A stretch of DNA of 40,000 nucleotides from Sutcliffiella tianshenii (GCA_020524525.2 CP129018.1:1204115-1244114); one strand, 5' to 3'. Positions 1 through 40,000 are shown, counted from the first letter of the stretch. A program made the numbers and translations. Notes: a model not told the origin generated them from the letters alone.

Positions 1-8
1 TTCGAGAC

Positions 9-524
9 ATGGAAAAAGTAGAAAAGGTAAAAGCCTATTTGAGAAATCAAAGTGAACGTAATTACATACTTTTCTTCCTTGGTGTTAGTACAGGCCTGCG
101 GATATCTGACATTCTTGCTCTTAAGGTTGGAGATGTTAAAGGCACACACCTCAAGATGAAGGAGCTTAAGACAAGGAAATCAAAAAAGATAAGGTTAACG
201 CCTCAGCTGGGTAGAGATTTAAGAGCTTTCGTTGAAGGCAAGCCAGATCATCATTATGTGTTCAGGAGCAGAGAAGGAAGCAATAAACCAATTTCCCGCA
301 GCATGGCTTATAAAATATTAAGAAGCGCTGCTGAAAAACACAACCTTAAAGATATTGGGACTCATACACTACGAAAGACCTTTGGCTATCACTTTTATCA
401 TCAAACAAAGGATGTAGCCATGCTGCAAGAAATCTTCAATCATTCCGATCCGAAAATAACGCTAAGGTATATTGGCGTTAACCAGGACATTCTGGATAGC
501 GCCATGCTTAAGTTTAAAATTTGA
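9..524 (+). CDS. Tyrosine recombinase/integrase family protein, catalytic domain (possibly 5'-truncated by window edge)
   Basis: The frame is open back to the window edge. Catalytic signature is visible: TGLRISD (Arg), HTLRKT (His-x-x-Arg), NHSD (His), LRYI (Tyr nucleophile). Confidence 0.8.
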   Translation: MEKVEKVKAYLRNQSERNYILFFLGVSTGLRISDILALKVGDVKGTHLKMKELKTRKSKKIRLTPQLGRDLRAFVEGKPDHHYVFRSREGSNKPISRSMAYKILRSAAEKHNLKDIGTHTLRKTFGYHFYHQTKDVAMLQEIFNHSDPKITLRYIGVNQDILDSAMLKFKI

Positions 525-764
525 TTTACCCATTAATTCTCTTTAAATATGCGAATGTCGAATTTTTTTATAAAAAGCCTGTAGCTGTTGAGTGACAAGG
601 GGTTCAGCGCTTAGCCCAGTTACACTGTTTATCCATTGAAGGGAACTCTGTCATCCACTTGCCAGCTAATAGTGAGAAGGAAAATAATCATGATATATTT
701 ACAAATATTTGAAGGTTTGTAGATCCTTTTGTCGAATTAGAGTAGGCGAGAGGAGGTAGGGTTT

Positions 765-1496
765 TTGACTTTATTGGGTACAGCAATACAAGAAGTTGGG
801 AATAGTGAATTGAAAATAAAAGAGTTCATCACTTTAGTTGGTATAATTCTTACGTTCGTTGTTGGATTAATAAATATTTTTGTTACATTAAAAAATAATT
901 CAAGATCGTTGTATGTTAATGCAATAACTTCGGAGAGAGTAAAATGGATGGGTCAACTCAAAGAATTAGTATCTGAGTATTTGTCAATGACGACAGTATA
1001 TGACGATAAGCCCACATTAGAAGGTAAAGAATTTGCGGATTATATCGAGAGATTGATTTATTTGCAGAACAGAATTAAATTGCATTTAAACTATACTGAT
1101 CCAAAGGATGAAGAAATAAACGATTTAATAAGTAAGATAAATAATAAAATTACAGGTTTATACGAAATGAAAAACCTATTAAATTTGTCTGATGAAGAAA
1201 AGCGGAAGGAGTTAATTTCTCCAAAATTCAAAAAGTATTTTGAGGAGGTTGCAGAAGAAACTATTGGAGTCGAAGAAGCGAAAAGGTATTTCATGGGAGA
1301 ACAACAACTGGGAGTAGACTTTATTAACAATGTTATTAAAAAAATAAATGAAGATATAAAAAAGAAGTACGGGTATGAGGGGAAAAGAGACCTCGATAAT
1401 CATTTAAATGATTTAGTAGAAAAGTCAAGAGTGTATCTTAAAGAAGAATGGGAGAAAGTCAAAAAAGAAGCTAATAAAGGAAGATTAAAAAAGTGA
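765..1496 (+). CDS. Hypothetical single-pass membrane protein with long Lys/Glu-rich helical C-terminal part (moron candidate)
   Basis: TTG start sits 8 nt after AGGAGG. One hydrophobic helix (FITLVGIILTFVVGLINIFVTL). The rest is charged and coiled-coil-like. A weak hairpin plus T-run follows at about 1497-1524. No family recognised. Confidence 0.6.
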   Translation: MTLLGTAIQEVGNSELKIKEFITLVGIILTFVVGLINIFVTLKNNSRSLYVNAITSERVKWMGQLKELVSEYLSMTTVYDDKPTLEGKEFADYIERLIYLQNRIKLHLNYTDPKDEEINDLISKINNKITGLYEMKNLLNLSDEEKRKELISPKFKKYFEEVAEETIGVEEAKRYFMGEQQLGVDFINNVIKKINEDIKKKYGYEGKRDLDNHLNDLVEKSRVYLKEEWEKVKKEANKGRLKK

Positions 1497-1538
1497 GGAC
1501 CTCTTTAGAGGTGCTTTTTCTTTTGGAGTTGATTACCA

Positions 1539-1874
1539 TTGCCTGAATACAAAACAAAAGCACAAAAGAAAAAGTTCTACAATTCTACATCATGGGCAGG
1601 GAAGAATGGTATACGACAGCAAGCATTAAAGCGTGACAACTATGAATGTCAACGTTGTAAAAAACTCGGACGTGTTTATGTTGATTCAGTAAAGGTTGAA
1701 GGTGAACGAAAGAGTATTGAATTAAATGTTCATCACATTAAAGAAATCGAGGACCATCCTGAGTTAGCTCTCTCATTGCACAACACCACAACACTTTGCA
1801 TTCGTTGCCATAATGAAATTCACGAAAAAGGATATCAATACAAGGAACCCAGATGGAATGATGAGAAATGGTAG
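1539..1874 (+). CDS. Phage HNH endonuclease (packaging-associated)
   Basis: CQRC...HHIKEI...CIRCHNEIH zinc/HNH pattern. Position is immediately upstream of the terminase small subunit. Confidence 0.9.
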   Translation: MPEYKTKAQKKKFYNSTSWAGKNGIRQQALKRDNYECQRCKKLGRVYVDSVKVEGERKSIELNVHHIKEIEDHPELALSLHNTTTLCIRCHNEIHEKGYQYKEPRWNDEKW

Positions 1875-1876
1875 GT

Positions 1877-1985
1877 CCCCCCCGGTTAAAAAGTTTGGTT
1901 TTTACCGAAAAATCCATTGACCGCATGGGGACTCTTTTTTTCAGATTTTCACCTGAAAAGTTCACGATAGGGGGGGGGTGGGGGG
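1877..1985 (+). other. Candidate cos/packaging-recognition region
   Basis: HNH-TerS intergenic region. C7 run at 1877-1883, perfect 14-bp palindrome TTTTCACCTGAAAA at 1946-1959, and G9-T-G6 at 1970-1985, all in an otherwise AT-rich background. Confidence 0.4.
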
Positions 1986-1988
1986 ATA

Positions 1989-2297
1989 ATGGCAGTTGCA
2001 ATTACAAAGTTAAAAAAGCAGCTAATGGAACGCATCGATACAGAAGACCTGGTACAAGTTGAAAAAGTTGAGCGATATATCAGCTTAGTCAAATCTTTTC
2101 GTCGTGTGAGTAAGACGATAGAACAAGAAGGAGAATCTGTTGTCACCCAGAACGGAGCGCAGCGCTTTACGAAAGCCCACCCTTTAATCGGTGAGCGAAA
2201 TAAAATAAACGCCTCTCTTCTCAGCATTGAAAAATCATTTGGATTTGAACCTGAAGCACCAGAAGAAAATAAGCGCTCACTTAATGACTTAATATGA
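1989..2297 (+). CDS. terS: Terminase small subunit (P27-like)
   Basis: About 100 aa. Lies directly upstream of TerL with an ATGA overlap. Resembles P27-family small terminases (QNGAQRFTKAHPLIGERNK). Confidence 0.75.
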   Translation: MAVAITKLKKQLMERIDTEDLVQVEKVERYISLVKSFRRVSKTIEQEGESVVTQNGAQRFTKAHPLIGERNKINASLLSIEKSFGFEPEAPEENKRSLNDLI

Positions 2298-3928
2298 TTC
2301 GCAATAAGCACGTTGATGAATATATTCGTCAGTATAAATCGGGTGAAATAAAGCTAAATAAAGAGCGCATAATGCTGATTGAATACCTGGAGAAATACAT
2401 ACTGACGAGAGATGATTTATATTTCGATGATGAAATGATCGATAATTTTATCAAGTTTACAGAGAAGTGGTATTTCCCTTTGCAGTCGTTTCAGAAGTTT
2501 TTGGCTGCATTTGTGTTTTTGTTTTACAAAGCGGATGACTCAGTTTTCTATGAGCAATTTCTTTGGACCATGGCAAGAGGAGCTGGAAAGAACGGGCTTA
2601 TATCTGCTCTTGGTCATTTTTTAATTAGTCCGTTGCATGGAATACAAAGATACAATATCTCTATTGTGGCCAACAGCGAACTACAAGCGAAGACGTCATT
2701 CAAGGAAATTTATGATGTGGTTGGTTCTGCTGAAGTGTTGGAAGATATGTTTTATCGCACGAAAGTTGAAATAACAAGTAATGATACTAAAAGTATGCTG
2801 CAGTTTCACACGTCAAACGCAAACACTAAAGACGGTTTACGAGACGGAGCGGTCATTTATGATGAAATTCACCAATACGAAAATTACGATACGGTAAATG
2901 TATTCTCTAGCGGACTTGGAAAAGTACCGAATGCTAGGGAATTTTTTATTGGTACCGACGGGTTTGTTCGTGAAGGATTCTTAGACAAGATGAAGGAACG
3001 GGCGTTAAACATATTGGAAGGTAAAGAACTAGATGATCCTCTGTTTCCGTTCATCTGTAAGATTGATGATGCAAAAGAAATGGACAATCCTGATAGGTGG
3101 GAAAAAGCGAATCCGATGTTCAGCGAGCCAAGAAGCTCATACGCTAAAGGATTATTTAAAAAGGTCCTCACTCAGTATAAGCAGCTTGTTAACAACCCTT
3201 CCAATCGAGAAGAATTTATGACAAAGCGGATGAACTTCCCTGAAGTTGACTTGAATAAAACGGTTGCTTCTTGGGGTGACATATTGGCAACAAACAGACC
3301 ATTCCCAGAGTTGGCCCATCGTACAGCTGTAGGCGGATTGGATTTTGCCAGCATCAAAGACTTTGCTGCAGTTGGTTTGCTTTTTAAAGTTGGTGATGAC
3401 TATGTTTGGAAAACCCATTCGTTTGTAAGACAAGGTTTCTTAAACAACGTAAAGTTAAAAATCCCAGTTAAGGAATGGGAAGCGAGGGGCCTTTTAACGA
3501 TTGTCGATGAGCCTGTTATTAATATCTCCCACATTGTAAATTGGTTTTGTAACATGCGCGAGCAGTATGGAGTCAATACAATTTGTGCTGATACCTTTCG
3601 TTTAGATTTGGTCAAAACAGCTTTGGAAGCGGAAGGGTTTGAGTTGCTCTATATTCGAAACCCCAAGGCTATTCATTCACTTCTAGCTCCTAGAGTAGAA
3701 ACGATGTTTGCAAATCAAAACATTATATTTGATGATAATCCTCTCATGCGGTGGTACACAAATAATGTCTATGTTCATATTAAGAAGGACGGTAATAAAG
3801 AGTTCTTGAAGAAAGATGAATTTAGACGAAAGACAGATGGATTCCACGCTTTTATTCATGCGCTGTGGCAGGCTGACAATATCCTTGAAGAAGATGTAGA
3901 CTTCTTCATCGGCAATATCAAATTCTGA
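2294..3928 (+). CDS. terL: Terminase large subunit
   Basis: 544 aa. Walker A-like ARGAGKNG and IYDEIHQ (Walker B region), with a C-terminal nuclease-type region. Position is between TerS and portal. Confidence 0.95.
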   Translation: MIRNKHVDEYIRQYKSGEIKLNKERIMLIEYLEKYILTRDDLYFDDEMIDNFIKFTEKWYFPLQSFQKFLAAFVFLFYKADDSVFYEQFLWTMARGAGKNGLISALGHFLISPLHGIQRYNISIVANSELQAKTSFKEIYDVVGSAEVLEDMFYRTKVEITSNDTKSMLQFHTSNANTKDGLRDGAVIYDEIHQYENYDTVNVFSSGLGKVPNAREFFIGTDGFVREGFLDKMKERALNILEGKELDDPLFPFICKIDDAKEMDNPDRWEKANPMFSEPRSSYAKGLFKKVLTQYKQLVNNPSNREEFMTKRMNFPEVDLNKTVASWGDILATNRPFPELAHRTAVGGLDFASIKDFAAVGLLFKVGDDYVWKTHSFVRQGFLNNVKLKIPVKEWEARGLLTIVDEPVINISHIVNWFCNMREQYGVNTICADTFRLDLVKTALEAEGFELLYIRNPKAIHSLLAPRVETMFANQNIIFDDNPLMRWYTNNVYVHIKKDGNKEFLKKDEFRRKTDGFHAFIHALWQADNILEEDVDFFIGNIKF

Positions 3929-5088
3929 TGTGGGGGGTGAGTAGAATAGGATTTCTAGACACGATTTTTAAACGGAACAGCGAATTAGGGTTTATGTTTG
4001 ATGTGGAAATGTTTCAAGAAACAACAACTCGAATTCACATGAAGCGTTTGGCGCTCGAAGTGTGCGCGTCATTTCTTGCTAGGACGATTAGCCAATCTGA
4101 ATTTAGAATACGAAACGGAGATAAGTATGAAAAAGATGAACTGTACTATCGTTTAAATGTACGGCCCAGCAAGAACACAACTGCAAGTACTTTCTGGCAG
4201 CGTGTAGTGTACAAGCTTATTTATGACAATGAGTGCCTTATCATTCAAGCTGATGATGAGGATTTGCTCGTTGCGGATGATTTTGAACATAAAGAGTATG
4301 CCGTGATGGAAGATATCTTCGTGAAGGTGAGACTCAAAGAGTACGAGTTTAAGAGGGCATTCAAGCAAAGCGAAGTCATTCATCTTAAATATTCGAACGA
4401 AAAGCTTTCACCCTTGATTGATAGTTTGTTTGCGGATTACGGTGACTTGTTTGGCCGTCTTCTAAATTCTCAAAAAAGAAAAAATCAAATTCGCGGTACA
4501 GTCGATATGGATATGTTAGCTGCTAAAAGTCGGGAACACCAAGCAAAGCTTCAAGAGTTTATCGACAACATGTATAAAGCAGTAGGCGAAAAAGATATTG
4601 CCATTATCCCACAACAGCCAGGCTTTAAATACAATGAAGTCTCGGACGGAAATTCAAATAATGCTCAGAGCGTGGATGAAATAAACAAAGTGACGAACGG
4701 CTTTTTAAATCAAGTTGCATTAGCATTTGGGATTCCGAAAAGCCTCATCTATGGGGATATGGCAGATGTAGAAAAACAAACGAGGAACTATATGATGTTT
4801 ACTGTCAGCCCATTACTTAAAAAAATACGTGATGAGTGTAATTCAAAATTCTTCACTAGAAAACAGTACTTAGCGGGCAATAGATTAGAAATTAAGCAAA
4901 TTTCATATAACAGCCTGTTTGACCTTGCCACAAGCATTGATAAATTAGTTTCAAGCGGTACCTTCACTGCAAATGAAATTAGACAGGAGGCAGGATATGA
5001 GCCATCCAGCGATCCTAAATTGGACAAGCACTACATTACTAAGAACTATCAAGAAATGAATACGAAAGAAGGAGGTGAAGATAAATGA
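3928..5088 (+). CDS. Portal protein (HK97 family)
   Basis: 386 aa directly after TerL. Start overlaps the TerL stop. Followed by a ClpP-like protease and capsid. Confidence 0.9.
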   Translation: MWGVSRIGFLDTIFKRNSELGFMFDVEMFQETTTRIHMKRLALEVCASFLARTISQSEFRIRNGDKYEKDELYYRLNVRPSKNTTASTFWQRVVYKLIYDNECLIIQADDEDLLVADDFEHKEYAVMEDIFVKVRLKEYEFKRAFKQSEVIHLKYSNEKLSPLIDSLFADYGDLFGRLLNSQKRKNQIRGTVDMDMLAAKSREHQAKLQEFIDNMYKAVGEKDIAIIPQQPGFKYNEVSDGNSNNAQSVDEINKVTNGFLNQVALAFGIPKSLIYGDMADVEKQTRNYMMFTVSPLLKKIRDECNSKFFTRKQYLAGNRLEIKQISYNSLFDLATSIDKLVSSGTFTANEIRQEAGYEPSSDPKLDKHYITKNYQEMNTKEGGEDK

Positions 5089-5810
5089 GGCATAAAATCA
5101 AAGGTGACATTATCAGCTGGAATTCATCTATTTGGGACTTTAATCAAAAGATGAGGTCGATTAAAGAGGATGAGGACATTGAGCTAGAAATCAACAGTTA
5201 TGGTGGTGATGTATTTTTAGGGATTGACTTATGTAATACCCTTCGCGCTCATAAAGGGAAAGTAACGGCTATTATTACAGGTATTGCTGCCAGTGCTGCC
5301 TCTGTTATTGTTATGGGAGCAGATGAAATTAAAGCTTATAACAACACACAAATAATGCTTCATAATGCATGGACAATTGCAATGGGCAACTCCAAAGAAT
5401 TAAGGAAAGTAGCGGATGACTTAGAAAGCATTAATGAATCTGTTTTAGCTTCTTACACACAACGCTTGGATGAAAAAACAGCAAAGAAACTCCTGGATGA
5501 TGAAACGTACTTATCGGCTAAAAAAGCAAAAGAATATGGACTAGTTGATGAGGTTCTTGGGGAGGCAGTTGCTGAGGAAGTTGAGTCGGAAATCTTCGAG
5601 AACAAAGCGAAAGAGTTCAATAATAAAATCGTTGCTGCTAACAACAATAGATTAATTGCTGCAAGTGGAAGTATGGATGCTGAATCAATAAATCAAATGC
5701 TTAGTGAATTGAGAAATGAAATCGAACAACTTAAAAATTCAAATCAAAAAGAGCTTGGCCAAGAACCTGTAAAAAGCAGAAACTTAGGCAAGCTCTTTTT
5801 AAATTTATAA
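5085..5810 (+). CDS. Prohead maturation protease (ClpP/S14-like)
   Basis: INSYGGDVFLGIDLCNTL...ITGIAASAASVIVMGADE is the ClpP-family core. Position is portal-protease-capsid. Confidence 0.9.
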   Translation: MRHKIKGDIISWNSSIWDFNQKMRSIKEDEDIELEINSYGGDVFLGIDLCNTLRAHKGKVTAIITGIAASAASVIVMGADEIKAYNNTQIMLHNAWTIAMGNSKELRKVADDLESINESVLASYTQRLDEKTAKKLLDDETYLSAKKAKEYGLVDEVLGEAVAEEVESEIFENKAKEFNNKIVAANNNRLIAASGSMDAESINQMLSELRNEIEQLKNSNQKELGQEPVKSRNLGKLFLNL

Positions 5811-5829
5811 AATTTGGAGGAATTTATCT

Positions 5830-6978
5830 ATGACTATTAAGTTTAAAAAATCAGAAGCATTTAACGAGGCAAAAGCAAAATTGACGACTGTACTTGCAAA
5901 CGCAGAATCCACGCAAGAGGAACAAACAGAAGCCTTTCAGGACTTCTTTGACGCGTTGCAATCTAATGTAGTTAACACAGTACGCTCTCAAGTCAATGAT
6001 GAAATGCTAGATCGTTCTATTCTGCAGCAACGAGGTCAAAATGTTCTTACCAGCGAAGAGACTAAGTTCTTTAATGCAGTTGTGCAAGATGGTGGGTTCA
6101 AAGACGATGCTCTTCTTCCAGTCACTACTCAAGAGCGTGTATTTGAAGATTTGAAAACTGAACATCCTTTACTTAAGGCGATTGGTCTCCAAGACTTAGG
6201 AGCGGTTACAAAGTTCATTTATTCTGATGCCACTAAAGCTTATGCATGGGGTGAATTGTTTGGTGACATTAGAGGACAAGTCAATGCAGCGTTCAAAGAA
6301 GAGAAGATTGGACAACTTAAATTGACTGCATTTGCTGCTATTCCTAATGACATGCTTGAATTAGGACCTGAATGGATCGAGCGTTATGTTCGCACTGTAT
6401 TGATTGAATCATATTCTGTTGGTTTGGAATTTGGTTTTGTTAACGGGGGAGGCGCGGTTGCAAGTCAGCCTGTCGGATTAATCAAAGATGTTGATCCAAC
6501 TACTGGGGCAATTACTGATAAGACGTCATCTGGAACATTGACATTTGCCCCATCTGACAAAGGACAAATTGTAGCAGGGGAACTTTATGAAGTCGTAAAG
6601 GCTCTCTCTACTGATGCTTCCGGTAAAAACCGTAAAGTCTTAAACAAGGTTGTAATGGTTGTAAATCCAGTTGATGCGATCGGTGTCCAGGCCCGTAATA
6701 CAATTCAGACTCCTAGCGGTCAATGGGTGATGGCCTTGCCGTATAACATTCAAGTTGTGGAGTCAGAAGAAGTGCCTGTCGGTAAAGCAATTTTCTTTGT
6801 TAAAGGCCAGTATCTTGCAGCTATTGCTGGTGGCTACAAGCTGAAGAAGTTCGACCAAACACTTGCTATTGAGGATGCCACACTGTACACAATTAAGCAG
6901 TTTGCTAACGGCAAGCCAAAAGATAATAAGGCAGCACTTGTGTATGACTTAGATATTGACTTTACCCCAGCAGTTTAA
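5830..6978 (+). CDS. Major capsid protein (HK97 fold family)
   Basis: 382 aa. N-terminal helical delta-like segment, strong SD (GGAGG), position after the protease. Confidence 0.9.
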   Translation: MTIKFKKSEAFNEAKAKLTTVLANAESTQEEQTEAFQDFFDALQSNVVNTVRSQVNDEMLDRSILQQRGQNVLTSEETKFFNAVVQDGGFKDDALLPVTTQERVFEDLKTEHPLLKAIGLQDLGAVTKFIYSDATKAYAWGELFGDIRGQVNAAFKEEKIGQLKLTAFAAIPNDMLELGPEWIERYVRTVLIESYSVGLEFGFVNGGGAVASQPVGLIKDVDPTTGAITDKTSSGTLTFAPSDKGQIVAGELYEVVKALSTDASGKNRKVLNKVVMVVNPVDAIGVQARNTIQTPSGQWVMALPYNIQVVESEEVPVGKAIFFVKGQYLAAIAGGYKLKKFDQTLAIEDATLYTIKQFANGKPKDNKAALVYDLDIDFTPAV

Positions 6979-7000
6979 AATGAAAGGAGTATAGTCTCAC

Positions 7001-7318
7001 ATGCCTTACAAAGTGATTAATAGGTTTTTAGACAAAGAGAATGGCACTCTTTATGAGGTTGGTGACGAGTTTCCTAAAGGAAATACTGAACCTACTAAAG
7101 AAAGAATTGTCGAGCTGTCAAAGAAGCATCCGAAGTATCAGAAAGCATTCATAGAGGAATTAAAAGATGATGGGGCAGCTCTTACGAAAACTGAATTGAA
7201 AAAGTTGAACAAAAGTGAACAAGAGCAGTTAATTAAAGACTTGAATGGCGACCCAAGCAATGCTAAAAATGAAGAAGACCGTGTTACTTTGATTTTGAAG
7301 CTGCAAAAAGGTGACTGA
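7001..7318 (+). CDS. Hypothetical phage head-region protein
   Basis: SD AAAGGAG upstream, co-linear in the head module. No family recognised. Confidence 0.6.
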   Translation: MPYKVINRFLDKENGTLYEVGDEFPKGNTEPTKERIVELSKKHPKYQKAFIEELKDDGAALTKTELKKLNKSEQEQLIKDLNGDPSNAKNEEDRVTLILKLQKGD

Positions 7319-7345
7319 ACTCCTGGCTGATAGGAGGCATAAAAA

Positions 7346-7648
7346 ATGACCATTAGTGATGAAGTTTTGAACCAATTTAAAGAGAGGATGCACTTGGGGG
7401 ACGATGAAGATGAAAACCTAAGACGCATCCTTTCTTCATCTGTTACAGCATTAAAAAGAGCTTGTGGAAGTTATGACATAAATACAGATGAAACGTTCAA
7501 AGAGCTAGTTTTTGAGCGCTCTAGGTATGTTTATAACGATGCTTTAGAGTTTTTTAACCGAAACTTTTTAAGTGAAATCAATAGTTTAGGTATTGATAAA
7601 GCCCTTGCAGAAATTGTTTTAGAGGATGATACAGATGCAGCCATTTAG
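7346..7648 (+). CDS. Head-tail connector protein (gp6-like)
   Basis: About 100 aa with the LGDDEDENLRRILSSSVTALKRACG pattern typical of gp6-like connectors, plus synteny. Confidence 0.75.
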   Translation: MTISDEVLNQFKERMHLGDDEDENLRRILSSSVTALKRACGSYDINTDETFKELVFERSRYVYNDALEFFNRNFLSEINSLGIDKALAEIVLEDDTDAAI

Positions 7649-7991
7649 ATACAAGCCTAAGGTAAATTCCGGTGAATTAAGAAATCGAATTGACGTATAC
7701 GGAAAAACGAAAACAACTAATGAATTAGGTGAAATAACACAGTCATTCAGCAAGGTTAAATCTATTTGGGCTGCTGTTGTCCCTCAAACTGGTAAGATGC
7801 AAAAACAACAAGTTGAAACCATTTTAACGAATGTCACTCATAAAGTTATTGTCAGGCACAACGCAGGTAAGGAAATTACACCTGACATGTATATCATGTT
7901 CAGGGAGAAACGCTTTGATATTGAATATATTCTCAATCCTTACTTTAAAAATGAGACGCTTGAAATCTTCTGCAGGGAAGTGATCGAGTAA
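7626..7991 (+). CDS. Head closure / head-tail adaptor protein
   Basis: LRNRIDVY...WAAVVPQTGK...THKVIVR pattern of phage head-tail joining proteins. The true start is probably ATG 7635, 9 nt after GAGGA. Confidence 0.75.
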   Translation: MIQMQPFRYKPKVNSGELRNRIDVYGKTKTTNELGEITQSFSKVKSIWAAVVPQTGKMQKQQVETILTNVTHKVIVRHNAGKEITPDMYIMFREKRFDIEYILNPYFKNETLEIFCREVIE

Positions 7992-8407
7992 TGGAAATTG
8001 AAGGTTTGACTGAATTTCAACGGGATTTGTTAGAAGTAGCTCAACGGAAATTGCCAAAAGAAAGTAAAAAGGCTATGCGAAAGGTTGGCAGCAAAGCAAG
8101 AACCCAGGTCGCAAGAAGAGCAAGGAAGGAAGTCAACAAAGTAACAGGCACCTACCAGAAGAGATGGAAGCGGGGAAAAGTCTTCATTGGTGAAAACAAA
8201 GAAATCGTTGTACGTGTATATAATTCAGCACCTCATGCTCACTTAATTGAGGATGGCCATAGACAGGTAACAAAAGATGGCCGAGAAGTCGGGTTTGTAA
8301 GAGGAAAGCATGTGCTGGAGAAATCAATGAAGGAGTTTGAGGACAGGGAGATAGAAAAAATGCTGGGTGATTGGCTAGATGGTTTGTTAGAGGAAGGTTC
8401 TCTATGA
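7991..8407 (+). CDS. HK97 gp10 family tail-component protein
   Basis: YNSAPHAHLIEDGHR motif region and synteny. Confidence 0.75.
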   Translation: MEIEGLTEFQRDLLEVAQRKLPKESKKAMRKVGSKARTQVARRARKEVNKVTGTYQKRWKRGKVFIGENKEIVVRVYNSAPHAHLIEDGHRQVTKDGREVGFVRGKHVLEKSMKEFEDREIEKMLGDWLDGLLEEGSL

Positions 8408-8832
8408 TTACGTTAAAAGATATTAAGAAATCCATAAATTCTAAAATTAGTGCTGCATTTGCTGGGATTGATATTCAATCGACAGACGTATCAGAAGGCT
8501 TTCATAGACCTTCTATTTTTGTGGAGTTTGACAATATGAAAAAAGAATCTTTTCCAGAACAAATTCGTCGAAGCTTAACTGTGCGAATTTATTATTTTCC
8601 TTCAGATAGAAGTCAGCATTCCATTGAATTGTTAGAGGTTCAGGAACGTTTAGAAGCGCTGTTTGATTTAAAACTGGACGTTCTTAATCGAAAATTTAAC
8701 ATTCAAGACGTGTCAACCAATATTGTTGATGGCGTACTTAATTTTTATTTTGATATTGCCTATGAAGAAGGAAAAGAAATTGATGAAAGTAACATTGAAA
8801 AGATGTTAACTCTTGAACTAACGAAAGGGTGA
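8404..8832 (+). CDS. Putative tail completion/terminator protein (position-based)
   Basis: ATGA overlap with the preceding stop (start 8404 rather than the ORF-track 8371). Lies immediately upstream of the sheath gene. Confidence 0.5.
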   Translation: MITLKDIKKSINSKISAAFAGIDIQSTDVSEGFHRPSIFVEFDNMKKESFPEQIRRSLTVRIYYFPSDRSQHSIELLEVQERLEALFDLKLDVLNRKFNIQDVSTNIVDGVLNFYFDIAYEEGKEIDESNIEKMLTLELTKG

Positions 8833-9896
8833 ATATGGTGGGGCTGCCAGAAATCAATATTGAGTTTAAAGGGAAAGCAGTAAGTGCAGTGAAGCGGAGT
8901 GCAAGAGGTATTGTTGCACTTATTTTGCATGATGATACCGGAAGCTTTGAGACGAAAGTGTATACAGAGAGTACTCAAGTTGAAGGCACTGATTGGACCG
9001 AAGAAAACATTGATCTCATTAAAGTTGCCTTCAAAGCCAATCCTGCCAAAGTCATATGTGAGCGATTAGATACGACCGCAACCGATTTAGCTGCAGGGCT
9101 AACAAGATTAGGGAGCAAAAGGTTTAATTACTTAGCCATTCCTTCAATCACAACAGAGCAAGTACCTGATGTAGAAACATGGATTAAAAGTAAGCGTGAA
9201 AGTGATAAGCGCTCGTATAAAGCCGTTTTACCGCATGCCGACTCCGATCATGAAGGGATTATTAACTTCGCGACAAGCGACATTGTTGTGGGAGAAAAAA
9301 CATACACAACCGAAGCTTATTGTGTTCGGATTGCCGGTATTTTAGCTGCATTGCCATTTACGCGTTCTGCAACCTATTATGAGCTTTCAGAAGTGGATTC
9401 AATTATTGAAAGTACCGATCCAAACGGAGACATTGATGCTGGAAAGCTGATTCTCATTAATGACGGTGAAAAAATCAAGATTGGGCGAGGCGTGAACAGT
9501 TTAACCACCACAACATTGAATAAAACAGAGGACTTCAAAAAGATTCGGGTTGTGGAAGTGATGGACCTCATGTCAGACGATATTCGTTCTACTTATGACA
9601 ATTATTATGTAGGGAAAGTAAACAATATCTATGACAATCAAGTATTATTTTTCACTTCCATTAACGCCTATTTTGAAGGACTAGAAGCTGATGAAATTCT
9701 TGACCCGAACTTTGATAACAGGTCTGGCGTAAATATAGAAGCTCAACGCTTAGCATGGGAAAGTATTGGCATTGACACAAGCGAATGGTCTGAGCAACAA
9801 GTGAAAGAAAACACATTTAAGAGTAAAGTTTTTGCAAAAGCAAACGTGAAAATTGTTGATGCAATGGAAGACTTAGACTTCCAAATTGCAATGTAA
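8829..9896 (+). CDS. Tail sheath protein (XkdK-like)
   Basis: 355 aa upstream of an XkdM-like tube protein. The start may be ATG 8835. Confidence 0.8.
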   Translation: MNMVGLPEINIEFKGKAVSAVKRSARGIVALILHDDTGSFETKVYTESTQVEGTDWTEENIDLIKVAFKANPAKVICERLDTTATDLAAGLTRLGSKRFNYLAIPSITTEQVPDVETWIKSKRESDKRSYKAVLPHADSDHEGIINFATSDIVVGEKTYTTEAYCVRIAGILAALPFTRSATYYELSEVDSIIESTDPNGDIDAGKLILINDGEKIKIGRGVNSLTTTTLNKTEDFKKIRVVEVMDLMSDDIRSTYDNYYVGKVNNIYDNQVLFFTSINAYFEGLEADEILDPNFDNRSGVNIEAQRLAWESIGIDTSEWSEQQVKENTFKSKVFAKANVKIVDAMEDLDFQIAM

Positions 9897-9909
9897 GGAG
9901 GCGAGAAAT

Positions 9910-10344
9910 TTGTCCAAAGTAAAAAGTAATAAGCAAATCAACGGCACGTTCGGGACTGTGTGGGTGAACGGTGACAAGTGGTTGGATATTGACTCCTTTG
10001 AAGCAAAAATCACGATTGACTTTGAAGATGTAAACATGGCTGGTGACTTAGCTACTCACAAGAAAATGACAGGCTGGACAGGCGAAGGCTCCATGACTGT
10101 AAAGAAAGTATACAGTCGCGGGGCTTCTTTAATGGCGAATGCTGTTAAAAAAGGTGTTCTTCCTGACATTTCAATTGTGGGGAAATTAGACGACCCTGAT
10201 GCTTTCGGTGCAGAGCGTATAGCCATTAAAGAAGTGACGTTTAATGAATTTATGCTGATGAAGTTTGAACAAAAGACATTAAGTACAGAAGAGCTGCCGT
10301 TTAACTTTGCTGACTATGACCCAATTGATTTAATCAGTGCATAA
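9910..10344 (+). CDS. Tail tube protein (XkdM-like)
   Basis: TTG 9910 lies 8 nt after AAGGAGG (the ORF-track start 9886 overlaps the sheath end). INGTFG...FEAKI...TGWTGEGSMTVKKVYS pattern of XkdM/DUF2001 tube proteins. Confidence 0.8.
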   Translation: MSKVKSNKQINGTFGTVWVNGDKWLDIDSFEAKITIDFEDVNMAGDLATHKKMTGWTGEGSMTVKKVYSRGASLMANAVKKGVLPDISIVGKLDDPDAFGAERIAIKEVTFNEFMLMKFEQKTLSTEELPFNFADYDPIDLISA

Positions 10345-10357
10345 GGAGAGATGAAAG

Positions 10358-10750
10358 ATGAGTGTAAACAAGCTAACACTAACTGAATTAATTAAGAATA
10401 AGGAGAAGTATCAAGTTAAGGCTGATACAAAGGAAGAGTTATTTATTGAACGCTTAGGTGCAAGTATTACGATCAACAAGCCTGAGCGTTCTTTATGTTT
10501 AGAAGCTTTTCAAATGGCAAATGACGATGTGCAAGCGGAACAAGCAGATGCCTATGTTGTCTATAACATTGTTTCGGAACCCAATTTGAAAGACTCTGAG
10601 TTGCATAAAACATTTGGTTGTGCAGAACCGATTGATATTGTTGAGAAGTTATTTGAGGCTGGTGAAATTGCAAGAATTGCTCAAACAGGATTAGAGTTAG
10701 CAGGGTATAACAAAACCATTAAAAAGGTTAAAGATTTAAAAAACTCATAG
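10358..10750 (+). CDS. Tail assembly chaperone (XkdN-like), zero-frame product
   Basis: 130 aa between the tube and tape measure genes. Confidence 0.7.
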   Translation: MSVNKLTLTELIKNKEKYQVKADTKEELFIERLGASITINKPERSLCLEAFQMANDDVQAEQADAYVVYNIVSEPNLKDSELHKTFGCAEPIDIVEKLFEAGEIARIAQTGLELAGYNKTIKKVKDLKNS

Positions 10751-10905
10751 AAAGTGATGGCGATTTCCATTTTATCCATCACTACTTACAAAAAGGGTTT
10801 TCAATGGATTATTTGCTTAATTTGAGAGCGGATGAAAAGCTTTTCATGCTGGCTAGCATGGAGCAATACAACGATGAAGAAAGAGCTAAATACTCATTGA
10901 AATAG
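10358..10905 (+). CDS. Tail assembly chaperone, predicted -1 frameshift (G-T-like) extended product
   Basis: The -1 frame is open from the slippery site to TAG 10903-10905 (53 further codons: LIESDGDFHFIHHYLQKGFSMDYLLNLRADEKLFMLASMEQYNDEERAKYSLK). Confidence 0.6.
10738..10744 (+). promoter_or_regulatory. Slippery heptamer A AAA AAC for programmed -1 ribosomal frameshift
   Basis: The zero frame reads TTA AAA AAC TCA TAG. This is an X XXY YYZ heptamer 4 nt before the stop. Confidence 0.6.
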
Positions 10906-10936
10906 TTCTTTCTTCAATGAATTTGGTGGTGAAGAG

Positions 10937-12967
10937 ATGTCTAGCAGAGTCATATCCGCCGTTTTAACGTTAAGAGACCAGAACTTTACCACGAATGCAA
11001 GGCGAGCATCTAACCAAGTGTCAGATTTAGAACGTGGTGTCAGGAGTGCTGGAAACCGTATAAATCAATTTGGGAGCACGGCTGTAAGCAGCTTTGCAAA
11101 TATGGCGAGGGAAGCTGCTACAACAGTTGGAGTGTTGGCCGGATTTGCAGGGCTTACGACAATTGCTCAATCGATTCATGAAGTGGACCAGGCATTCGAC
11201 AATTTGGCTGCCAAAACGGGAGCAACTGGCACTCAGCTAGAAAAGTTAAATGGTGTGACCACTGAAGTGTTTAATAAAGGTTTTGGTGAGAGTATCGCAG
11301 ACGTTTCAAATGGAGTTGCCACATTAGAATCAATGTTTAGTGATCTAAATGACGGTGCTTTGAGTAATGTTGCTGAGGGAGCCTACACAATAAGCAGCCT
11401 ATGGGATGCAGAAGTGAAAGAGGTTGGAAAGACCGTTAAAACCATGACGAAAACATTTAAAGGCTTATCGGAAACTGATGCCATGGATTTAATGACAACT
11501 GCATTCCAGAAAACAGGTGACTACTCTGACGATTTACTTGATACGTTTAACGAATATTCCCTGTACTTTGAGAAGTTGGGCTTTGATGCTAAAGGCTTCA
11601 CAAATGTTCTCGTAAAAGGTGCAGAAGCAGGAGCCTACACAATGGATAAGGCTGGGGATGCCATCAAAGAATTTGGCATCAGGTCCATTGATGCCAGTGA
11701 TGCTACTGCAGAAGGTTTTAAAGCAATTGGGTTAGATGCTGAATTAATGACCAATAACTTTGCTGCTGGTGGAGAGACAGCTCAAAATGCATTTGCTGCT
11801 ACGGTTGCAGGGTTAGCAGCAATGAAGGACCCAGTTGAACAGAATGCTGCAGGTGTGGCTCTCTTCGGAACGCAATGGGAAGATTTGCGAGAAACCGTTA
11901 TTTTGTCTATGAGTGATGGGCAAGATGCAATCGGAGAGTTCGAAGGGGCAACAAAAAAAGCTGCTGAAACGATGCAGGACAATTTCGGTGCAAGGATGAA
12001 AAAGGTTTGGCGAGAATTGCAGACAGGCATCGTTGAAGTTTTTAACGAAAATGGAGGGCAAGAATTTCTTGGTGCTGTTGCTACAAAAGCAGAGGAAATT
12101 ATCCCTAAGGTTATAGAAGGTCTGCAGAGTACGAAAGGTACAGCTGCTGAAGTGTTTGGGTTCTTTAAGGATAATTGGGGAACGCTTGAGCCGATTATCT
12201 TTGGAGTTGTAGGAGGGATTACAGCTTATAAGCTTGCTGTAACAGGCGCAGCTGCAGCAACAAATGTCTGGAAAGGTGTCACCACGACCATGACTATTGC
12301 ACAGGCGTTATTTAACGGCACTTTAGCGATTTCACCATTAGGGTGGGTTGCTATTGCAATTGGAGCAGTTATAGCTGTAGGTATACTGTTATGGAGAAAC
12401 TGGGATACCGTTAAAGCAAAAGGATTAGAGCTTTGGGAAAGCTTAAAAGGTGTTTGGAGCGGTATTACCACAGGCTTTTCTAATATGTGGTCCGGTGTGA
12501 AAAGTGCTACAGGGAGTGCAATAAACTATGTTATTAGTGGTTTGAATCGTATGATTACTGGCTTGAATAACTTTGCTAGCTTTAAAGTTCCAGATTGGGT
12601 GCCAGGTATCGGGGGGGAAGGCTGGGAGATGAGCATCCCGACTATCCCTCAATTTGCTTTAGGTACGAGTTACTTTAAAGGTGGACTAGCTCAAATCAAT
12701 GAGCGTGGTGGCGAGATTGTTGACTTGCCGAATGGTTCAAGGGTTTATCCGCATGATAAGTCAGTACAAATGGCAAGAAATGAAGGACCAGGCAATACAA
12801 ATGGTTCAATAGAAGTTGTGAATTTATTACGTACCATTATTAGTTTGCTGAAAGAATCACAAAAGCCAAGTGTTGTTATTGAAAATATTGACGCGGTGGA
12901 TAAATCAATGAATGAGATTTTGAATGAATTAATTCCTTTATTAAAGAAAAGGATAGCCAATATGTAA
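10937..12967 (+). CDS. Tail tape measure protein
   Basis: 676 aa, Ala/Gly-rich and helical, with internal hydrophobic segments. Position is after the chaperone pair. Confidence 0.9.
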   Translation: MSSRVISAVLTLRDQNFTTNARRASNQVSDLERGVRSAGNRINQFGSTAVSSFANMAREAATTVGVLAGFAGLTTIAQSIHEVDQAFDNLAAKTGATGTQLEKLNGVTTEVFNKGFGESIADVSNGVATLESMFSDLNDGALSNVAEGAYTISSLWDAEVKEVGKTVKTMTKTFKGLSETDAMDLMTTAFQKTGDYSDDLLDTFNEYSLYFEKLGFDAKGFTNVLVKGAEAGAYTMDKAGDAIKEFGIRSIDASDATAEGFKAIGLDAELMTNNFAAGGETAQNAFAATVAGLAAMKDPVEQNAAGVALFGTQWEDLRETVILSMSDGQDAIGEFEGATKKAAETMQDNFGARMKKVWRELQTGIVEVFNENGGQEFLGAVATKAEEIIPKVIEGLQSTKGTAAEVFGFFKDNWGTLEPIIFGVVGGITAYKLAVTGAAAATNVWKGVTTTMTIAQALFNGTLAISPLGWVAIAIGAVIAVGILLWRNWDTVKAKGLELWESLKGVWSGITTGFSNMWSGVKSATGSAINYVISGLNRMITGLNNFASFKVPDWVPGIGGEGWEMSIPTIPQFALGTSYFKGGLAQINERGGEIVDLPNGSRVYPHDKSVQMARNEGPGNTNGSIEVVNLLRTIISLLKESQKPSVVIENIDAVDKSMNEILNELIPLLKKRIANM

Positions 12968-12986
12968 CGAGGAGGGATAGGTGTAA

Positions 12987-13406
12987 ATGGATTTTTTTCT
13001 AAGCATTAATAACAGAGAACAAGTTATTAAGCTGCCGGTTATCCCTTCGAGTTTCAAAATTCCAAGCCCAGTAAATAACGAAACCTATTCAACGATTAAC
13101 CAAGGTGAAATTAAATTAATCGGTTTAAGAGGCTTGAAATCTATCACGATTGATTCCTTTTTTCCTGTAAAAGACTATCCCTTTTTAAGAGACCGGACGT
13201 ATAAGGGCTGGGAGTATGTAGAGATCATTGAATCATGGATTGACCGGCGTATTCCGGTTCGCTTAGTGATTACGGATACGCCGATAAACTTAGCAATGAG
13301 CATAGATAACTTTGAATCAGGTATACAGGATGGTTCTGGTGATGTGTATTATTCATTGGTCCTATCAGAATTCAAGTTCATTAAACTTGAGAGCAGGCAG
13401 GTGTGA
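12987..13406 (+). CDS. Tail/baseplate protein (XkdP position, no LysM seen)
   Basis: Synteny only. Confidence 0.5.
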   Translation: MDFFLSINNREQVIKLPVIPSSFKIPSPVNNETYSTINQGEIKLIGLRGLKSITIDSFFPVKDYPFLRDRTYKGWEYVEIIESWIDRRIPVRLVITDTPINLAMSIDNFESGIQDGSGDVYYSLVLSEFKFIKLESRQV

Positions 13407-14383
13407 GAATGGCTCATGAATTATGGATAGTAAAAGATTCAACAATGACGAATATCACGCCCCTCATTGGAACGATTCAGTGGAGAAGCAACAAAGATGA
13501 GCTAGGAGACGAAATTACCTTTGATATAGCTTTTAATGATGACCGTTATTTTCCTGTTAATCCTTGTGATATAGGCGACTTGGTGATTTTGAAAAATGGA
13601 GAAGAGATTACGAGGGGCATTATTGTAGAAGAAGACAAAAAAGGGAGAAAGTCAATTCCTTATACTGTCTTTGATTATGCCTTTTACTTGAATAAATCGA
13701 ATGCTATCTATCAATTTAATGGTGTGGCTGCAGACCAGGCAATTCATAAAATATTAAAAGACTTTGGGGTTCCAGTTGGCACGATTGTAGCAATGCCAAC
13801 AAAAATCAAGAAAATCTTTAATAATAAAAAGGTCAGCGACATTATAAAAGAGATTGTGAAACAAGTAGAGCAGGAGCAAGGAAAAAAGTATTTGATGGAA
13901 ATGAGAGAAGGGAAATTCTATCTTGAAAAGCAAGAAGAGCGCATTATTAAAGGTAAATTTCGATTGGCTGCCAACTTAGCTGAACATGACATTACACAAG
14001 CAATTTCCAATCCAAGCAGAAAGAGAAGCATTATAGACATGAAGAACGCCGTGCAAATTGTTTCAGAAGAAAAAGTCATTGCTGAAACAAAAAACGATTC
14101 GTTAATAAGTAAATACGGAAAGCTGCAAGAAGTCGTGACAATCGACAAAGAAGAGCTTCCAAAAGCTAATACAATTGCTCTGAATACATTAAAAGATTTA
14201 GGAAAGGTATCTGAAGAAAGTGGACTAGAATTTATAGGTGATGACCGCTTTCGAGCAGGCCGGCTATGTGAAATAAATGAACCAATAACCGGGCTTCAAG
14301 GAACATATTTAATTACAGATGTAAATCATACTATCTCAAATGGAATTCATACAATGGTTCCCGGATTGGAGGCGGTTGAGTGA
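13403..14383 (+). CDS. Baseplate hub-type protein (XkdQ-like)
   Basis: 326 aa, the same size and position as PBSX XkdQ. Overlapping start and stop. Confidence 0.65.
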   Translation: MRMAHELWIVKDSTMTNITPLIGTIQWRSNKDELGDEITFDIAFNDDRYFPVNPCDIGDLVILKNGEEITRGIIVEEDKKGRKSIPYTVFDYAFYLNKSNAIYQFNGVAADQAIHKILKDFGVPVGTIVAMPTKIKKIFNNKKVSDIIKEIVKQVEQEQGKKYLMEMREGKFYLEKQEERIIKGKFRLAANLAEHDITQAISNPSRKRSIIDMKNAVQIVSEEKVIAETKNDSLISKYGKLQEVVTIDKEELPKANTIALNTLKDLGKVSEESGLEFIGDDRFRAGRLCEINEPITGLQGTYLITDVNHTISNGIHTMVPGLEAVE

Positions 14384-14814
14384 ATGATTCAATTACTGAA
14401 TTTGCAAAGATGTTTAAGGAAAGAGATAATCCGGTCCCAAGTGGTATACAAATAGGCGAAGTCCTTGCACCTTTTCCGGAAATAAAAATCAAGTTGAATG
14501 AGAAAGTAGTGTTAGGAAAAGAAGAACTAGTTTTCTCTGAAAGCCTGCTCAATACCTACAAAAGAGAAGTTGATATAAAAGGTCAAATCCAGCTCTCTGA
14601 TACAGATAGCGGAACGACAGATTCAGTTAATGACGGCGGGCAAGGCGCAAGCTCACATAGTCATACCATTCGTACTTTGGATGTTGATACAGCTTATACG
14701 GCAAAGGCAGAGCTATTATTTACAGATACGTTGGTAGCAGGTGATTCTGTTATTATCTTCCCAGCTGCTGATGAACAAACGTATTATGTCATGGATAAAG
14801 CGGTGAGGTTATAA
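14380..14814 (+). CDS. Baseplate protein (XkdR/DUF2577-like)
   Basis: GTGA overlap start with GGAGG upstream. Synteny. Confidence 0.6.
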   Translation: MNDSITEFAKMFKERDNPVPSGIQIGEVLAPFPEIKIKLNEKVVLGKEELVFSESLLNTYKREVDIKGQIQLSDTDSGTTDSVNDGGQGASSHSHTIRTLDVDTAYTAKAELLFTDTLVAGDSVIIFPAADEQTYYVMDKAVRL

Positions 14815-15245
14815 TGCTGCCAAAAATTACACAGTTAGAAATGCCTGAACAGACTTTACCTCAAGTAAAAATAGGAAAGTCTTTTTTATTTGATTTTCGA
14901 AAAGGCGACTTTATATTGAAAAACGGCAAAGTATTAGTGGTCGAGGAAATCGAAGCGCTAAAAATTTGGATTGAAAAGACAATTAGAACGGAAAAATTCA
15001 AGTTCAGAATTTATGACAATACTGAATATGGCGTAACTTTAGAGGATTTATTAGGCTCAAATTTTCCACAAGTTTTTATTGAAGCGGAAATTAAAAGAGA
15101 GGTCACATCTACGCTTGTCCAACATCCATACATTCAAAATATTTCAAGGTGGAAGTTTACAAGGGACGGCTCTTTAATGACGATTTTCTTTCAAGTCATA
15201 ACAATCGAAGGAGCTTTCGAGCAGGAGGTGACTTTTAATGGCTGA
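14814..15245 (+). CDS. Baseplate wedge protein (XkdS/DUF2634, gp25/W-like)
   Basis: KSFLFDFRKGDF...EEIEALKIWIEKTIRTEKFKFRIY...YGVTLEDLLG pattern and synteny. Confidence 0.65.
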   Translation: MLPKITQLEMPEQTLPQVKIGKSFLFDFRKGDFILKNGKVLVVEEIEALKIWIEKTIRTEKFKFRIYDNTEYGVTLEDLLGSNFPQVFIEAEIKREVTSTLVQHPYIQNISRWKFTRDGSLMTIFFQVITIEGAFEQEVTFNG

Positions 15246-16278
15246 TGATGCTCAAAAACGAATGTTGGCAAACATCAACGACGAATTTGATAAAAGTGTA
15301 GGTTCATTTTTTTATGATATTACTGGAGCAGTAGCTGTTCCGTTTAATGATAAATATAAAGCACTGGAACAATCGCTGGATGATTATTTCATTTCTACTT
15401 CTTCGAATGAGGACATTATTGAAAAGCGCGTTGCAGAACAGGGGATCACAAGGAAAGCAGCAACATTTGCTACGGGTTATGTAACTATAACCGGCCAGCA
15501 AGGTGCAGCCATTAATGAAGGTGATAAAGTTGCCAGTGATTTTACAACATATACGATCCAAGAATCAAAGGTAATAGGTGCATCACGAAAAGCAAGCGTT
15601 CTTGTTATGGCTGATGAAGCGGGGATGATTGGAAACTGTCCTGTCGGTTCCATTAAATACTTCCCTGTCACTTTATCCGGATTAACTACTGTAACAAATG
15701 ATGAAGAGTTTTCAAATGGCTATGACCAAGAGTCCATCGAATCCCTAAAGGAGCGGTATTTTGAGAAAGTAAGAACACCAGCAACTTCAGGGAATAAATA
15801 TCACTACCGAAATTGGGCCAAAGAGGTCATTGGTGTTGGTGATGCAAAAGTATTTCCGCAATGGAACGGAAGTGGAACTGTAAAGGTAGTCATTATCGAT
15901 AGTAATGGTCAAGGAGCAAGCCAAAACATTATTGATAGCGTATTTAGTCATATTGAGGAAGAACGGCCAATTTGCGTGGACGTTACCGTTGTAAGTGCAA
16001 CAGAAAAAGCTATTAATCTTGTTGTTGATTTGATAATTGATACCAATAATTATGCGCTTCAAGAAGTGCAGACAATCATTGAAAACAGCCTTAATAAGTA
16101 CTTAAAAACTTTGGCTTTTGCTGAGGACTATGTGTCTTATGGCCAAATTGGAAATCTTATTCTTGATAGTGAAGGGGTTATTGATTATTCAAACTTACTA
16201 GTCAATGGTGACGTTGGAAATGTACTTATTGGAGAAGAAGAGGTGGCGGTGCTAGGTACAATCACAACAAATGGATAG
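15238..16278 (+). CDS. Baseplate J-like protein (XkdT-like)
   Basis: 346 aa. Size, synteny and pattern match baseplate J family. Confidence 0.85.
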   Translation: MADDAQKRMLANINDEFDKSVGSFFYDITGAVAVPFNDKYKALEQSLDDYFISTSSNEDIIEKRVAEQGITRKAATFATGYVTITGQQGAAINEGDKVASDFTTYTIQESKVIGASRKASVLVMADEAGMIGNCPVGSIKYFPVTLSGLTTVTNDEEFSNGYDQESIESLKERYFEKVRTPATSGNKYHYRNWAKEVIGVGDAKVFPQWNGSGTVKVVIIDSNGQGASQNIIDSVFSHIEEERPICVDVTVVSATEKAINLVVDLIIDTNNYALQEVQTIIENSLNKYLKTLAFAEDYVSYGQIGNLILDSEGVIDYSNLLVNGDVGNVLIGEEEVAVLGTITTNG

Positions 16279-16289
16279 GCGGTGGTTAT

Positions 16290-16676
16290 GTGGCAGCATT
16301 AAGTAATTATTTAGAAAACGCAATGATAAATGCCGTGTTAAGAGGTGTGCAATATACAAGCCCTCAGAAAGTTTATGTTGGCTTGTTTTTATCCGATCCA
16401 ACCGATAAAAACAACGGTACTGAAGTAAGCGCAGCTAGTTATGAGCGACAGGCAATTACTTTCGAGGAGCCTGTGGATGGAGAAACGTCAAATAATAAAG
16501 ATGTACTTTTTCCAGTTACCACAGAAGATTGGGGAACAATAACACATATCGGCCTCTATGATGCTCAGACAGCGGGTAACTTGCTATGGCGTGGCCAGCT
16601 GGAATTTTCAAAAGAGATTGTGTTATCCAGTCAGTTTAAAATACCAAGAAATTATTTAATCGTTCGATTGAAATAG
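16290..16676 (+). CDS. Hypothetical tail/baseplate-associated protein
   Basis: GTG start. Co-linear between the baseplate J and DUF2313-like genes. Confidence 0.5.
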   Translation: MAALSNYLENAMINAVLRGVQYTSPQKVYVGLFLSDPTDKNNGTEVSAASYERQAITFEEPVDGETSNNKDVLFPVTTEDWGTITHIGLYDAQTAGNLLWRGQLEFSKEIVLSSQFKIPRNYLIVRLK

Positions 16677-16677
16677 G

Positions 16678-17514
16678 TTGATTGCAATGGTAGCTATTAA
16701 AGAACAAACCTGGAATGAGTTAAATACTCTTACTTGGGATGAGCTGGGTCAGTATAAGTGGAATGATTTTAGATTTGCGCTTATAACAGTTGATTCTCAA
16801 CTACAAACCCAAGGTGTGAATGTTGAGTCATCTAATAGTATTATGGTGAGCTATTCTGAGGCCGATGTCCAAGGTGTAAATGTTGAGCATAGCGTTATTG
16901 TAATGGCCAATGAAACAGATATGGTGGTCAGTGTATCAATAAGTGAGCATGACTATAAGCAGCTTATGTTAAAATCACTGCCAACATATTATCGTAAAAG
17001 CAGGGTCATTCATAACTTGCTAGATACATTTACAACTGAATTTCGAAGATTAGAGTTCAAAGAAAACGAGACATTTGAGAACTTTATAGTTGATACAACA
17101 TTCAGTGCGATTTCACGCTGGGAACGGGACTTAGGGATTGAACCAAACACTTCAAAGCCTTTAGATTTTCGAAGAGAGCAGGTTAAAGCGAAACTAAGAG
17201 CTACCACAGGTACTGTAACAAAGAAAATGATCCAAAACATCGCAAACGCATATGTAAACGGCAAGGTAGAAGTGATTGAAAATCCTTCTGCTTTTTCTTT
17301 TGGCATTAAGTTTATTGGCGACAAAGGCATTCCAGACAATGTTAATGACTTAGAGGCCATCATAAACGAAATTAAGCCAGCACATTTGTCTTTTTCCTTT
17401 GATTTCTCTTATACAACTTGGGCAGAGCTAGGGAACAAAACATGGGATGATTTAGCAGCTCACACATGGGATGAATTAAAGACAGTAAATTTTGATGAAG
17501 GAGGTCAGTCATGA
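16678..17514 (+). CDS. Tail protein with DUF2313 (XkdU/gpI-like) core flanked by TW-x-EL tryptophan repeats
   Basis: Central SRWERDLGIEP motif typical of DUF2313. Both termini carry repeated TWNEL/TWDEL/TWAEL motifs. Confidence 0.65.
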   Translation: MIAMVAIKEQTWNELNTLTWDELGQYKWNDFRFALITVDSQLQTQGVNVESSNSIMVSYSEADVQGVNVEHSVIVMANETDMVVSVSISEHDYKQLMLKSLPTYYRKSRVIHNLLDTFTTEFRRLEFKENETFENFIVDTTFSAISRWERDLGIEPNTSKPLDFRREQVKAKLRATTGTVTKKMIQNIANAYVNGKVEVIENPSAFSFGIKFIGDKGIPDNVNDLEAIINEIKPAHLSFSFDFSYTTWAELGNKTWDDLAAHTWDELKTVNFDEGGQS

Positions 17515-19421
17515 AGTATACACCGAATTACAACTTGAAAAAGCCTGAAGGTGGAGAGTATGTAAACATTGCCGATTTGAATGAAAACGTTGAGACGATT
17601 GATCAGAAGTTGAAGGAAAATGCGGATGGGGTTGCTGGGGTTGAGGAAGGTGTTGCTGCGCATTTACTCGAAGATGCTTCACTTACTCAAAAAGGTCATG
17701 TGCAGTTATCGAACGTTACTGACAGCGAAGATGAAACGAAAGCGGCTACGCCGAGTGCAGTAAAGCAAGCATACGACAAAGCAACGGAAGCATTGAATAA
17801 TAAGCCTGTTGATTATGGTCGTTATCAAGCGGAATTTGGTTGGGATGGTGCGATTTACGAAAATACAAAGCTAATAAACAATAAAGCAGAAATTTTTGAA
17901 CTAATAGACGGTTCCACAGTAACTAGACCACTAGATACCACAAGCGGAACAGCTAGTGATGGCGGTATTATAGTAGCTGTTAAAAATAATTTAAAAGGTA
18001 TAAAAATAAAGGTTTCTAGTAAAACAAATGGGGCTGATAGTTTTAAAATATGGGATGTCTCGGAATCAAAGTATATTTTAGATACAACAATTAACCCAGT
18101 TCAACCTGGAGATGTTTTATCTTTTGAAGTTGATTTAATTGCCGGTAGAAGTTATGGATTAGTTCTTTATGGTTCAAGCTTTTCTAAGGGGTATGCGTCA
18201 TTTAATGGTATAAAAACAAGTAATGATATTGATATTTTAAGTGGTACGTCTGACGGCACTAACACTAACACCTCTTGGTATTTTAATATCGAGGGAGTTA
18301 CATCATTACACGTTGGAGGAACATTAGGCACAATAACAAAAACAATCACACCATCCGACCTAAAAAAATGGGGTAACGTAAAGTTTACGAAGCGTGAGCT
18401 TACTAATACGAGTGTGGTTTGTGATCTAATCTATAGAAATAGGAATTCTGCAATACCAAAAATGACATCAAAAACAGACAACGTCATTACGGTGACAGGT
18501 AGTTACTCAGCTAATCAAAGCATAATTTATCAATTATTCGATGGAAATATAAACAAAGGTGTAAATTTAGGTGACGCTGGCGACTTTGTAACAATAGACC
18601 TAGGAAGTCAAAAAAGGTTCTTTAAATGTTCTATTTTTCCAACAAATGAAAATACAATTAGTTACGCGCCTAGAGCATTAAAAATAAGAGGCTCAAATGA
18701 CGAAGTTAATTGGGATGTATTAGCAACGAAAACAAACATTACGTGGGCGTTTAATTCATCAGTTGATTTTGATTTAATTGTTGGTGAATATAGATACTAT
18801 CAAATTTATGTACAAACAAATAGCGACTATTCAGGAAATTCTGTTTTGGGGGAGGTTCGCTTTTATGAAGAAACTCCAGTGAAAACGAATATTCAATCTT
18901 TAGAAGATTTATCAGGAATTAATGTAGTACAATACGAAAGTTTAGTTTTAAAGTGGACATTAAGTAGAAATTCAATAGATGATGAAAGTCCTAACGTTTC
19001 AGAGCCTAGTGTTACGTGGGAAGGTGCGAAAGAAGTCTTGCCTACAGTAGTTACAGGTAGGTGGTCTGATATAGCAACAATTATTAATGCTGCAACAACT
19101 TATAAAAAACGAATTCCTTTAGGCATAAAAGCGAAAAAGGGTCGAGGGTTATTGCTGGGAGCTAATGGAGGTAATTGGTTAGTTGGATTTACTACAGATA
19201 AAAATGGGGCATATAGTATTTTCGGTAACGATGCTTTTAGAAAGCCACATGACCCTTATTTAACTTCAGGATATTCATTAAGGGCATCAGGTAATGGGGT
19301 GGCTGATTTGGCGAACATTTATATAGAGGATAGTGATTTGGTTTTAGAAATTAGTAATAATAATTCGAGTTATAGTGTTACATTGGGTGTTACTGACTTT
19401 ATATGGGAGGCGGAGGGTTAA
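17511..19421 (+). CDS. Tail fibre / receptor-binding protein with discoidin (F5/8 type C)-like domain
   Basis: N-terminus YNLKKPE...IDQKL and GHVQLSN...KAATPSAVKQAYD are tail-fibre motifs. Residues ~315-453 (nt ~18453-18869) look like a discoidin/CBM domain (LFDGNINKG...FVTIDLG...ALKIRGSNDEVNWDVL...LGEVRFYE). Confidence 0.85.
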   Translation: MKYTPNYNLKKPEGGEYVNIADLNENVETIDQKLKENADGVAGVEEGVAAHLLEDASLTQKGHVQLSNVTDSEDETKAATPSAVKQAYDKATEALNNKPVDYGRYQAEFGWDGAIYENTKLINNKAEIFELIDGSTVTRPLDTTSGTASDGGIIVAVKNNLKGIKIKVSSKTNGADSFKIWDVSESKYILDTTINPVQPGDVLSFEVDLIAGRSYGLVLYGSSFSKGYASFNGIKTSNDIDILSGTSDGTNTNTSWYFNIEGVTSLHVGGTLGTITKTITPSDLKKWGNVKFTKRELTNTSVVCDLIYRNRNSAIPKMTSKTDNVITVTGSYSANQSIIYQLFDGNINKGVNLGDAGDFVTIDLGSQKRFFKCSIFPTNENTISYAPRALKIRGSNDEVNWDVLATKTNITWAFNSSVDFDLIVGEYRYYQIYVQTNSDYSGNSVLGEVRFYEETPVKTNIQSLEDLSGINVVQYESLVLKWTLSRNSIDDESPNVSEPSVTWEGAKEVLPTVVTGRWSDIATIINAATTYKKRIPLGIKAKKGRGLLLGANGGNWLVGFTTDKNGAYSIFGNDAFRKPHDPYLTSGYSLRASGNGVADLANIYIEDSDLVLEISNNNSSYSVTLGVTDFIWEAEG

Positions 19422-19993
19422 TGATAATTTGCTATAAAAAAAGCGATTTATCTATTGTTGGTACAGTTTCTAATAATATGTCACCACAAGAAGAAATTAC
19501 AAAAAACGTTATTCCGAATTTTGGTGGTAAGGTTGAAGATTATAGCTATATCGCAACTAATTTAATTTCATTTCATCTTGAAAGCAAAGATGGTGAAATA
19601 ATTGTTGTAGATGATTCGCAAAAAAAGCTTTTTGAACAAGCGAAGACAAATAAGCGAAATGAATTACACAACGCTTATCAAACAGAATTACACAGCGAAA
19701 TTGTTTCTAGTATTCTAGGTGACAACGGCAAGCCAGTTGTATTCGGTTATAGCGCACAAGATCAGATGAACTATAATAAATTTGCTAACCGTTTTGCCTT
19801 AGATGAAAATAAAAGCGAGATAATGTTAGGTACACGTTCTCATGGGGTTATCACTCTTTCAAAAGAAGATTTCATTATTTTTACAGATGAAAGTGAACAA
19901 CAAGAAATGAGACTTTATATGAAGTGGAAAATGTTAGATGAACAAGCGAAAAAGGCAACAACACAAGAAGAATTAGTTGCAATAGAGTGGTGA
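19421..19993 (+). CDS. Putative tail-fibre assembly/accessory protein (DUF4376-like)
   Basis: ATG 19421 follows GGAGGG and overlaps the fibre stop (TAATG). The C-terminal half resembles fibre-assembly proteins. Weak recognition. Confidence 0.5.
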   Translation: MIICYKKSDLSIVGTVSNNMSPQEEITKNVIPNFGGKVEDYSYIATNLISFHLESKDGEIIVVDDSQKKLFEQAKTNKRNELHNAYQTELHSEIVSSILGDNGKPVVFGYSAQDQMNYNKFANRFALDENKSEIMLGTRSHGVITLSKEDFIIFTDESEQQEMRLYMKWKMLDEQAKKATTQEELVAIEW

Positions 19994-19999
19994 TGAAGT

Positions 20000-20218
20000 G
20001 TGAAAAGATACATCTGGAATCTACTAATATCACTTGACCAACTTTTGAACACAATTTTAGGGGGGGTTCCAGATGAGACAATGAGTAGTCGCATGGGCAA
20101 GAAAATTATCAAAAATCCATATAGTTTCCCAAGTTGTTGGATATGTAGATTTCTTGATTTGTTCGAGAAAGACCATTGTAAGAAAAGAATAGAACGTGAC
20201 GAAGGAGAACAGATGTAG
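20000..20218 (+). CDS. Small conserved phage protein (LDQLLNTILGGVPDETMSSRMGK motif), unknown function
   Basis: GTG start. I have seen the motif in many phage genomes, with no known function. Confidence 0.45.
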   Translation: MKRYIWNLLISLDQLLNTILGGVPDETMSSRMGKKIIKNPYSFPSCWICRFLDLFEKDHCKKRIERDEGEQM

Positions 20219-20314
20219 GTTTTTAATTTTCAAAAAAAAGGATTATTGATAATGACCTCTAATATAATTAATAAAGTTAATTAAATGTTGAATTTTAATG
20301 GGGGGAATTATTTT

Positions 20315-20641
20315 ATGGAAACAAAAGAAGTTAAACTTCCGGAACAAGGAAGAATTGCGTATCATTTACTAGCGTTAATGTATAGAGAAGGTAGAATTGA
20401 TTTAAGTGTTGTTTATTCTAAATTAGAAGAGAAAATGGGGATTACCGAAGAACAAAAAAATTTGAAGTATGATAGTGGAGAAAGTATGTGGAAAGCTCGA
20501 GTTAGAGCTGCAAAGCATAATACTTTAAAGGAAACCGGTCTCGTTAGAAATGGGAAAAAAGGGGTTTGGGAAATTACTTCTAAAGGTAAAAAGAAATTTG
20601 AAGAAATGCAAAAGTTAGGTTTAATCTCATTGAATTATTAA
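20315..20641 (+). CDS. Stand-alone winged-helix protein resembling the Mrr N-terminal (Mrr_N) domain (moron)
   Basis: ATG 20315 sits about 10 nt after GGGGGG (the ORF track starts at 20285). MWKARVRAAKHNTLKETGLVRNGKKGVWEITSKG matches the W..R.R.....L...G.......G.W.IT..G pattern. Has its own terminator. Confidence 0.55.
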   Translation: METKEVKLPEQGRIAYHLLALMYREGRIDLSVVYSKLEEKMGITEEQKNLKYDSGESMWKARVRAAKHNTLKETGLVRNGKKGVWEITSKGKKKFEEMQKLGLISLNY

Positions 20642-20696
20642 AAATGTAAAAGTAATTATAAAAGGGATTTTTTCATTTGGGGGAATTGTCTAACAA

Positions 20697-20725
20697 GCAC
20701 CTGCAACCAGCAGGTGTATTTTTTA
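20697..20725 (+). terminator. Rho-independent terminator after the wHTH moron
   Basis: CACCTGC-aacca-GCAGGTG followed by TATTTTTTA. Confidence 0.75.
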
Positions 20726-20747
20726 TGGCTTAGAAGGAGGTGCAAGG

Positions 20748-21083
20748 TTGGACCATCAAAACGGAGTAACTATTGGCTTCCGTGAGATATACGACGAGAT
20801 GAGGGGAATGACGCAGACTTTGAATCGTTTGGACCAGCGGATTAGCAAATTAGAGGAAAAAACAAGTATTGCAAAGGAAGCTGATGAACGCAGCCGTGAA
20901 GCTCTTGAAATGGCAAATGAGGCATGCGCTAAAGCTGAGGAAGCAGCACAGATTGTTGCAGATACTGAAAAGGAACGAAAGCAAAATCGAAAATGGATTA
21001 TTGGATTGACAGTCACGGCAGCCTCGCCGTGGCTTTTTCAATTGCTCGCAGCATTAAATAAATTTTTGAGTGGAGGTTATTAA
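20748..21083 (+). CDS. xhlA: XhlA-family lysis-associated membrane protein
   Basis: TTG start 5 nt after GAAGGAGGTG. Coiled-coil N-terminal part (LNRLDQRISKLEEK) plus one C-terminal TM segment. Position is before holin and endolysin, as in PBSX. Confidence 0.75.
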   Translation: MDHQNGVTIGFREIYDEMRGMTQTLNRLDQRISKLEEKTSIAKEADERSREALEMANEACAKAEEAAQIVADTEKERKQNRKWIIGLTVTAASPWLFQLLAALNKFLSGGY

Positions 21084-21084
21084 T

Positions 21085-21354
21085 ATGGAAGAAACTCTAT
21101 CTTTTGCATCGATTATGCTGCCAACTGTCATAGCTTTAATGCAGTTAGCTAAAATAACATTTCCTTTGCCGAAGAACTATGTGCCGTTAATAGCAACTAT
21201 ACTAGGTCTTGCCGTGGGAGCTGCAGCTTACCCATATACAGAGCTTGAACTAGTGGTTCGATTATGGGCTGGAGGGTTTGCTGGTTTAGCTTCCACAGGG
21301 TTATTTGAAATCTTCAATCCAAGAACAGGTGTTACAAAGGAGATGAAAAAATGA
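21085..21354 (+). CDS. Holin
   Basis: ATG 21085 lies 8 nt after TGGAGG and just after the xhlA stop. About 90 aa with 2-3 hydrophobic segments and a charged C-terminus. Overlaps the endolysin start. Confidence 0.7.
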   Translation: MEETLSFASIMLPTVIALMQLAKITFPLPKNYVPLIATILGLAVGAAAYPYTELELVVRLWAGGFAGLASTGLFEIFNPRTGVTKEMKK

Positions 21355-22016
21355 CTGTATCAGTAGAAACACTGATCGACCGTAGCGTTCGTAACATGGG
21401 GGCGGTGCATCCGGTTGTTAAGCAGAAAGCAATTCAACTTATTAAACAAGCATACTCAGAAGGAATTTTGTTGCAAATTTCATCGGGGTTACGCTCATTT
21501 GAAGACCAAGCTCGTATTTACGGCCAGGGGCGCAAGTCGTTCTGGTACAACGGCAAAGATTATGGCAACCCAAGCAAGTCAGTCGTCAGCAATGCGAAGC
21601 CAGGACAGTCAGTCCACAATTATGGTCTGGCTATCGATTATTGCCTTGTAAGTAGTGATGGCCAACGAGCATTATGGACCGTAAATGACAAATGGAAACG
21701 AGTTGCTGCTATTGGCAAATCACTTGGATTTAGCTGGGGTGGTGATTGGGAGAACTTTAAAGACTATCCTCATTTGCAATTGACAGGAGGTCTAACTTGG
21801 CAAGACTTAAAAGCTGGAAAGCGCCCTGAACACTTATTGAAGGAGGTGAAAGGTGTGAGTGAAGTAAAGAATCAAAAGCCGAGTAAATGGGCTGAGGAGT
21901 CATGGAAGCAAGCAAAAGAACTTGGCCTGTTTGATGGAACTCGGCCCCAAGAGGCAATTACACGAGAGGAAGCTGCATCTGTAGTGGTGAGACTTTATCA
22001 AAAACTTAGCAATTAA
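21351..22016 (+). CDS. Endolysin, M15-family L-alanyl-D-glutamate peptidase (CwlK/VanY-like) with one SLH-like C-terminal motif
   Basis: SGLRSFEDQARIYGQGR...SVHNYGLAIDY...FSWGGDW...DYPHLQL zinc-peptidase pattern. C-terminal WAEESWKQAKELGLFDGTRPQEAITREEAASVVVRL resembles a single SLH-type repeat. Confidence 0.9.
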   Translation: MTVSVETLIDRSVRNMGAVHPVVKQKAIQLIKQAYSEGILLQISSGLRSFEDQARIYGQGRKSFWYNGKDYGNPSKSVVSNAKPGQSVHNYGLAIDYCLVSSDGQRALWTVNDKWKRVAAIGKSLGFSWGGDWENFKDYPHLQLTGGLTWQDLKAGKRPEHLLKEVKGVSEVKNQKPSKWAEESWKQAKELGLFDGTRPQEAITREEAASVVVRLYQKLSN

Positions 22017-22067
22017 AGTTCGGAAGGGCGGGCAGTAGGGTTTTTTCTATAGTAATTGCAGAGTAGA

Positions 22068-22100
22068 TGTTGCCCCCAAATGTGCCCCCATTGTGCCCCC
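22068..22100 (+). repeat. Three phased direct repeats TGT(T)GCCCCC
   Basis: Copies at 22068-22077, 22081-22089 and 22092-22100. Start-to-start spacing is 13 and 11 bp. Confidence 0.8.
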
Positions 22101-22342
22101 TATGTTTAAAAAGAAATAAAAAAGTTTAATTAGCTATTTTTCAAGAACCTTGATATAGCGGGTTTTGAGAGATTAAATAAATTGTTTTATATAGGACAAT
22201 CATATTCCGCACACAAGTTCACCCTTGGGAACGCGAGCAATATCTAACTTCATATTAAAATCTCGGATCCCTTGGCGCTGTAGTCGTCGAGGGGTTTTTA
22301 CATTTATTGGGGAATGGTAAAAATAAGCGATTTTTGGCCCGT

Positions 22343-22362
22343 ACCCACAATCCACCCACAAT
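22343..22362 (+). repeat. Tandem ACCCACAAT x2 with 11-bp period
   Basis: Copies at 22343-22351 and 22354-22362, followed by a T7 run. Confidence 0.75.
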
Positions 22363-22553
22363 TTTTTTAAAAATTATTTTTTTGAATAGCCAACAGTAAA
22401 CAGGTTTTTTACGAAAAAGAAGTGATTTGAGGTGATAGAGGTAGGAGATTTAGAGAATCGATTATATTTCTCGTTATCGGAATGATGCTAGTCTAAATAA
22501 CGGACACACCGAAATGGGATTTCAGTTATAATGAACCTAATCTAATTACGGGA

Positions 22554-22850
22554 GTGTCCAGCATGAGAAAACAATATGACAAAGAATTTAAATTGTATGC
22601 CGTTCGTATGGTGGAGGAGGATGGTAAAAAAATTGCACATGTGGCAAGAGAACTAGATATCGCCGAACAAACCCTCCACAACTGGGTGAAAAAATACCGG
22701 ACTGACCAAGAAAAAGGATTCGTTGGCAGTGGAAACCGCAAGCCAGAAGACCAAGCTGTCCATGATTTACAAAAACGCCTGCGTGACCTGGAAGAAGAGA
22801 ATGCGATCTTAAAAAAGGCTATGGGCATCTTCGCAAAAGACCGGAAGTAA
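22554..22850 (+). CDS. IS3-family transposase OrfA (HTH)
   Basis: YDKEFKLYAVRMVEEDGKKIAHVARELDIAEQTLHNWVKKY is the typical IS3 OrfA HTH, followed by a leucine-zipper-like tail. The probable start is ATG 22563. Confidence 0.9.
   Translation: MSSMRKQYDKEFKLYAVRMVEEDGKKIAHVARELDIAEQTLHNWVKKYRTDQEKGFVGSGNRKPEDQAVHDLQKRLRDLEEENAILKKAMGIFAKDRK
22811..22817 (+). promoter_or_regulatory. A AAA AAG slippery site for the IS3 OrfAB -1 frameshift
   Basis: TTAAAAAAGG lies near the 3' end of orfA. orfB is in the -1 frame (start coordinates mod 3: 0 vs 2). Confidence 0.75.
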
Positions 22851-22897
22851 TTTATGGCTTCATTGAAGAGCACCGACACGAATTTCGTGTAGCGAAG

Positions 22898-23722
22898 ATG
22901 TGCCTTGTTTTAGGTGTATCGAAAAGTGGCTTCTATGCTTGGAGGAATCGTCCAAAAAGTGAACAGAAGATCCGAAAAGAAAAGCTTACAAGTCAAATTA
23001 AGCAAGCGCACATTCAATCAGGTTGTGTATATGGCAGTCCAAAGGTTACAAGAGTGCTGCATAACCGTGGGATTTCGGTGTCGCAAAAGACGGTTTCACG
23101 CATTATGAGCGAGAATGACTTACGCTCAAAAACGGTGAAGAAATATAAAGCGACAACCAATTCAAAACACTCTTTCCCTGTTTATCCGAACCTTCTTAAT
23201 CAGCAGTTTCAAGCTGAAATGCCTGGTGAAATTTGGGTAGCTGATATTACTTATATTTGGACAAAAGAAGGCTGGCTGTATTTAGCGACTGTGATGGACT
23301 TGTTTTCTAGACGAATTATCGGCTGGCAGATGGATAAACGAATGACGAAGGAGTTAGTGATTACAGCTTTAAGGCGTGCGCTTGGGAAGCAAAAAATCCA
23401 AGAAGGACTCATTCATCATTCCGGTCGTGGAAGCCAGTATGCCTCAAATGAATACCAAGCTCTTTTAAGAGGCTTTGGCATCCGTACCAGTATGAGTAGA
23501 AAAGGCAACTGTTACGACAATGCGTGCATTGAATCCTTTCACAGCGTTCTCAAAAAAGAACTAATCTTTCATCAGAATTATCGAACACGGGAAGAAGCCA
23601 AGAAAAGCATCTTTACTTACATTGAGAGTTTTTATAATTACAAACGGATTCACTCAGCGATCAACTATCAATCTCCCATTGCGTTTGAAAAGCAGTATTA
23701 TAAGCAGCAGAAAGGTAGCTAA
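22898..23722 (+). CDS. IS3-family transposase OrfB (DDE/rve integrase core), expressed as OrfAB fusion
   Basis: WVADITYI...HHSGRGSQYAS...GNCYDNACIESFH DDE pattern. The frame is -1 relative to orfA. Confidence 0.9.
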   Translation: MCLVLGVSKSGFYAWRNRPKSEQKIRKEKLTSQIKQAHIQSGCVYGSPKVTRVLHNRGISVSQKTVSRIMSENDLRSKTVKKYKATTNSKHSFPVYPNLLNQQFQAEMPGEIWVADITYIWTKEGWLYLATVMDLFSRRIIGWQMDKRMTKELVITALRRALGKQKIQEGLIHHSGRGSQYASNEYQALLRGFGIRTSMSRKGNCYDNACIESFHSVLKKELIFHQNYRTREEAKKSIFTYIESFYNYKRIHSAINYQSPIAFEKQYYKQQKGS

Positions 23723-23999
23723 GCTATTTTTCTATGTTTACCGTGTCCGTTTTCTTGACATAGATCCAGATACTAGGAAAACACGTTTCGCAGATTCGTG
23801 AGGAGTAGATGGAGAAGGAGCAGGATGAAGGTATATAGAACAATATTTTTTGTTGAACAGTCGTATCAAAGAATAAAAATCTAGATGAATGCATATTCTT
23901 TATTATTATAAAGCAAATAATACAAGCCTTCCCAATTCCAACTCCTTAAGATATGATAGTTATGGACTACCTCATATTTAAAGGGGGAGGTGAGCTGGG

Positions 24000-24941
24000 A
24001 TGGAACAAAGCACACAGAAAATTTTAAAAAAGAAATTAAGCTTTGATGAGATGATTAAACACCTAGATCAGAAGAATGTGAAATTTGATCTAATTACTAA
24101 AGACGAAGCAAAAGACATTCTCCAAACATCAAATTACTTCTACAAAATTACTGCTTATAGAAAGAACTTTGAAAAGAATAAATATGATAAGTATGTCAAT
24201 TTAGATTTTAAACTATTGCAAGACCTTGCCACTATTGATATGAGGCTTCGTTATTTAGTATTACAAATGTGTCTAGATATAGAGCATGCAGTTAAAACAC
24301 AAATTCTTACGAATATAACTAATGAATCTTCTGAAGATGGCTATAGTATTGTGACTGATTACTTAGCGCATGACAATAGCTCTATTGATGATTATATGAA
24401 AGCTTTAAATAAAGAAAGTCATTATAATTATGGTTTATATGAAAAGCATCATGAAAATCCACCTATTTGGGTATTATTTGAAGTTATGACTTTTGGTGCT
24501 TTCGTAAAGTTTGTGGAGTATTATTATCGTCGGAAAAACAAGCCACCTGCATACAAAGAAATACAGCAAGTACTAAGGTATGTAAAAAACATACGTAACA
24601 CAGCTGCTCACAATAGTCCTATTTTGATGGATATAACTAAAAATGGGCAGATTGATCCTCAAAAGGTTATAAAACCGATTACCATTTTTACAAAAGTGAT
24701 TCCGGGGTTGTCATCTCAAGCGAGGAAAAAAAGGCTTTCTAATCGGAAGGTACATGACTTGACTGCACTTATTTATGTTCATTATACTTATATTAATAGT
24801 GATGGTATAAAAACTGCACGTTATGGAGATTTTAGGAAATTATTGGAACGCACAAAACGGCTTAAAAATGCATATGATAATCAAGATTCCTTAATTTCAG
24901 TGTATAAATACTTTAAAAAACTGATTGACTTCGTAAGTTAA
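24000..24941 (+). CDS. Abi_2 family abortive-infection protein (AbiD/AbiF-like)
   Basis: 313 aa. Typical Abi_2 layout: ...ITKDEAKDILQTSNYFYKITAYRKNF...LQDLATIDMRLRYLVLQMCLDIEHAVKTQI...IRNTAAHNSPIL. SD GGGGGAGGTG upstream. Confidence 0.8.
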   Translation: MEQSTQKILKKKLSFDEMIKHLDQKNVKFDLITKDEAKDILQTSNYFYKITAYRKNFEKNKYDKYVNLDFKLLQDLATIDMRLRYLVLQMCLDIEHAVKTQILTNITNESSEDGYSIVTDYLAHDNSSIDDYMKALNKESHYNYGLYEKHHENPPIWVLFEVMTFGAFVKFVEYYYRRKNKPPAYKEIQQVLRYVKNIRNTAAHNSPILMDITKNGQIDPQKVIKPITIFTKVIPGLSSQARKKRLSNRKVHDLTALIYVHYTYINSDGIKTARYGDFRKLLERTKRLKNAYDNQDSLISVYKYFKKLIDFVS

Positions 24942-25025
24942 TTAGTGTAGTATTTTATCTAAGGAAAAAATCGGTTCGCCCGGTTTGCAATAGCGGGGTC
25001 ATACTTCGCTTAAGTTTATCGTGCT

Positions 25026-25056
25026 AGCACCTGTCATTTTGGCAGGTGCTTTTATT
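25026..25056 (+). terminator. Rho-independent terminator downstream of the Abi_2 gene
   Basis: AGCACCTG-tcattttgg-CAGGTGCT followed by TTTTATT. Confidence 0.75.
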
Positions 25057-25115
25057 ATGATTTAAAGAGGAACGAAAAATAGCGTTGTCTTATATTATAG
25101 AAGAAACTCGTTTTT

Positions 25116-25150
25116 AGCTCATCACTTAAATAGGTGGTGGGCTTTTTTTA
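25116..25150 (+). terminator. Second terminator-like hairpin (+ strand, uses G-U pairs)
   Basis: AGCTCATCAC-ttaaatag-GTGGTGGGCT followed by T7. Confidence 0.55.
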
Positions 25151-25396
25151 TTTGCTCATTACTATCTAAACAGCATAGTATCTATTTTTGCAAAAACATC
25201 ATTATATAAAGATAAAAAAGATGGTTTAGATACAGTATATAGTGTTTTGATGTTGTTTGTAATTCTATATATAGTTTTTTATCTTTATCGAATCATGGGG
25301 TCTACTTCGAAAGGAGAGTTTCCCTGCAGAACTTTACTCGCAGTTTGTAGAGAAAGCTACGGTCTATAAGGACGGAAGGTACTTTACCATTTTTGT

Positions 25397-25720
25397 ATGG
25401 GAATAGATTGGTCTACGGCTGAAAGATATGAAAGCTATCGACATCAGCTCTTAGAGGAAAAGAAAGCGAGACGCCGATCTAAACGAAAGGAAAAGCAAGC
25501 AGAATTTATGAAAGGGCCAGAGGTAACCGCCTTAATGGAGTATTGTGAAAAACCGCGGCTGTGGGGGGAAATCTTGGAGTTTATGAACACGGTGATGAAA
25601 ATATCACCTTCCTATTTCCGAAAAAACATTGTACTACCACTAATCGAAGTGGGGAAGCTGCAGAAGAAATTGTTGCCGGAACGTCAAAGAAAGCATAAAT
25701 ATTATATGGTGAAGAAGTAA
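25397..25720 (+). CDS. Hypothetical protein with C-terminal winged-helix-like tail (possibly a gene remnant)
   Basis: No SD. The C-terminus SYFRKNIVLPLIEVGKLQKKLLPERQRKHKYYMV resembles the wHTH tails of Fic/AlbA_2-type proteins (...P.K..S..QKY..T). Its last ~45 nt recur at 30671-30713. Confidence 0.4.
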   Translation: MGIDWSTAERYESYRHQLLEEKKARRRSKRKEKQAEFMKGPEVTALMEYCEKPRLWGEILEFMNTVMKISPSYFRKNIVLPLIEVGKLQKKLLPERQRKHKYYMVKK

Positions 25721-25727
25721 TGAAGGA

Positions 25728-25773
25728 ACCCACTGAGTTGTTCGTATAGTTTACTATACAGCTGCTTGGTGGG
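25728..25773 (+). repeat. Hairpin repeat family A, copy 1 (ACCCACYGAG ... CTTGGTGGG)
   Basis: Outer stem ACCCACTGAG/CTTGGTGGG, inner stem GTATAG-ttta-CTATAC, then a T-rich run. Acts as the terminator of 25397..25720. Confidence 0.8.
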
Positions 25774-25859
25774 ATGTTTATTTTTTCATAATAAAACAAG
25801 CACTATATCTGAGGGAGGAGAGAAGTGACCTTTCCTTTGAACATATATAGTAAAAAGTT

Positions 25860-25890
25860 ATATCCATAAATAACCAAGCATATCCATAAA
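25860..25890 (+). promoter_or_regulatory. Two 11-bp direct repeats ATATCCATAAA, 20 bp apart, just upstream of the three-gene operon
   Basis: Copies at 25860-25870 and 25880-25890. The second ends 10 nt before ATG 25901. Confidence 0.5.
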
Positions 25891-25900
25891 ATAAAATCAT

Positions 25901-26476
25901 ATGGGGAGCTTGGTTATATTGCGTTATAAAACACACATCGTAAGCTCGTTAACAGCAGGTGCTGGTTTGGCAATTATGTTAAATTATCCTTTTCATATTG
26001 GATATGTAATTGGGATATGTTTTGGTAGCTTGCTGCCGGATATCGATGAACTGCGATCATTCATCGGTCGTAGATCCTTTGGCCTTTCTAAATATGTTAA
26101 ACAAAGATATGGACATCGAGGAATGACACATAGTTTATTTGCATGGATGCTTGTATCAGTTGTTTTTTTAATCTACCCATCTTTCTTAACAGTTGGCATT
26201 TCCTTAGGATACCTGTTTCACTTAATTGGAGACTTATTTTCAGGACGAAGCATTCCTATTCTAGCCCCATTTAAACCAGTCCGTCCGAATCTCCCCTTTA
26301 CATACAAAACAGGTAGTTTTTCAGAGGACATATTACTCTACATTTTTACTTTTTTATTATTCTATTTTGTGTTTGCATTCGGAAAGCTCTACCCCTATTT
26401 GATTCAATCAACAGTAGAGTTAGTTTCTTCTATTATTTATATATTAATTGATTACCTAAAGACAATATCAAAATGA
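25901..26476 (+). CDS. YdjM/DUF457-like membrane-bound metal-dependent hydrolase
   Basis: Multi-pass hydrophobic protein with GSLLPDIDE, HRGMTHS and GYLFHLIGDLFSG motifs, as remembered for PF04307. The start is uncertain (TTG 25919 has better SD spacing). Confidence 0.7.
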   Translation: MGSLVILRYKTHIVSSLTAGAGLAIMLNYPFHIGYVIGICFGSLLPDIDELRSFIGRRSFGLSKYVKQRYGHRGMTHSLFAWMLVSVVFLIYPSFLTVGISLGYLFHLIGDLFSGRSIPILAPFKPVRPNLPFTYKTGSFSEDILLYIFTFLLFYFVFAFGKLYPYLIQSTVELVSSIIYILIDYLKTISK

Positions 26477-26488
26477 GGAAGTGGTGAA

Positions 26489-28129
26489 GTGTATAAAAAA
26501 CCATTGATCATTCATCCTGACAGCAGGAATATTTATTTGTTGGAAGGTTTAGATGAAAAAGGAGAACTCGGTCAGGAGTTAATTGAATTCGCAGATTTAA
26601 TTCAAGCACCCGAGCAAGTCCATACCTATGCTTTAACCCCATACGCGTTATGGACTGCAAAAGCAAAAGGAGTAGAAGTAGATTATATTATTCGCTTCTT
26701 AGAGCAACAATCTCAAAATGTAGTACCAGATTCGTTAAAAGAGACAATTAAAAAGAATATGAACCATTTTGGAGCATTACAATTTTCCATGGATGATGAT
26801 CGTTTGCAATTACAGGCAAGAACGGAAGAGTTAATAAGCGAAATTAAAGCCATTGAGGGAATTCAAAGTAAAATCGTATGTCATCCAGATCCGAAGACTT
26901 TATTGTTTAAATCTCGGTACAGAAAAGAGATTAAGAAACTACTCTTTGAGCAGGAATTATTTGCAAAAGATATTGTTTATGAAGTTGGAGAGGAATTAGA
27001 TATTACCAGCATAAACCTTCAACTATTGGATTACCAGCATGCTGCAGTTGAGTCGTATTTAACTTTTAACCATCAAGTTGGTGGTAGTGGAACGATAATT
27101 ATGCCACCGAACTCAGGAAAAATCCTAGTCGGAATTAAAATCATTGAGGCATTAAAAACATCAACACTAATAATTGTCGAGGATAAACATAGGGCAGAGA
27201 AGTGGAAAGGTGAACTCATTGAAAAGACAGACCTGTCTGAGAGCAATATTACATTCTTTAGTAAGGAAGACAAAAGCTTAAAACCAATTACAATTGGAAC
27301 ATATGAAAATCTTGCTGATCACGTAGAGGATTTGGAGGGTTTTGGTTTTGTGATATATGATGATGCTCATAAACTTCCAACGCCAACACATGAAAGAACA
27401 GCAGATATTCAAGCAACGAATAAATTAGCTTTAGCATCAACTCTAGCAAGATCTGATGGCAATGGCCATCTTGTTTTTGCATTAATTGGGCCAAGGTGGT
27501 ATGAAGTACTACACCGATCCCTGGTAAACCGAGGATACCAAGTTCCTGTGAGGTGCGTAGAAGTTAAAATTCCTTTACCACCAGATGAGCGGCGTGATTA
27601 TATTGCTAGAGATCATAACAAGAAAGTAAATCCAGACACTTTAAATTCTAACAAATATAAGGCGTTATCAATTTTATTAAAAAAAGAGAAAGCAAAAAGA
27701 TTATTGGTTGTTTCTTATTTCAATGAGGTTACAACAACGTGTAGTGAACTAATTGAAATAGATACATTGATGAATCAGTTAGGTGAAGAAAAGCAACAAT
27801 ACCTTATAGGTTCATTTAACAGTAGAGAGATTGATAAATTAATAACATCCTCAAAACTTATTGAAAATATGACACTTTCCATGGTTGAAGTGATGATTGC
27901 CTTATCCCATCAACAAGGGTCTGTAAGGGAAGAATATCTCCGGATCGGGAAATTACTGCCTGCAGAAGAATGGAAAGAAGATGCTGTATTGTATTCACTC
28001 GTTTCATTAAATACGGATGAGGAAAGACATTATTCCAAAAGAAGACGAAAACTTATCAATTATGGATTTCATTATCGAATTCTTACATTTGAGGAGTTAG
28101 TGGATAGGGGTGAGTTTTTTGAATCATAA
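26489..28129 (+). CDS. XPB/ERCC3(Rad25)-like SF2 helicase homologue with degenerate ATPase motifs
   Basis: The N-terminus PLIIHPDSRNIYLLEG...PEQVHTYALTPYALWTAKAKG...VVPDSLKETI matches the XPB N-terminal domain. GGSGTIIMPPNSGKILVG, VIYDDAHKL, LASTLARSDG and IGPRWYEV...GYQVPVRCVEV align with XPB motifs I, II, III/RED and the following segment. Confidence 0.8.
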   Translation: MYKKPLIIHPDSRNIYLLEGLDEKGELGQELIEFADLIQAPEQVHTYALTPYALWTAKAKGVEVDYIIRFLEQQSQNVVPDSLKETIKKNMNHFGALQFSMDDDRLQLQARTEELISEIKAIEGIQSKIVCHPDPKTLLFKSRYRKEIKKLLFEQELFAKDIVYEVGEELDITSINLQLLDYQHAAVESYLTFNHQVGGSGTIIMPPNSGKILVGIKIIEALKTSTLIIVEDKHRAEKWKGELIEKTDLSESNITFFSKEDKSLKPITIGTYENLADHVEDLEGFGFVIYDDAHKLPTPTHERTADIQATNKLALASTLARSDGNGHLVFALIGPRWYEVLHRSLVNRGYQVPVRCVEVKIPLPPDERRDYIARDHNKKVNPDTLNSNKYKALSILLKKEKAKRLLVVSYFNEVTTTCSELIEIDTLMNQLGEEKQQYLIGSFNSREIDKLITSSKLIENMTLSMVEVMIALSHQQGSVREEYLRIGKLLPAEEWKEDAVLYSLVSLNTDEERHYSKRRRKLINYGFHYRILTFEELVDRGEFFES

Positions 28130-29231
28130 AGAAGCCCTTTCGCAATTAAGCCGAGAACAGGTAAATGAAATATTGGATAAGCTAAGAATCGAACCATTTA
28201 AGGGTGCCACGAAGGCATGGATTGCTAAGGATATCGCAGCATTTTATCAAGATTCAAAAAAGTTTCATCGTGTGATACAAAGCTTTGGTGAAAAGACTAT
28301 AAATGACTTACTTCTTTTTGCACATATTCAAAAGCCAATTAATAATGAACAAGCACAGTTATTTAATGATTACGGAATACTTGTTGAGGGAGAGCTTCCA
28401 GTTGATTTGAAAGATTGTTTAATTCAGTGGTCAAGATCGATGTTTGTTAAAACTTTTTCATCAATAAGTGAAGGTACTAACCATAGCTTTTTCTTAAAAT
28501 GTGTTTTATTACTTAATTACTTTGAAAGAGAGCAGAATGTAAAATTAACTCAGAGAAAAAATGATCGTAATGTTCGGCTTTTGACAGAAGAGTTAATCAT
28601 GGACAAGGAAACAGTTTGGAAAGTAATTAATATTTTAGTTAATTATGGATTTCTCAAGAGAACTAAACATCTTTATGAACTTAATGTACCTGCTTATAGT
28701 AAATGGAAAAAGCAAACAATAGACAAGGTTTTAGAAAGCTTTTATGAGAAGCAAGTTGGAAGTAGAGGTATTTTGTTTTTACAAAAAATCTCCAAATACC
28801 AACAGAAACCTGATGAATGGGTTGATATGACTGTTATTTCAGACACTGCTATAGAATTTGACCAATCCAGGCAATTAGGCTTAATACATGTTCATAAGGA
28901 GTCAGGAAACACATATGTTCAATTGATGCCGGAGGGCTGGTATCTTACTAAAAAGCTAGTTCATCCGTTATGGACTCAAGAAGCATTGTTAGTATCAGCT
29001 TCATTTGAAATTTTTGTACCTTATCATTACGATCCATTTATACTATTTGAACTTCTGCCAGTATGTAGAATGAAAGATTCACATTACTTTTTAGTATTTG
29101 ATATTGAACTGGATCAGGTGAAGAAAAATAAAAAGGTTTTACAAGAGTTTTATTACACTTTAACTGGATGTGCTTCAGTCATTCCGGATGTAGTTGAATA
29201 TGAACTTAAAACTACAATGGTTAAATTATGA
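28110..29231 (+). CDS. Helicase-associated partner protein (central wHTH, C-terminal XPB-NTD/p52-like domain)
   Basis: Overlaps the helicase 3' end by 20 nt. KETVWKVINILVNYGFLKRT looks like a wHTH recognition region. The C-terminus ALLVSASFEIFVPYH...LFELLPVC...YFLVFDIELDQVKKNKKVLQEFYYTLTG..VIPDVVEYEL parallels the helicase N-terminus. Confidence 0.65.
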   Translation: MSFLNHKEALSQLSREQVNEILDKLRIEPFKGATKAWIAKDIAAFYQDSKKFHRVIQSFGEKTINDLLLFAHIQKPINNEQAQLFNDYGILVEGELPVDLKDCLIQWSRSMFVKTFSSISEGTNHSFFLKCVLLLNYFEREQNVKLTQRKNDRNVRLLTEELIMDKETVWKVINILVNYGFLKRTKHLYELNVPAYSKWKKQTIDKVLESFYEKQVGSRGILFLQKISKYQQKPDEWVDMTVISDTAIEFDQSRQLGLIHVHKESGNTYVQLMPEGWYLTKKLVHPLWTQEALLVSASFEIFVPYHYDPFILFELLPVCRMKDSHYFLVFDIELDQVKKNKKVLQEFYYTLTGCASVIPDVVEYELKTTMVKL

Positions 29232-29515
29232 GAAGATGTATAAAGAGTTAACATAGTAACCCACCGAGTTGACGTATAGGATTCTATACAGATACTTGGT
29301 GGGTTTGGGTCATTCCCATAGCTGTCTGAATCACGAAACTTACCATTTTTTCCTTGAATCCTTAATTCTGAACTGTTGCTTTTGGCCCGTTCTCTTCCAT
29401 AACTTATAGCATCCCTTTGAGTATCGAATGTTTTTGCTACCCTTGATTTGTTTTTACCACGAACTGCCCATTTATCTCCGTGTCTTACAACGTATTGATT
29501 ATCTTTGTTTGCCAT
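29153..29515 (-). CDS. DUF2188-family small protein; the ORF runs on past the expected end through the hairpin
   Basis: MANKDNQYVVRHGDKWAVRGKN...TQRDAISYGRERAKSNSSELRIQGKNGKFRDSDSYGNDPNPP (73 aa, ending near 29297) matches DUF2188. A further 47 codons overlap the convergent gene and look non-native. SD GGAGGGAGG upstream. Confidence 0.7.
   Translation of the reverse strand: MANKDNQYVVRHGDKWAVRGKNKSRVAKTFDTQRDAISYGRERAKSNSSELRIQGKNGKFRDSDSYGNDPNPPSICIESYTSTRWVTMLTLYTSSHNLTIVVLSSYSTTSGMTEAHPVKV
29259..29303 (+). repeat. Hairpin repeat family A, copy 2
   Basis: ACCCACCGAG ... GTATAG-gatt-CTATAC ... CTTGGTGGG. The stems are the same as copy 1 but the loops differ. It lies between the convergent genes. 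Confidence 0.8.
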
Positions 29516-29655
29516 TATTACACCTCCCTCCTTTTTTTACAAAATTCAACAAATTTATAAGAAACACCTTCTATTTACTGGGAATTTTGTTAAACTAAAT
29601 TTAATAGATGTCGACAGTTTACATTGCTATAGAGTGAAGATTAGGGGTGTTTAGT

Positions 29656-30525
29656 ATGGAATGTGCTTTGTGTAATAAAGATACCACTTTAGAATTAAGT
29701 CATATAATTCCGAAATTCGTTTATCGTAGCATGAAAAAGAATTCTCCTACTGGTAATATGCGATTAATGAGTGAGCCAAATAGAAAAATACAAGATGGTG
29801 ACAAGCAACAAATGCTATGTGGGGAATGTGAGGATTTGTTTAATCAAGATGAAACAACTTTTGCAAACACAATTTATCATAAATATCAGTCAGGGACGTT
29901 ACAAGAATTCGAGTACGGTCCTTGGTTTAACCGATTTATAACCTCTGTGAACTGGCGAAATTTGTATTTGGACATTATCGGATTTGTGTCAGAACAGAAT
30001 ATTGATCCCTTCAGATTAGATGTGTTAATTCATGCTGAAAAAGTTATGCGGGGCTATTTATTAGGAGAAAGTCAAGATTTAAGGGATATAGAAAATCATG
30101 TATTCTTTTTCAATCCTATAGAAACAGCTTCAGAAGATATGGCTGATTTAAACTTACATACTGTTTTTGGAGGTAGTGTTTTTGGTTATACATTTATCAG
30201 CCATGATCATGATTCATACTACGTTTTTTTGAATCTTCAAGGATTAGTCTTAGTTACTATTATTAAATCGGCTAGACAAGAATCATGGAATAACACCTTA
30301 GTGCATAAAGAGGGTAGATTTGACCCTAATAAACCTCAGCATATTACTTCACCATTATTTTCAGAATTTGAATATCTTGCTCAAGAACGTAAAAAATCAA
30401 TGGAGCAAATGTCTAATAAGCAGCGAGAAAAAATTATTGAAGGCATAAAAAAAGACCCAGAAAGATTTAAAAACAGTAAAGCTTATGAACGTATGTTGAA
30501 TGATCAACGACTTAGAAATAAGTAA
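29656..30525 (+). CDS. Hypothetical protein with N-terminal Cys4 zinc-ribbon (CALC...SHIIPKF...CGEC), unknown family
   Basis: ATG 29656 lies 6 nt after GGGGTG (the ORF track starts at GTG 29647). CxxC-x46-CxxC with an SHIIP motif between them. 289 aa. Confidence 0.65.
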   Translation: MECALCNKDTTLELSHIIPKFVYRSMKKNSPTGNMRLMSEPNRKIQDGDKQQMLCGECEDLFNQDETTFANTIYHKYQSGTLQEFEYGPWFNRFITSVNWRNLYLDIIGFVSEQNIDPFRLDVLIHAEKVMRGYLLGESQDLRDIENHVFFFNPIETASEDMADLNLHTVFGGSVFGYTFISHDHDSYYVFLNLQGLVLVTIIKSARQESWNNTLVHKEGRFDPNKPQHITSPLFSEFEYLAQERKKSMEQMSNKQREKIIEGIKKDPERFKNSKAYERMLNDQRLRNK

Positions 30526-30643
30526 TATAACCTTCAAATAATAAAAAACATCTGAGTCTGCTTAATGCCTTAAAAGGTGATGGGCTTATTTTCTGTACAT
30601 TCTTAAATACATCTACACTGCATAGTAATCAAAACTACATTTT

Positions 30644-30712
30644 GATGATGACGAAAAGATACCGGATAGTAAAAGTAAAAGAAAATATTATACGGTGATG
30701 AAGCAATGTAGG
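30644..30712 (+). pseudogene. 3'-terminal remnant paralogous to the end of 25397..25720
   Basis: No start codon, and stops lie just upstream. Encodes ...DDEKIPDSKSKRKYYTVMKQ, versus ...LLPERQRKHKYYMVKK in the full copy. About 45 nt are near-identical (AAATATTATAyGGTGA.GAAG.AATG.AGG.ACCCACTGA). Confidence 0.45.
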
Positions 30713-30713
30713 G

Positions 30714-30748
30714 ACCCACTGATTTGGTTGATGAAACCGCTTGGTGGG
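30714..30748 (+). repeat. Hairpin repeat family A, copy 3 (short loop variant)
   Basis: ACCCACTGA ... GGTT-gatgaa-AACC ... CTTGGTGGG. Confidence 0.7.
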
Positions 30749-30788
30749 CCTGTTCTTGTTGTTACGAAATGTTTATCCCTATTGTATT

Positions 30789-30850
30789 AACGGGGGCGAA
30801 TGCTTAACAAGAGTATTTGCTTCTTTCGTTATATGCTTCTTTAGTTTAAT
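30789..30850 (+). repeat. Hairpin repeat family B, copy 1
   Basis: AACGGGGGCGAATGCTTAACAAGAGTATTTGCTTCTTTCGTTATA...TTAGTTTAAT. Confidence 0.75.
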
Positions 30851-31111
30851 AATATTTTGGGTTTTTATGGTGAATTAGTATCAAGGAGGGGAACTTAATT
30901 TTTCTACAACTTCTATTGGTGATTTATATTTTCATTTTTACTGTTTTTAGTTGGTTTGATTACAGAAGAGATATGAAGAAAGCAAAGGGAGAGCAAGAAA
31001 TAAGAAATGTATTTGTTCGGTTTCTTTTTGCAATTATTGCATTGGTTTTATCCATTTTAGTATTTATTTTTTAACGGTGAGCGTATCTAGAAGTACGAAA
31101 GTAGAGGGTTA

Positions 31112-31549
31112 ATGCCTAAAATAAAAATATTTCATTATTTATTATTATTTTTACTGTATTTACTAATATTAACATAGTGTCCAGGAACGGCAGATTATAG
31201 TGTTGACCTACCAGGAGATTACTCAGTTATAAGAACATCAGCACATGAAATGAAAATTGCTCTTAAAAAGAATGAAGATATTTGGGGAAGCGAAGTTATC
31301 CCGACTAAAGTTACAGAGGTTGCTTGGAACGATAATTATATCCTTGCAAAACAGGTCGGTTTGAAAGAAGACCCTGATAGTAGTAATGGTTATAAAATTC
31401 CTAATAAAGATGACGTGAATTTTTGGATATTAAATTATAAGTCGGTAGAAGTATTTGGTCCTTTGGGTAGCAATGATTTTATTAAAAAGAAGAATAAGTT
31501 GGAAATATCACAAGATGTGGAATTGAAGAAGATTCAGGATATAAAATAG
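31112..31549 (+). pseudogene. DUF3997-like lipoprotein gene interrupted by an in-frame TAG at the lipobox -1 position
   Basis: ATG 31112 encodes MPKIKIFHYLLLFLLYLLILT-TAG(31175-31177)-CPGTADYSVDLPGDYSVIRTSAHE, continuing in frame into the listed ORF 31250..31549. Confidence 0.7.
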
Positions 31550-31564
31550 CTTACTATTTGCACT

Positions 31565-31622
31565 AGCGGGGGCAAATATGTTTAACAAGGGTATTCGCTT
31601 ATTTCGTTATAGAGCAGGTTAA
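31565..31622 (+). repeat. Hairpin repeat family B, copy 2
   Basis: AGCGGGGGCAAATATGTTTAACAAGGGTATTCGCTTATTTCGTTATAGAGCAGGTTAATG. Confidence 0.75.
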
Positions 31623-31636
31623 TGCAAAAAGGGGAG

Positions 31637-31832
31637 ATGAGGATGAGTAAAGATAAAGAAACTCCTAAAGAAAGAAGAGAGACTAAGACAAAGTGAGTTA
31701 AACAATCCTTCTAGTAGCGTGCATGGGAGTAATCTCTTTGATTTAGTGGGTGGGTTAGGCTGGAAGGGTGCTGGAATACTTATTCTGGTATTGGTATTAG
31801 GGTTTATAATTTATGCTGCCTTCTTTCGTTAA
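31637..31832 (+). pseudogene. Small membrane protein gene (DUF6366-like) split by a frameshift in a GA-rich tract
   Basis: (MR)MSKDKETPKERRE stops at TGA 31694-31696. The +1 frame continues ERLRQSELNNPSSSVHGSNLFDLVGGLGWKGAGILILVLVLGFIIYAAFFR to TAA 31830-31832. The junction is at AGAAGAGAGAC (~31672-31683). Confidence 0.6.
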
Positions 31833-31919
31833 CGGAGGCATTAATTAAACACCAATGGTTTGAAATAATCCAAAATGATATAATTAGATAAAATATTCAT
31901 GGAAGAGGTGATTAACAAC

Positions 31920-32117
31920 ATGAATACTGCAAGGGAACGATTACTTAAAATTATTAATGAAATTCCAGAGCAAGAAGTCGATAAAATTTTAGACTTTGCT
32001 GAATATTTAAAGGCAAAAGCAGAAACAAATCTATCAGAAGATTTAACAAAAGCGAGTGAAAGTAGCATTGATTTTTGGGATAATGATATAGATGATGAGG
32101 TTTGGAATGATGTATAA
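31920..32117 (+). CDS. Antitoxin (DUF2281-like) of a MazF-type TA pair
   Basis: ATG 31920 lies 8 nt after GAAGAGGTGA. MNTARERLLKIINEIPEQEVDKILDFAEYLKAKAE pattern. Overlaps the toxin start. Confidence 0.7.
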   Translation: MNTARERLLKIINEIPEQEVDKILDFAEYLKAKAETNLSEDLTKASESSIDFWDNDIDDEVWNDV

Positions 32118-32445
32118 ACAAGGTGATATTGTTTTAATTCCAGTGCCATTCAGTGACTTATCCAATAGAAAACAACGTCCTGTTCTTGTTATTTCAAACG
32201 ATGATTATAATTATGCGACTGATGATATTCTTGTTGTTGCTATTACATCACAATTAAAAGATCTTGATTATTCAGTGGTAATTGAACAAAAAAACTTAGA
32301 CGAAGGTACTCTTAAAGTTACATCAGCAGTGAGAGCTGACAAAGTATATACACTTTCAAAAGGAATTATCAGAAAAAGGTTTGGCAAAGTGAACACAGAT
32401 GTATTAAATAGTGTACGAACTAAAATAGAACACTTAATAAAATAG
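32107..32445 (+). CDS. PemK/MazF-family toxin (endoribonuclease)
   Basis: (M)MYKQGDIVLIPVPFSDLSNRKQRPVLVISND...ILVVAITSQ...VRADKVYTLSK is a classic MazF/PemK pattern. Has an 11-nt overlap with the antitoxin. Confidence 0.85.
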   Translation: MMYKQGDIVLIPVPFSDLSNRKQRPVLVISNDDYNYATDDILVVAITSQLKDLDYSVVIEQKNLDEGTLKVTSAVRADKVYTLSKGIIRKRFGKVNTDVLNSVRTKIEHLIK

Positions 32446-32465
32446 TAATTTATACTTGTATTAAG

Positions 32466-32489
32466 GGGCTGCGATAAGCAGTCCTTTTT
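32466..32489 (+). terminator. Terminator after the TA operon
   Basis: GGGCTGC-gataa-GCAGTCC followed by TTTTT. Confidence 0.65.
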
Positions 32490-32538
32490 GGTATCAAATG
32501 AAATCTTGTTATGTGAATGTTTTCACTTCAATTAACAG

Positions 32539-32991
32539 GTGCTTTATTTACACAATGGGATCGTCAATGGCGTTCTTTTTTCAATTGAAAAGCAAACAAG
32601 TGGGGATTTAAAAGGAACTTGGAAGATTGTGGATGTTAAAAGAAAGAAAATCAACAGGATTCCAGTCCCTAAGAAATTTATTAAAGAAGCGTTAATAGAA
32701 CGATTAGTTAACCCAATATTTAAGGCGGTTGAAAGTTATTATGGGGAGTCTAAACTTTGGTTTAGAGGCGATGAAAAGGTCCTTAAAATTATAAATGATG
32801 AAGGTGATATTAAGGTGATAGTTCAAGTGATGACATTTGAAGGAGCTCATAATTCTCCTTATGGTGAAGAAACAATAACCTTCCAAATTTCGAGTGGTGG
32901 TAATGTGAAGGTTGTCAATTATAAACATAGAGACATCCCAGAAAAAGAATGGACTAAGTTGAAATTGCGATTAAAGAGCAGGGTATTGTGA
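32539..32991 (+). CDS. DUF3888-like protein (probably N-terminally truncated)
   Basis: LVNPIFKAVESYYG...VIVQVMTFEGAHNSPYGEETITFQISSGGNVKVVNYKH matches remembered DUF3888. GTG start directly after an in-frame TAA. No signal peptide and no SD. Confidence 0.55.
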   Translation: MLYLHNGIVNGVLFSIEKQTSGDLKGTWKIVDVKRKKINRIPVPKKFIKEALIERLVNPIFKAVESYYGESKLWFRGDEKVLKIINDEGDIKVIVQVMTFEGAHNSPYGEETITFQISSGGNVKVVNYKHRDIPEKEWTKLKLRLKSRVL

Positions 32992-33008
32992 AAAATTATA
33001 CTTAAATA

Positions 33009-33070
33009 AACGGAAGCGAATGCTTAACTAGAGTATTCGCTTCTTTCGTTATAAAGCAGGTTAGTTTAAG
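33009..33070 (+). repeat. Hairpin repeat family B, copy 3 (best hairpin)
   Basis: AACGGAAGCGAAT-gcttaactagagt-ATTCGCTTCTTTCGTTATAAAGCAGGTTAGTTTAAG. The 9-bp stem is GAAGCGAAT/ATTCGCTTC. Confidence 0.8.
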
Positions 33071-33124
33071 TAGGTCAGGGTTCTGTTGTAAAATTATACA
33101 AGAACATCACAGGGGAGATATTAA

Positions 33125-34378
33125 ATGATTAAAGGGATATATGAATTTATAAGTGAAGCACAGTTAAAGAAGTATGCAGAACTTGCTGTACGAGCTGGTG
33201 TAAATCTGCAAAAAAATCAATTATTGATTATTCATAGTGATATACAAAATGCTACGTTTGCACGTCTAATCCAAACGGCAGCCTACGAGGCAGGAGCTTC
33301 AAATGTATTTATAGATTGGACAGACGAACAGTCTACCAAAGAATTTTACTTAAATGCAGCAGATAGTGTAATCGATCACTTTCCTGATTGGCAGGCTGCC
33401 CGTTTTAAGGAGTGGGACGATGCAGGTGCTGCGTACATCCATATTATTTCTGAAAACTTAGATGTCTTTAAAGAGGTTTCTACAGAAAGGATAAGTCGTT
33501 TCCAAAAAGCTTCTCGTACCAAATTGAGGGATTATTATGCGAAAATTAGATCCCACGAGGTACGCTGGTGTCTTCTAGCTGTTCCATACGTTGGATGGGC
33601 AACTAAAGTATTTCCCAACCTAAGTAAAGAAGAAGCTTTACAATCATTATGGGAATTAATTTTAAAAGGATCTCGGGCAGCTGGAAAAAATCCTATAAAA
33701 GATTGGGAGAGTCACAATAGAGCCTTCGAGTCCCGAAAAAAAATCCTAAACGAGAGCCAATTTGAAGCCTTGCATTTTACAAATAGCCGTGGAACTGATT
33801 TATTAGTTGGTCTACCTAAAAATCATCTCTATATCGGTGGGGGTGTCATAGATAAAAATGGAATACCTTTCTTTCCGAACATTCCTACGGAAGAAATATT
33901 TACTGCTCCCCATAAAAATAAGGTGAATGGCAAATTGGTAGGTACTAAACCTCTTATCTATGGTGGGAGTGTCATCGATGAATTTCATCTGATTTTTAAA
34001 GAAGGACGGATTACCGACTATTATGCCGCAAAGGGACAAAAAGTGTTACAAAATCTCATCGAAACAGACGAAGGTTCACATTATCTAGGGGAAATTGCCT
34101 TAGTCTCTAATAAATCTCCTCTTGCTCAGACAGATACTCTTTTTTACAATACCTTGTTTGATGAAAATACAGCCTGTCATATTGGAATCGGAAATGCATC
34201 TCCCTCCAATATCCAAAATGGCATTGACCAATCTGAGGAAGAGTTGAAGGAAGCTGGTCTGAATACTTCACTTTTGTTAGCCAATGTGACCTTTGGTACC
34301 GAAGATATGAAAGTAGTGGGCATTAAAGAAGGTGGAACTGAAGTCCTGCTAATGAAGAATGGGGATTTCCAATTCTAA
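33125..34378 (+). CDS. ampS: Aminopeptidase, M29 family (AmpS/PepS-like)
   Basis: 417 aa. N-terminus LKKYAELAVRAGVNLQKNQLLIIHSD and the overall pattern match M29 aminopeptidases. Confidence 0.85.
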   Translation: MIKGIYEFISEAQLKKYAELAVRAGVNLQKNQLLIIHSDIQNATFARLIQTAAYEAGASNVFIDWTDEQSTKEFYLNAADSVIDHFPDWQAARFKEWDDAGAAYIHIISENLDVFKEVSTERISRFQKASRTKLRDYYAKIRSHEVRWCLLAVPYVGWATKVFPNLSKEEALQSLWELILKGSRAAGKNPIKDWESHNRAFESRKKILNESQFEALHFTNSRGTDLLVGLPKNHLYIGGGVIDKNGIPFFPNIPTEEIFTAPHKNKVNGKLVGTKPLIYGGSVIDEFHLIFKEGRITDYYAAKGQKVLQNLIETDEGSHYLGEIALVSNKSPLAQTDTLFYNTLFDENTACHIGIGNASPSNIQNGIDQSEEELKEAGLNTSLLLANVTFGTEDMKVVGIKEGGTEVLLMKNGDFQF

Positions 34379-34693
34379 ATCGTCTACAACAAAATAGAGG
34401 AACCTAATTTCTGGTGGATTATAATTAGTGCTAGCCATAGTGAAAACAAACTGGGTAGCATTTCTGTAACAAATGAAGATTATGGGTTAGGTTTGTGAAA
34501 GAATGTAATTAAACAAGCGGGTTCTTATCGACAATAAGAAAGAGGTAAATAGTATGGATTACAGCGATTTAATGGATTTAAAGGTTATATCCTTCTTCAC
34601 AGCTTCTTGGAACAGGAAACTAATTCATTAAGAGTTTTTATTGAAAGGTGTGGGGTATTAGTCAAAAACTTTCGTAATTAACGAGGAGAAAAA

Positions 34694-35353
34694 ATGAAAT
34701 ATAGAACTAAAGAACTTGAAGAACAAAATGAGGTTTATAGCTATTTAACGTATTTTACATTATTAGAACAAGTAAAAGAGAGCAACTCTATCTCAAATGA
34801 GACCATGCGAGAGGCGTTTGAGAACATAAAACCTTGGTTAATGAAATGGCTTCCGGGTGATTTGTTAGTTCATGTTGAAGATGGAACTTTAATGCAATCT
34901 AATTCATATGAACCGTCAATTGAGCTGGTAAGAAGGATAAATGAATGGATAAATAAGTTTGAAGAAAAAACAAGGGAAATAAGTAAGAATTATGCTGAGT
35001 ACAGCAGCTCTATAAACCACTTACTACCTAAAAACTTATTGGACTTACTTGAAAATACACCTTACGATGCAAGAATTGTGTCGTATAATCAGCCCGATAA
35101 AAGCAATTTAATTATACATTTTAATGAAACTGCAATATGTTATAAAAATGAATTTTCACTTTCGTTTAAAGGTGTGAAAGTTTTTGAGTTTGATGAAGAG
35201 GTTACTAATTTTAATTGGAATGTAACTGAAGCATATTTAACCGAGGAAGCAAATTTTGAACTAAGGGCACTCCTTTGGAAGTCAGGTAGAAGAACAACTC
35301 AAAACGAAATCTGTATTATTGCTGAAGATGTTCTGATTGAGACTGAAAAATAG
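34694..35353 (+). CDS. Hypothetical protein
   Basis: SD GAGGAG upstream. No confident family assignment. Confidence 0.6.
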   Translation: MKYRTKELEEQNEVYSYLTYFTLLEQVKESNSISNETMREAFENIKPWLMKWLPGDLLVHVEDGTLMQSNSYEPSIELVRRINEWINKFEEKTREISKNYAEYSSSINHLLPKNLLDLLENTPYDARIVSYNQPDKSNLIIHFNETAICYKNEFSLSFKGVKVFEFDEEVTNFNWNVTEAYLTEEANFELRALLWKSGRRTTQNEICIIAEDVLIETEK

Positions 35354-35381
35354 GCTAATATTTCAATAAAATCAACTAATA

Positions 35382-35428
35382 GAAGATAACTCTTATTTAA
35401 CATAACTTCTCTTCGTTAGTTTAATAAG
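35382..35428 (+). repeat. Possible degenerate fourth copy of hairpin family B
   Basis: GAAGATAACTCTTATTTAACATAACTTCTCTTCGTTAGTTTAATAAG shares the ...TTAAC...CTTCTyTTCGTTA...GTTTAAT frame. Weak. Confidence 0.3.
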
Positions 35429-35443
35429 ACAATAATCTAGTAT

Positions 35444-35477
35444 AGGACTTCCATATAATTGGAAGTCCTGTTGTTTG
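35444..35477 (+). terminator. Terminator-like hairpin
   Basis: AGGACTTCCA-tataat-TGGAAGTCCT followed by GTTGTTTG. Confidence 0.55.
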
Positions 35478-35539
35478 TACAAATATAAACACCAAACTTT
35501 AACAGAGACTATTAAAAAAGATAATGTGGATATTTTTTC

Positions 35540-35587
35540 TTTACATTTTAATATTAATCAGTTAAACTGATAATCAGTTAAGGTGAT
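35540..35587 (+). promoter_or_regulatory. Candidate marR promoter with two operator palindromes
   Basis: TTTACA(35540-35545)-17 nt-TAAACT. Perfect palindrome ATCAGTTAAACTGAT at 35557-35571 and related ATCAGTTAAGGTGAT at 35573-35587. Confidence 0.55.
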
Positions 35588-35612
35588 TAATTTTATTTGA
35601 GGAGGTGACCTA

Positions 35613-36050
35613 TTGAGTAAACTTATTAATTCATTTGGATTTCTTACAGGAAAAGTTGTTCAGTTATTAGAGGAAGATTTTGTCGATAAGTTAAAGTTGT
35701 TTGAAATTGATGCAAGACAATATGGAATGTTAGTTAAAGTGTATGAAAATCCAGGTATGTCCCAAAAAAAAATTGCAGAAGAGCTAAAAATAGACCGTAC
35801 AACAATGGCAGAGCGTGCCGAAAAGTTAGAGTTATTAAATTACATTACAAGAGTTAAGAATCCTGAAGATAAAAGAACTTATTGTCTTAATATTACAGAC
35901 AAAGGTATAGAAATATTAGAAAAATGTTGGGAATTGTTAAGGCAGTCTGAAGAAGGTGTTTTATTTCCATTAAATGATAAAGAAAAAGAAAGTTTTAAAA
36001 GTTATTTATTAAAGATTTATAATACATGGGAGGGTGATAAAAGTGAATAG
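35613..36050 (+). CDS. MarR-family transcriptional regulator
   Basis: TTG start after GAGGAGGTGA. QYGMLVKVYENPGMSQKKIAEELKIDRTTMAERAEKLELLNYITRVKNPEDKR is a wHTH MarR pattern. Confidence 0.9.
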   Translation: MSKLINSFGFLTGKVVQLLEEDFVDKLKLFEIDARQYGMLVKVYENPGMSQKKIAEELKIDRTTMAERAEKLELLNYITRVKNPEDKRTYCLNITDKGIEILEKCWELLRQSEEGVLFPLNDKEKESFKSYLLKIYNTWEGDKSE

Positions 36051-36426
36051 AATGGAATATTTTGAAAGTCGAATTGAATCAACATTTAGTCCTATGGATT
36101 ACTTGCAGGCCAAAAAAGCGAACCCTGATAATTATTTTCTTATTGATGTTAGAAATGGTACACCAGATTTAAAGAAGGAAAAAATTGAAGGTGCAATAGA
36201 AATACCCCAAGCAGAATTATTAAATCATTTATCAGATTTACCTAAAGATAAGGAGATAATCGTTTACTGTTGGGATGTTTGGTGTAACACTGCATCCAAG
36301 TCTGCCGTTGTTCTTTTAGAAAATGGTTTGTCGGTAAAGGAATTAAGTGGTGGGATTGCATCTTGGAAGACAATGAATTTACCAACAACTCCATTATCTG
36401 ATTTTAATAAAGAATGTGGATGTTAA
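36034..36426 (+). CDS. Rhodanese-like domain protein
   Basis: FLIDVRN...AIEIP...IIVYCWDVWCNTASKSAVVLLENG...LSGGIASW pattern. The start is uncertain (GTG 36034/36043 or ATG 36052). Confidence 0.8.
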   Translation: MIKVNRMEYFESRIESTFSPMDYLQAKKANPDNYFLIDVRNGTPDLKKEKIEGAIEIPQAELLNHLSDLPKDKEIIVYCWDVWCNTASKSAVVLLENGLSVKELSGGIASWKTMNLPTTPLSDFNKECGC

Positions 36427-36446
36427 GGTTAACACCTATATTTAAA

Positions 36447-36465
36447 AGGTCGTCTTTGACGACCT
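36447..36465 (+). repeat. Left copy of the 19-bp target duplication (terminator hairpin AGGTCGTCTTTGACGACCT)
   Basis: Identical 19-mer at 38033-38051. Abuts the IS left end. Confidence 0.85.
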
Positions 36466-38032
36466 CAGGCTGTCGAGAAAGTCTCGACAGCCTGTTTTTT
36501 TACCTTATTACCGCGTTAATTTGTTATAATAGATGTAAATGAAGATACAGGCGGTGATAAGGTTGTTTCATACAAATAAAGACCGACAATACGAAATGGA
36601 GTTTGTACATATTGAAGAGCTAGTCCCAGAAGACCATCTCTTACGAAAAATTGATAAATATATTGATTTCTCCTTTATCCTTGAAAAAGTTCGTCCTTAT
36701 TATTGCGAAGATAATGGGCGTCCCTCTCTCGATCCTCTCGTTCTTTTCAAAATGATGTTTATCGGCTATTTTTATGGTATTCGTTCCGAACGTCAGCTTG
36801 AACGTGAAATTCAGACAAATGTCGCTTACCGATGGTTTTTAGGGCTTCATCTAAATGATAAGGTTCCTCACCATTCAACGATTAGTTGGAATCGGCGTAC
36901 ACGATTCAAAGGCACAACGGTTTTTCAAGACATTTTTGATGAAATCGTTCATCAAGCGATGAGTCATCGTATGGTCGGTGGTCGAGTGCTGTTTACGGAT
37001 TCGACTCATTTGAAGGCAAATGCCAACCGACACCAATTTACACGGGAAGAAGTAGAAGAAGAAACACGGGATTATATTGATGAACTTAACAAAGCTGTGG
37101 AAGAGGATCGGATCCAGAATGGAAAAAAGCCCCTTAAACCGAAAGAGGAGGTGAAAGAAACAAAAACGATCCGCGTTAGTAAGACGGATCCTGAGAGTGG
37201 TTACCTATACCGTGAGAATAAGCCAGAAGGGTTCTTTTATTTAGATCATAGAACGACTGACCTGAAATATAATGTGATTACCGATGTTCATGTCACTCCA
37301 GGCAACCTTCACGATTCTGTTCCTTATTTGAATCGGTTAGACCTACAGGTTGAAAAGTTTGGCTTTGATTTAGAAGGTGTGGGACTGGACGCTGGTTACT
37401 TAACAATGCCGATTTGTAAGGGGTTAACTGACCGTAACATTTTTGGAGTCATTGCTCATCGTCGGTACAGTTCGACGAAAGGACTTATGCCAAAGTGGAA
37501 ATTTAAATTTGATGAAGAACGAAATGTTTATGTATGTCCACAGGGAGAAACGTTAACCTATCGCACCACTACAAGAGAAGGGTACCGCGAATACAAATCC
37601 GATCCAAAAAAGTGTGAAGAGTGTTCATTACTTGAAAGCTGTACACGGTCTAAAAATCATCAAAAGGTTCTCACCCGACACATGTGGGAGGACCGAAAAG
37701 AACAAATCCGACGAAATCGCTTATCCAAAGAAGGAAAAGTGATTACACAAAAAAGAAGAGAAACCGTTGAGCGAAGCTTCGCAGATTCAAAAGAACTGCA
37801 TGGGCTTCGCTATTGCAGGTTGAGGGGATTGGAAAATGTAAAAGAGCAGGCATTACTTACAGCTGCCTGCCAGAACATGAAAAAAGATTGCCCTTCACCT
37901 ATCCAGACAGAATGGATAGGTGAAGGGGAGTATTTTTCTTTCAAATCCTCACTTCTATAGAGTAAAAATCATCCTATTTTAAAAAGTCATGAAAAAAGCT
38001 TGTAGAAAAACACAGGGTTTCTCTACAAGCTG
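36466..38032 (+). mobile_element. IS1182-family (IS5-like, DUF772 + DDE) insertion sequence
   Basis: Bounded by the 19-bp direct repeat. The ends are CAGGCTGTCGAGAAA... and (reverse complement) CAGCTTGTAGAGAAA.... Both ends fold into 10-12 bp hairpins. Confidence 0.85.
36539..37960 (+). CDS. IS1182-family transposase
   Basis: LVPEDHLLRKIDKYIDFSFI...GRPSLDPLVLFKMMFIGYFYGIRSERQLEREIQTNVAYRWFLGL (DUF772 N-terminus) and a C-terminal ERSFADSKELHGLRYCRLRGLENVKEQALLTAACQNMKK. The start may be further downstream. Confidence 0.9.
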   Translation: MKIQAVIRLFHTNKDRQYEMEFVHIEELVPEDHLLRKIDKYIDFSFILEKVRPYYCEDNGRPSLDPLVLFKMMFIGYFYGIRSERQLEREIQTNVAYRWFLGLHLNDKVPHHSTISWNRRTRFKGTTVFQDIFDEIVHQAMSHRMVGGRVLFTDSTHLKANANRHQFTREEVEEETRDYIDELNKAVEEDRIQNGKKPLKPKEEVKETKTIRVSKTDPESGYLYRENKPEGFFYLDHRTTDLKYNVITDVHVTPGNLHDSVPYLNRLDLQVEKFGFDLEGVGLDAGYLTMPICKGLTDRNIFGVIAHRRYSSTKGLMPKWKFKFDEERNVYVCPQGETLTYRTTTREGYREYKSDPKKCEECSLLESCTRSKNHQKVLTRHMWEDRKEQIRRNRLSKEGKVITQKRRETVERSFADSKELHGLRYCRLRGLENVKEQALLTAACQNMKKDCPSPIQTEWIGEGEYFSFKSSLL

Positions 38033-38051
38033 AGGTCGTCTTTGACGACCT
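38033..38051 (+). repeat. Right copy of the 19-bp target duplication, retaining the T8 run of the original terminator
   Basis: AGGTCGTCTTTGACGACCT followed by TTTTTTT. Confidence 0.85.
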
Positions 38052-38136
38052 TTTTTTTGACATTATGCTAATAAAACAGGAGTCAAATAATTGTAATTAT
38101 AAAAATAATATGGTAAATTTTATGTAATTAAGTTAG

Positions 38137-38152
38137 TTAGTTGAATAACTAA
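38137..38152 (+). promoter_or_regulatory. Candidate TetR operator palindrome TTAGTT-gaat-AACTAA
   Basis: Inverted hexamers 15 nt upstream of the tetR-like start. Confidence 0.35.
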
Positions 38153-38167
38153 TAAGGGGGTGACGAA

Positions 38168-38755
38168 TTGGCAAAACCCAATGTTATTAGTAAAGGAGAC
38201 TTAATTAAAAGTGCAAAAGAGTGTTTAGTTAATAATGGGATAGACAAATTCACCTTACGATCAGTTGCAGAGCTGGCAGGAGTAACACAGGGAACAATCT
38301 ATTATCATTTTAAAACGAAGGAGCAGTTGTTATTAGATATTGTTCAAGATATTTGTGAAAGTTCGTGGTCAGAGATTTCACAACGAAGTAATCAATATAT
38401 TATTAGTCAAGCAATTGAATCAGCTAAAAGTCGATGTTCTTATGATTCCTTTTATCATAAACTATTTTTTACTTTAGTTGTATCGAGTTTTAACAATATA
38501 AAAATAAGAAGTCAATTAGGAGAGCTAACGCAATTTGAAAACGATGAATTAGCTAAAAATTTATTAAATTTATGGTCAAAATCTCCGCTTGATGGTGTTT
38601 CTGTGGAAACGTGGGGAATTCTCATAAATGCAATTGTTGATGGGATAGCCTTACAAGCAATGGTACAAAAAGATTTTCCAGTAGAAAAAACATATGAAGA
38701 GCTTGAACGACTATTTATAGTTTTTACTCAATTACTTAACGAGGGGGATAAGTAA
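38168..38755 (+). CDS. TetR/AcrR-family transcriptional regulator
   Basis: FTLRSVAELAGVTQGTIYYHFKTKEQLLLDIV is the TetR N-terminal HTH. Confidence 0.9.
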   Translation: MAKPNVISKGDLIKSAKECLVNNGIDKFTLRSVAELAGVTQGTIYYHFKTKEQLLLDIVQDICESSWSEISQRSNQYIISQAIESAKSRCSYDSFYHKLFFTLVVSSFNNIKIRSQLGELTQFENDELAKNLLNLWSKSPLDGVSVETWGILINAIVDGIALQAMVQKDFPVEKTYEELERLFIVFTQLLNEGDK

Positions 38756-39162
38756 TGAAAGGGTATTTAATGACTCTCTTATGGGGTGTCTTAGTTTGGA
38801 TCTTTGCTACAATGTTTTTTGTGTTTTTTGGAGAGCATGTACTCTTTAGTCCCGGTACAGAACCTTTTACAACAAGCTTATTATTATTAGTGATGGGAAC
38901 AGGGCTTGTATTGTGGGGTGTTACTTATCTTTATCTCTTATTTGATAAATCAAAGAATGCACCAATAAAGTTTGGAATAGTTGGAACGATTATTGGTTTA
39001 TCATTAGACACATTTTCTTTATCAAATCACAATTTGATTTTCACTAAATTAGATAATACGCAGGTTATTGCGTTTACTGCATGGATGTCTTTTGCTTATG
39101 CTTTATATTTATTTATACCGGCAATGATAAACCAACAAAGAATGAAGCATCATAAGACATAA
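38755..39162 (+). CDS. Hypothetical 4-TM membrane protein co-transcribed with the TetR regulator
   Basis: Start overlaps the tetR stop (TAATG). Four hydrophobic segments. Confidence 0.7.
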   Translation: MKGYLMTLLWGVLVWIFATMFFVFFGEHVLFSPGTEPFTTSLLLLVMGTGLVLWGVTYLYLLFDKSKNAPIKFGIVGTIIGLSLDTFSLSNHNLIFTKLDNTQVIAFTAWMSFAYALYLFIPAMINQQRMKHHKT

Positions 39163-39185
39163 ATTAAAAACATTGAAGAGACAGG

Positions 39186-39219
39186 AGCGTATCTAAACTA
39201 AAGCGGGTACGCTTTTTTG
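39186..39219 (+). terminator. Terminator-like hairpin
   Basis: AGCGTA-16 nt-TACGCT followed by TTTTTT. The stem is short. Confidence 0.45.
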
Positions 39220-39512
39220 ATGTTTTGGGAAAAGTTTAAGAAGTTTATAAATAAAAACCAAGTGGAATATGTTAAATTTTAGTAAAGTATCAATTGGGGA
39301 GATTACTTATAAATCATGAAAAAAATTATGGTTGTTGGGGCTTCTTCAAATCTTAAAAGACGATCCAGAAGCAATCATAGAAGAGGTCTATAACTGGAGT
39401 GAACGAAAAAGACAAACATTTAAAGCACAGCATATTCACATGGCTTGGGTTCATTTAAATGATTTAGGACTGTTTGAAGAAAAAGTGAGTGTGTAGCTTT
39501 GATTTTTAAAAA

Positions 39513-39544
39513 AGCCTTTCAGAGTAAAAACTGAAAGGCTTTTC
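39513..39544. terminator. Bidirectional terminator hairpin
   Basis: AGCCTTTCAG-agtaaaaa-CTGAAAGGCT, flanked by an A6 run upstream and TTTCC downstream. Confidence 0.7.
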
Positions 39545-39760
39545 CGTATACTTAGTAGATGAAACGATGAAAGGAATTGTTTTTAATAACATTGTTAAAA
39601 AACAATAAACTCGACTAACAAACAAAAATATTGTTTATAATTCTGATTTGAAAATAAAATACATGTTATTTCAAATAACGGCCAAGTTGTGAAACTATGG
39701 TGTACAATAGAATCAAAAAGCCTTATCTTTAATGATTGGGTAACTTAAAGAGGTTATAAA

Positions 39761-40000
39761 ATGTATAATGAAACAGCCAAAAATATTAGAGAAAATCTAA
39801 AAGCTGATTGCTCGAAATGCTTTGGACTCTGCTGTACAGCCCTAAATATTGCAGCATCAAGTGATTTTGCAATTAATAAGCCTGCTGGCACACCTTGTCC
39901 TAACTTACAAAAAGATTTTCGATGTGGAATTCATAAGAATTTAAGAGATAAAGGATTTAAAGGATGTACAGTGTTTGATTGTCTAGGAGCCGGTCAAAAA
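39761..40000 (+). CDS. Cysteine-rich protein, 5' part only (runs off the window)
   Basis: ATG 39761, open for 80 codons to the window end. CSKCFGLCC...PCPNL...FRCGIH...GCTVFDCLGAGQ cysteine pattern. Confidence 0.6.
   Translation, partial: MYNETAKNIRENLKADCSKCFGLCCTALNIAASSDFAINKPAGTPCPNLQKDFRCGIHKNLRDKGFKGCTVFDCLGAGQK

Follow-up and report, generated by a model that had tools for sequence, protein, structure and literature searches.

A mobile Bacillota cassette that pairs a divergent XPB-like protein with a predicted p52/Tfb2-like partner: a candidate defence system with exchangeable membrane effectors

Introduction

The p52 subunit of eukaryotic TFIIH uses a clutch domain of homologous structure to bind the N-terminal domain of XPB (PMC6422496), and it stimulates the XPB ATPase (PMC3353954). 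The PF13625 N-terminal domain is missing from archaeal XPB, and p52 homologues have been stated to be absent from bacteria (PMC3353954). Here we describe a three-gene locus of Bacillus tianshenii that recalls the XPB–p52 pair and, in other respects, the archaeal XPB–Bax1 pair, the canonical bacterial XPB pair and the nuclease–NTPase anti-phage systems. The window, that is, the whole stretch of DNA analysed, is 40,000 nucleotides long.

Results

The window contains three closely packed + strand genes for a membrane metal-hydrolase of the YdjM family, an XPB-like SF2 protein of full length and a partner of 370–373 amino acids. Mechanical ORF calling placed them at 25901-26476, 26489-28129 and 28110-29231. 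The tight packing reported in the first-pass annotation was confirmed: the TGA stop of gene 1 (26474-76) lies 12 nt before the GTG start of gene 2 (26489), which has the ribosome-binding site GAGGAAG, and genes 2 and 3 overlap by 20 nt if gene 3 starts at GTG 28110. The overlap is 11 nt if the start is TTG 28119, the codon that NCBI chose for its 370-aa call and that most homologues share. The predicted start of gene 1 is almost certainly TTG 25919 and not ATG 25901, because a 1-nt deletion in locus L001 runs the ATG frame into a stop, while GGGAG-N10-TTG is invariant.

The genes lie within a discrete mobile unit of 3.46 kb, whose sharp ends are the same in Bacillus, Halobacillus and Ureibacillus and whose DNA is 90-94% identical across these three genera. 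Homology starts at 25846-25852 on the left and stops at 29305/6 on the right. Judging from this sequence pattern, the cassette has evidently been transferred between genera recently. Its 5' end is a leader (25853..25918, +) with a boundary common to at least five loci. The two direct repeats noticed previously upstream of the operon were found inside this leader (ATATCCATAAA at 25860 and 25880), where a CCAAGC/GCTTGG inverted repeat brackets the Shine-Dalgarno sequence GGGGAG. The leader is kept among loci even where the identity of the module falls to 65%; the predicted stem that pairs with the Shine-Dalgarno sequence shows no covariation.

Both hairpins proposed to insulate the operon are real. 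The upstream one with its T-run (25727..25790, +) folds at -23.5 kcal/mol (z -4.3) and the 3' one (29258..29306, +) at -25.8 kcal/mol (z -5.4), and 0 of 200 shuffled sequences folded as well. They are copies of one element, as previously claimed, with 84% identity over 31 nt in addition to the shared left arms. The 3' hairpin is conserved in L006-L010, where T-runs follow it, and its arm changes in L009 restore pairing. Both elements resemble terminators; only the 3' copy, the terminator-like stem-loop of the operon, lies inside the mobile unit, whose right end it forms. The upstream copy appears to serve a preceding 107-aa ORF and is outside the unit in most loci, since homology begins at about 25846, with L008 as the exception.

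Gene 1 (25919..26476, +; 185 aa) was correctly placed in the YdjM/DUF457 family (PF04307, E=2.8e-26, 92.5 bits vs a cutoff of 29). Its product is a polytopic membrane protein and the candidate effector. The metal-hydrolase motifs were also borne out: all 29 homologues share H6, PDID40-43, HRG66-68, H71, H101 and D105 without variation. The AF2 model is all-helical (pLDDT 94), and we found no solved structural homologue of YdjM. Its metal-dependent hydrolase activity, like any substrate here, is presumed. Outside the system, the closest YdjM relatives belong to Geobacillus, where their genes stand alone in what look like housekeeping contexts.

Gene 2 (26489..28129, +; 546 aa) encodes the XPB-type N-terminal domain and SF2 core that had been assigned to it. 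The scores were 70.0 bits for PF13625 (gathering cutoff 34.2), 39.6 for PF04851, ResIII (22.5), and 71.7 for PF16203, ERCC3_RAD25_C (27). In a broad sense, the product has the XPB-family Pfam architecture, with an N-terminal domain, two RecA-like domains and an ERCC3/RAD25 C-terminal region, and it matches human XPB at E=2e-40. Residues 5-531 align with positions 1-547 of 548 of the XPB equivalog model NF045503 of NCBIfam, at 351.2 bits against a curated cutoff of 610 bits. We rejected its identification as a canonical DNA repair helicase XPB because of this score and because catalytic motifs are replaced. NSGKI, DDAH, RSD and LRIGKLLP stand in place of the canonical GxGK[ST], DExH, RED and QRxGRxxR (motif VI), so that the Walker A Thr, the DExH Glu, the RED Glu and the motif VI Arg are all lost; motif V is also degenerate. 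DDAH, R[S/A]D and LRxGK are found clade-wide, whereas the Thr-to-Ile change in Walker A (GKT to GKI) is limited to this subclade. Despite its degenerate ATPase motifs, gene 2 is under strong purifying selection (dN/dS 0.11). Processive unwinding by its product is doubtful given these motifs, and the “nucleic-acid-sensing helicase pair” of the first-pass annotation seems better described as an XPB-like DNA-binding switch.

Gene 3 (28110..29231, +) encodes 373 aa if translation starts at GTG 28110 and 370 aa if it starts at TTG 28119. The Pfam scan detected no domain in it, including Tfb2 (PF03849), and sequence and profile searches against PDB sequences gave no match and no p52. With the AF2 model (pLDDT 87) as query, the top 18 Foldseek matches in the PDB were all p52/Tfb2 chains, including 6TRS (E 6e-6 to 3e-2, probability 0.69-1.00, alignments of 314-456 columns). 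Their global TM-scores of only 0.24-0.31 are expected, because the protein is flexible and multi-domain. One of 40 relatives also matched Pfam Tfb2 (E=2.9e-4). The gene 3 product was first described as a wHTH plus a C-terminal copy of the XPB N-terminal-type domain. The copy was not detected by hhalign (probability at most 3.5%) and survives indirectly, through the p52-like fold; the predicted fold and the weak Tfb2 match in the family fit better with a protein that resembles TFIIH p52/Tfb2 over its whole length, at the level of fold only. Because of this fold, we regard the core of the cassette as a putative bacterial XPB–p52-like pair. Few members of the partner family are known (49 of 1.84 billion cluster representatives), and at each locus the partner gene follows the XPB-like gene. 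This invariant adjacency supports a putative physical interaction of the two products like that in TFIIH.

The helicase and partner genes were invariably paired in 24 distinct loci, all from Bacillota where the organism is named, with partner identities of 27-91% and with genes that adjoin or overlap by a few bases. The dN/dS of intact copies is 0.11-0.25; decay is sporadic, with the helicase gene split in L004/L005 and YdjM lost or shortened in L009 and L010. In contrast to this constancy, the remaining gene is modular: YdjM occurs in 13 loci, a transmembrane Mrr-type nuclease in four, and neither in seven. The sister effector is a two-TM PD-(D/E)xK nuclease (Mrr_cat) with an intact D...ExK motif. 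Swappable effectors are a typical trait of defence systems. The triad proposed initially is conserved as an operon-like unit, but the obligate part is the pair, and YdjM, which is absent or decayed in several loci, is one of at least two third genes that can replace each other. For the seven loci in which no third gene is evident, the alternatives are that the pair suffices on its own and that the effector model is incomplete.

The reported surroundings were all recovered in the window: prophage lysis genes, IS3, Abi_2/AbiD, MazF and AmpS (peptidase M29), with AbiD and a PDC-S16 candidate flanking the operon. Inspection of related loci revealed AbiEi/AbiEii with SocA-Panacea; Abi_C, IS elements and TnpB; Gabija-like GajA, UvrD and RES genes; a type I R-M S subunit with Abi_2; McrBC with OLD; and HamA/HamB (Hachiman), Abi_C and an integrase. 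The suggestion of a defence-island neighbourhood is therefore valid for many loci, but in the B. cereus group and Tumebacillus the cassette lies among metabolic genes at an apparently stable site. Two findings had been named beforehand as evidence against defence, namely a unit that is not conserved and a fixed core-genome position. The operon is conserved, and its position varies beside known defence genes, with the exception of the B. cereus group and Tumebacillus.

As anticipated in the first-pass annotation, no named system was matched: PADLOC gave no family-level match for any of the three genes, with a database (PADLOC-DB) dated 2023 that covers systems named up to then. Genes 1 and 3 matched no defence-protein model, the sole match of gene 3 being a marginal one to a CARF model (E=0.0018, 16 bits), and the sole match of gene 2 was a weak, partial alignment of residues 176-322 with PbeA (E=2e-7). 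A literature search found no paper on the cassette. Azaca (ZacABC), which had been put forward as the first candidate, comprises ZacA with DUF6361, ZacB, a PLD-family (HxKx4D) nuclease, and ZacC, an SF2 helicase. This identity was rejected, since Pfam scans found neither DUF6361 nor PLD in the three proteins, PADLOC matched neither ZacA nor ZacC, and gene 1 is a YdjM gene with Mrr_cat counterparts in sister systems.

Discussion

Our analysis suggests that the cassette is a previously undescribed, horizontally mobile candidate system against phages or mobile DNA, with an XPB/p52-like sensor of DNA governing a membrane hydrolase. We give this reading a probability of roughly 0.55; the defence phenotype itself is one that we infer. 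The core would be a two-protein DNA-surveillance module composed of the divergent XPB-like SF2 protein and its p52/Tfb2-like partner. Gene 2 keeps PF13625, the p52-binding N-terminal domain, and by analogy with TFIIH a clutch region of the partner may bind it. The heterodimer would bind duplex DNA and recognise some feature of foreign or replicating DNA as its presumed trigger. Given the degeneration of Walker A, RED and motifs II, V and VI, it is more likely a nucleotide-gated clamp or switch than a processive translocase. It may then license the membrane-anchored hydrolase, YdjM here and the two-TM Mrr nuclease in sister systems, which would result in membrane damage (abortive infection) or DNA cleavage at the membrane.

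A more far-reaching interpretation, which we offer only tentatively and consider rather less than an even chance, is that the XPB–p52 pair of eukaryotic TFIIH has a true prokaryotic counterpart, of which a compact, ATPase-attenuated version that opens or senses DNA was recruited in Bacillota as the sensor for a mobile immune system whose membrane-anchored effectors (YdjM hydrolase or Mrr nuclease) can be exchanged. If true, this would overturn the published statement that bacteria have no p52 (PMC3353954), and TFIIH components would join the machines of eukaryotes that have relatives among bacterial defence or repair modules.

The cassette might also serve DNA repair or genome maintenance, the pair opening damaged DNA as in eukaryotic and archaeal NER and YdjM acting as a damage-response membrane protein. 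E. coli ydjM is a LexA-regulated member of the SOS regulon. The full-length alignment of gene 2 with the NCBIfam repair-helicase model and with human XPB is consistent with such a role, as are the helicase-associated partner that also follows canonical bacterial XPB genes and the location of some loci among housekeeping genes. However, the XPB equivalog cutoff is widely missed (351 vs 610 bits), catalytic residues on which DNA opening depends are replaced in gene 2 (Walker A Thr, DExH Glu, RED Glu, motif VI Arg), and no LexA/Cheo box was found near the operon. The family is extremely patchy as well as rare, and some copies are pseudogenised. A sharp-ended unit that moved recently between genera, whose third gene can be replaced by an Mrr nuclease and whose neighbours are defence and mobile-element genes, also argues against this explanation, which we consider unlikely.

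Slightly less likely still is a selfish addiction or toxin-control cassette, in which the XPB-like/p52-like pair restrains a YdjM or Mrr toxin and stabilises the carrier island or prophage instead of protecting the host. The effector-like first gene product is membrane-embedded or a nuclease, and two copies that are intact in other respects (L009 and L010) have a deleted or truncated YdjM. The cassette is mobile and adjoins the toxin–antitoxin genes MazF, AbiE and SocA, and its conserved leader may limit translation of gene 1. On the other hand, two large, strongly constrained, predicted DNA-binding proteins (dN/dS 0.11-0.16 for genes 2 and 3) would be an unusually elaborate antitoxin, the pair is kept in seven loci without any toxin-like gene, and searches of phage, plasmid and IMG/VR collections did not find the cassette. 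A single cassette could serve both addiction and abortive-infection defence.

Membership in one of the helicase-containing defence systems that already have a name (Azaca, Pbe, Hachiman, Zorya or DISARM) is highly improbable, since the weak match of gene 2 to PbeA and the resemblance of the sister Mrr domain to the nuclease domains of ZorD, mREase_IV and PDC-S02 do not go beyond single domains (ResIII, Mrr_cat), genes 1 and 3 match no defence model of the 2023 PADLOC database, and the DUF6361 ZacA and PLD ZacB of Azaca are missing.

Under the preferred reading of a mobile candidate defence system, the cassette can be compared with four described arrangements. It resembles TFIIH XPB–p52(–p8) in the XPB architecture of gene 2, in the predicted p52/Tfb2-like fold of gene 3 along its whole length and in the relative that matches Pfam Tfb2. 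In contrast to TFIIH, it is prokaryotic and has only these two genes, with no XPD, p44, p62, p34 or p8 homologues nearby; its partner falls about 90 residues short of p52, its XPB-like protein has degenerate ATPase and RED motifs, and its associations are with membrane hydrolases and defence islands.

The canonical bacterial XPB genes of Actinobacteria, Deinococcus and Paenibacillus are likewise followed by an overlapping or just-downstream gene for a “helicase-associated domain-containing protein”. That partner, however, has 657-811 aa and PF13625 and shows no profile similarity to gene 3. The canonical helicases are named “DNA repair helicase XPB” by PGAP, whereas gene 2 is below the NCBIfam cutoff and 28-32% identical to them, and in the two loci examined the annotation shows no gene for a membrane effector up to 5 kb from the canonical pairs.

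As in archaeal XPB–Bax1 (PMC7293015), an XPB-family gene adjoins a dedicated partner and a nuclease or hydrolase, presumably working together, and the Mrr-containing sister systems are formally XPB-plus-nuclease pairings. The cassette differs in its p52-like partner, with no Bax1 chain among the fold matches of gene 3, and in that its nuclease forms a separate, membrane-spanning protein of the Mrr type or gives way to YdjM.

Compared with the nuclease–NTPase anti-phage systems Azaca, Hachiman, Gabija and AbpAB (10.1101/2025.07.10.664194), the cassette has different protein families, a membrane-embedded effector, degenerate NTPase motifs and an extra p52-like subunit; it shares with them the combination of an SF2/SF1 NTPase and a hydrolytic effector, encoded in a small operon within defence islands.

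Results

The three ORFs of the operon, all on the + strand, were called at 25901–26476 (gene 1), 26489–28129 (gene 2) and 28110–29231 (gene 3), and the 12-nt gap and 20-nt overlap between them that the first-pass annotation described match the window sequence. The true start of gene 1 is most likely TTG 25919, judging from homologous loci: in the B. piscicola locus L001, whose module is 77% identical, a 1-nt deletion causes the ATG frame to stop after four codons, while the arrangement GGGAG-N10-TTG-CGT-TAT-AAA at the gene start shows no variation. In the 370-aa NCBI call and in most homologues, gene 3 begins at TTG 28119, a start that may be the true one; the overlap with gene 2 would then be 11 nt. 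Hypothetical protein LC040_06170 of Bacillus tianshenii, the source of the window, matches the gene 3 product with 100% identity.

A 66-nt leader (25853–25918) contains the two direct repeats reported earlier, which are ATATCCATAAA at 25860 and 25880 (pattern ATATCCAT[A/T]AA, 20 nt apart), and is highly conserved down to 65% module identity. Its inverted repeat CCAAGC/GCTTGG could pair across the Shine-Dalgarno sequence of gene 1, and a stem without covariation is predicted in the leader RNA; no obvious sigma-A promoter was seen in 25853–25918. The leader could serve as an operator or as a translational brake on a toxic gene. The two hairpins said to flank the operon are real, stable copies of one element (−23.5 kcal/mol, z-score −4.3, upstream; −25.8 kcal/mol, z-score −5.4, for the 3′ copy), but the upstream copy lies outside the mobile unit, of which the 3′ copy is the last element. 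T-runs come after the 3′ hairpin in other loci, and in the B. mesophilum locus (L009) both of its arms are altered with pairing preserved. In Bacillus sp. AFS015802, another copy of this CCCACC...GGTGGG hairpin family follows the module at a distance of 3 kb (L007, 10698–10743), which points to a terminator or REP-like element that recurs in these genomes.

Gene 2 carries PF13625, ResIII and ERCC3_RAD25_C in Pfam searches, in agreement with the XPB-type N-terminal domain (residues 16–126) and SF2 core proposed for it. It aligned to positions 1–547 of the 548-position NCBIfam XPB model, with 351 bits against a cutoff of 610, and matched human XPB with E=2e-40. On these alignments, gene 2 is XPB-like along its entire length. 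Residue-level comparison with human XPB revealed systematic replacement of the catalytic motifs: Walker A changes from GAGKS to NSGKI, motif II from DEVH to DDAH, motif III/RED from TATLVRED to ASTLARSD, motif V from GDTSFDLPEA to IENMTLSMVE, and motif VI from QRLGRVLR to LRIGKLLP. DDAH, R[S/A]D and LRxGK are common to the entire Bacillota clade of gene 2. The Walker A Thr→Ile/Leu/Met change is restricted to proteins sharing at least 59% identity with the window gene (B. cereus has GKT), a subclade in which two members have lost the Walker A lysine instead (SGDT, SGHT). Gene 2 is nonetheless the most constrained of the three genes, with a dN/dS of 0.11 between the window and L001 (gene 1, 0.25; gene 3, 0.16). 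It probably still needs its fold and surfaces, and probably does not need processive ATP-driven translocation.

Gene 3 gave zero matches to Pfam, NCBIfam and PDB sequences; sequence and profile searches of PDB chains returned nothing except CIP2A, a spurious match. An AlphaFold model built from 17 homologues (pLDDT 87, pTM 0.75) was confident, and its best 18 Foldseek PDB matches were all p52/Tfb2 of human, yeast or Chaetomium TFIIH, including the p52–p8 crystal structure 6TRS, with E down to 6e-6 and alignments of 314–456 columns. Generic winged-helix regulators alone ranked below them (E>0.03). The low global TM-scores against p52/Tfb2 (~0.3) are what a flexible protein of several domains should give. 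Sequence added a small, independent signal, in that 1 of 40 diverse family members matched Pfam Tfb2 with E=2.9e-4. The C-terminal copy of the XPB N-terminal-type domain previously assigned to gene 3 found no support at the sequence level (hhalign probability ≤3.5%); structurally, the clutch domain of p52 is a domain of this type (PMC6422496). The gene 3 family comprised 49 cluster representatives among 1.84 billion proteins, and all searches for it in phage, plasmid, IMG/VR and BFVD collections were negative. Genes 2 and 3 very probably constitute a bacterial XPB-like/p52-like module.

The assignment of gene 1 to YdjM/DUF457 was confirmed by a Pfam search (PF04307, E=2.8e-26) and by its invariant His/Asp motif residues; H6, P40-D-I-D43, H66-R-G68, H71, H101 and D105 are unchanged in homologues down to ~31–34% identity. 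The product is a predicted membrane-embedded metal-dependent hydrolase. Its AlphaFold model is confident (pLDDT 94) and all-helical, and comparison with solved structures in the PDB yielded nothing significant (best E=1.6). The YdjM homologue of Pelosinus weakly matched Zn-dependent phospholipase C (Zn_dep_PLPC, E=2e-4); since the YdjM fold has no significant PDB match, a relationship to PLC/P1-nuclease stays a weak hint at the sequence level. A literature lead to “DUF457” in fact concerned DUF4579 in Cap1 and is irrelevant to YdjM.

We compared 24 distinct loci from genomes and metagenomes. The p52-like gene directly followed the XPB-like gene in every one, usually with overlapping stop and start codons. 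YdjM was upstream and co-directional in 12, including those of the B. cereus group and Bacillus sp. CMF21, where helicase identity is just 43–44%, and downstream and convergent in a Pelosinus MAG. In 4 of the 24, the third-gene position was taken by a protein with two TM segments and an Mrr_cat nuclease domain whose D...ExK motif is intact (D137, E150 and K152 in L012-based numbering); it was co-directional in two loci and divergent in two. One operon of this Mrr type spans 7644–11137 of L016. Neither YdjM nor Mrr_cat was found in the other seven (Heliobacterium, Tumebacillus, Natranaerobius and metagenomic contigs; the upstream sequence of one contig, L033, spans only ~1.9 kb). Because the third gene varies between loci, only the pair is obligate, and the triad is one of its configurations. 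Thus, of the three-gene unit originally proposed, the pair holds throughout, but YdjM can be swapped or missing.

The genes nearest to the pair were noted at three pair-only loci: an HD/HD_assoc phosphohydrolase in Natranaerobius (L023, 436–1968) and an alpha/beta hydrolase in Tumebacillus (L022, 6870–7841), both upstream on the same strand, and a 155-aa unknown protein in Heliobacterium (L020, 10955–11422), downstream on the opposite strand. Such genes might serve as yet other third components, or they might simply be adjacent.

DNA homology of the window to loci of Bacillus spp., Halobacillus and Ureibacillus begins at 25846–25852 and ends at 29305/6, with 90–94% identity; the window version is a discrete mobile unit. 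YdjM decays sporadically in modules that are otherwise intact, by an internal deletion of residues ~72–129 in B. mesophilum (L009, 7967–8364) and by a premature stop in Ureibacillus (L010, 7792–8367). In some strains of the L003 type, the XPB-like gene is broken up into two ORFs, of 232 and 334 aa (L004, 7120–8761). A ComM-like Mg-chelatase-family gene is located 1–3 kb upstream of the module in four genomes (L006, 459–2619; L007, 584–2976; L008, 5136–6722; L010, 4832–7236), followed in three of them by an IS200-type Y1 transposase. Its recurrence suggests a shared island or integration hotspot, unlike the prophage-adjacent site of the window.

The context described earlier for the operon was confirmed: the window contains prophage genes (TerL, tape measure, tail fibre, endolysin), IS3 orfA and orfB, Abi_2/AbiD, MazF and AmpS (peptidase M29). 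AbiD borders the operon on one side and a DUF2188 gene on the other, MazF is 3 kb away, and the prophage end and the IS3-family element lie upstream. This element (22554–23722, + strand; HTH orfA 22554–22850, rve orfB 22898–23722) has the prophage lysis genes on one side and AbiD on the other; a second transposase, DDE_Tnp_1_6, is encoded at 36539–37960 (+ strand). The DUF2188 gene (29153–29515, − strand) matches the PADLOC single-gene defence candidate PDC-S16 (residues 1–73/75, E=2e-29). Its ORF runs on for another 47 codons, across the 3′ hairpin and into the last part of gene 3; the native stop was apparently lost where the mobile unit joins (boundary 29305/6), a junction at which L007 retains 48 additional nt. 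A 292-aa Cys-rich ORF with a CxxC near its N-terminus (29647–30525, + strand; no Pfam or PADLOC match) may represent a further cargo or defence gene of the island. The DNA homology of the Halobacillus locus (L008) runs from 25834 to 30524, through this ORF, whose counterpart there is only a 131-aa 5′ ORF with 86% identity. A 118-aa Mrr_N-only protein (20285–20641, + strand) is encoded in the prophage late region, after the tail-fibre genes and before those for lysis; it may act as a decoy or regulator carried by the prophage.

The neighbourhoods of related loci were tallied by inspection. Neighbours at individual loci included AbiEi/AbiEii with SocA-Panacea; Abi_C, IS21 and TnpB; a type I R-M specificity subunit with Abi_2; McrBC with an OLD nuclease; HamA/HamB, Abi_C and an integrase; and DUF1156 with DUF499. 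A GajA-like OLD ATPase, a UvrD helicase and a RES protein were also recorded. The B. cereus group and Tumebacillus loci were exceptions, with metabolic genes around the module.

Discussion

The XPB-like/p52-like module described here is rare and mobile, its membrane effectors can be swapped, and it is plausibly a new defence system. The data show that the pair is invariant, that the membrane-anchored hydrolases are interchangeable and keep intact active-site motifs, and that the module is mobile, resides in defence islands, is under purifying selection and has degenerate ATPase motifs. We assign a probability of 0.55 to the reading that the pair and its membrane effector act in defence with this architecture. 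By analogy with TFIIH, in which p52 binds XPB, the gene 3 product would bind the N-terminal domain of gene 2. The heterodimer would engage DNA and sense some feature of foreign DNA that is invading or replicating, working as a nucleotide-gated clamp or switch, not as a motor. It would then license the membrane effector, leading to membrane damage (abortive infection) or to DNA cutting at the membrane. Because the Mrr variant exists, DNA cleavage would be at least one output; other defence systems in which effectors are swapped show that outputs need not be equivalent. The pair-only loci imply that the pair has an activity of its own or relies on an unlinked effector.

A role in DNA repair is unlikely, since gene 2 misses the NCBIfam XPB equivalog threshold and has lost its catalytic residues, a box search found no LexA/Cheo box near the operon, the family is rare and horizontally transferred, and the third gene is swapped for a nuclease. 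Less likely still is a selfish cassette for toxin control; the decay of YdjM and the conserved leader fit such a cassette, but two large constrained DNA-binding proteins and the pair-only loci fit it poorly. Membership in an already named defence system is highly improbable: in PADLOC-DB 2.0, which covers systems named up to 2023, gene 2 has a partial ResIII-level match to PbeA and gene 3 a marginal match to a CARF model (E=0.0018), but gene 1 has no match at all and none of the three genes has a family-level match, which speaks against the systems named by then, including Azaca, the first candidate suggested for comparison, whose domain content (DUF6361, PLD nuclease and SF2 helicase) also differs.

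Candidate defence operons are numerous by now, and those that combine an NTPase with an effector are a known kind; the component families of this one are unprecedented. Full-text searches of open papers found no description of an XPB-like/p52-like/YdjM system, and queries for XPB with YdjM, XPB with anti-phage, PF13625, PF16203, Rv0862c and p52 with bacteria found no paper describing it. If the XPB-like/p52-like module with its effector protects against phage or plasmids, it would be a system built from families new to immunity (XPB-like, p52-like and YdjM), and would provide the first functional context for the large, uncharacterised YdjM/DUF457 family.

The closest functional analogue is XPB–p52 of TFIIH, in which the paired folds are alike. 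In contrast to TFIIH, the window module is a prokaryotic two-gene pair with an added membrane effector; its partner is shorter and its motifs are degenerate. Archaeal XPB–Bax1 has the XPB-plus-nuclease logic in common with the module, whereas its partner fold is different. The canonical bacterial “DNA repair helicase XPB” of Paenibacillus cellulosilyticus (L030, 4983–8676, with partner) and Deinococcus sp. QL22 (L031, 4980–9472, with partner) is likewise followed by a “helicase-associated domain-containing protein” of 657–811 aa with PF13625 in its middle; a 99-aa ORF separates the two genes in Deinococcus. However, no similarity between the Paenibacillus partner and gene 3 could be detected (hhalign probability 1.6%), and no membrane-effector gene is annotated within 5 kb of the pair at these two loci. 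The function of bacterial XPB was still termed elusive in a 2026 review (PMC13024598). A naturally ATPase-degenerate, strongly constrained XPB variant offers a ready-made test of whether XPB scaffolds can act as DNA-gated switches. Whatever the defence role, a p52/Tfb2-like partner for XPB in bacteria is relevant to how the TFIIH core arose and to the long-standing puzzle of the role of XPB in bacteria.
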